The translations under genes and the position numbers were made by a program. DNA of 56,460 bases, counting the filler, from Asterionella formosa (lineage: Eukaryota): the NCBI GenBank assembly GCA_002256025.1. It is 6 parts of 6 records of this genome, joined end to end, with 100 filler letters (N's around TTAATTAATTAA, not from the genome) between each part and the next. Parts side by side here need not be neighbours in the genome. Positions count along the whole stretch, not along the records: positions 1 to 9,337 come from NKIB01010792.1; 5 more parts are not named here. The stretch is one strand, 5' to 3'. The notes below the pieces were generated by a model. It did no database searches, was not told the DNA's origin, and was given only the letters and a program-made list of their open reading frames with translations. Below are positions 1 to 56,460 of the stretch, piece by piece; positions within the stretch are counted from its first letter, which is position 1; every line of letters begins with the position of its first letter.

Positions 1-1514
1 AATCTACCTCAAGGAGTGATGAAATTTCTGACCTAGAAAAGAGAAATGTTTTGAAGCAACAGGCAAAGTTGGAACGAGAAATGAAGAAGTTGGACTCATC
101 GTACAATCCAACTAAAAATGTTAAATTTCCTCCAGACACTTCACTACCAAATGTGATTGAGGAGGAAGCTTCTTCGAATAAGGAAACTGAAGTAAATTTC
201 GTATTCAATGCAAGTCTTGCATCGGACCCAGGTTTACCAAATAGTTATGATGAGGCAATGATAAGACCTGATCGCAAAGAGTGGATGAAAGCTATAAAGA
301 AAGAATTTGAAAACTTCCAAGCAAGAGGAGTATGGAAAATAGTTAAGAGAAATGACGTGAACAAGAGAGCTCTTAAGACAAGATGGGTCTTCCGTATTAA
401 GGAGGACGTGATAACTGGAAAGACAGTATACAAGGCACGGTTGGTTGTAAAGGGATATGAACAGATCCCGGGAGTTGATTTTACTGAAACATTCGCTCCT
501 GTTGCAAGTGATGCTACAATAAAAACTGTTCTGGCTGTTACTTTGTACTACGGTTGGATAGCGGAAGCAATTGATGTTGAAGCAGCGTTTTTAAATGCTG
601 ACGTCGACGAAGACATTTATATTGAGCCCCCAGAAGGATTGACAGGGATCGATCAGAATATACATATCTGCAAATTAATTAAGGCTATGTATGGAATTGT
701 ACAAGCTCCAAGATGCTGGTCCAAGACATTTGCGAAATGCATCACCAGCAAGAAAGGTATAACGAAAAGCGAAATAGACCCAATGTTGTTTATCTACCGT
801 AACAACAATGGACAAATTGAAGGGCTGTTGGCAAACTACGTGGATGATGGAATTATTTGTGGTACCAGGAATGCAGTGGACTACATGAAAAATATGATCA
901 AGGAGGATTTTAATATCACGGAACAAGGTCCATTACAAAAACACATTGATATTAAGTTTCATCATGTCAAGAACATGATAGATGAGGGTGAGTTGCATAT
1001 TGTTTTTCTAAGATCAGAAAACAATCCAGCAGACATTTTGACGAAGAATGTCAAAGAGCAGATTTTTACAAGGTTATCTGGACCTGTGCTGAGTGGTACA
1101 ATTTTAGAACTTCTTGAACATGGCAACGAGGAGGATGTCAAGAATATAGCATCAATGACTATAATGAGTCACAAGGACTGTGGACTCGACTATAGTCCAA
1201 TGAGTCAAATGGTGCGTTCCCATGTCAAGAAGCTTGCTAACGAGATTGATGTCTTAGATCAATCAGAAGAAGGTTTACATCAACGAAAAGGGAACACGAA
1301 GAACAGGTTCTCGAAGTGTGATGAATGGGATTGAAACTTAGTTTTAGTTTAATCTTATAATTAAGAAACAGTGAGAATTGACAGAGTAAGGTCAATAGCG
1401 AAAACTAGCACGAAGGCTAGCAGCAGAAAGAAGATAACAATACTAGTGGTATAGCAGGTAAGTTCTACGTAAGAGGAACCCGTCAGACGGGAAGGAGTAC
1501 GAGACCTTTCAACA
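1..1514 (+). mobile_element. Ty1/copia (CoDi-like) LTR retrotransposon, 3' part, internally deleted
   Basis: ORF 51-1334 has copia RT motifs (WVFRIK, YKARLVVKGYEQIPGVDFTETFAPV, IDVEAAFLNA, KAMYGIVQAPR, YVDDG) fused directly to the RNase H tail (KHIDIKFHHVK...NPADILTK). A polypurine tract at ~1125-1135 is followed by the LTR. Cut by the window start. Confidence 0.95.
1136..1514 (+). repeat. 3' LTR of copia element, copy 1 (379 bp, TG...CA)
   Basis: Starts TGTCAAGA directly after AACGAGGAGGA and ends CTTTCAACA. Similarity to 21497-21877 stops exactly at this CA. Confidence 0.9.
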
Positions 1515-2367
1515 TTAGTCTAGTCCTCTGCAGAAATATGCATCCAGCAAAGCAATGCATGGACTGCAGACGATGAGTCGTGATAAATCTGGTAAGTAGG
1601 ATACATCTCCTACCCACTACCAGTAAATGCATTTCCCTCTTCTATGTATTACTCAAGAATCTACTCTTGCGGCGGACCGAGGACGAATTCGTATCATATA
1701 GAGGCTTAAACATAAAATCAAGGAAGTGATGATGAAATTGGAAAATCGCGACAGGGAAAAATCAATTTTTTTCACTCAACTGCCGGGTGGAGTGTACCAG
1801 GTACCTGGTACTGCACCAATGTACGGCTACCGTACATACTGCGATACATGAAGGAAATACTTCGACGTCACAAACCGAGACGTAAGCTGTTAAATAAGAA
1901 AATCACTAGCGGTATTGCCAATTGGATTAAGAAGTATCCGCGACGCACATTCGGGAATCACTAAAAAAAATAGTACCAGGTATCAATATATATCTATGGA
2001 AACGACTTTCTGGTCGACAAATACTGGTAACTATATTTAGATAAATACCTATCACATGTCTATTTGATACACGACATGAAAACAAAATAGCTACTGGTAT
2101 GTGATTTGATGTCCTGTCAATTTTGTTAAATTTCTGTTTCATTTTTCTTGATACGACCACCACTCCTTGCATGCTGAAATATGATTTGACGATATGTATG
2201 GTGCTAATTCATTTATCTTACGTACCGGTAAGTCCTTCTTTCTGTTATAAAAGCGCATTGTCCTGACTTTTTGGCAACAAACGAGATTGTGACAAAGTAT
2301 CCGGGGCTCGATATCAATTATATCATTGTTATTATAACTTTCTTCTGGTCCCCATCGCATAGCATTC

Positions 2368-4844
2368 ATGATTTCGAGAATATCCTTCATTTCTCTGCTT
2401 TTGCTGCTGCTTCTGCCATTATTTTCTGGAAGTGAGAACACTACAGTGGAATGCCTATTTCTCGAAGGTCATTTGCGACATACTGAGGAGTCACAGCAGG
2501 ATGACGAAGTTGTTTATAGGTGCATGACGGCAGCCCATCAAGAGGGAGATAACATGGGAGCAATGGTTTACGACCTCCCTTCCATTATTCTCAAGTCGCT
2601 GAATCTAAGTGAAATGGAGAGTGGCATCTCGAGGCTATCCATATCTGGCGCTTTCTTGCATCGAACAGACGACTTTCATGACGTTGATCGCATCATTGCC
2701 GACGAAGACAGCACGGTTACAGTGTACGACGACCAAGAGACACGTCGGAAACTTGCTGTTCGAACAAGGGGAACACGCAACGTTATTGTTGTTCGTGTGA
2801 GTGGACTTGATACAGAACCACAATTGAGCCGTTCAGAACTAGAGACAAGGTTCTTTGATAAAAGTTTGACAACATTCGTTTCTCAATATCAGCGATGCTC
2901 CAATGGAGCTCTCAACTTTGTCCCTGCCACGTTTCAGTCCGCAAAAACAAGCATTTCGAGAGGAGTCGGAGAGCTAACCATTCAACGAAAGCTCATTGGC
3001 GAAGTTATGTCACCAACCATTGAAAATGAGCTCTTTGTCCTTTTCCAAAATACGTTTGGGGACGTCGACAATTATGACAATATTCTTTATTGTGTAAGTT
3101 AAAAGTCGTCGTGCACGTGCATGTAAAGATGAAGATTTGTTCGCTAACTCAGATCCAAAACATTCTCTGCAGCTGCCTTCTGGACTGAATCAAAATTGGA
3201 TCGGCTACACGTACGGAAAAACATACCGATCATACTTCAATGATGAATGGTGTGGATATTACACTTTACCATTTCATGAGGTTGGCCACAATTTGGGCTT
3301 GAAACATTCTGGAAATTCCGTCAATGCTTGTAAGTTATTATCAACGAAGGATTGTAGAATCAGAAACTGTTTTTATTGAAGCTCACATTACGCATTTCAA
3401 ATTTACCGCAGACGAGGATCGAAGTTGCCTAATGGGAGTATCATATTCAGAGTCATTTGGCAAGCGCATGTGTTTTAATGCACACAAGTTCTTTGTGTTG
3501 AATTGGTTTCCTACTCGCACAGTGACTGTGGACCCATCTGTAGATGGCCCGTGGCAAGGAAATCTTGTCGCCTTTGTGGATATCAGAAAGATTTATGATC
3601 ATGACAGAACCTATGTTGTTGTTGTCAATGTCGGCGATCTGTACATGGTATACAATCGTGGAAAAGATTACAATGATGAGGTCCAAGAAGCGAAAGATAA
3701 AGTATCTATTGTTCAAGCCAATAGCACCAAAACTGCATCGGTAAGGGTAATCACGCTTGATACAAACAGGCCCTCATATTCTAGACAAGTTCGTTTGGGG
3801 AATGGACTTGAAACAGTGGTCATTGAGCTCTGCCGCGAAGTACGTGGAGCAGATATCGACTTTTACTCGATGAGAATATACATTGAAGGTCAGGTTTCTA
3901 GCTGCGACTCTTCAAGTAGGATTCGCGGAGGAACGCTGTTAATGCCTGCACCAAGTCCGGAGGCCGCTCCATCAACTCTCATCAATATTCCGTCTCTATC
4001 GATTCTATGCGACGACAACGCCACAGCTACATTTGATGTTCCAAATCAAAACGAGCAACAAGGATGTGCGTGGCTCACAATTCGACCCAAGCTTCAACAT
4101 TACCTTTGTCGTTCAGGATTTGATGCATTCGAAGTATGCCGGAATACTTGTTCACGATGTTCCACTGTTTGCCAAGACGCTCCAAACGAACATTTCACCG
4201 TAACTGGTGTCGATGGTACCTCTGTGCAACGATCTTGTTTATGGTTGTCACTTCGGATTGAGATGATTGCCTCGATATGTTCCAGCAATACTAGTGAAGC
4301 GTCTGTGGTATGCCCTGCGACGTGCCATACTTGTGATACACAACAAACCTACAATCCCACCCAACGATCCAACCCAAAACCCCCCACCCCTGCAGTGACG
4401 ACACGACAACCTTCGTCGAAACCCACTGTAGCACCCAGACTGCGACCTACGACTACCAGATCAAATTCTTTCGAGACATCCAGCATGCAAACAACAGCTG
4501 TTCTTGTCGATCCGAACATGTACTATCGTTGTACCGACAGTACTGGTCCATTCTTTATCAGCAACCTCGGAGAGTTTCAGACATGCCAATGGGTTGCTGA
4601 GAATTTTCTCCAGAAACAGGAACTATGTAATCAACAACCTGAAGTTCTTCACTATTGTCCCAAAACATGTCAAGCCTGTCATGTGCCGTGTAGGGACACT
4701 TTCGATACATTCAGGGTGGGATCTGTAACAAGAGATTGTCTTTGGTTATCCATGAGGCCCTCCACAACTCAAAATCTACTTTGTGTGGAAGGGACAGTTC
4801 CATATGTGACATGTCCAATGACATGTCACTCCTGTCTTTTTTGA
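2368..4844 (+). CDS. Secreted M11 (gametolysin-like) zinc metalloprotease with C-terminal Cys-rich repeats; exons ~2368-3093, 3173-3329, 3412-4844
   Basis: Hydrophobic signal peptide and HEVGHNLGLKH metzincin motif. Splicing restores YEDRSCLMG (Met-turn). Four C-D...C-W...C-P/R-x-TC-xx-C repeats surround a Pro/Thr-rich linker. Both introns are GT-AG. Confidence 0.85.
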
Positions 4845-5107
4845 TAATGACCATCATGACTGTATAGTCCGCCATGTGCACATAGTTAGTTTCACACACT
4901 TTCTAAAGAACACGCAAGGAAGGGAATACAAAAAATGGGGAGCAACGAAAGCTTAAAGTTGACAGCCATATGTTGTAGATGGTCTACTTGGGAGATGTGC
5001 TATTCTTGTGTTCAAACACAAATAGAGAAAAACAAGAGAATGACAACCAACTCATGCACTCAAAAAATAGAATATGAAAAAAGCCATTTACGGTGGTCGC
5101 TTTTCTT

Positions 5108-6051
5108 TTAGTTTCGCTTTCCTCGTCGTTGTGGTTTCGACGGAGAAGCACCACTACTACTCTCCCCAGTAGTATTAAGTGATGCTGGTTGTACTGTGGG
5201 AGCAGCTGTTGTAGCAGTAGGCTGTCGAGCTGTCGCAGGTGTTCCATTCGCCACGGGTGCTTCAGCTCCTGGTCCAATCATACTTACAATGACTAACGGC
5301 AATATTACGTACCAATATTTCATAAAAAAGGATTTGGGTTCTTCCGTGAGTGTAGGTGATGGTTGCCCTGGTTGTCCTGGTTGTCCTGGTGTCTTTGGAT
5401 AAAATTTGAGTCCTTGTTGAGGAGCGGTAATGGGTAAAATGGCAGGAATGACCATACCAGGAACAGCAGTCTCGAAGAATATTTTGGAAGTAAATGCAAT
5501 GCCACCACTATCCGGTACTGGTAGTTGTTCCGTCATTTCATTCATGGCTTCGCAGGGCGGAGCCAGGGGAGACACCAAGGGTGAGTAGGTTAAGGAAATG
5601 GCCGAGCCAACGGAGTTGAGTGTGACAGTGATTTCGTCACTTTTGAAAGGTGAAAGGCAGAGGGTGAGCTGATCGTTTTGGTGCTACTCAATGGTACTGA
5701 TCCAATCATAACTCACCGAAAGCTCGCTTGCCTCACTTGACAACTTGGAACACTCGTCAGGATAGTACTCTGTGTCTCTTGATCTATCAACTTGAGTTGA
5801 TATAGTCCGAAGTCCATCATGGCCTTGATCTGAGTAACACCCACCACAGCGTCGTTGTCATTTGTCAGAGTCATCTCCGCTGTGCCATCGTCCTTGCCAT
5901 GCAAAAGGACAGTTGCACGTGGAGCGAAATCACGACCGTTGAAGGAATGTAGCAGCGTCCAATGTTTCGTATCCTGTGCCACCGTCGTTGCTGTGGAGGC
6001 AGCGAGGACAATGAAGATCGTGGCGATGATGGAGGCGCGGAACTTCATCAT
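5108..6051 (-). CDS. EMC10: ER membrane protein complex subunit 10-like; exons 6051-5717 and 5639-5108
   Basis: Signal peptide, SFFMKYWYVILP followed by a TM segment as in EMC10. The GTGAGT...AAAG intron joins ASFR to DEITVTL in frame. Confidence 0.75.
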
Positions 6052-6438
6052 GGTGCTTCTAGCTTACCGGTAGTACCAGGTACGGAGTACTCCGAAGTAT
6101 GATGTTCTCGTATTGTACAAGTTAAAATAGATGGCGGGTGCATAACATACCATGTCGGTAAGCGAATGGAGAATCATAGGTGAATATAAAGATTGATGTA
6201 GAATGGGGATGTTGGACCAGCGGTACATATCCTTATACGACCACCCGAACCTGCAAGTTGCGGAAATTTTGCTTAAACTAAAAGTTTAGCTATCTTTATC
6301 CGATATTGAATTGTTAGTTTAAGCAAAATTACCATAACTAGCTGGTGGGGTACCAGGTACTGTACCGAAATCCTTAATAGCACGACCAGTAAAAAACTGC
6401 ATTGACACATGTTAAGGTTGCAAACACGGTATAACCCA

Positions 6439-7681
6439 AGTTTGTAGTAGAATCACTAGGGTTGTTATCCCTTCTCATTCCCAAGAATCATTTTTCAGCT
6501 TAATAAATATTCAAATTTTGCAATGGCAAATCATTTGGCAAAATATCCAAGACATATACCAATATACCAGTATGCAAAAGGGTCATTAAGAAAATCAATT
6601 CGTATTCAGCAATTTTTAGTCACCGTCAGCAAATTCTATTCTTACTCAGCAGATTCTATATGTAGTCTGCGAAATTTCTAATTGTTTTCCAAAACTAGAG
6701 ATGCTTTCTCAAATGGTTCATCAGTCAGCAAGTCCTACTAGTCATAGCTAGTATTCTGCAAAACTGAGACATGTTCAGTGACTGCATCTGCAAATCATCA
6801 TTGGTCAATAACAATAAATGTTTCCTAAATTAGTTAAAAGGAATATTTAAAATCAACAGCTGAGATATCTCACCCAGCAGGCATGAAAAAAATCATTGGG
6901 GGTGAGTTGAAACAGGATAGGATCGCATAAACTGGTGTGCATTACTGGAACTCCCTGGTGGCTGAGCATTATAGCTCCCATTTTGTATTCACTAAAGTAC
7001 ATTTACCGATAGCTGGTTTTACAAAACCTGTGCCACGAAGTGGTGATCATACCACAGACGATGTTAAAGAGTGAATTGATGACGTTTTCTATGTATTCAA
7101 ACGACTGTCCAGCGTCACATTATCAATTTCAGCAAAATGGCCAAAACTTGCTGGTACCAGCAGCAAGTTGCGGTAATTTTGCAATATCTAGTTCCATTTA
7201 CGACTTTGTGCCGGCAATACAACTGATTCCAATTCCAAATTGATAGATGTGTCTCTTCTTGATATCCGTTTAATAAACCAACCCGACCGACTTGTTGTTC
7301 CTATATCTATATTTAGCTTTAATCTGATTTAGCCTAAAATATTGAGACCAACCTGTTGTGATTATTCTTCCATTTGCTTCCGTTGGTTTTGCTTAAAATG
7401 GTGGAGAATGCAGGAATCGAACCCGCCACCACAGAAGGGTGAGCTAACCACTAAGCCATTCCCCAGTTTCTGACCAGATCCTATACACTGATGTCATACA
7501 GAGTTGATATATATTCCTACTTTGATCAATGACTGTATCTAAGCATATGGAAAAGGTGTATATTGGTGAATGTTCCATTTAGCAATGTACATTTATGTTT
7601 TACTTGCAAGAAATCTGTGTTTGACTTCTCTCACAATTTTTTTTAACCCTACCTTGAGCTAGTGATTCCAATGCAGAAACT
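6439..7681. mobile_element. Older, diverged non-autonomous TIR element related to 19107-20338
   Basis: 7465-7681 aligns by eye with 20116-20338 and is followed by TTAA (7682-7685). The left end AGTTTGTAGTAGAATCACTAG (6439-6459) is a degenerate inverse of the right end CTAGTGATTCCAATGCAGAAACT. Similar length (~1243 vs 1232 bp). No left TTAA is visible. Confidence 0.6.
7399..7464 (-). ncRNA. tRNA-Ala-like 66-nt unit lacking a normal anticodon arm (pseudo-tRNA or Pol III ncRNA)
   Basis: Minus strand reads GGGGAATGGCTTAGTGGTTAGCTCACCCTTCTGTGGTGGCGGGTTCGATTCCTGCATTCTCCACCA-TTTT. It has a 7-bp acceptor stem with G3:U70, discriminator A, CCA, a T-arm, A box TGGCTTAGTGG, B box GGTTCGATTCC and a downstream T-run. 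Confidence 0.75.
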
Positions 7682-8339
7682 TTAAAGTAGCAATTTTGCT
7701 TATTGTGACGTCATCATTTAAATGCTGCTGCCATCACAGTCACCTCTATAGTACGACTTACGCAATCATTCTGTAGCTAACTACTGAATACGCACTGGTA
7801 AACATATACCGGCTCTGGAATATAATTATTAAGCTGAAATAATGCGTTTCTTTGTACATATAAACCGCTGTAGTGTAGTTGCAACCGGCTGGAGAATCCT
7901 TCATCATCATGTCATCACAGCGTCGTTGACCATGATGAAAATAGCGAATATCTCGACGAAAAATGAGAACGATGCTTTCCGTTTTGATACATATATCAAA
8001 CACGACATAGATATTACAATCGTAAAAATAACTCTAATAGCACCTATACTGACAACGAAAATTGAAGTCGCCACTGGCACGTTTTTTCATCTAATTTAGA
8101 GATTTCAATCTTTAAACAATGATGCAACAAGTAGAAGCGACACTTTTACATTAGCTACTAAACAACAAACAATTAGACTATAACTACAGTATTTATATGA
8201 ATAATCGAAGCAAAAGATGTGAAATAAAGCTATAATCTACTGAGAATTGATTGATTGTGATGGGCAATTTGTATTAAGTCCTTGTCGAAGCCGACAAATG
8301 TGAAGCATTTGCTCCGGTATTTGATGTGTAGCCTCCCCC

Positions 8340-9337
8340 ACGATAAACTCACGTCCTGGAATGCAGAAATTGACCGCATACTACAGTTGCCCACGGTTGA
8401 TTGTGAAGTATTAGCGACCACGATCGGTCGACTGAACCATGCCTCGTATGTGATCCCAACCGCTCGTGCCTTTCTATGCCATCTCCGTCGTGCCGAACGG
8501 CGAGCAAGGGTCAGCGGAAAAAGAATTCCATTATCGGAATTACAAAAGGAAGAATTGCGGCAATGGCTCACCTTCTTACGTACCGCAAGCCAAGGAATCA
8601 GCCTAAACCGACTAACACTACGTGTTCCCACCATTCTCCTGCGTGCCGACGCCTGCCAACACGGAATCGGAGGGTTCTCACTCACATCGGGCCGAGCCTG
8701 GCGATTCGAAATTCCAACAGAATGTCGGGGACATCTGTCGTTGAACCTACTGGAGTACCTTGCATCAATCACCACCATCGCAACTGAAGCCGCAGTCGGT
8801 AACATCAGACCCGACGACTGCATTCTCTCCCAACTGGACAGCTCGACGGCGGATTATTGGCTTCACCGCGGTGGCGCACGGTTTCAAGGTCTAGAAAAAT
8901 CGACCCATTTAGCAATCTCTCGCTGGCTCGCCGCAATCCTCGAGCAAACCCAGGCGTGTAGCTACAGCCAATGGATCCCAGGAGATGACAACGTGATAGC
9001 CGATGCCCTCTCTCGTGACCATCATCTATCAAATGCACAACTAACACACCTCATCCATCACTCGGCCACCCACCAGATGCCCCCGAATTTCTCCATCTCG
9101 CCGCTCCCCACCGACATCGCCTCCAAGCTTACCTTATGGATGCAGATCGGGCGCGCTCCCAAGGACTTCAAGCTAACACCACAGCGAAGCTCAATCGCGT
9201 CTTCCGAATCTGGACCGAATTCCTTGCGTCCATTGGATTTTGTGATGTCACCGATCCATTCCTCGCCAACCTCTCCCCAGAACAACGCATTCGACTCATC
9301 GGAGCGTTCGCGCATGCCGTCCGGCAGGCCGAGTTCA
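8340..9337 (+). mobile_element. Tyrosine-recombinase retrotransposon (DIRS/Ngaro-like) fragment: RT end and RNase H, overlapped by the probable recombinase N-terminus
   Basis: GC-rich. ORF 8282 has ADACQHGIGG, LNLLEYLA, LDSSTA and WIPGDDNVIADALSR (DIRS-type RNase H). An overlapping frame from 9136 (TTAKLNRVFRIWTEFL...DPFL...IGAFAHAVR) resembles the N-terminus of retroelement tyrosine recombinases. 5'-truncated and cut by the contig end; left boundary approximate. Confidence 0.8.
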
Positions 9338-9437
9338 NNNNNNNNNNNNNNNNNNNNNNNNNNNNNNNNNNNNNNNNNNNNTTAATTAATTAANNNNNNN
9401 NNNNNNNNNNNNNNNNNNNNNNNNNNNNNNNNNNNNN
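9338..9437. other. Artificial contig linker
   Basis: N44-TTAATTAATTAA-N44, with stops in all six frames. Identical at five places. Confidence 0.99.
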
Positions 9438-9570
9438 AAGCGTGGAGATACTACCAGGTACAAGTCCAACCTGCTGGTACCTGGTACCGCCCACCACCTA
9501 AAAACTGCGTTGAACCTCTATTTCGCTACATTTGATCAGTTAGTATGTCTAAAACATTGAAATATTCATT

Positions 9571-12500
9571 TCAATCATCTTAGATGCTCCAGATGTTCAC
9601 AAGAGGTGCACAAGAGGTGGAGGATTATGATTTGGACAAATTATTCAACCAGATTCCATCAACAATGGAAGATATGATTCTTTATCACATAGAGCACGTC
9701 TGCAAATAAAAACCATCATATTTCTTGTATGATGCATCATAGGATTATGATCATCTGATCATAATTATTCATTGTATCATCTAATAATTTTGATGAATGC
9801 CCTCGTAATTTAAATAGTAACCTTTTGACCATGGAAATTTAATTATTATATGTATTGTTTCTTTTAGGTCCCTTTATTTAAATTTCTTGGTAGGATAATG
9901 TACCAGTTAAAGTAATGTGGTTTGGCTCATCAACCTCTCCAGTCCTCACTCTGATTCTTGCAGCAACAACAACAAAGCAGCCATGTTGAGAGGAACAAGA
10001 GTTTGTGATAAAATCTTCATTTGTCATTCAAGTCATCATATGTCTTCAATGAATCATCATCTACAGTGCAAAGTAGTATGTTCATACTATGCAATCCGTT
10101 AAGAGCTTGAAAAGAAATCCAATGAAAACGAAATGGCTCATCACACAAGACGAATATTTCCGGCCAGTTTGTTACCGGAGCATCGATCAGTGTTACAACC
10201 TCAATCATAGCTAAACAACATCCATTATAGAACAGCACAATCTGCTTCTCTGTAACATCGTCTCTCTAACAAGAACGTTATACATCTAGAATTGAAACAC
10301 AGGATTGCAGGCGATGTGCAGCACAAAGAATCATGAGACTGTCCATTTATAGTAACAGAGTGATTCTGGTTTCGTAATTTTCATGTCTCATTAGATTTCC
10401 TTTGTCATCGTACTAGTTCCTTACCTTTGAAGACAGGAGCGTATTCTTTGATTTATCTGGAATGGTTCAATGGATGGCAGTAGTTGTATTTAGACACAGA
10501 CCTAGACAAAAGCACTACTTTGTAGATGTTCATAAAAAGCCAGACACTTTCTTGGCATATCGACCACCAGCCAGTCTATACTGCAAAAATGCAAGAAGCA
10601 CAAGTTGAATGCCCAATTATGGATTCAAGTTTCAGTAGTGCAACAATGTAAAATATTAGAGATCGGAAGTCACATTTCATCTAATTACGGTTTTCATTAG
10701 CTATACTAGTATTGATTGAAAGGAAGCAATGGTAGAATGGCTGCCAAACGGGTGGGGGGGGGGGGAAAAAAAAGAAAACAAATAATTTTTCTCCCCAATC
10801 ACTTGCTACAGAAAATGGAGAACAGCCGCCATGATCTGTTGATTGTTGCTCTATGGTGCCACTGACCAAAACCTCCAGAAATCTCAATGAGTTGCTTGGC
10901 TATTTCTTGACTTGAATGCAAAAGGGATCAAAACCAGTGGAAAAATCAAAAGGGAAATAAAAATGCTCTGCAAACATCAGGACAATTGTGAAAGAGAAAT
11001 GAAGGTTCTTGGGAGGAGAAGTAAAGGGATAATTGCTTCTGGTCTTGCGGGAACAAGAAAAGATTGACCCAAACAATGTTGACAAATAGGTACCTACCGG
11101 AAAAGTAAGCAACGCTTTCGGCATCATCAATTTATACACAAGCTGCGCTACCTGACGTCGTCAATATAGCTACCTCGATTTCATCAACGAAGAAGTCAAT
11201 GGGTGGAGCATGTGAGCAAAATCGGGGTTTATGTTTTCTTGACGCCAACGTGGGCCTGCTTGGCTGAACTTGCAGATGAAGGCATTGAGTAACCTGAAAG
11301 CATTCGAAAATTCGTATAGACAATAAATGGTGGCATACCATGGCTGCTCTTGGCTGACAGTTGCCAAGTCAATGTACAAACACAACAAGCAAGGGTGCAC
11401 AAAAGACACCAGTCCAATTTTAATCGAGTGGCTGATACATAGTATTGCGACTTACCATTATGCAATGAGGTGGACTTTGATCATTGCTTCGTTCGAAGCA
11501 CAATCAATTCGAATGCTGTCCAGTGAAACAGCCAATGAAAACAATTGCGGCGAAAAAGGCAGAACAGATCAAGAGATTTCATAGGAATCAAAATAACAGG
11601 GCATATATATTGCACTGCTCCTTTTGAAAACTATATTTGATCATTTCCATACTTCATATCATGCAGGTGCATGGATGACTCCTCCCATCCTTTCATTAGA
11701 TATGCAACCATTTTGCGATAATTCTACAAGACCTATATGATTGGTAGTCTGGTGGTCATCATTTCCGCATTCTACATACCAGTAAAAGTCATAAATGCAT
11801 GCATGCTGTGATATTTCTTACAAGACATAAAACTTTGGTAGCTTGGTGTGGGTTATCACTTCCATTCTGTATACAGGGGGGACGGGGGTTGCATGCATGA
11901 GCAAGCAACTGCTCTGGTATAAACTATGATCTTTAATCAATCAATGTTGATTCGTTTATCCTATCATACCTTTGATCATAACATATTGATCATATGATGA
12001 ACAGTGTAGTTGATGAGAAAATGAAAGATCAACATTTATTTTCAAGAATCAGGATTAATTGATCTTAAAAATATGATCAAATGATCCTATACACATGAGA
12101 ATATTCAGTTTTCCACTGCACTATTGTGGTACTCCCATGATAGAAGTAATACCCAGCAAGTATACAGTACTATCAGCAGGCCATGTGAATTTTTCTAATG
12201 TATATGGTCAATGTGTCTGTATACATAAATGTATGATTTCGACCATTTGAAAAATTGGTGATGACTCCCGTTTATTAAGGGGCTTAATTAATTAAATCAG
12301 CCACTGACTTGTAGGTACAAAAACTGACAGAAAACAAATTGAAAAAATTCAACAGGTCGTGGAAAACTATGAACTCATCATGCATTGTATGTATTTGAAT
12401 TATGTATAATCAAAATTGATATTACTAGCATACACAGGATGTGCCATGTAATGAGCGTGTTTAAAACTATGCAAATATTCAACTATATAAACATTTAAAC

Positions 12501-14218
12501 TTACAGAGCTTTATATATATGTATTCATGGCTGAAACATTTGAAATCATGTTTTCATGTTCCTTGTCATGCACACACTTTGCTTGCTCCTGAAATGAAGG
12601 ATCATCACACATGATGACACGGAAAACAAAAGTGATAATACAACACAATTTCACTTGCGGCTTAGAAGGAGTGACTATGGAGAAGGGCAGGATTAATTTT
12701 AATGGTAAGTCAAGAGCAAATGCCTTTCATGTTCCCTGTCATGCATACACTTCCTGAAATGAAGAATCTCAAGCAACACATGATGCGAAAACCTGAAGTG
12801 ACAATACAACACAATGATACAGCATACGGCTAAGAAGGGGTGAATATGATGGAGAAGGGCGGAATCAACAAGCTGTACATAGTATCATGGCATGTCAAGC
12901 AAATCATGCCAGGATGATCAATTGTTGGGATTAAAAATACGGAATGACTCGTCCCCTTTCAGTGATTCATTAGCTCGTCCTTTTCGATTTGGTGGCCAAC
13001 CATCAATGCGGCAAAAAAAAATCGGTATGTGCTAGCAGCCATCTTTGGATTATTCCACAACTGTTAGAAGAACTGACACATATGTGTTCCTTTTTTCAGG
13101 ATAGCTAATGGTGGTAGACAAACAGTTTTTGTAAGTTACAAACAACAGCAGCATTGGATTCCATTTATTGATCGATATTTTTCTTATTCAATCTTCAACT
13201 GACACGCCCATTCTTTTACAGAAACATGCATCAGTTACTTTCTCAATTTGTGGTAAGTGAAGCAAGATAGAAGCGAAATGAATTTTGTTGTGTAAGCAAA
13301 ACATGAACAGCTAACAATGAATTGCTTCTCTTTGTTAGTATGGCTGATTGGAACAACGAAACGGATTCAATAGTAATAGGAAAATCCTTGAATGTAAACT
13401 CAGATCCGTCAGGAGTTTATGGAACAAAGCAGGGAAAAAGCGGCAAGGCAACCAGTACAACAACCTTCAGAATTGGATTGGGGGGGGGGGAAGGTGGAAG
13501 TGAAAAGTGAAACCAGCCGAAGTAGCTACCAATCATTGCAATGAGAGAATTGTAGAACATTCTGAAGCCACTCAAGATATAGAAGCATAAAACCATTCTT
13601 AAATATAGTTCTAAATTTCGATCAATTTCATCCTATTTTAGACAGTGTTATAGATGAGAATTACGATCATGCTAAGATAGATGCATGACAAAAGAATACA
13701 CATCATAGGGCCATGTTTAAGTAATTATATTATGCAATGGTATTATAACTATGATAGTATCATCATACTTCAAGCTTGGTAAAAGTTTACTGCATGATCA
13801 TAATTATATGATACATTGATCATATTTTTGATCCAAAAACTATCATACATGCAAAAATCCTGTGCCACTTAGCGTATGATACCCTTGATCCTATATTGAT
13901 GATATTTTTATTTGCAGACGCAGTCCTCGTGATAGATGAAAAATTTGCTCCGGTATGTTGTCTATGGAAACGTCATGTAGGCCTATGGTTGTTAAGGAAT
14001 TTTAAAATTTCCTTTCCTCACTTTTCTCTATAGTCGAATATTTTAACTTTTCATGACACCCCTCTGATGATGGAGGAACCGCTGAAGTTTGTGGTACTAT
14101 CATGGTGGCTTGCAAGCCGGTTTGTTGCAACAACTTGATAGGTCCATGATGGTTGCTCTTGCTAATGATGATAACAATACAGCTACTCTTGTGAATCCAG
14201 GAGCAGTAGATGAATTGA
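9571..14218. repeat. Degenerate long inverted repeat pair (~9571-9790 vs ~13790-14218)
   Basis: CGTCTGCAAATAAAAA (9697-9712) is the exact inverse of 13905-13920. 9571-9605 is a degenerate inverse of 14186-14218. Both arms are TGATCA-rich. Confidence 0.5.
12552..12868 (+). repeat. Diverged tandem duplication, period ~173 bp
   Basis: TTTCATGTTCC-TGTCATGCA-ACACTT...CCTGAAATGAAG...AATACAACACAAT...ATGGAGAAGGGC occurs at ~12552 and ~12725. Confidence 0.8.
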
Positions 14219-16462
14219 TTAACACTCAACCGTTTATATTGTTAATCCAATTTCTATGAACATGTAGAGAGAATATTTTTCCTTCCTAACGAATGGTGAC
14301 ATACGAAGATTGTTGGATACTAGCTATGGCTGAAAACTACATGGGACAGCAGGCACATTCTCTTCTAAAAGTGTATCAAACTTCAACTAACAACATCCTT
14401 CCCATACAGAAATCCCGAATCGCTCCAGTCCCTGAAAATGATGATGGATCAAAGATATACCAAAGACTCCAATGTCACGATTTTTTCCTCATCATGATGC
14501 ATTCTGTATGTCTTCGAAAGAATACAATTTCTGCATAGCTAAAAGTATCCGAAAATGCATTAACCGTCAGTCAGGGGAAATTGTTATTATTTGTTCGATG
14601 TTAATTTTCTAATCTCATGAAGAACAAGCAGTGGTTTGTTGATAGTCTGTTCATATGTCTATTTTAAAGTGCGAAATGAACCTAATCAAGATTCCATGGA
14701 AATCTGAACCATGACAATTAGTACCTACATGAAATTCACTAAAAAATTGAAGTAGAGGTATTTCTTGCATTTTGAGATGTTGTGCTCTCTCCGAGATTTT
14801 TATTGCTCAAGTGATGTCTTCTAATTGTAAAGAAGATAGAATTAATTATCAAAAAGAAGTTATCAAGCTAGTCACTGCGGGCTCAACAATGTCTCGCTTT
14901 TGTTCATTTCCTCAAAACTGAGCAAACAACGACCAAAATCAACTTCCAGCGGCTATTTCACAAATTTTTGTGGTCAATACTAGTGCCAAAAATTTATTAT
15001 TGAACAATTCACTCGTCTATGTAAGTCTACATAGACCTGGGACATAGGAAGAATTGCTCATTGTCAATATTAGTGGAGATATTCAGTCCAAAAAATTCGT
15101 CTTGGTCAAGATAGATTTGCTGTCTCATTGTCCCCATACCACAGGCAGCAGTACAAAAACTCATAGAAGTACTGGTAGAACTTAGTGGTATGGATGCCAA
15201 GCGTATATATAATATACACTGCTAGATATATGGAATGTATTAAGTATATACAAGAACATGTTATAGTGTACCCTCCATCAACTATACATTACTTAAAATC
15301 CATCACCTATAGATACCAATGTCACCATGATGTTTGTATGAGAATGTATTCTTGCATTGTTAATAAACAATTGTGTGTTCATGAACTCACTCCATGACTG
15401 TTGTTCACCGCTTACAGACTGTCAATTTGATGAGGGTTGGGCAGACAATTGGGGAGCATTGTAAGGAGCACAACAGAACCAAAATCATGGCTCATTCTGA
15501 AATGTTGCCCTCTTTCTACAGACAATCAATCTGAGCAATGAGAATGTGCAGCTGTTGCAGTTGCTATCTCATCTAATACACTAGTACAATTAGGTTGGTA
15601 CATGCTGTACCATAGGTCATGAGGGCTACAGAGTGTTTTACTACTGGTTCGCTGGTGGTGGCACCGAGGAAGGGGGAGGTCCTGTAATAGAGATACCCAG
15701 TATTTCGCTTAATTTTTCTTTAGTACCAAACGTGTTTCATCGGACCTTCCAGGTCACGAGGTTTCCCCTTCGACGAATCTTCAAAGCATCAGCCATGATG
15801 CGTGCATTTTAACAAAAATTAAGATAGGTTCGGAGCAGTTTTGTAGTATCACGAGGTCTAGCAATGACTCAAATTTTCAATGGTGCTATGAATCGTGGCT
15901 GATTGGACCTGGTAACTAGTACCAGGTAACAACACACAGGCTGGTTGCAGAGCTCACAGCATCCACCTATACATATGACGACCGGTACCTTGTACCAGTA
16001 CCTGATTTATTTTCCGCAAGTTACACCAGTTTGTATGACTGGAAATGACCGACATGTTAAGAAAATACCACCACGTCGGACATAAATTAATATACAGGTA
16101 TATATAAGTGAAGCAATCATACTTATAACTCACGAAAATATTCTTTCGTGACTTATTGCCCGAATCGTTGAAACGCCCGCGTCGCTCACTGTATGTATAC
16201 AGTGCAATAGTACGAGGAGGGACATGAATATTTCGACAACGAGATGCGGAGCAGAGGACGAGGGCAAATTAGTGTGTTGTGAATTTGCCATATTGAATTT
16301 GTTATAGTAACACCGTGTTTACCGGTCTTCCTTGTTTATCACCCCCTCCTACTCCCTTTCGTTCCATCAGGCAATAATTGAGCGTTGATTCTCATTCAAA
16401 GAATCTCAAGCTTCTAAAAAAGCAGCCACGCTACATCGAAGTACTCAAAAACGAGAGAAACA

Positions 16463-17849
16463 ATGCGGAGGCATCGATTTTGGAACTCCCCTGACGATGC
16501 CGACGCTGCCGCCGGTTCCTCCAAAGAGCCGACATTGTACTCGAGTCGCATTCGGTCCTCCGAGTCTCTCTTCGAAGATATTGAACCAGTTCTAGTCTTG
16601 GGCGCGGATATCTCTCACTTATCCAGAAATGCCCAATTTTTTCTCTGTGCTTCTGGAGTCTTTGGCTTTTCACTCTTCTATGGTTTATTGCAAGAGCTCA
16701 TCGCAGTCAAGCTCTGCAATCGAAAGCTGGGATTATTCTTGGCGATGGCGCAATTTTCTGGCTACACGATATGGTCCTACTTGCTTCGAACCTACGTGTA
16801 TCAAAGGCATGCCAAGCAACTGCCGTCGCAGCGCCAACCATTAATGGTCCCACTCTACCTCTATCTTGGATTAAGTCTACTGCGAGCGGTTGATTTGGGA
16901 ATGACGAACTTGGCAATGCAGTACGTTAATTACCCAGCCAAGACACTGATGAAGAGTTCACGCGTGGTATTTACCATGCTATTTGGCGTGCTGATTGCGA
17001 GAAAGCGATACCGCCTGTGGGATTATGTCGTGGTTCTTCTGATGGTCAGTGGCTTGGCGATATTCATGCACGCTGATGCGAATAGCAGTGCGATATTCCA
17101 TTCCTTGGGAATTATAATGTTGGTAAGTGCCATTTTGGTGGCGCGTGTGGTTGATTATTTCCTTTCGCCTTTGTTCTCTAACTCGTTGTGAACTGAATCC
17201 GCAGACTGTTTCGCTGGTGTGCGATGGAGCCATTTCCAATATGTCAGAATCCATCATGTTTCAATTCGGCGTTGGACAGGACGAGTTTATCTTTCGTATG
17301 TACTCGATTGCCCTCGTTGTAATTGCAGCAGCGGCGGGTGCGAATGGTGACCTATGGGAAGGCATTAATTTTCTCAGTCAACCTGGGACTTATGCCGAAC
17401 TAGATTTGCCCCTGGACGAGCGAACTTGGTCTGTGGCTGGCAAGTGGACTGTCATGATTTTGTTTTCTACAATGGGTTTTTTTGGTTCCAGTTGTTCGGC
17501 AGCGATTACCAAACACTTTGGTGCCTTGGCGATGAGTATCACATCAACAGCACGAAAAGCATTTTCCTTATTTCTCTCCTTTTTGATTTTCAACAACGAG
17601 TGCACTGTGGAGCATATTTGTGGGATTGCCGTGTTTCTGACTGCTTTGATATTCAAGTCCTATAAAACTTCGAAAGCACCAAATAGGCGGCCCATGCGAC
17701 CGCCAAACAGTATCGGTAGTGATGTGGGCCTGGAACTGGGTGGGGAATCTATGCCCCCGAAGGCAAACAATGAAGTCATTCCTTCTGCAATACACCTTCC
17801 CACCAGTCCTAAACAAAGTCATTCAACGAAGAATTTTTATGTCGTGTAA
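16463..17849 (+). CDS. UAA-family (SLC35B3/PAPST2-like) nucleotide-sugar or PAPS transporter; exons 16463-17122 and 17205-17849
   Basis: Multi-pass TM protein with QYVNYPAKTLMKSSR and FGALAMSITSTARKA motifs. Intron GTAAGT...GCAG. The true start may lie upstream. Confidence 0.85.
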
Positions 17850-18616
17850 ATTTTGTAAAACAACTTCAAGGCCATGGAGAACTTCAACAGGTCAAATGAT
17901 AACAAAGCTAAGTGGGTAAATGGGAACAGTTCCTATGCACACGTACACTAACAGGAAGTAGCAAACGTAAAAAACGTATGTACCGGTAGCACAATTTTTT
18001 TGTTGACTAAAGGTTGTATATGAATGAAGTCACTGAGGTTTTATTCCTTGCCCTTGTTATGGAGTACCTTTTCGTAGTCGCCTTTCATTTGTTCATTCAT
18101 TTTTTTAGTACGCGTATACCGGTACTTTCAGTAAGAATTATTCGGGTTTTCGGAGTTCATGATGTACATCTAAAAAAGATTTAAAAAAATATATAGGCAT
18201 GTATGTCGTATGTACACCAACACAGCAAAACCAGAACTCGTGTTCAGGTTCCCTTTCCTTTACTAACAATTATCATGTATGTAGAATACCGTACACCTCA
18301 TTTATGGGAACCCTATTGACAAATCAAAACGGGAATGCCAAAGGCATAAACGGTACTCAGAGTTAAAAGAAAGAGCTACATAACCATATATTACTGGTAA
18401 TTTAAAGACCATAAACCAGTTGACCATAGCAGGTATGCCGGTAAACATACACGCACGTGCTACAAGCTAAGCAGCATGGAAACAGAGGACAATATCCAGG
18501 GAGCTCGAGGAAAAGGGCATTTCAATTTATTTATTTATTTATTTAGCGGCTGAAATGAAATGAGCACTCAAAATCTGGTGAATAATTTTGTTCTTTAAAT
18601 TAAATTAGCTGTAAGT

Positions 18617-18772
18617 GGGCGCAGTCTGACATTAAAAAATTATTCTAACATAAGTAATATAGCACAAATCGTTGTACCCATAACCCCAAAATTTGTGTTT
18701 GTGTTGACCAAATTTTTTACAGTTATAAATAACAGTGCATTATGTAAGAAGATGCACAGGCATGAATGACTA
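18617..18772. mobile_element. Terminus of a Harbinger-group (PHIS) DNA transposon, cut by the contig end
   Basis: Reverse complement matches 48090-48278. Similarity ends at GGGCGCAGTCTGA / GGGCGCGCTCTGA. Confidence 0.65.
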
Positions 18773-18872
18773 NNNNNNNNNNNNNNNNNNNNNNNNNNNN
18801 NNNNNNNNNNNNNNNNTTAATTAATTAANNNNNNNNNNNNNNNNNNNNNNNNNNNNNNNNNNNNNNNNNNNN
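18773..18872. other. Artificial contig linker
   Basis: N44-TTAATTAATTAA-N44. Confidence 0.99.
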
Positions 18873-19106
18873 TGAAGGGATATGAACAGATCCCGGGAGT
18901 TGATTTTAATGAGACATTCGCTCCTGTTGCAAGTGATGCTACAATTAAGACCGTACCGGCTTTTACTTTGTACTGCGGTTGGATAGCGGAAGCAATCGAC
19001 GTTGAAGCAGCGTTTTTAAATGCTGACGTCGACGAAGACATTTATATTGAGCCCCAGAAGGATTGACAGGGATGGATCAGAATATACATATCTGCAAACT
19101 AATTAA

Positions 19107-20338
19107 GGTTGCTGCATTTGAACCCCTAGGCAAAAATTAAATTATTGCTTAGGGTTGCGAAAATTCCCTGGAATTAAGAATTTAATTAGCTATTTTTGAA
19201 TGACGTGATTCCATTTGAAATATTTGAATCAGTGGAAATTTGCGAATACGTACATAGATTCCTTGTCAAAATCGCTAAATATATATATAAACACTCTTAG
19301 TCGCTGAATGTATATTTATGCTAAAAATACGATCTACATGTATGCATGGACACTCTATACTCCCATTAACGATTTTATATGCTATTCATTGAATCCGTTC
19401 GACATATTCAAATCGTTTAATATATATATATAAATTTAGATTCTACATCGCTTCATGTGCATACACCAGTACTGCAATCTATACTCCGATCGACGACTAT
19501 GGGTCATGTATACGACCCGGCGGCTCGGCAAATATTTGAAAGTGCACTCAAGGAGCGTTACGCGTATGTCCAATGATGATCGTCTACTGGTACCTGGTAC
19601 CCTGGTACCCGTCGAGAATATAGAACCGGACTGTCAGTACACCGAAGAAAATATTACATGTTTATACAATGTGGCCGGCGTGGGTTTGCAAGACCTCGCA
19701 AACCAGGCCAATCAAACAGAGGAATGCAATTCACGTTCACCAATCATATTATATATGTGGAAGCGGGTACTTACAATGTAATTTTTTGGACAGCAGATTT
19801 TAGGACTAAAAATTCCGGCACACGACTACCATTCCGATGATGACGTTTCGACACATAATAATTCTGATTCCGATATTTTGGCGACCGTAGAAAAGGCCGA
19901 TTTTGTCGAGTTTTTGGACGACGATAGCGAATTGTTGGCTGGGTCTGACGGCGCTTTAGATACATCGGTAACTTTCAAATAGCATCAGTATATAACTTCT
20001 GGCGAGAAACTGCAGAAAGGAACTTTTTTTTTACTACCGGTATGCCAAATAAACAGATTTCCCCCGAAATTTCGAGTCTTTTTAGCATAGTTAAAAAACC
20101 GATGTTCCTTTCTGCAGTTTCTGACCAGATCCTATATACTGACGATATATAGAGTGAACCTACATCCCTACTTTGTCCGAAGACTGTATGTAAGCATATG
20201 GAAAGGGTGTGTATTCGTGAAAGCTCCGTTGAGCGTTATACATATTTGATTTATATGTGGGGAGTATGTGATTGATTAGTCTGACTCAATATTATTTTGT
20301 TAACCCTACCTCGAGCTAGGGGTTCAAATGCAGCAACC
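19107..20338. mobile_element. Non-autonomous TIR DNA transposon (1232 bp), TTAA target duplication, Kolobok-like termini
   Basis: Perfect 23-bp TIRs GGTTGCTGCATTTGAACCCCTAG (19107-19129 and 20316-20338), TTAA on both sides. The empty site AATTAAGGCTATG is present in copia copy 1 (~677-689). No transposase ORF. Confidence 0.95.
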
Positions 20339-21496
20339 TTAAGGCTATGCATGGAATTGTACAAGCTCCAAGATACTGGTCCAAGACATTTGCAAAGTGC
20401 GTCACCAGCAAGACAGGTATAACGAAAAGCGAAATAGACCCAATGTTGTTTATCTACCGTAACAACGATGGAAAAATTGAAGGGCTCTTGGCAAACTACG
20501 TGGATAATGGAATTATATGTGGTACCAGGAATGCAGTCGACTACATGAAAAATATGATCAAGGAGGATTTTAATATCACGGAACAAGGTTCCCTACGAAA
20601 ACACTAAGATGTGGAATATATGCGCAAGCATAACAAATTTGGAGAATACTGGCAAGTACAGCTGAAGAAATTTCGTACTGAAATGCTACTGGAATATGAG
20701 ATGCTTACCGGTAAGAAGATAAAGTCTTATGTGACACCAGGAGCACCAGGAGAAACATTAGGAGTCGTCAATAATGGAGAAACTATTATGGAGGCGGAAT
20801 ATCGCAAGATTGTTGGGAAATTATTATGATCTACTAAGAAAGAATCCCCGGACTGCGCCAATGCAGTACGTGAATTATCTTCGTATTTAAGCTGTCCAGG
20901 CGAAGAACACTGGGATGGAGTTTCACGAGTTATTGGATTCTTAACAAGCGAATTGGACAGAGTTCTCAAGATTCGAAAACCTAAAGAATTACGGGTTATT
21001 GCTTATGTTGATAGTGACTGGGCTGCTAATAAGGTAAGCCGGAAAAGTACTACAGGTTTTCTGGTTACCATTGGTGGTGCGTTGATCAGTTGGCAATCAA
21101 AGGGCCAGTCATCCCTTATGCTGTCAAGCACAGAAGCAGAATACGTTGCGATGTCGCAATGTGCTCAAGAGATTAAATTTATTGCAATGTTACTCAACAA
21201 AGTGACAGGTGGTAAAAATATCCTACCAAGCATTTACGTGAAGATAATACAGGTGCAATATTCACAGCGAAGAATCAACAACTTGGAACAAGAACAAAAC
21301 ACATTGATATTAAGTTTCATCATGTCAAGAACATGATACTAGATGAGGGTGAGTTGCATATTGTTTTTCTAAGATCAGGATTCAATCCTGCAGACATTTT
21401 GACGAAGAATGTCAAAGAGCAGATTTTTACAAGGTTATCTGGACCTGTACTGAATGGCACAATTTTAGAACTTCTTGAACATGGTAACGAGGCGGA

Positions 21497-21877
21497 TGTC
21501 AAGAATATAGCATCAATGGCTACAATTAGTCACAAGGACTGTGGACTCGACTATAGTCCAATGAGTCAAATTGTGCGTTCCCATGTCAAGAAGCTTGCTA
21601 ATGAGATTGATGTCTTAGATCAATCAGAAGAAGGTTTACATCAACGAAAAGGGAACACGAAGAACAGGTTCTCGAAGTGTGATGAATGGGATTGAAACTT
21701 AGTTTTAGTTTAAGCTTATAATTAAGAAACAGTGAGAATTGACAGAGTAAGGTCAATAGCGAAAACTAGCACGAAGGCAAGCAGCAGAAAGAAGATAACA
21801 ATAGTACTAGTGATATAACAGGAAGTCCTACGTAAGAGGAACCTGTCAGACGGGAAGGAATACGAGACCTTTCAACA
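21497..21877 (+). repeat. 3' LTR of copia element, copy 2 (381 bp)
   Basis: TGTCAAGA...CTTTCAACA, near-identical to 1136-1514. Confidence 0.9.
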
Positions 21878-22836
21878 GTGATTCAGCGCCAATGATTTCT
21901 GCACAACCGGTACTCCTTTTCTCCTGGAACGGCAACCCCGACAACTCCAGCTGCAGCGACAATTACTTCTGCACCTACTAGGTACAACAACAGCTAAAGT
22001 AACTCTTTACTCTTTTACAAGCTCACGTGTACCTCCTTCAAATCCAGTGATAGAAGTTTCTATACTTTCTTCTGCACCATCACGATTTGGTGCACTCACA
22101 CTTTGTATGGCTATTCTAGTTCATGTGGCGCTGGCTACAATCGTGGCAAGTGTTCAATTCCAAAAGCTGAGTCTGGTGTGAGAGCTAGTACCTGGTACCC
22201 GTATGTAATTTGCAGGTGAACAAAGTGATGAGGTTGTTCAAATTTTCGCCTCAGAGTAAACAGAATGAACTGCCAGTGAAACCATAAAACACAGAGTTGA
22301 ATGGGATTTACCTCGTATAGTGGAGCCCATTAGAACTGCTAGTCTTTGAGTGAGAACTAGCTCATGTAGTGGACAGGGTAGGATTAGCTAATGTGCCAAC
22401 TGACCAACAATGAGTAATACTAGTGTTTGAAGTACAAGCTAACTAGAATCAAAATTGACATTGGAATTGAACCACTATTACCTGCATACTAGAATATCAC
22501 AGCGACAACAATATCACTGGAGAATTCTGGGCGATGAAAGAAGGATAATGAGCTATACTGTATCTTCTCAACATTGGTTGCATTTTATTTTAAGTGTTGA
22601 ATGAGCACCATTGTTTTGATGCCCTGGATAGTAATATGTACCATGATGCCATTTCTATTCTCGTCGACAAGACATGTATGCTACCCTCTATTTCAGGTTG
22701 CTAAATTTCCGTATCTACGGTCTTGAAGGGTACAAATCTACTCTAGGGAAGCTGTAGAGGACCTAACTTTTGCATCAATACAACCAAGATATTGATAAGC
22801 TTCCCTGCTCCGTATTGGTGTGTATATTGCAAAAAT

Positions 22837-24336
22837 CTACACATGCCGTTTACCGAATTCAATTGGGGTTGAATATAATTCCTCTGCATGAATCATTCTG
22901 CGAAACGCTTCTTGCAGTTGTTTCATTTTATCGGCATAAAATTCTCGTTGCTCTTGCAAGTCTTCCAAGGCTTGAGCACGTTGACGTTCTGACACTTCCA
23001 ACGCATATGCCAGCTGCTGCAGTTCCTCATTTGTCGTTGCATTCGTCTCGGCATTAGAATGAGTTGCTGCAGGTATTCCTGGTGTCTTATTGATGCTGTT
23101 ATTGCGTTGAGATGATGATGAAAGCAAATATTCCATTCGTGCCTGATCGGCAGTCTTGTGCAATGCATGATCATGTTGCATGGCTTCCACTTGATCTTGG
23201 AGTTGTTGAATCAATTGATCCTTTTCGTAAGAATCTTGCTGTAATCGTAGAACTTGCTGCTCCAAATTATGGAGGAGGGTTCCAGCAATGTGAGAATCAC
23301 GTTCTGCTGAATGAAAATGTTCCGGCTCGGAGTTGGGATCACGCTCATGTGATGTCTTCAATTCGACTTGTAGATCATACGTGAGTTCAATATTTTCTAA
23401 ATCTGTCAGTTCATTCAAACAAATACAATCAGATGACTGTAGAAGTCCTTCGTCTAATATACTTTCCGACAAGATAGTAGAGGAATCGTTTTGTTGGTGA
23501 AATTGTGGTTTTCGAGCATTGCCGGAATTATCTTCCTCGTCCAGTACATATTTTCCGGTAATATCTTCAACAGTGGGAGCACTAAATGTTTCAGGCAACG
23601 CAAGTTCAGGAGGTGTGGATTCCATGCTTTTGGAAAGACCTTCCTCCTCCTCCATCAGAAAACGACTATATTCTTCGCTGAGATAATGAAACAAATCACA
23701 TTCTGCCCCCAGTTCCTGTTCTACCGTTTCAATCCAATCTCTAATCTGCCCAGTGTGACGGAAACGTTCTCGAATATGGTCTTTCAAAAATTCCTGAACT
23801 CCCTCCGCCTCCCAGGGGATCAAGTGAGCATAGCAAGGTGCCTCCAGTGTGGGTGGAATTTCCTTCAGCAAGGCCGTGCATCCCATGGGAAAATAGGACA
23901 GCACAATGTCCAGTCCCTGCAGGTCGCTGATTCGGGCCATGGCAATGGCCAAGTCTTGCGGTGCGGTGGGAAGAAAGGCGGTGTAGTACACAACGGGAAG
24001 GACAGGGCGGCGCAAGTACGTGCAAAGGTCGTAGTAGCATCGCCAGCGAAGCTCGTGCTCCTGTAGGGACAGTTTAGTTGCTTCCTCCGTCGCTACGAGA
24101 GTGAGGAAGCGGTGAATGGAAGGGCCGGAATCGCCGCAGTAGTCGCAGTGCGCGGCGTGCATCTGGAGGAAGATCCATTCGGTCCATGAGCCGTCGCCTG
24201 GAGAGAAGCTGGGGCGGCCGAGGAGCTGGAGCGCTTGATGGTAGTCGGCGCGGGCAACGCATGCTTGGAGCTCCTCAGGAGAAGTGGATGGTTGCCAGTC
24301 GTCTATGGAGGATGATTCGTCGAATGCTGCTGTCAT
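22837..24336 (-). CDS. Hypothetical protein with an NBAS/Sec39-like N-terminal motif, acidic linker and C-terminal coiled coil
   Basis: Long uninterrupted ORF, ATG at 24336. AIAMARISDLQGLDIVLSYFP...LLKEIPPTLEAPCYAHLIP resembles the IPET-P-Y-LLP motif I recall from NBAS/MIP2. Q/E/L heptads at the C-terminus. The family call is tentative. Confidence 0.6.
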   Translation of the reverse strand: MTAAFDESSSIDDWQPSTSPEELQACVARADYHQALQLLGRPSFSPGDGSWTEWIFLQMHAAHCDYCGDSGPSIHRFLTLVATEEATKLSLQEHELRWRCYYDLCTYLRRPVLPVVYYTAFLPTAPQDLAIAMARISDLQGLDIVLSYFPMGCTALLKEIPPTLEAPCYAHLIPWEAEGVQEFLKDHIRERFRHTGQIRDWIETVEQELGAECDLFHYLSEEYSRFLMEEEEGLSKSMESTPPELALPETFSAPTVEDITGKYVLDEEDNSGNARKPQFHQQNDSSTILSESILDEGLLQSSDCICLNELTDLENIELTYDLQVELKTSHERDPNSEPEHFHSAERDSHIAGTLLHNLEQQVLRLQQDSYEKDQLIQQLQDQVEAMQHDHALHKTADQARMEYLLSSSSQRNNSINKTPGIPAATHSNAETNATTNEELQQLAYALEVSERQRAQALEDLQEQREFYADKMKQLQEAFRRMIHAEELYSTPIEFGKRHV

Positions 24337-24892
24337 TGTCAATTATGGGTGCGCCCGCCTGAGGAAATTACAGAAACAGTTGTGCGGAGGACGTACCAGT
24401 AGGATCATGAAAAACTTTTTATGTACCCATACCCCCTAAACCTGTGTTACAATGCATCCTCCAAGGTGTGTTCTTTGTACTTCCATCGTCCACTGTTATG
24501 TTGTAACATGTCTTCATCTTCCACTACTCAAAGCAAAGAGACCAGCCAGAGAAGAATTTCAGGACTCACCTAGCTAGCATCTACACTTTCTTTTTTGTCT
24601 GTTGTATTAACATACAATTGCTCTGGGAATCAAACACACAACTTAAGATCCAAGGCAACATGCTTAGCCAATTAAAGCTGTTGTCTTTAGACATAAGCAC
24701 ACAACATCCAACAGCTATTTTTTTGTTTGATGTGTGTACAGAATGCTACAAATTTGAACGTCACTATAATGATTTTGGCTGGAGCCTTTGCTTTATTACA
24801 AGTGTTCTAAATATTTCCAAGCATGCAAAGACAACCTTGCTTTACTTAGTATTGTGTTGGACCTTTGCCTATCCCAAACAAAGTGATTTACA

Positions 24893-27043
24893 CTACAATT
24901 TGACATGATAGGATCGCCCATTGGGGTTGTGAATTGGGGTGATAGCCAACACTTCTGTTCCTTTCTTCACTTGAGCACTCCATTCATACCACACCCTTGA
25001 ATCTTCTGTCTTACGCCATATACTTGCAATAATGGTGGACGAGTCTGGTACCAAAATAGGTTCACGAAGGGGAAAGTATAGGGGGAACCAGGAAAACATT
25101 CCCTTGGAAAAGGTGTAGGGCCTGGTGGAAAGGCCTACAGTGATGGTTTGGTCTTTATTGACATACAAAGCAGCAGTAAACGTTCCTAAGAAGCCGTGTA
25201 CCATATTCGGGCCACTTGATTCAATGGTTGCTTGTGCCATGCTTGCTACAGTTTGATCATACGGTCCATATCCAGAGCCACACCCCACTCCTTGAGTCAT
25301 GTCAGGTTTGAATTCCACATGGGCGGTCCGTTCCTTAAATGTTGTTGGACTGGGGTGAGAAAATTCCCAGCAAGCCTGTTCCAGATGAGTCTGGCAAGCA
25401 GCATGAGATCGGACGACATACGGTGTTTCCAAGGCTCTCAAGGTCCCCATGGGTGGACTGTCAAGACCTTCTGTGCACGATGTTGGGAAATATGCTTGTG
25501 ATCTTGCCTCAGCATGCAACCGAAAGGAGGATACGGGAGCAAGGTATGCCGTATAATGTGAGGGTATACAAATAGTTGAATCTTTGACCAGCCCAGTCAA
25601 GTACAAATCATCCAAACATTCCGGAGATAATTCATTGTCGCCGAACGATCCCAATAGTTCACTCACCACCATATCAATGGTCATTCCTTGAAGTGATGAT
25701 TTGTTAAGTTCTCTCATGTCACCATGAACAATTGAAACCATTCCCTTCCATGCAGGGTCGTGTCGTGCTAGTGATTCCAAATAAATCACTGCTGATGGAT
25801 TTTTTTCCAAAGCGTAGATCCTAAAGACACAATTGTCAAAGTGTCCTGCTTTAATAGCATCCAAGGCACATTTGACCAATGGTCCTCGTCCTGCACCTGC
25901 TACAAGAATGACAACTGTCTGAGGTTCCTCAGTGACATGTTCAACTAGGGCCAGCTGTATGGCTCGTTGGTACTCTGCATACTTGACTGGATCCTTTTCA
26001 AATGTTTCATAGGTGCTGAATTCCAAATGATCCCCCAATGGTTGCAGTGGTCGTTGCAAGTGATCCAAGTATGCTTCTTCCATAGCCGCTGCAGGTGTGT
26101 CCAATATTTCACAGACATCAGGACGCTGTCGTAGGTGTCTAATGTATTGCAAGTATGCCAAACACTTGGTATTCCCTCCAGCTGTTACAGCTGGATGATG
26201 GGAGGGACCTTCAACCAAAACCCGCAGTGTCCTTCCCAGACGCCTCAGTACTTCACCAAAGAGTACTTGATGTGTCTTGCTGAGTGCTGGATACCCCCGT
26301 TTGTTGGTTAGGAAGCAGGTTGTTGGGAACGATACGCACTTGAGTTGCATCCCAATGGCCTTGTGCAGCAAGACCAGTTGATGCGCCACTGTAGCAGTGG
26401 GGTTGGCAGTGATGGCAGCCACATGATCCAAGGATAGCATGAGTCCTACATTTGATGGTCCATCACATAGTTTGTGCAGCAGTCCAAAGTTGGCAAGTGA
26501 TTCCTTGGTGAGATAGCACTTGATCCAGACTTGCCCGTTCGCCCCATGATTGAGGGACGTTGCCGAGACCAGTCTTGCATATTCCAGTAGTCCCACGTGG
26601 TCTGACTCTGGGATGGGTGGCAGAATGACAGCCGGAATGCCCATGTGTGCTGACCATTCCATTTGCTTTGGCAGATCTTGAATGGTCTCCATAAAGCCGA
26701 CAATCGACGTGCGCCACCATCGAGATTCGAGCGTCGTCACGTCCGCTCTTGGTTCTAAAGTGTGAGGCAGAACCGTGGTGACAAAGTCGTATCCATCGTC
26801 TCGCGCGCTTTGGAGTAAGTGAGCGGCGTCGGCTGTGTGTGTGCGTGCGTGTGTGTGTTGTGAGCGAGATAGAGAGATAGATAGAGCGCCATGAACAGTC
26901 AGGGAAAAGGCGCATCCGAAACAGCTCTGCGGTCGTTCAACGGAACAATGACAATGACTATCACAAAGAACAAACGCACCTTGAGTTTGGGGAATGTGAA
27001 GCCCTACAACGAGTTGTCCTATCTCCTCGGATGTCATGATCAT
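24893..27043 (-). CDS. PRMT5: Protein arginine N-methyltransferase 5; in-frame intron ~26979-26833
   Basis: FLTNKRGYPALSKTHQ, YLDHLQRPLQPLGDHLE, YETFEKDPVKY, VAGAGRGPLV, VSELLGSFGDNELSPECLD, GMFSWFPLYFP, IHNPNGRSY. Confidence 0.97.
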   Translation of the reverse strand: MIMTSEEIGQLVVGLHIPQTQGAFVLCDSHCHCSVERPQSCFGCAFSLTVHGALSISLSRSQHTHARTHTADAAHLLQSARDDGYDFVTTVLPHTLEPRADVTTLESRWWRTSIVGFMETIQDLPKQMEWSAHMGIPAVILPPIPESDHVGLLEYARLVSATSLNHGANGQVWIKCYLTKESLANFGLLHKLCDGPSNVGLMLSLDHVAAITANPTATVAHQLVLLHKAIGMQLKCVSFPTTCFLTNKRGYPALSKTHQVLFGEVLRRLGRTLRVLVEGPSHHPAVTAGGNTKCLAYLQYIRHLRQRPDVCEILDTPAAAMEEAYLDHLQRPLQPLGDHLEFSTYETFEKDPVKYAEYQRAIQLALVEHVTEEPQTVVILVAGAGRGPLVKCALDAIKAGHFDNCVFRIYALEKNPSAVIYLESLARHDPAWKGMVSIVHGDMRELNKSSLQGMTIDMVVSELLGSFGDNELSPECLDDLYLTGLVKDSTICIPSHYTAYLAPVSSFRLHAEARSQAYFPTSCTEGLDSPPMGTLRALETPYVVRSHAACQTHLEQACWEFSHPSPTTFKERTAHVEFKPDMTQGVGCGSGYGPYDQTVASMAQATIESSGPNMVHGFLGTFTAALYVNKDQTITVGLSTRPYTFSKGMFSWFPLYFPLREPILVPDSSTIIASIWRKTEDSRVWYEWSAQVKKGTEVLAITPIHNPNGRSYHVKL

Positions 27044-28202
27044 GCAAGCAGTCTACCGGTATCGTCGCAATTGTTTGTTATTCAACGAACGGAAAAAAGG
27101 CAATCCAATGAAGATGTGTGGGTACTGGTACCTGGTAGCTAGTGTCTAGTTAATATACCGATCCTGTTATATACCTATGTAGAGAACAATATACCAGTAA
27201 ATAGTTCTCGGTAGACCAGCATCCTCCTGGTACCAGGTACCAGAACCACCAGTTCCGTCCACCTGGTACCGGGTACCGCACTTGTACACTAGTACCGCTG
27301 TCGGATATACCGGCACGGCTTTCTTTTATAAAATAAGCACGACTGTAAATCCTCTGCTAGCCACGCACCATTCACGCACTATACATGACGGTATTTTTAC
27401 TCAGAGCCGGGATGTGGATCATGATGGAGTCAGCCAAGCAAACAATAGGGCGAGCAGCCGAACGCAGGTACCGGTGCACCTGGTACCACAGTTTGCTTGC
27501 TTGGAAGAAGGCTGTCACATGCAAACTTCGCCATGGGGTAGTCAAACATTTGTATTTTCCAGGTTGTTTTAGTCTGTTTTTCCTATTCCTATAGGTAAAA
27601 CTTCTGTTTCAAGTTGCACCAAAAGCTTGTCTGCCGAAACCCATAAAGAATGAATGTCTTGCTTGATGAACAAAGAGGCTCATGTGGCCTCCAAAGTACT
27701 AAATATGGAAAACCTTAACTCTGAGATGAGTCATCCTTTGCTATCTATCCTGGCTACAAGGTTTACCTTCTTGGTACCAACTCAATATTCTCTCTGAAGG
27801 TCTATGCGCATGGCCACAATTGAGTTGCTTGCCTGTGCTGAGCTAATGATGAAAAGCGAAGATGCACAAGATGGCTTCTTCATTTCCTCGTCTCCTCTGC
27901 CAATGCACATACACATGGTGACAATATGCCAGGTTTGGCTATTATGACATCAAGCCACAATACTGAACTTTTGGAATGTTTAACACATCATGTTGAAATA
28001 GTGGAGGAACCCTTGTGTCACCTGCTCTAGATGTTGCATCACGCCAGCATTTCAAAAATTATAATCCATGAAATTCATCTAAGACGCGAAATACGCCACT
28101 TTTCGAAATTTCGTCTACGTATGAGTGTTAATTATGTGGTACTTCACATGCATTAATGCCACTCTTCACGTAAAAAAGATTACTTTTAACGGTTTCATGT
28201 GA

Positions 28203-28302
28203 NNNNNNNNNNNNNNNNNNNNNNNNNNNNNNNNNNNNNNNNNNNNTTAATTAATTAANNNNNNNNNNNNNNNNNNNNNNNNNNNNNNNNNNNNNNNNNN
28301 NN
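28203..28302. other. Artificial contig linker
   Basis: N44-TTAATTAATTAA-N44. Confidence 0.99.
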
Positions 28303-28991
28303 GTAAGGTTCAACTTCGAGCATGGGCGACGGGGTTCCATGTTTCAAGGATGTGGCAGCAGAAGTGTTTCTCCTAGCACATGTATGGACAGAGAAAGAAG
28401 TGATATGGGTGGAAGGTGCAACTTTTTGGGACTTCGGTTTGTAAACTTGGATTATTTTGGTAAGTTTACCTCTTGCAACAAATGAATTGTAATGTTTTGC
28501 ATACTTTTAACAAGCCCGATTGCTGTGAGGCCTCAGCAATTACTCATGCAATGCGTTGTTTATTATCTCATGTCATGGCTTTCGTGCTGCCCCTTTGGAC
28601 GCCCATAAAGGGTGGTGGCATCATCGTTGTCAGTTTTACGAACATTCCCCACATCTTCACAGGTAACATCATCTTCATTAGTTGATTCTTGTTCTTTTTC
28701 TTTATTACTTCTCACCCTTGCAACACTTGCACCACCATTATTTATGAATTTATCAACTGGAAGTCGGATATCAATACTTGAATTTACAGTCATGGTAGAA
28801 ATCGACGAGGTATGTCCTGCCAACAACTGTGAATATTTAGTGTCAAACTGGACTATAGGATTTGTAAGCCAAGTCAGCATAGCTGCCTTGGACCCAAAAA
28901 TATTTGATATTCCATCACATGGTTGTTTTTTCATTGTCATTTTGCCTTTAAAGTTTCTAAAGTATAGATTCTGAATTATCCCATTCCCCAT
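28303..28991 (-). pseudogene. Degenerate transposase-like remnant (possibly pogo/CENP-B type N-terminus)
   Basis: Across frameshifts and stops the minus strand reads GRPKG(S)TK (AT-hook-like) ... RGKLTKII ... HGTPSPMLEVEP, which resembles diatom transposase N-termini as I recall them. Cut by the contig end. Confidence 0.35.
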
Positions 28992-30312
28992 TGGCTTCTA
29001 GTGATCTGGATTCAAGCAAATTTCCCCATAAAGCTGTTTGGAACAAGTTATTGGATACATACATGGACATAGACGATGAAACAGTCGTTGGATCAATGCC
29101 TTCAAACATAACCAGTTTGAATACCATGGAATAAATGATAACTTTCCCCTCATTTTTGATATGTTCAATAGAAAACAATTTTCAGAAGTTATGAAATTTC
29201 TAAATGCGCATTACAAGATCTGTTTCAATAATAAGAAAGTTTCCGGCCATAATTTTGACAATTTCACTCAAAACCAACCTTATTATTTGCACTATCATTT
29301 ATGGCTGTAACAGGTACCACATTTCCATGCCTACACAGTACCAAGTTTAAGTGATGGTGTGGTTGCTATGGACAGTCTAATAATTCACGTTCCTGCTGAG
29401 GATGATGTTGCCAAGCTCCCTGTTCAACGAAAAAAGGTAGAAATTATGTGGCACTAATGAGTTTGAAAACACATCCAAACAAATGGTCGAATCTCACTCT
29501 TAAAGAATTCTCAAAAGCAAATGAACGCCGTACACAAATGACAATAGCCTCTCAAAGTTCCAATGCAGAATTTGCATGAGCAAGTTTTTTTGTAAAACGA
29601 GAGAAGGAACTAATAGACATTGTAAGTGTGTACAGCGAAAAGTTAAAAGAAGCTGGGGCTGAAGTAGCAAACACAAGACGTAATTGACAACAAGATACCT
29701 CTGTATGTTCTATGTAGCACAACATAAGAGACAATTTTGTCATTCTAAAAGTAGAAGAATCTACTTTAAAAAGTGCAACTGCGCGTACATACATTGTTTG
29801 TTGTAGTAGATACCAGGTACCAGGTATCTGGTGCTGAGAGCCAGGCTGTGCCAGTACCTGGTACTAGTACCTGGTACCAGGTTACCATCATGTTGTAGTG
29901 TGGTGGTACCGGTACCTGGTACCTTGTCGTCCTCCCTGTTTTCATCATCCGGTATCTTTATACCGTACCGGTACCAGTTGGTAGTTGCAACCAAACTTTA
30001 AGATAGGTCACAACTGCCTCTCAGCTATCCATCTCAATCGATTGATCGATCTATCCATCCATCCATCCATCCATGGGTCAACAGATACTTCAATCAGTAT
30101 TGTATTGAATGGTGGATTGAGACAAAGACGAAGAAGGTCCATTGATCTTTCTTGTTCATCAAACTGACCGCATTTTGCTCTTTTTCCATGAAAACATTCT
30201 TACAAAAAATCAACTACGAAGAATAAACTCGTGTGAAGTTTTGAATTCCTTGTTGGTCGTCGTCCTTTGTCAAAACGTAATTATCATCCGATACCAAAAG
30301 AAATATACCATC

Positions 30313-30634
30313 ATGGCACGAATTCGACAAGGACAACGACGAATCCCCAGGAGGGGTGACAATGGACTTGTAAAAGCCATTTCACTCATTACACTTTGTT
30401 TAAGTGTATTGTTGCTATTGGGGAATGATAATGGTAAAGTTTATGAAGATTATAAATTATTGGATAAAGTGACTGAAGCCATTTCGGATCAAATGTGGAT
30501 GTCTCAGACAACTACAACAAAGGATGATGTATCCAGCATTGTCAAATTAGACAAGGATACTACAGCAGTTGTTACAGCAAGTCAATCGCCATTGCAACAA
30601 GAAGAGGATACAGTAATACCAGCTACTACTGCTA

Positions 30635-30666
<32 letters not shown>

Positions 30667-31776
30667 TCAACAATACCAACAAATGCAACTCGAATCAATG
30701 TTGCTTTTGATAAAAACTACAAGTCTCCTGAATGGATCTATGGCCCTGGAGTGACTGTTAAAATCGAACCATCGCATGGTACACACCGACCAGAGGCTGA
30801 TGCAGTTTTTTGCTTTTCCAAATATCCAACCTTGCCACTTTTGGTACGATTTGTTTCATCACTTTTACATACTGGCTATACAGGTGATATTGTTATTGCC
30901 ATTTATCCAGAAATGGCAGATGATGTACGAGACTTTATTGACTACTACACCACTGCACAACAGTTTCATTTGGTAGTGTATACTGTAGAGTTAACATGTC
31001 AAGAAATGCAACGCCGAACACGATGTATCGTCGAAAACATGTTCTGGTCCAAGAACACCTACTTGGTCGATTCAAGACCACATCGTGAAAAGGCTCAATT
31101 GAGATTTGAATTGTATTGGGCCTGGTCCTTGTCGTACTCGGCAGATTCAAGAATATTCTTATTGGATGCACGAGATGTGTACTTTCAAAGCAATCCATTT
31201 GTACTTTTAGACACCAGAATGAACACGTCTCTGCATGTATTTGAAGAATGGGGTGGAAGGACCATTCAAGAGGATCGGTTGAATTCATTATGGGTACGAT
31301 CTGCCCGAGGCAAGGAATGGTTGGCAACTATTGGAGACCAACATGTGATTAATTCAGGAACAACTGTCGGGGGGAAACCGGCAATTGAAATGTACTTGCG
31401 TGCCATGGTGGCTCAATGGGATGATACACTTTGTACTATATATGGATGTTATCAAGGTCATGTTAATATTCTGATTCATGGAGATTTTTTGCAAGGTGCA
31501 CCGAATTTGACCAAGGTTGTTATTCATCCTCAAGGGACTGGTGTGGCCAATTCTGTGGGAGCAATGGCACTGTATGCTGGAGGGTCATTGCGAGAACAAG
31601 GAGTTGTCGACAATGTGACAAATGCAATTTTGAATAATGATGGACGTCCATCACCAGTGATACACCAATTTGATCTAGATGAAGAAATGCACTTGGTTTT
31701 CATGATTCAGCGGACGAATGAGCTTTTACTCGAATGGAATAATACACTCATGGAGAGTCGTCAACAACAAAAATAA
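30313..31776 (+). CDS. Type II membrane protein, putative glycosyltransferase-like (diatom-expanded family)
   Basis: Basic N-tail, one TM segment, poly-Thr stem, then RFELYWAW, FLLDARDVYFQSNPF, INSGTTVG, QGHVN and VIHQFD motifs. Confidence 0.7.
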
Positions 31777-31869
31777 TAGAATGATATATATATATGTATA
31801 TATAAATCGCAATGTGAAATAGCAATGAAGACAAAAGTTTTTATCCACAATGTATGATGCCTCTCTCAA

Positions 31870-32694
31870 CTACGTAGCAGTAGTCACTTTTTCGACAGAC
31901 ACCACATAATCAAATCCCAATTTAAGTGTGCCAGTCGGTGATCGTTTGGTGGCTTCCAAGGATTGTAATTCCAAAGCATCCAACACCTCCTTCATCGATG
32001 AAGCCAACGCTGGAGTTGGGAACAGGGAAAATTTGCTTCGTCCGACATTTATTTGTCGTACAATCGTCGAATGTTTGTACACAATAGGAAACAAATGTGT
32101 TTCCAAGGGTCGAATGTCCGACAGCTGTCTAATGTGATGTGTGATCCACTCCACTGGAAATTCTCGATAGCAACGATGTCCAGCCAACAATATACATGCA
32201 TCTCTGACTTGTCTGACTTTGCAAATGACATTGGCATCACCGTCGACCTTGTCAGGAATTGGTTCCAACCCCACAATGTACAGCCGCCCGCCTGGTTTCA
32301 GTAGGTGCAGTAACTTGGCAATCATTTCTTCTTGCTTGTACGGAGAGAACCCATCCATGGCCCCAATCAAATAGTCAGCTAAAATCGTATCGTACTGCTC
32401 TATCGGCAACGTCAGCTGACCGAACCAATTTCCCATGACAATGGTTCCTCTGTCAAGACAGCCTAAATTCACGGCTTCCAGCTCCACATTCTTCTTCATG
32501 GTAGCATCGGCTGTAATGGCAGTGAACGATGTCAGCGTGTCCAACGTTGCCAGCCAACGAAGGGAGTGCATCCCAGTCCCAGCATCCAACACATTTCCGA
32601 ACGGAAGACTCCCTTGCTGTCGCTCAATGCACCCGAAGAGAGCATCGTCCTTCCCGTAGACGAACGCTGGCGGTTGAGGAGGCTTCATGGCCAT
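31870..32694 (-). CDS. Class I SAM-dependent methyltransferase
   Basis: VLDAGTG motif I, YDTILADYLIG, LLKPGGRLYIVG. Start taken at MAMKPP. Confidence 0.85.
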   Translation of the reverse strand: MAMKPPQPPAFVYGKDDALFGCIERQQGSLPFGNVLDAGTGMHSLRWLATLDTLTSFTAITADATMKKNVELEAVNLGCLDRGTIVMGNWFGQLTLPIEQYDTILADYLIGAMDGFSPYKQEEMIAKLLHLLKPGGRLYIVGLEPIPDKVDGDANVICKVRQVRDACILLAGHRCYREFPVEWITHHIRQLSDIRPLETHLFPIVYKHSTIVRQINVGRSKFSLFPTPALASSMKEVLDALELQSLEATKRSPTGTLKLGFDYVVSVEKVTTAT

Positions 32695-33167
32695 GCCGTT
32701 TGAATTGTGCAGCGGAGGAGAAAGCGGAGAAACGAGGAGCGGAAGAAGGACAAGTTGAAGTGCATGCGCAGCTATCAGGAAGAGACTGATACGGAATCGA
32801 AAGAGTGGCTGTGGGCCAGAGTGAGGAGGAGCGAAAGCGATGGAAAACGGTTCGGGCAGGATCATCAAACAGGGAGCTCAAGACTGTGATGACTGTTGAC
32901 GGCGGGCTGTTGTATCGTTTGGTGATGATGGTGGTTGGGTCGAGCGAGGAAAAGTACCACCGGTAGGACGGACTAACTACCTGTAATAGAAATTGTCACT
33001 GATGAAGTGATTGAACAATACGGTACCAGGTACCAGGTACTGATCGAAGTGTTTCCGCTTCCTCATTCAGTACCGGTATACGACTAGGATTGAGCACCGG
33101 TACCGGCTCTGGTAGTATGATACCGTTTCGTAGTTCTGATGAGTTGCATGTCATACTAATCTGGAAC

Positions 33168-33317
33168 AATCCGCGTTACGAGTGACACCACAAAAGATAC
33201 CGGTATACTACCATCTACCATGTAGCGGTATGCCAATGTGAAATCCGCGTTACGAGTGACACCACAAAAGATACCGGTATACTACCATCTACCATGTAGC
33301 GGTATACCAATGTGAAA
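33168..33317 (+). repeat. Near-perfect tandem duplication, period 74 bp
   Basis: AATCCGCGTTACGAGTGACACCACAAAAGATACCGGTATACTACCATCTACCATGTAGCGGTAT(G/A)CCAATGTGA at 33168 and 33242. Confidence 0.95.
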
Positions 33318-33601
33318 TGCACGAACAAAAACGTAGTATCACCAGATACCCTGGTACAGGTACCTACAACACGTACTTACTTTCTGTACAACGAATTCTA
33401 TGGTGAGAATAAGATTGTTTTGGCGGATTTTTTTGGAGTCCATAAAAAAGAATTCCCAATAAATATGTACGTATGTCTTTTTAGGATGATGATTATATTA
33501 TATATTCACGAATAATATTTATTCATTCAATACTGCTGCTCACATCACAACAAATATGCAAACATGAGAAATAATAACAGAGTAAAATATAGTCAAACAA
33601 A

Positions 33602-34417
33602 ATGTCAGTGTTCGATCCAACAACAACAGCAACAACAACTGCTATCCAAAGTACCATTGATGGTAGTACCAGCAACACCATCCTAAAGTGCCACTATGTC
33701 CTCGTTTGTATTTTGTCACTATTCATGTTGGTATGGATTCTCTTGATTCCCAGTTCGTGGTTGATGGGGTATTCCAAGTGGCACGATGACATGATCTTGG
33801 CATCCATGCCTGAAACTGGGATTGTCGCACCATCGACTCTGATCAAGTATTCAAAACAAACGGCAGTACAAATGACACACATTCTACCTGGAGCCATTTG
33901 GGTGGCTGCTATTCCCTTTCAATTGCATTCCACCTTTCGAAACACTCATCGAAAGGCCCATCGGGTGACCGGGTTTATCTTTTTAGCAACATCGGTCAGT
34001 AGTATGGTGGGGCTGGCTCTTATTTGGAATCGGGGTTTGGTATATGAACATTTCTTTGACGACCTACCCGCCAGTACAGAGCCATCCACTACAGTTCCGT
34101 TGCTGTTCATGGCATTGTGGTTTAGTATGACTGCAGGATTGGCCCTTCACAATGCTAGGAAGAAACGTTTTCAGGAACATGAACGATGGATCTATCGTCA
34201 TGTGGCGTCGGGCATTTGGGTGGCACTACAACGGGTCCTACTCCTAGGACCCATGTCTATGATATATACTCAACCAGTGTCTCGTACAACGCAGCGAGCA
34301 GTCTTTGGAAACAGTGCCAGGATTGCTATAATAATATGCTTGATCCTTGCTGAATATTGTATTTATCTTCGAACAAAAATCAAAACGGAGAAATTAATAA
34401 CACTCAAACAAAAATGA
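33602..34417 (+). CDS. DUF2306-like multi-pass membrane protein
   Basis: HILPGAIW...PFQL...FR...HR...G and HERWIYRH motifs, about 6 TM segments. Confidence 0.75.
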   Translation: MSVFDPTTTATTTAIQSTIDGSTSNTILKCHYVLVCILSLFMLVWILLIPSSWLMGYSKWHDDMILASMPETGIVAPSTLIKYSKQTAVQMTHILPGAIWVAAIPFQLHSTFRNTHRKAHRVTGFIFLATSVSSMVGLALIWNRGLVYEHFFDDLPASTEPSTTVPLLFMALWFSMTAGLALHNARKKRFQEHERWIYRHVASGIWVALQRVLLLGPMSMIYTQPVSRTTQRAVFGNSARIAIIICLILAEYCIYLRTKIKTEKLITLKQK

Positions 34418-34506
34418 GGAGTTCAATACTTTTACTGTATCTTTAATTCCCTAATAGCTTTAAAATAATCATGTTGATATTGCAAACAGCCATGCTTCAA
34501 CAGAAC

Positions 34507-37212
34507 TCAAAACATCCTTGATTGATCCGCGTGTGCCATATAATCCCCTCTCGATGCTGGACAATACACATAATGCTCCCAGCCCTCCAACCTTGCCTTA
34601 TCATCGTCATCCAAAACATCACCAGAATTCAAGATTTCTCTCCCCATTTGCGGTTCACAGTCAAAACAAACCAAGTGCTTGTCCTGATCCTTGGGAACCA
34701 CTGGACATCCAGATGGTAATAACTTTTCACTCGATATTACATCCTTCCGAATCAACATCCACATGAGTCCATTAGCTGGAAAGGACACGCTGCAGCCATT
34801 CATTCCGCATATCAACTTCACGCGTTTTGACTTTCGGCCACCAGAAACGACGGTGGATGGATCAACTTGATTCAGAGTTTTTGCATTTCCTTGGACTTTT
34901 CGGGGTCTGGCAGATTCGACACCAATCGTCGAGGCCTTGCCTTGTCGAGTCGCTGGCTTCCAGCCAGTTGGATTTTCATGTGTGTCACCTGACTTTCTTG
35001 TCTCAACCACTTCTGGCGTGTCCATTCTGGCAGATTCGACACCAATCGTCGAGGCCTTGCGTTGTCGAGTCGCTGGCTTCAAGTTTATTGGATTTTTATG
35101 GGTATTAACTGGCTTTCTTGTCTCAATCACTTCCTGTGTTTCCAGTGTTTTTTCAACTTCGGTAGTTTCTTCGACCAGTTGAACATTGGCAGATACGACA
35201 CCAATCTTCATAGAATTGCGTAGCTGTCTCGTTGGTTTCGAGAATAATGGAATTTCAACCTTTGCATTTGGCTTTCCGATCACCGTAGATTCTAACTTGT
35301 CTAAAATAGTGGTTGCTTTGTCAACTTCAGTCGTCTCGTCAGCATGTTTGGCACTGGCAGATTTGATCATTGCCTTGCGTTGCTGTGCTGCAGGCTTCAA
35401 GAATACCGGTAATGGATTTTCAATGCTCAACTGAGGCATTTCAGATATCTTAACTGGCTTTCCGAACAGTGCCACCTCTACATTGTCCCAGTTGTCGACG
35501 TCAGTAGCTTGTTCGGTATGTTTTACCCTGGTAGATTCGAGACCAATTTTCACAGGATTGGTTTTTTTAGACATTTTCACCCTTGTTTCTGGATTTTTCT
35601 GTTCTTCATCGGAATTTTGGTCCACAGTCGCTAAATTTTCATCCACTCCCATGCCCTTCTGTTTTCCCGACCTTTCGCGCTTCTTGGACGGCTGTTTATA
35701 AAATAGGAGGGGAGAGCTCCGTCGTCGCGTTGTCTTGCTCGTATCGGGACGCGACTTAACTTCCCCAGTGGATTCCACTTGAAATGATATTGCCAACGTT
35801 CCTGGTGAACTCTTCACAGCATGCAACCAGTTTTGTGGCAACATCAAGCCATCTCCTGCCGTCAACGTAAGGCCCTCCCATCCTGCGCATTGGTCCTTAA
35901 AAGGATTAACGCCTTCAAAGATACTAGAATGTGATTCCACGACGCGGAATTTTTCGTACAAACTGCAAACCGACGGAGATGCGTACATCATTTGCTTCAT
36001 TCCCTTGAGAACAAGTAGGAAGGATGGATCTTGATCATAATGCGTATTGCTAAGTGTCTCCTGCGTTGTACTGATGAAGGCAATTGCCTTTTGATTTGCC
36101 TTTCGCTTGACTCGCATTCCACGAGGAAGACAGCAATCATCAAAAAAGTCCATCACAAACTGACTGGTGAGATGTGCCTTGAAGTATCCTGCTTCAATTC
36201 GAGAAGGCGCACTAGCAATGCATTGTCGAGGGTACACAATGTCAGATTTGATCATTTCATTTGCATATTCTGGAAAGTGTAGATTGAAATATCTGGCCAA
36301 GTCTGACTCCAGTTCTAAACAAGCACGTGTCATTCTGGAAGTTATCATCAAATTTGAGTAAACAATTGGTTCCGGGGCCAAATCATGAAGGCCAGGTGGA
36401 ATATGGTCCCTGAGTTTGCGAATAGCACGTGGTATGTTCCGATTCGTTTTCTTTCTAAGAGGCTGGATGATAATCAAAGGAGTGGGAGGATCATGAGTGT
36501 TGACGTGTCCAGTTCCAACTCCTTCCTTGTCAGCGTGGCTCGTCAGGACCTGATCGTTCGTTTGCTGCTGCACAGGTTCGTGAGCCGTTGCAGTTTCAGT
36601 CGCCTGATGGCAATCGCCTTCATCGACACAGCTTTTTCCAATGTCCGCTTGAGAGTAATCTAAAATAATATGCTCGAAATCTGGACTGATGCTTCCAGCT
36701 TTCGGTGAAAGGGCTCGGTCAACATCAGCCCTTGCTGACGGCGACTTGATGCTGCTGTTGGCCCTCTCGGCTTCCGCGTTGGCGTCCTCTTCGACTTCTG
36801 ATAACAAGGGAGCAACGTGATCCACGACTTCGTCAATGGCATGGTCTTCAGTGCTTGACAGTCGCCGCGGAGATTGCACAGGGGGCAGGAAAGCAGAATT
36901 GGCATTATCATTGGTCTGAACATGACAGGCATCATGTTGTGGACTGTTTTCGACGACGCTCGGTGCCTGCTGGCTCAGAAGGACCACTAGAAAGTCAATG
37001 TCGAGAGAAAACTTTTCGATGGTGCTCATGAGGATCAAATTAGCCAGGTCTTCGTTGCTGATAATGAGCTTCTGCGGCCGGGGTAGCTTGCAGTTGACGC
37101 AGCACGCGTCCGTAAAGTCTACGCTGCTTCCGCAACCGCTGCAGTCGAACTGACGATGGCGAAGCGTCGGGGGGAGCGCACTGTTGCTTGCTATCTCTGT
37201 GGAGCCAGCCAT
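34507..37212 (-). CDS. JmjC/cupin-domain protein with N-terminal Cys4 zinc finger, internal repeats and C-terminal Cys/His cluster
   Basis: Uninterrupted 901-aa ORF with CSGC...CVNC, NTHYDQDPSFLLVLKGMK...LTAGDGLMLPQNWLHAVKS (HxD...H triad) and CGMNGC...HLVCFDC. Confidence 0.8.
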   Translation of the reverse strand: MAGSTEIASNSALPPTLRHRQFDCSGCGSSVDFTDACCVNCKLPRPQKLIISNEDLANLILMSTIEKFSLDIDFLVVLLSQQAPSVVENSPQHDACHVQTNDNANSAFLPPVQSPRRLSSTEDHAIDEVVDHVAPLLSEVEEDANAEAERANSSIKSPSARADVDRALSPKAGSISPDFEHIILDYSQADIGKSCVDEGDCHQATETATAHEPVQQQTNDQVLTSHADKEGVGTGHVNTHDPPTPLIIIQPLRKKTNRNIPRAIRKLRDHIPPGLHDLAPEPIVYSNLMITSRMTRACLELESDLARYFNLHFPEYANEMIKSDIVYPRQCIASAPSRIEAGYFKAHLTSQFVMDFFDDCCLPRGMRVKRKANQKAIAFISTTQETLSNTHYDQDPSFLLVLKGMKQMMYASPSVCSLYEKFRVVESHSSIFEGVNPFKDQCAGWEGLTLTAGDGLMLPQNWLHAVKSSPGTLAISFQVESTGEVKSRPDTSKTTRRRSSPLLFYKQPSKKRERSGKQKGMGVDENLATVDQNSDEEQKNPETRVKMSKKTNPVKIGLESTRVKHTEQATDVDNWDNVEVALFGKPVKISEMPQLSIENPLPVFLKPAAQQRKAMIKSASAKHADETTEVDKATTILDKLESTVIGKPNAKVEIPLFSKPTRQLRNSMKIGVVSANVQLVEETTEVEKTLETQEVIETRKPVNTHKNPINLKPATRQRKASTIGVESARMDTPEVVETRKSGDTHENPTGWKPATRQGKASTIGVESARPRKVQGNAKTLNQVDPSTVVSGGRKSKRVKLICGMNGCSVSFPANGLMWMLIRKDVISSEKLLPSGCPVVPKDQDKHLVCFDCEPQMGREILNSGDVLDDDDKARLEGWEHYVYCPASRGDYMAHADQSRMF
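34907..35134. repeat. 120-bp in-frame tandem repeat inside the JmjC gene
   Basis: CTGGCAGATTCGACACCAATCGTCGAGGCCTTGC at 34907 and 35027. It encodes KPATRQ(R/G)KASTIGVESAR twice. Confidence 0.9.
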
Positions 37213-37630
37213 TGGAGGATATCGCTCTTGCTAATTGCAAACAAGCAACGAAAGGTTCACAGTCAACATCACCAAGAGGTTGTGGAAGTCATTTTTCTAT
37301 TTGATTTTTCACTTGTCGTCTGACTTTCCTCGTGTCGTGGTATGTACCAGGTACCAGTACTGACTGGTACTGCAGCTATGATGTAATGTGTACTAACATA
37401 CAGGTAAGTCAATACCCAGTAGTTCATAACAATAGGTTATACATACCTGAATATATTATTTTTAATTTCAAGTTTGCTAGCTACGACAATGTCAGCGTAT
37501 ATTATGGATGACAATTTGGTATTGGTACCTGGTACCAAAATAGGTACTTGGACGTTGAATACCGCTATATGCGCACATGCCATACTCTCAAGAGGATGTA
37601 CCGGTATGATTCATACTTTTGAATAATTTT

Positions 37631-37730
37631 NNNNNNNNNNNNNNNNNNNNNNNNNNNNNNNNNNNNNNNNNNNNTTAATTAATTAANNNNNNNNNNNNNN
37701 NNNNNNNNNNNNNNNNNNNNNNNNNNNNNN
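37631..37730. other. Artificial contig linker
   Basis: N44-TTAATTAATTAA-N44. Confidence 0.99.
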
Positions 37731-38754
37731 TTAAGACACTGGTGGTGCCAGCAAATCAATGCAACTGTTTTCGGACAGAGGGAGTACTTCTGAGAAGTTT
37801 CGGCTGCACAACGACTGCAAAGACGACTTGTTAACAATAGCATGATTAATTAATTAAAGCAAAAGATGTGAGACAAGTTATTTATTAGCTTAGATTTGAT
37901 TGGCTGCATGCTGTATGGACGCCGCAAAATGGAGTCATTGTGAGATGGGAATGATGGAAGCATATTGGAAATGAGCTTTCAAATTTTTTTGCTTACCAGT
38001 AAGTACCGGAATACTGTTGTCATTATACTTTATGTACTACTAGTTGACAGTCAATACAGTATACAGGTACATAACATTAGGACTGGTATAATACAGCATT
38101 ATCTTCATTGACATCCCATATCAGGAAGTAGCTGCATCGCATCAACAGATGAATCTATCAGGAAATAATATCTTCACATGATTCATGATGGTTACTAATT
38201 TTTTGCCAAATTGGTTTCAAAAAGCCGATTTGGCAAAAATCCCAATTTGGATTGATTCTGGACATCAAGGAAAAAACAAAAAAACACTCGAAGTCCCAAA
38301 ATGGAATCAAAATTGGGTACTACATGGTTCCATTTTGGGTACTTTTCGGCTCCTGTGTATGTGAATGCTCATGTGCGTGTATATTCATACCGGCGTATGA
38401 TGTACTGTTGTAAGTATTCCGGCACCAGGTACCAGGTACCAGGTACTGGTACATACCAGCATAAAAGTCATACAGAGGTTTCCCAAAAACCAACGCTCAC
38501 CCATAACTTAGTGTCATCATACATACTATAAATTATACATATACGAATATATAATTATCCTCATATACTTCGATTTCGATTCTTCTTTCACCCAAATCCA
38601 CATCATTGTTGTTCACACAATACATTGATGAACGTTTTGATGCTTGCTTATTCATAATTGTTCATTTGGTTTCTCAATCCATTCTCCTGTCGGTTGGTTG
38701 CTTTTTATTATTCATCTCAGCTATTATATTATATAAGCAACGAAAGAAACCAAA

Positions 38755-41700
38755 ATGCCAATCGCCTCATCGCAATCATCGTCATCAGGCGCAAGTGACC
38801 TCATGGGTCTCTTTGCTCCTCCTCCTCCTCCTCCTCTTACTACCAATGCAACAACTGCAACTGCAAATAATTCTAATACTACTAATGCACCTAAAGCAAC
38901 TACTAACATGAGTGAACCAACAATGACAACCAACAAGAATAATAACAACAACAACAACAATAACAATAACGAGTCAATGAAAATATTGATGACTCCTCCT
39001 CGACCACCACCTCAAGATTTTTATGATACAACCAACAACAACAATAATAAAATGGAAGTTCCTTTTATACAAAATTCTACTTCTACCATTGACACATCCA
39101 ACATTTCATTTCGAAGTGATTTGGAACAAGTCATAAATGAATATGACAATGAGATGAATGACGAAGATGACAGTACTCTGAATTACAACAACAGCAACTC
39201 ATCTACTACAACAACAGCAGCAACAGTACGACCAAGAGGAATAATGAGACAACGTACAACCCCAAGATCCAATAAAACAACAAATAAAAAATCCATGAAT
39301 TCTCAATACAACGATGAACAATCTGCATTACTATTACTTGGATCAATGGATGATAATAATGAAAATGGAAATGATGCACATTACATGTATGAATCATTAC
39401 CATCTTCTCATCCAGACTGTTGTGTATCAACACCATCAACTCCTAAAGTACGATCCAACATGACATTGAAAGGGACTGCATTATTTGCTACTGAAGAAAA
39501 TGAGAATGGAGCAGAAACACCAATGATGTTGCCAAAATCATTTTTATTTGACAAGAATTTGCAAAATACAGATCAATTACTACCAGTTATTGGAGAATAT
39601 GATACTACTACTGTACCATTATCAACAACAACAAATGACTGCGCAGACATTTGGAAAAAATTTGCAAAGGAACATTTACATCTTGCTACATTCATTGGAT
39701 CATTCATGGTATTGTTGTATCATATTGTCTTTTGTTTGGCCATGGGGTCGGCCATTATTCGACCCAGTACCAATAAATCCATTTTAGGACTCATGACTAA
39801 AATGGCAGCAAGTGGAGTTATATTTGCATCACCCATTTATTTGATACGATTGGGATCTGACATTTCCATCACTCCTGCTACAGATTTGTTCTTGGCACCA
39901 TTCTTGGCAAAATTAGCTGCCACTGTTGATGAAGTTTTGGCACAAGATAGTACCATACCACCTGATGAACAAGATGACGTTTTCATGTCCACATTTGCTG
40001 TTTTGTCGGGATTAGGCATGTTGGGATCGGCATGTTTGATTGTCTTGTCATCAAAATTCAAATTGGCCAATTTAGGATCCTTTTTGCCATATCCAGTACT
40101 GTGTGGATTCTTTACAGTTGTTGGGATTATGACGTGGTCATTAGCCTTTCATGTTGATACAGGAGGAAAAGGGTTGGGCAAGGTTTTATTTTCGGGAGAT
40201 GGGGATCTCATTCGTCATGCAGTCCTTCATCATTTGCCATCCTTTTGTGCAGCATACTTGATGCGGTGGGTCGGGCCCAAGAATCCATTGTACACAAGCT
40301 TTGTAATTATTGGTACTATTGCCTTGTTTTATGCTATCATGGGGCTGACTGGAATGACATTGGCAGATGCCAAAGATGCTGGGTGGTTCTGGGCAAAAAG
40401 TGATTTGGTGTATCAACGAAGTGAAACTCGTGTTGGATTTGATAAATGGGCTGCACCAGCTCCCTTTGGGGTGTGGATGTCTTTGTATCAAGGGAAGGTA
40501 CATTGGGGAGCAGTTTGGGAAGGAATGTCAATGGCTACAGCACTCTCTTTTCTATACTTACTCCGCTGTTCCTTGCACTCGGCAGCACTCAAAAAGAGTG
40601 TTGCTAGTTTGGTACGTACTGCAAGACCATCCGACATGGTGAAAGCAACAACTACTACTGCCACTGCGAAAAGACCAAATCCACATCGACGAAGGTTTTC
40701 AGAAGTTATAGACATTGAAGCTTCATTTGCTGCTGTCGGTAATAAGCTCTCTACCACCCTAAATTTAGTCCGAGCAAAGCAATCGACCATTTCGTTGGCA
40801 AGCATGTTAAATACCTATGCCATTAGTCAATCGATATCGGTATTTGTGGGAAGCTTTGGGGTGGCTCCTGCCATGGGTGTAGGCCAAACCATGTTTTCAG
40901 TAAGTACAAGTGTCCCTGGCAATCGTACTTCTCAAAATTCCACCTCACAACTCGTTGACTTTCGATTTTGCTCTCATCATCAAGCTCGGAGCGGAAGGTG
41001 TTGCCACGCAATATGGGGCGATTATACTTTTGACCGTTTTCTATCTCACAAATTTTGAACTGGTTGCGTATATTCCAAAGACTGCGTTTTCAAGTCTGAT
41101 GGTTCTCTCGTTTCTAGATATGATCAATACGTGGTGCTTTAAGTCATACCAAAAGACAAAGGACAAGACGGAATGGCTTGTAGTGCCCGTGATTGTTGTG
41201 TTTGCATTTACTTTCGGTATGCTGCAATCAGTGTTCTTGGGAATAGCGTTGTCCACATTCATCTTCGTTGCTGCTTTCTTCCGAACTGGCGTGGTCAAAT
41301 TTATGGCTACAGGACTGACGGTTCGATCTACGATTGAGCGATCTGTCAATAGTGGAAACTGGCTTGACGAGAATGGCGATAAAATACAGATTTTGGTACT
41401 CCAAAATTATCTTTTTTTTGGAAATGCATCGTCGCTTCTGGCATATATTTCGTCAATGTTTGAAGAGCCGGATGAGAGTGATCTCAAAACAGTTGTCTCT
41501 CTTCCTCCGTTGCCAAAATACCTTATTCTGGATCTGACACTGGTTTCAGGTATGGATACATCGACTGCAGACATTTTTTTGGACATTAAGCAGATGTGTA
41601 AATTACATGACTGCAAACTATTCTGTTCCGGGATCTCCTCACGTCTTAGCTCAGTACTTGCGCTTGGAAACTTTAAGCCTGAACGTGGTGACCGCTCAAA

Positions 41701-42665
41701 ACGCCAGGTCAGATTTTTTGCTGACCTTGATAGCGCTATTGGAAAGGCTGAAGACAACCTCTTGCTCGACGAGTTCGAAGATGATCCATCGCTTGAGGTC
41801 ACGGAACGCGAAGATCCTCGTTACAATGTACTGAGAAAAGTCATGGGTGATGGTGGGTTCAGGTATGCACTTCGAGAGATTGACGAACAGGTACGGTACC
41901 ATGTATCAGTTGAATTTGCGAGGTCCGGACTTGCATTCTCTCACCTCATTCTAATTGCGCAGCACGGGTCTAACTTTTCGAACGGTTTACTTGAACTTTA
42001 TGATTATACAATTCCTGTTGAACTTGAACCAGGGCAGAGCTTGTACCACTGCAACGGTGGACCAATAGCTGACAGTGATCGTGGACTATTCTTTATTGAG
42101 CAGGGCCTAATTAAGATTGAGAGAAATTCGTCATCGACAGTAACAAGAGGATCTAATAGCCCACTTGATCTCCGAGCAGGCACATTCTGCAATTCAAATG
42201 CATCCTTAACTCAATTGAATGCACGATTAATTAGCGGACAGGTTATTCAACGAGCGCATGTTGAATTGGCTAGGAGCTCCAGCACCATGAGACTGGCAAG
42301 AATCGGACCAGGTTGGATCGTCGGCGCACTGGAATTTGTAACCGGCTCGCATCACGAAGGACAAAATGTCGCAGGTATGTTCCCAGGATGTGACCTATAT
42401 TGCCATCAATAATTCATTTCAATTAATTGTTGTCCATTCCTCTGCAGTCACTAGCTGTCGCCTTCATCACTTACCTTTCCGACGTATTGACGAGATCGAA
42501 GAGAAAGATGCCCAATTGGTGCTTCGACTGTACAAGCTCTTGTCACACATGGTGGCACGTCAACAACAAGTCACAATTGGGCAGCTTGGTACCCTGCATT
42601 CGATCATGACCTCGTCTTCTACCCACAAGCCTATTGGACGATTGCATTCATCCATAGGAAAATGA
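38755..42665 (+). CDS. SulP/SLC26-family transporter with STAS and cyclic-nucleotide-binding domains; exons ~38755-40899, 40985-41890, 41963-42374, 42448-42665
   Basis: GSFLPYPVLCGF, multiple TM segments, LQNYLFFGNA, LILDLTLVSGMDTS (STAS) and IGPGWIVGALE (cNMP-like). Three GT-AG introns keep the frame. Asn-rich N-terminus. Confidence 0.9.
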
Positions 42666-42990
42666 CGGAAAAATGTACCTGGTTCATGTTTGAATTCAGA
42701 AAATGCCAAATATTCAGCACAGTTGGCTTTTACATGCATTCCTGAGCAATTCCAATAGCAAAAGGCCACAGTAAATGGAACTATTCTTGTTGACATTCTG
42801 TGCAGTACTCAAGGATGAGTCTATAGGCGCAGTATTTTTCCATGGCCTCTAATTTCTTGACACGACACACAGAGCATGTGACGTGAGAATGAAATGTCCA
42901 GAGCAAAGCAATAAGAAGAATAGAATAAGATTGTTATAATAAGCTTGATGTAGAGAGAATGTAGGGTGGATGTTTATTCCAGGATGCTTC

Positions 42991-45900
42991 TTACTCGTCG
43001 TTGGAGTCACCGTCGTCATCGTCATCCAAAACACGACGCTTTTTTGTAGGTGCTACTTCTCCACCTCCCGCACTTTTATCAGCATCTCGTTTCGTTCCTT
43101 TTGGCAATAATTCTTCGTCGCTCTCTTCGTCGCTACTTTCACCAAACAAATCTTGTTCGGTTGCTACCTGTTGATGTTCTTTGCTGTCTGGTTCCGTTGC
43201 CGCCTTCATTTCGGCGCCATCATCACTTTCTTTCTCAGCGTGAGGCTTTTCAGGTTCATCATCGTCGTCGTCGTCGTCGTCTGAATCGTCAAAGAGGGCA
43301 GCTGTGTTATTATTTGCCGGCACATCGTCATCGTCAAATAGATCATCATCATCATCAACTGGAGGCGCATCGCCCTTTTTGACTTTTTTCTTCTTCTCAG
43401 ATGCATCCTTCTTTGCTTGGGCCTCTTGCTCCCATCCTTCCTGGAGTTGCCTGACCTTGTGCATCTTCGCGGCGGCACGTTTGTCTCGCTCTTCTTGCCT
43501 CTTCACTTCTGCCTCCTCCTCCATGATGCGATGGATTTCTTCCTCTTTGCGCTGGGACTCAGCGGCCGCACGCTGCAACTCACGAATTTCGTTGGCCTCC
43601 TCTTCACGCTTCCTTTCTTCGTCAAGGTGAGACTTGGCACTTTCAATGTTTGCCTTACAATGAGTGATGAAATCCTGCAACATGGACGAAGCAATAACTA
43701 CTTTCTTTCCTTCGTTTTTCCAACGGAGCATCTCCTCTACCTTTGGAAGACTTTCCTCCAACCCCTTCAAAGCTTCTTCCACTTCTAACGCGGTACGACG
43801 AATATTTCTTGTCAACTTTTGCAATACGCAATTGGCAGCCTGAAGCCTAGTCATACAAAGATTGTATTCAATAATCACTTCCTTTCGCTTGCTCTTTTGT
43901 AGAGCAGCTTCGAGATGCTCGATACACAACTTGTAACGCTCATCTGCTGGCGCAGCTTGCGCATTGTTGAAAAGTTCCGTCTGACGAGCCCAATCAAAAT
44001 AAGCAAAGGCAATGTAAAGCAATACTTCGGCAACGTCATCTTCACGACTCTTTGTTGTAATTGGGGCAGATCCATCCTGAGTTCGCTTCATATAGCTTTG
44101 ATACATTTGCAACGCTTCCGCGTGTTTCTTCTGGGCCAAGTAAATGTGTCCTAGATTCAAGTGTGCATCGGCAATGGTGTCACCGCTGACTTCACGAACC
44201 CTGTTAAAGGCTTCCTTGGCCTTGAAAAGCTCTCCCATCTCCGCCAAGACAGACCCAATACCATTGGCCGCATACGCGTTATCTTTATCCTTTCGAAGGA
44301 TCTGTTTGTAACACTGAGCGGCATACTCCAAATGTTTGGCATATTTCCCAGGAACCGACAAATTGGCGAAGTAAATATTTCCAAGACTCAAATTCGAATA
44401 TGCTTCAACACTAGTAGCTTTAGACTGAAGCAACTGGTTGAAGATGGACTGAGCCGGAGGCCAGTCACATAGTGAAAGGTGGAGATTACCCACCAAAGTG
44501 AGAACTTCCGGATTGCCTGGGGCGACTGCACAAGCAATCTTAAGCCATGCCGAGCACTCCTTTAACGATCCACAGTCGCGAGCAATACATGCCAAACGAA
44601 GATACGAGTTGACATAGGTTGGGACACGCTTCACGATGGCCTTATGAAGTTCGATGGCAGCAAGAGGAGTTCCAGCGGCCTCATGGACACGTGCAATGTT
44701 AAAGGCTATCGTAATAGCTTGGGAATTATCGAATCGTTTGTTTTCGCGCTTGACTTTAAGTTTAATAAGTGTCGTGGCGGGCGATGGTACTTCGTAATCA
44801 ACTTCTGCGAGATCACTCTCTTCAGGGGTGGGAGGGAGAAAATTTTCCTTCACCTTGATGTTAGTACCATTGACTTCCAAAACATCGGTGAAGAATGCAT
44901 CTCCAATCTGAACATGGTCACCAGCCTTCAATGTGTACTCTCCGGTAACTGTCAACGTATCAGAGCCTTCAACTGGAGGGGATTCCACAATCAATGATGT
45001 ATCAATGTAATCAAAAAACATGTTGTTTCCAGAATCGCGGATGGGTCCACCAGCGACGCCTTCATTGTTCAATTGCGCTTCGCCGGAACCTAAAACATTC
45101 AAGGCTTTGGTGTAATACCCAATACTTTCTTCATATCGCTGGGTCTCAAAGCATAAAACTCCAATGTTGGTGTGCATTTCGTAAGGAATAGTTCTACCAG
45201 ACGCTTCGAGTAACTCCACGGCTTTTTTATACTTTTGCAGCGACTCGGCATAATTCGCCTTTTGCTGTTGTAACGCAAGGGCTTCCAATAGTTGCAAGTC
45301 TGGATTTAGTGGATCCAAATCAATCGCCTTTTTCAAATGAAGTAAACCTTCCTTGTCATTTCCTGACTTGACTTCCAACAATCCCAGTGCTGCAAGAGCA
45401 TCCGTTGCCGTCAATGACGTTCCCAGGACTAACTTCAAATGAGCACTCGCTTGAGCATACTCTTCTTGAGCAATCAGAGTTTGTGCCAATCCAAACCGAG
45501 CCGGGGACAAATCAGGTGCGAGCTTGACGGCACGTTCATATAGTTTATGAGCATTGTCCATATCTTCTCGTACATGATGAACTCGTGCCAACAAAAATAG
45601 TGATTCGGCTTGTATTTCTTGAACTTGTGTGGAGTTGTACGCTCCCTTTGCCAACGCCATGACGCGATCATAATCCTTCTTCCAAACTTTGAGACCAGCT
45701 GCATGAAAATAAGATATCACAAAACAAAAGCCATGGTTTCCAAAAACAGTGAGACAAAATAATGAAAAACTGGGACATGTTCCTTCGTCAAGCACAAACT
45801 CAACGTACATTGGGATTCTCCCTTCCACTCCGATCGCATAGTGAATGTTGTATTTTCTTCTCGTTCTTCTTCAACAGTAGTTTCCATATCCAAGCCAATA

Positions 45901-47040
45901 CGAATACGTTCTCCACTATCTAATGGTATTGGTTGTGATCCAGTCACAACTTTACTCCCCTTCACAACAGAAACAGTCCCCACAACAGGTGTCCATTTCC
46001 AAAAGTAATGATTTGCCAAATGATTCTGTACCATGGCATTGGAATGGTCCAATAAATTGGCCATGGACATTTGTTTCATGGCTCGTTCTCGTTTCATGGC
46101 AAAATCAGCTTGATGACTATCCATGGACGCCATATCCAACATGGCTGCCCCCACCATGGCGGGGACATAGTTAGGGTCCAATGCCAATGCCCTTTCCATG
46201 GCAGCCTTGGCTCGATCAATTTGTCCCAGTTGATAACACGTGATTGCAAATCCCACTCGAGTCGGTGCTCCTCCAGTTTCGGGATACAAACGAATGGCCT
46301 TGCTATAATAGTCCTGTGCAGAACGATACTGTCCTTCTTGATACAAGACATTGGCCATCCCTAATAGTCCAGGCAAGACATTGCCACATTGTTTCAAGGT
46401 TGTGTCAAAGAAGAATCTAGCTTGATCAAGTCGTCCAGATAATAGATTGTACATGCCCTTTCCAGACCACGTCATGGGGAAAAATGTTTCCAATTTACTG
46501 GCTGATGTGAAGCGTGTGTCTATGGGTTTGTGTGTGTGTGTGTTGGAGAGCGAGAGGGGGGTGGTGGCGGTGAGTAATGGTAGAATAGATTGTCATGACT
46601 ATAAACCCAACCAAGAAACTAGAAAGGAAATGATAGAAAATCACACATATATACACACCTGCCATTTGCTTGTCTTCACTAGCTGCCAAATGAGCAATTC
46701 CAGCACTAGCTAATAATCTGACTCTTGTAGTCTTGTCCTGTCCCCAGGGCCGTTCACAACCAGCTTGTAAAATGGCAGAAGACTCTCGTGCCAACGATTC
46801 CTGCATATAGGCTAATCCAACGTTGGCCCATATTTCCAATGGTGCATCTTCTTCCTTGAGTATGTGAAGCAATGTGGAAGATGGAATATCTACCAATTCG
46901 TCGGGAAAGATTTCAATGAAATTGTTGGTTTTGTTGGACTTGTTTGACGAAATTGGAATAATAAGCGACGATTGAGTGTGTTGCTGTTGTTGTTGTGAGC
47001 CTTCTTGTGGCAGCACAAGGATGGAGTCTTCGGCAGGCAT
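42991..47040 (-). CDS. CTR9: RNA polymerase-associated protein CTR9 (PAF1 complex); exons 47040-46659, 46519-45809, 45698-42991
   Basis: ILKEEDAPLEIW, NHLANHYFWK, TPR array, YVNSYLRL, NAYAANGIGSVLAE, AFNRVRE, LNLGHIY, acidic tail with a KKRR NLS-like motif. Confidence 0.93.
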
Positions 47041-47051
47041 GATGATGATGA

Positions 47052-47151
47052 NNNNNNNNNNNNNNNNNNNNNNNNNNNNNNNNNNNNNNNNNNNNTTAAT
47101 TAATTAANNNNNNNNNNNNNNNNNNNNNNNNNNNNNNNNNNNNNNNNNNNN
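47052..47151. other. Artificial contig linker
   Basis: N44-TTAATTAATTAA-N44. Confidence 0.99.
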
Positions 47152-47939
47152 ATCTTGAACCAGAAAAATTAGCATAAGCGGCAGATGTTGCTCCACCATT
47201 GTCTTCACTCTCCCCAGAAATCGCTATAAAATCATCATCAACATTTGGCTCATCAATATTGGGCTCATTGTGCTCTCTCTCTATTCCAAGATCAGTGGAT
47301 TCAATCTCAGCACTTGCATCTGCTCGTTGCTCGATTCTTCGAAAAATTTGTTTGGCATATCTCACCTCAGCAGGGCATGTTGGTTCCCCAGTTGGTTTCT
47401 TAACTTTGTGCAGTTGTGAAAACTTTCGGCGAAATGAAGGTCCTGTCCGTTCTTGCTTTGTCTGGGAAATTCTCGTTGTGCTGTGATGCAACAACTTCCC
47501 ATTCATGGGACCCAATTGGCAGGTGAGTAGAAATGGTTTCCAGCAATGAGAGAATCTCATTGATCCTGAACTGTTGACCCCGACTCTGCATGCTTCGGCG
47601 AGCTCTTGGAAATGTTGGTGCTCGCCTGGCAGTTGCCGTTCTTGAAACTGAACTAGTAGGAGCACGTGAAAAATCGTTGTTGTTCCTTGATGGGGACTGA
47701 GTAACCCCAGAAACACCAATCTGAGAAACACCTGGGACACCCATCCTACTGTCCTCATCGTCACTGGCAAACTCATCAGCACCAGTGTCATCTTCATTCT
47801 CGTCGTCTTCCTCCTCCTCTTCTTCTGGTTGAGTCTGTTGTTGTTCTTGTTGCTGGTGACGGCGACGTTCAAGCAGCCTTGGAGAGGAAGGGAAGCCCTC
47901 CCTGGCTGCTCTCCTTTGACCAGAAGAAGATGAAGACAT
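47152..47939 (-). pseudogene. DUF6818-like (Myb/SANT-like) ORF with a frameshift, probably a transposon accessory gene
   Basis: RGQQFRINEILSLLE...LPIGSHEWEVVA...RT continues in another frame as SFRRKF...KPTGEPTCPAEVRYAKQI. Removing 4 nt (GGAC) at ~47445 restores RTGPSFRRKF. Confidence 0.7.
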
Positions 47940-48278
47940 GGCCGAAATCTAAAAACGATGACGATCGACTTATTGAGGAGGTTGATCGATATGTAACGAT
48001 ATGCATATGTATATGCATACCTATTTTGGCAAGAGCAAGCCATTTTGAGTATGAGCAAGCAAGTCTTAAAATATTCCGGGAAATTCCATATAGTCATTCA
48101 TGTCTAAACATCTTTTTATATAATGCACTGTTATTTATAATTGTAAAAAATTTGTGTTTGTGTTGACCAAATTTGGTAAACCTGGTAAGCACCTCAAACA
48201 AAAATTTTGGGGTTATGGGACAACGATTTGTGTTACAATACACATGATATAATATTTTTTTATTATCAGAGCGCGCCC
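47152..48278. mobile_element. Harbinger-group (PHIS) DNA transposon remnant
   Basis: Myb/SANT-like ORF plus a terminal segment shared with 18617-18772, ending in TCAGAGCGCGCCC. Confidence 0.55.
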
Positions 48279-48637
48279 AATATTGTAGCCATTTATATAC
48301 TAAACAATACTTGTTATACTTCAATCAAACTCACCAACTACTATCTTCTTTGTATTGTTACAGACATAATTAATCCCAAAGGTTGCTGTCTACAAAAAAT
48401 GGAATGAACAAGCTATATTAATTTCTACTCCATGCAGCTGGCATCACCTTTTATACATATACAGATAAAATTGAAACTCACTTATAATAGCGCGCTTTCT
48501 AAGACCACGGAGTTACACATGGAATTTCATAACGTGGCCTGCCAACCAGTCTGTGTGCTTCCCTAGTTTTGTTAGTATTATAGGTGAGTCCCACCAACCA
48601 TCTTTTGAGAAAGGTGATTGTCTTAGCCGCAGTTTTA

Positions 48638-48785
48638 GGGGAAACTCCGACCGCCTAGGAGGGCGGCACACTGCTGCTTGTAGGGTGGCAACCCACTTTT
48701 CCTGGCACACCTGGCAAGACCAGCCATGCGGGATGGTGAGGAGTGCAAAGGCAACGTGGCTGCCCAACCAACTGAGCCATTCCCC
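48638..48785 (-). ncRNA. Candidate Pol III or SINE-like RNA with a tRNA-derived head
   Basis: Starts GGGGAATGGCTCAGTTGGTT (same head as at 7464, with A box). GC-rich with several hairpins, and TTCCCC at 48643-48638 could pair with the 5' end. No B box found; 3' end uncertain. Confidence 0.35.
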
Positions 48786-49161
48786 TATACTATATATAGG
48801 TACATATCAGATTATATTTCCGCTGGAAGATTATTTAGTGTCCAAATAGACAATTTTATCAAAACAAAATATGTAGCAATGTGGAGAATGTCAACTGCGA
48901 ACTCCTCCTGGCATGCCTACCTGCTGAATGGGTTCAATTGAGATATCTCCATGAAATCACCACAATTCCCTGGAAGGTCCGATAATCAGCGCACATAGCG
49001 TGCAGGTTGCTCGTTTTCTGTTCATCGATTGACGTACAAGAAAAAGGAAGGGGTATACCCCAAAAATTGTCGAACCCCTAAATTTTGCGCCACTCCGATA
49101 TTCTTTAAATAGTTGTTTACATAGATGTTAAGCCGTTACTTGTTTAAGTGTCAAAATGAAC

Positions 49162-49698
49162 TTGAAGTCAGCTGTCAGCGATTTCATGTTGGCAGTCAGC
49201 AAAATAAGTCAGCAGTCAGCAGTTTTTTCAAATTTTCAGCAAATCAAGTCAGCAGTCAGTAGTTAGCAAGCTGAAGAAAGCATTTTTACGATAGTAGTAC
49301 CAGTACATGGTGGTAGCAATATCATGAAGTAGATAGCAATGAATTTTTTTAGGCATCAATGTTGATCTCACAATTTATTATCATGTACGTCGTACCAGGT
49401 ACCAGGTACATCTATGTTATAGTATTAACGTAGAAGGCATCGCCTTAAGTCTCCCAACAACAAAAAGATGATGCATTTCCATCATTATTCTGATATGAAA
49501 AGTAGACACGATTCATACACCGGTAATGGTAGTCAGTCTCTTTCTATGTACAAAGTAGCTTGTTTGACATCAGCATGTTGAAGTTAGCAGTCAGCAAACG
49601 AAGTCAGCAGTCAGCGAATATTTCAAATTTTCAGCAAATCAAGTCAGCAGTTAGCAACAAGAAGTCCGCAGTCAGCAAGTTGAAGTTGGTAGTCAGTG
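49162..49698 (+). repeat. Two blocks of AGTCAGC repeats with a shared 31-nt core
   Basis: TTTCAAATTTTCAGCAAATCAAGTCAGCAGT is identical at 49226-49256 and 49621-49651, each surrounded by AGTCAGC units. Confidence 0.85.
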
Positions 49699-50535
49699 AT
49701 TCTGTGGTGAAAGGTGGCAGCGCTTTTCCATTTGAAAGTTTGTAACGGTTACAGGTAATCTAAATAAATTGAAATAATTTGAGATTTTCATCATTTCGGA
49801 ACTGGTGAGCTGGACAGACTTCCAATGAAGTATCATAGGTTGAAACCGCTCCGTGGAATTTTTTGAATACAGTGCGCGCAATTCGCTGATTACCAGACCT
49901 TTGTATGAAATGCATGAGTTGAATCAAAATGGGTGGGGGGTACCAGGTACCAGGCATGGTAACAGAAGATGGCATTGATCTTCCTCAGAACGGATGTTCT
50001 ACATCCAAACTGATTACCGGAACCAGGGTACCAGTACATGATATATTTCTCTTCTTTCGTCTATATACTATTAAGTTCGCGTATGTAATTGGTTCGAACT
50101 TTAATATCATTTACCGGAAAGAAACGTCGATAATTTTAGTCGAACAAAGATGGAGTGATCAAACGTTGGCTCTCAGTCTGCTACTCCCTGTGTCACTCTA
50201 CCTGGTACCGGGTACGTGCCAGTACCTATAATGTAGCGGTACCCTGGTACCAGTACCAGGTACCGTGAATATTTTCATGTACCGGTAGTGATACTACCGG
50301 TAAATGGGTACTAGTAGTACCGTTGGTTGAATTATTTCAGTCGATACCGCAACCCAAAAAACCGAAAGAAATCATTGTAGCTATCGTCTCATCCCTCAGC
50401 CAACACTCCATCGTCTTCGACTATTTCATGCAGAGATAAAGAAGCACAGAATTCTGTAATAAACCTTTTGAGCTCGAGCATCGACAAATATAATATAATT
50501 CGTGACTTAAACTGACCACGACCCCAACAACAGCA

Positions 50536-51906
50536 ATGAAGACTTTGTTTTCTTCCGTACTACTCGCCTTGGCGTACAGGTGCGCCGCCGAACTTAATTC
50601 GTTGGGCCAAGAGATTTATGACTTTGACAATTCCTGGGCAATCAAATCTGACAGGCTGTCCACCTTATTTGGAGACAAGCAAGCCCTTTACGATAATTTC
50701 ATGGAGCAGTGTCGACTTGCCGCTGGAGAGGACAAGGCCAAGTCTGTATGCGATGAAGGAGAACAGCAACGTATCCACATGAATCGGCTTCAACCAGCGG
50801 GCATGAGAAACTACACGAAGCTCGGCTTTGCCAAGATCCGAGCACCCGAAGAAGTCTTTTCGCTGATTGCTGAGTTTTGGGAGAAGAATAAACATTCGCC
50901 TGCCACGGAATGGAAGGGGCCAAATACCTATCACAACATCTGGGAAGCTCCTTCCGAAGTGGTGGATGTGCAAGATTCAAACATTCCTGGCGGTGGAGCT
51001 AGTTTACGCTCCAAAATTTGGGAATCCTCCCGAGCTGTGTTGGAAGAATGGACCGGTCAGCACCTAGCACCATGTAGTATGTGGGGTATACGTATTTATT
51101 ACAACAATTCTATTTTGACTCCGCATGTCGATCGGAACCCACTTGTCACATCAGCAATTATCAATGTAGCCCAAGATGTTGACGAGGATTGGCCACTCGA
51201 GGTATGGGGTCATGATGGGAAGCCATACAATATTTCAATGAAACCGGGAGACATGGTTCTCTATGAGTCACATTCGATCCTTCATGGTACGTTGCGATTA
51301 TTATAATCACGTGCGCTGCGGTTGCTGTCTTGAATCTGTCTTTACTGACTGACGCTGCTTTCACCCAAAACGTAAGGACGACCATTTCCTATGCGCGGCA
51401 AGTTTTATGCTAATATCTTTGTCCATTTCGAACCTATTGGTGCATTGGCATTTGCTCCCGACACAAATCTAACGGATGTTGTTATTGATGAAGAAAGCCA
51501 GAATGCCATTGCCCAAGGCTTACCTCCTTATGTTATTCCTGAAAATGAATGGGCAGTAGATTGGCGAAAAAATAATCCACGAGGCTGGCAACTCCTGCAT
51601 TCTGACATGCATACAGCTGCCGAAACAGGGGATTGGAAGACCTTGAGAGATATTGCTATTCCAAATCCAAATGCCCTCCACAAGCCGGATGACAATGGTT
51701 GGCATCCAATTCACTTTGCCATAAGAGCGGGTCGCTCTGAAATCGTGAAGTTCATCTTGGATGCTGGAGCTGATGTGAATGAATTGACAAATCATGGAGA
51801 TGGTTACAGCCCTTTGAAGTTGGCGAAAAAGTATCTTCCTGAAGATCACCACATAATTGGTTTGCTGCAGAGTTTTGGAGCTTTGGAATTGGGACCAGAA
51901 TTATAG
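50536..51906 (+). CDS. Secreted 2OG-Fe(II) oxygenase with C-terminal ankyrin repeats, paralog 1; exons 50536-51286 and 51377-51906
   Basis: Signal peptide, LTPHVDR...PGDMVLYESHSILHGR (HxD...H), ankyrin motifs GWHPIHFAIRAG...GADVN, C-terminal GPEL. Confidence 0.88.
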
Positions 51907-53563
51907 AAATTTACAATAATCGATAATTTCCATTGTCTAGATACTAGTACTGGTTTCTGAACTTTTATTGTCTGCTGCACTCCTACCAACTTCTGCTCTC
52001 AATCTTTTACATATAAGTCAAAGAGTTTTTAGCACCTTATGATTAGCCTAGTTACAGATTTGTTGCCATGACACTCCATGGACCATACAAGGTGGGGCAG
52101 TGGATTTTGTCGAGTGATCATTGCTCAATCACTACCTTATATAAGAATTGTCGAAAAATTGTTGTAGCTGCAATCCTTTCATTTCCAAGGGAGTCACTAA
52201 GTGGTGGGCTTGTACAATGAATATTCAATTTTGTTTGTATCTTTCTTCTTGTCTCTGTTTTTATCTGTATCCTGCATGATTGCTTAGGGCATTTTTTCTG
52301 GGGATGAATGTCATTGATAGAACTGGTGAAGGGATGTTTGTCCAGTTTGGGCTATTATCTTGGATGACTGAAACAAGAAATCCACTCTTGCCAAAAAATA
52401 TCACACCTTGTTGAGAATTGATTCTATTAGATCATTTCGACTTTCTCTATTTGATCAGCTATATGATTGTTGAATATCTAAATGTAGCTTGTGATACGAA
52501 GTCTGAGTAGAAAGATAACAAGCCGAATTAGTATGCGAAAAGCATTACTTGGCGGCAATATTGCCATCATTGTCAATGACTCGACAAATCAACAAATAAG
52601 TTCTGCAACAATGTATCTTCAAAGAGTAGGCACTGATACATACATCGGTCCTTATTTAAATAGATAAAATCGAACCAAAGCAATGGTATGGAACAAAAGA
52701 ACGATGGAAGCGATCAAAACAGAGAATAGCAACAATCAAATTGCAAATCGTACAGATACTAGCATCTACATACGACATTCTTTGGTTCAGTGATCTGATT
52801 GGTTTAGCAATACAAGGTGGATGTGAAATAGTAAACCAATTCAAGGTACACCTTGTATTGGACAATAAACCCAATTGTGGAGAAACTATCCATATCTTCC
52901 TCTAATGGAGGGTCATTTTTGATATTACCTTGTATTGGAAAAAGAGCCTATTTCCTTGTATTGGCGAGAACACGGATTCGCAACTCGAAGAACTACAGTA
53001 CGGCAAAGGTACCGGTAGCCAAACTTGTTTTGGTTAATTACTTTTTCACCTAATATTGGAATGTACCGGATTTTCTTTTCCAGTGAAATGAGAACCCTTA
53101 TGAATCGCGGGGCTTACGTTATGTACCAGGTACCGGGACACTGGAACACCGCAGTATACCGGTATATATATATATATAACTGTACAAAGCCTTAGTTCCA
53201 TTTTGCTTACTGTATATTTCATATACACATGATGATCGGATATTGGTATCCCGGTGGGTATATATAACGCACTGTTTTTTTATGGAGCAACAAATCCGAA
53301 CCATCGCCACTATACGCAAAACAAAATCAATTTTGATGACCTTCTCACAAAAAGGACCTTTCCATGCCTTAGTAGTTACCAAGTGATTCCGACAGTTCAC
53401 AGAGTGTTGTTTCATACAGCCACTCTTTATTGAGAGAATACACAAATATCGACTACCCTTTGTTGCTGTTGGATTCAGTTCGTATTTAAAATTTTGCGTT
53501 CCCTTCTTTTTGAACTATTACCAAGAGAAACTTGTGAAAGAGCGAAGAAAAACGATAGTACAA

Positions 53564-54945
53564 ATGAAAATTATACTTTTTTGCTTGCTCTTATTGACCC
53601 ATAGCTGTAAGGCAGAGTTGAATTCGTTTGGCCAAGAAATTTACAGCTTCGATAATTCCTGGGCGATCATGTCCGATCAGCTTTCCGGCGTTTTTGGAAA
53701 CAAGCAAGCTCTCTACGATGACTTCATGGACCAATGTCGACATGCTGCTGGAGAGAAAAAGGCCAAGTCTGTGTGCGATGATGGAGAAAAGCAACGCATC
53801 CATATGAATCGTCTTCAGCCGGCTGGAATGCGAAACTATACTGAACTCGGCTTTGCCAAGATCCGAGCTCCCGAAGCAGTATTTTCGCTGATAGCAAAGT
53901 TTTGGGAGGAGAATAAGCATTTGGCTGAGACCGAGTGGAAGGCGCTCAATCCATATCACAATATGTGGGCAGCTCCTCCTGAACTCGTGAGCGTGCAGGA
54001 TGAAAAAATTCCTGGTGGAGGGGAACATTTGCAGTCCCAGATTTGGGAGTCCTCACGCAAAGTCTTGGAAGAATGGACCGGTCAGCATCTGGCACCATGT
54101 AGCATGTGGGGCATACGTATTTATCACAACAATTCTATTTTGACTCCCCATGTCGATCGGAACCCACTTGTCACATCTGCTATTATCAATGTAGATCAAG
54201 ACGTTGACGAGGATTGGCTCCTGGAAGTATGGGGGCATGATGGCAAGCCCTACAACATTTCGATGAAACCTGGAGACATGGTTCTGTATGAATCGCATTC
54301 TCTACTTCATGGTACGTAGATATGTACCCATAGTTGTATTTATGTGAGCGTGATATTAGTTCTGATACAATCATATACCTATACTCACCTCCCGTTCGCA
54401 ATGTTCGTATTTCAGGCCGACCGGTCCCAATGCGCGGAAAGTTTTACGCCAATATCTTTATTCATTTCGAACCCGTTGGTGCTTTGGCTTTTTCGCCTGA
54501 AACAGAACTTTCCAAGGTTAGAATGGATATACAAGGTCAAGACGCTATTGCGCAAGGGCTACCTCCGTATATCATTCCAGGTAGTGTATGGGCGACAGAA
54601 TGGCGCAAGAATAATCCACGAGGCTGGCAACTCTTGCATTCTGATGTTCACACCGCCGCTAGGACGGGAGATTTGAGGATCATTAAAAATATTGCAATTC
54701 AAAATCCAGGAGCTCTGCATGAGCCCGATGAAAATGGTTGGCATCCAATTCATGAAGCTGTGAGAGCGGGTCACTTTGAAATCGTCAAGCTCTTAGTAGA
54801 TGGCGGGGCTGATGTGAATGAAATGACTAACCATGGAAAAGGATATAGCCTTTTGACGCTTGCCAAACAATTCCATGACGAAGATCACAAAATCATTGAT
54901 TTTCTGCAGAGTTTTGGAGCTTTAGAGTTGGGTCCAGAACTATAG
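53564..54945 (+). CDS. Secreted 2OG-Fe(II) oxygenase with ankyrin repeats, paralog 2; exons 53564-54311 and 54416-54945
   Basis: Colinear with paralog 1, with the same intron position (inside the Gly codon of LHG) and the same C-terminus LQSFGALELGPEL. Confidence 0.88.
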
Positions 54946-55255
54946 CTGGGAAAGATTATAGAATGTGAACTGGTCAATGCTCTGCCGCATTTGATAGTAC
55001 CCTAGTTTTTGAGTAGCGGGCAATGCCCTTACATAGTGTGATCTGCATTGAAGGATCTTTTAATTCCAGGAGAAGACAAGCCCTTAGATCCTGTCATTAT
55101 TCATCGAAATCGAATGCCTCCTTTCTAGCACAATCTTCAGCATCGACATGAAATAGCCGGCGAAACTTGGGATAACACATTTTTAATTTTTATCTACTGA
55201 CTCTATCAATTCACAATTCATTTTATCGATAGCAATTTTGAAAATCTGTGTCTCC

Positions 55256-56422
55256 CTATGCGCAATGCTGCATGCCCCTGGATCGTGTTACCCGACCTCC
55301 CGTGACGTACTCTTGTATCAAGCCTGAAACAGCTTCTTCAAGTCGACCAACGCCACCTTTTACTATTTTCCAAGGCGACTCAAACAGAGGGTCACATGCT
55401 GTGGTCATCCATTCCATCTTTTCAGCTTGGATGCGTCGATACAAGTACCCCGTGTGGCCTTCGTTCGAACCATGCATGGAGGTCGGTGCTTGAGTCAGCA
55501 ACTCCACATCAAATGCGTACTTCTCGATAATATGTTTGGGGTTGTGGTAGCAGATGAGGTACGGAGAAGTGCTATTATTAAAAATATCAGCGAGCTTTTC
55601 CCACAGTGCAGGAGGAAACCCAATGCTGAACATATATACATGCGTGAAGGGATCAAAGGAACGCGCATCCATGATATTAGCATGAGAAAAGAAGCATTTA
55701 TGTCCAAGACGCATTTGAACTGAAATTTCGTGGTCAGATTGCATTTGATTTCGTGCAGCATTGATCACGGCCTTCAAATTGGTCATCCCCAACATCCATC
55801 GACTCCGTTCCATCTCGATTCCAAAGCTAAATGCTACGCCGGGATCCTGGGAAACATGGAGGTTTGGCTTGCCAATTCCAGATCCAACATCGATGAAACG
55901 ACTATTGCAATCAAACTCAGTGTATTGCTTCATCAAGTTCACTATCTTCTGCATCGATCCCATCGTCAATTCGCCATAGATTGCCCCACTTGACCCGTTG
56001 CCTCCAATCGACCCAGTGAGCTTCCGGACAATCGTGTAGACTTCCTTGACATTCGGTTGCGTCTCTATGGGAGGATATCCAAACTGAAGCTTTTTCTTTG
56101 CTTTGGAATCATGAACTTGAACTTTGTTCGGGTCAACGACCTTTCTTTCTTCCTTTTCATAAAATAGGGACCGTCTTGGACCCGTCCTCCCCTCTTGTGG
56201 ACTCTTGTTTGCAGCGTCGAGCCTTGTTAGCGTGGAGGTGCTTGGAGTTTCTAGTTCTGAAAGTTCTGGAAATTTCGCAGCTGGGGTCACAATCCGATTC
56301 TTCTCGTTCTTTCGTCCAGTTTTTCGTGGAGTCAAGTCGGCGGTGAAAGGCGCGGAATCGATTTCAAATTCTGTCCCAGCCGTACGACGAATGCCTTTAG
56401 TTTGAGAACGAATTGGAGCCAT
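55256..56422 (-). CDS. DOT1: DOT1-like (histone H3K79-type) class I methyltransferase
   Basis: GAIYGELTMGSMQKI, FIDVGSGIGKP, FGIEMERSR, THVYMF, basic disordered N-terminus. Substrate inferred from the family only. Confidence 0.75.
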   Translation of the reverse strand: MAPIRSQTKGIRRTAGTEFEIDSAPFTADLTPRKTGRKNEKNRIVTPAAKFPELSELETPSTSTLTRLDAANKSPQEGRTGPRRSLFYEKEERKVVDPNKVQVHDSKAKKKLQFGYPPIETQPNVKEVYTIVRKLTGSIGGNGSSGAIYGELTMGSMQKIVNLMKQYTEFDCNSRFIDVGSGIGKPNLHVSQDPGVAFSFGIEMERSRWMLGMTNLKAVINAARNQMQSDHEISVQMRLGHKCFFSHANIMDARSFDPFTHVYMFSIGFPPALWEKLADIFNNSTSPYLICYHNPKHIIEKYAFDVELLTQAPTSMHGSNEGHTGYLYRRIQAEKMEWMTTACDPLFESPWKIVKGGVGRLEEAVSGLIQEYVTGGRVTRSRGMQHCA

Positions 56423-56460
56423 GCCTATTTAATAAAAATATGATGGCGCAATTTTAATAA

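Follow-up and report, generated by a model that had tools for sequence, protein, structure and literature searches.

The stretch of DNA analysed here (the window; 56,460 nucleotides of Asterionella formosa, GenBank assembly GCA_002256025.1) consists of six pieces of about 9.3 kb, separated by artificial linkers of the form N44-TTAATTAATTAA-N44. It is eukaryotic nuclear DNA and contains genes for PRMT5, DOT1, a UAA transporter and a Copia reverse transcriptase (RT); the named relatives of the PRMT5 protein are all from diatoms, with 45-53% identity, and metagenome proteins reach up to 93%. The feature of interest, in piece 1, is a 66-nt tRNA-like unit on the minus strand at positions 7399 to 7464, between a TTAA on its left and the remnant of a transposon arm on its right.

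Metagenome contigs of four public runs from four studies (X1, X2, X4 and X10) were aligned to positions 6300 to 7800 at a likeness of at least 80%, a level at which other organisms may contribute to the contigs counted. We found that the host of the locus is a high-copy repeat, repeat B, which extends from 7161 to 7392 and resumes at 7686 to about 7730, as delimited by contig coverage and joints. Specifically, many contig pieces cover repeat B from 7161 or 7224 to 7396 with 80-90% identity, and joints in the run contigs (7380/7396 to 7682, 7377 to 7695 and 7357 to 7704) skip what lies in between. Paralogues of repeat B read straight through a single TTAA (TTTTGC-TTAA-AGTAGC), whereas the window has one TTAA at 7393 to 7396 and another at 7682 to 7685. 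Because the paralogues have the single TTAA, the 285-nt block between the two (7397 to 7681), made up of AA, the unit and a 217-nt arm with its TIR, is an insertion into repeat B.

The 217 nt at 7465 to 7681 are the remnant of the right arm of a TTAA-flanked TIR element, with a degenerate TIR at 7659 to 7681. Our reference for this type of element is a 1,240-bp copy in piece 3 (element 2; 19103 to 20342), whose 27-nt TIRs are perfect and end in TTAA and which contains no tRNA-like unit. Positions 7456 to 7685 share 76% identity over 236 nt with the right arm of element 2 (20107 to 20342), and the homology stops at the first base of the unit, confirming the initial annotation, which had placed that base next to sequence homologous to the right arm of the TTAA element. 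The TTAA at 7682 to 7685 completes the 27-nt TIR match, in which five positions differ from the TIR of element 2. This right TIR is the single recognisable transposon end of the block. The unit had also been described as lying inside a TIR transposon, and here the right arm with its TIR is indeed present, but a left TIR is unsupported: the candidate at 6443 to 6459 (17 nt, 82% complementary), which would delimit a 1.25-kb element 1, is at single-copy depth, the bin of the right TIR being about 27 times as deep, so that element 1 is not supported either; nor does its interior align with that of element 2. The unit was also considered as a surrogate left TIR and rejected, its local alignments to three versions of the TIR being no better than those of 2,000 shuffles (p = 0.50, 0.40 and 0.20).

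Element 2, with its perfect TIRs ending in TTAA, and the block, with TTAA on both sides where its paralogues have a single TTAA, resemble piggyBac-type TTAA elements and their non-autonomous derivatives. The termini of piggyBac, however, are CCC/GGG, and the TIR of element 2 lacks such a start. No transposase domain was found with Pfam in 16 long ORFs of the window. PiggyBac is listed among the transposons of P. tricornutum in PMC5859163.

Direct reading of the minus strand bore out the main features that the initial annotation had listed for the unit. In the acceptor stem, GGGGAAT pairs with ATTCTCC at all seven positions, including G3:U70; the 3' end has a discriminator A followed by CCA and then TTTT (7398 to 7395); the T-arm is GCGGG/TTCGATT/CCTGC, with a 5-bp stem; and the D stem has 3-4 bp. 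The length without CCA is 63 nt, which agrees with the claim that the unit is about 10 nt shorter than a tRNA. Matches to the A box (at unit position 7; consensus TRGCNNAGTGG) and to the B box (at unit position 42; consensus GGTTCGANTCC) were found, and on these matches the promoter appears intact, as had been proposed. The anticodon arm had been said to be replaced; a normal arm is indeed absent, but the replacement is not unstructured, the 16 nt that join the D-arm to the T-arm forming a short hairpin with a 4-bp stem (CACC/CTTCTGT/GGTG). RNAfold gave a four-way junction without linker bases at -22.9 kcal/mol, with a z of -1.44 that is not significant alone. The description of the unit as a non-decoding, tRNA-Ala-like sequence with an apparently intact Pol III-type internal promoter therefore holds at the level of sequence and predicted fold.

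The 32-nt 3' part of the unit occurs once in the window (none in 100 shuffles), and a second head-like start, at 48785 on the minus strand, was discarded, having no Rfam match and not being repeated within the window. Outside the window, in contrast to its single-copy flanks, the unit proved to be abundant. In X1, the summed depth was about 247,000 and 279,000 in the bins of the unit and about 1,000 in the single-copy flanks, a depth sum that is not to be equated with copy number; X2, X4 and X10 showed a similar contrast between unit and flanks. Contigs that match the unit and then diverge before 7400 numbered 45 in X1, 34 in X2, 14 in X4 and 5 in X10, and their consensus on the strand of the unit is ACC-TGTCTTTTTCATGTAGTCCC. 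At the other end, 25 (X1), 37 (X2) and 19 (X4) contigs leave the first base of the unit at 7464 for unrelated AT-rich DNA, as do three X10 contigs at 7465. In X1, 30 contigs carry a variant whose hairpin is shorter by one base. The unit is thus a highly repeated sequence, and both of its ends (7400 and 7464) are repeat boundaries. In this organism it normally runs on into another downstream sequence, of which a 30-nt loose-end consensus (agreement 0.6-0.7) gives the start; the X1 version matches the start of the body found in the relatives described below.

A metagenome scan with the exact 3' 22-mer of the unit yielded six loci (L001 to L006), and the same 22-mer had no match in a prokaryotic genome collection or in IMG/VR. 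L004 was rejected as a relative, its 22-mer sitting in an unrelated context, so that the relatives known as sequence come from five metagenome loci, all picked by this 22-mer. A full short head is present in four of the six loci (L001, L002, L003 and L005) and a 5'-truncated head in L006. A profile built from the relatives matches the window at 7463 to 7398 with E = 1.9e-13. Downstream of the head, L002, L003, L005 and L006 have in common a T-rich linker, a body of about 170 nt and an A/T-rich tail, after which the similarity stops, giving full elements of about 245-255 nt. L001 has a head of the same type, 94% identical to the unit, but a different body. The upstream flanks of L001, L003 and L005 are mutually different. 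Target-site duplications (TSDs) are clear in two of the three assessable copies: L005 has 11 of 12 nt, and the tandem array that served as target resumes past the duplication, while L001 has about 13 of 14 nt; that of L003 is weak. A head with linker, body, tail and TSDs of 11-14 nt is, as judged from these sequences, the anatomy of a tRNA-derived SINE, and TSDs of this length suggest that a LINE enzyme inserts the element by target-primed reverse transcription.

An example of such elements is the tRNA-Ala-derived ID/BC1 family of rodents. The diatom family shares with tRNA-derived SINEs a tRNA-derived 5' head with A and B boxes, at whose first base the repeat begins; an unrelated body and tail; TSDs of variable length; 5'-truncated copies; high copy number; and heads recombined with different bodies (L001 compared with the L002 type). 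It differs from them in that the acceptor stem and T-arm of the head are complete and fully paired and about 8 nt have been cleanly lost from the anticodon arm, in that no simple poly(A) tail or LINE partner was seen in the family, in that the window copy consists of the head only, and in that most copies have a T5-T6 run directly after the head. This run, found in L002, L003, L006 and the X1 consensus and absent from L001 and L005, would be expected to terminate Pol III transcription ahead of the body; it sits poorly with a classical SINE and speaks against simple read-through.

A conserved terminator-like T-run after a small-RNA-like part is also a feature reported for Cassandra LTRs (PMC10886601), and the family may alternatively be read as solo LTRs of a non-autonomous LTR retrotransposon carrying a tRNA-like Pol III unit, of the Helenus/TRIMp3 type. 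In that source, Helenus and TRIMp3 have tRNA-like Pol III units in the LTRs of miniature LTR retrotransposons of fungi, animals and plants, and, like the diatom family, they are dispersed in mobile elements and inflate counts of tRNA-like sequences. A T precedes four of the five heads, so that the start of the element could be read as TG, and a Copia RT is present in the window. However, no second LTR, PBS or PPT arrangement was found in 700-950 nt downstream at the five loci, no second copy of head or body in direct orientation was present at any of them, and the duplications are 11-14 nt and not the 4-5 bp given in PMC10886601; the 5'-truncated L006, moreover, fits target-primed reverse transcription. 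We consider the solo-LTR origin very unlikely.

The unit is not recognised as a tRNA gene by standard detection. ARAGORN in default mode called no gene in the window or in the six metagenome loci, and Rfam at the gathering threshold returned no match in the window. There is no default call, and no 5-bp anticodon stem with a 7-nt loop and a conserved anticodon, to make the unit a canonical tRNA gene. With a relaxed threshold ARAGORN proposed a tRNA-Ala(agc) at 7399 to 7471, which we rejected for its poorly paired acceptor stem, and with -mt it called 7399 to 7464 as mtRNA(tct), a mitochondrial-type identity ruled out by the nuclear context, the variable loop and the retroposon nature of the heads in the family. 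The best Rfam match of the unit was tmRNA, at 21 bits against a gathering threshold of 47, with the acceptor stem and T-arm alone aligned; the Rfam tRNA model scored below this match. Identity with tmRNA was rejected, about 320 model positions, including the tag frame and pseudoknots, being skipped. The unit nevertheless resembles the tRNA-like domain of tmRNA and alanine minihelices in that its acceptor helix, with G3:U70, stacks on a T-arm, that it has A73 and ends in ACCA, and that it lacks an anticodon, and differs from them in being a nuclear eukaryotic repeat. The G3:U70 and A73 features expected for recognition by AlaRS occur in all five heads.

The relatives help to trace the head to a tRNA. 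Aligned end-to-end with the Rfam tRNA model, the heads of L002 and L003 scored 30.0 bits (gathering threshold 29) and 28.3 bits, with acceptor stem, D-arm, variable region and T-arm in register, and with 5 nt standing for 13 positions of the anticodon arm, a gap of about 8 nt; the L002 head is also one base short at the junction of acceptor and D-arm. The hairpin loops of the five heads (CTTCTGT, CACTGT, CATG, CATG and AAAG) vary, and thus indicate no conserved anticodon. One deletion of about 8 nt in an alanine-type tRNA would account for the shape of the head. We propose as ancestor of the head a tRNA whose acceptor stem was of the alanine type (G3:U70, A73). It would have lost 1 nt at positions 8/9 and, from the anticodon stem-loop, about 8 nt, and kept its acceptor stem, D-arm, T-arm and A and B boxes. 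An ordinary tRNA-Ala gene that decayed at this very locus, with the TTAA element landing beside it, would also fit both the acceptor stem and T-arm and the fact that a single deletion relates the unit to the tRNA model, but the same deleted form occurs in many contexts in the runs and at five metagenome loci, and the borders of the unit are repeat borders; the multi-copy evidence contradicts such an origin, which is extremely improbable.

A check of the head stems for covariation gave a negative answer. Among the five heads, 94% of cells pair, without a compensatory pair, and this level of pairing was attained in 207 of 500 shuffles, a result to be read knowing that the 3' half of the heads was fixed by the 22-mer used as search pattern. 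RNAalifold independently returned the fold drawn beforehand, with a covariation term of +0.92. The fold has been kept by descent, with no evidence for selection.

The initial annotation had suggested that the unit is a functional part carried by the TIR element: a possibly chargeable, non-decoding Pol III RNA or a TFIIIC-bound chromatin barrier. The A and B boxes that match the consensus, G3:U70 in a 7-bp helix with A73, the TTTT after the unit and its better preservation than the arm would suit such a role. The two other arms seen across this point, however, in element 2 and in one X10 contig, lack the unit, and the unit comes from a separate retroposon family, with many copies that have borders of their own and with heads that elsewhere belong to a retroposon of about 250 nt; it is not the cargo of the TIR element. 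The block is a composite with one recognisable transposon end, the outer end of the unit being no more TIR-like than shuffles (p = 0.2-0.5), and the five heads have no compensatory changes, while CCA and TTTT are peculiar to the junction at this site. The unit is better kept than the arm, as had been claimed (94% identity to the L001 head compared with 76% for the arm to element 2), but selection is not needed for this, because a younger copy of a high-copy family would be in a better state. The circumstances that the initial annotation had named as telling against its reading were found in part: the unit is missing from other TTAA elements, and its shape is explained by one deletion in a tRNA, although it is not single-copy. 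A functional unit serving the TIR element is highly improbable; at most, the intact A and B boxes of the window copy could still attract TFIIIC and Pol III, with a transcript of about 66-70 nt as the result.

The CCA and the TTTT lie at the junction of the unit with repeat B. The full-element profile matches the window over the head alone (model positions 2-67), and the body was found nowhere in the window. The family reads ACC-TGTC-TTTTT where the window copy reads ACC-A-TTTT, and two of the four T's at 7395 to 7398 come from the TTAA at 7393 to 7396, as judged from the sequence, the loose-end consensus at 7400 and the linkers of L002, L003, L005 and L006. The genomic CCA and the terminator of the initial annotation, although present, are therefore most likely by-products of this junction, and are not shared by the family. 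No TSD of the window copy and no duplicate of its target in the arm was found left of the unit within 6901 to 7465; a missing duplicate fits a one-sided deletion, without proving it. The window copy stops precisely where the tRNA-like domain does, its CCA complete; a randomly placed deletion breakpoint would seldom fall there.

We consider that the unit is probably the tRNA-related head, at the 5' end, of a SINE-like retroposon family present in many copies in this diatom lineage, left in its present state by a history of three steps. A TTAA-specific TIR element would have entered a TTAA site of repeat B; a SINE copy would then have landed in this TTAA element; and a loss reaching from the left end of the element through the body of the SINE, most likely a one-sided deletion begun at a transposase cut at that end, would have left TTAA-AA-[head]-[217-nt right arm]-TTAA. 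On this account the window copy is an ordinary relic, left by a SINE-like family next to what remains of a transposon, and has no dedicated function.

The exact ends of the unit admit another explanation, in which the head and its T-run form a self-contained Pol III gene, whose RNA of about 65 nt is trimmed in the manner of a tRNA and receives CCA, and the cDNA of this RNA was captured where the TTAA element had been broken at its left end. In mammals, tRNA retro-pseudogenes that end in CCA form a known class. The ends of the unit (G1 at 7464, CCA at 7399) are those of a mature tRNA-like RNA, the genomic copies of the family have ACC-T and not ACC-A, and T5-T6 follows the head directly in most copies. 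On the other hand, ACC is already encoded by the family, so that one extra A is needed, with a chance of about 1 in 3-4 in AT-rich DNA; every ordinary copy of the family has its 5' border at G1 as well; and the window copy has no flanking TSD. Such a retro-copy is unlikely. A broader form of this idea, that the head may be a self-contained Pol III mini-gene for an alanine-type acceptor/T-arm mini-tRNA, with a T5-T6 terminator of its own, whose RNA would be processed as a tRNA is, receive CCA and perhaps be charged by AlaRS, and whose mature RNA would have given the window copy by reverse transcription and capture at a transposase-made break, is distinctly unlikely, although a mini-gene with capture of its mature RNA would explain both the T5-T6 run and the exact CCA end.

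SINEs are barely documented in diatoms. In PMC5859163, 13 putative SINE copies are described in P. tricornutum and called the first in a diatom, and a published description of the present head family was not found by title or by the start of abstracts. With its high copy number, clear TSDs and alanine-type head, the SINE-like family of which the window copy is probably a head would be a useful addition to diatom repeat libraries. When diatom genomes are annotated, tidy tRNA-like heads of retroposons can pass for tRNA or tmRNA-like genes of an unusual kind. The T-run after the head bears on how the full element is transcribed, and, if the mini-gene reading were true, the window copy would record in the genome that a SINE head had matured in the manner of a tRNA.

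Two repeats close to the 66-nt tRNA-like unit were found to be heavily represented in X1, one of four public runs whose metagenome contigs were aligned to positions 6300-7800 at a likeness of at least 80%. The first is a palindromic MITE-like element of about 98 bp (6249-6346), with arms that are 82% complementary; its bin reached approximately 100 times the single-copy level in summed depth, a per-bin figure and not a copy number, and one of its arms recurred at 7157-7182. In the contigs, position 7181 was connected to 6301 via a loop of about 29 nt, which makes this a family of short hairpin repeats. The second lies in the TTAA-element arm beside the unit, where the depth summed over the 50-nt bin 7524-7574 came to about 1.35 million in X1, approximately 10 times that of the neighbouring bins, so a sub-segment of the arm is present in far more contexts than the remaining arm. 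In element 2, the TTAA-flanked TIR element at 19103-20342, we found an internal inverted repeat of 54 nt (19979-20032 and 20095-20148; 80% complementary, with a 62-nt spacer), the right arm of which begins about 20 nt ahead of the start of homology to the copy that bears the unit.

The window consists of six pieces of about 9.3 kb, connected solely by identical artificial linkers (9338-9437, 18773-18872, 28203-28302, 37631-37730 and 47052-47151), each composed of N44, TTAATTAATTAA and N44, and any window ORF in contact with a linker is an artefact. An open-ended ORF encoding a Copia-type reverse transcriptase (3-1334, plus strand; RVT_2, E = 1.6e-46) sits at the start of piece 1. On the minus strand at 48766-48785, preceded by an AT-rich flank, a stretch agreed with the SINE head at 18 of the head's 20 leading nucleotides and diverged beyond them. 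It lacked a B box, matched nothing in Rfam and was not repeated within the window, and could represent either chance or a decayed head from another family.

Among the metagenome loci with relatives of the SINE head, the insertion point of the SINE in L005 was the end of a tandem array of 51-53-nt repeats (L005:331-518), which picks up again past the duplicated target. The 10-mer CTAGGGGTTC was present both in the SINE body of locus L002 (L002:84-93) and in element 2, within its right TIR (20316-20325), a match that may be due to chance. The same type of short head was carried on two unrelated bodies, one at L001:1230-1475 and the other at L002:3-232, so within this family heads and bodies act as modules that recombine.
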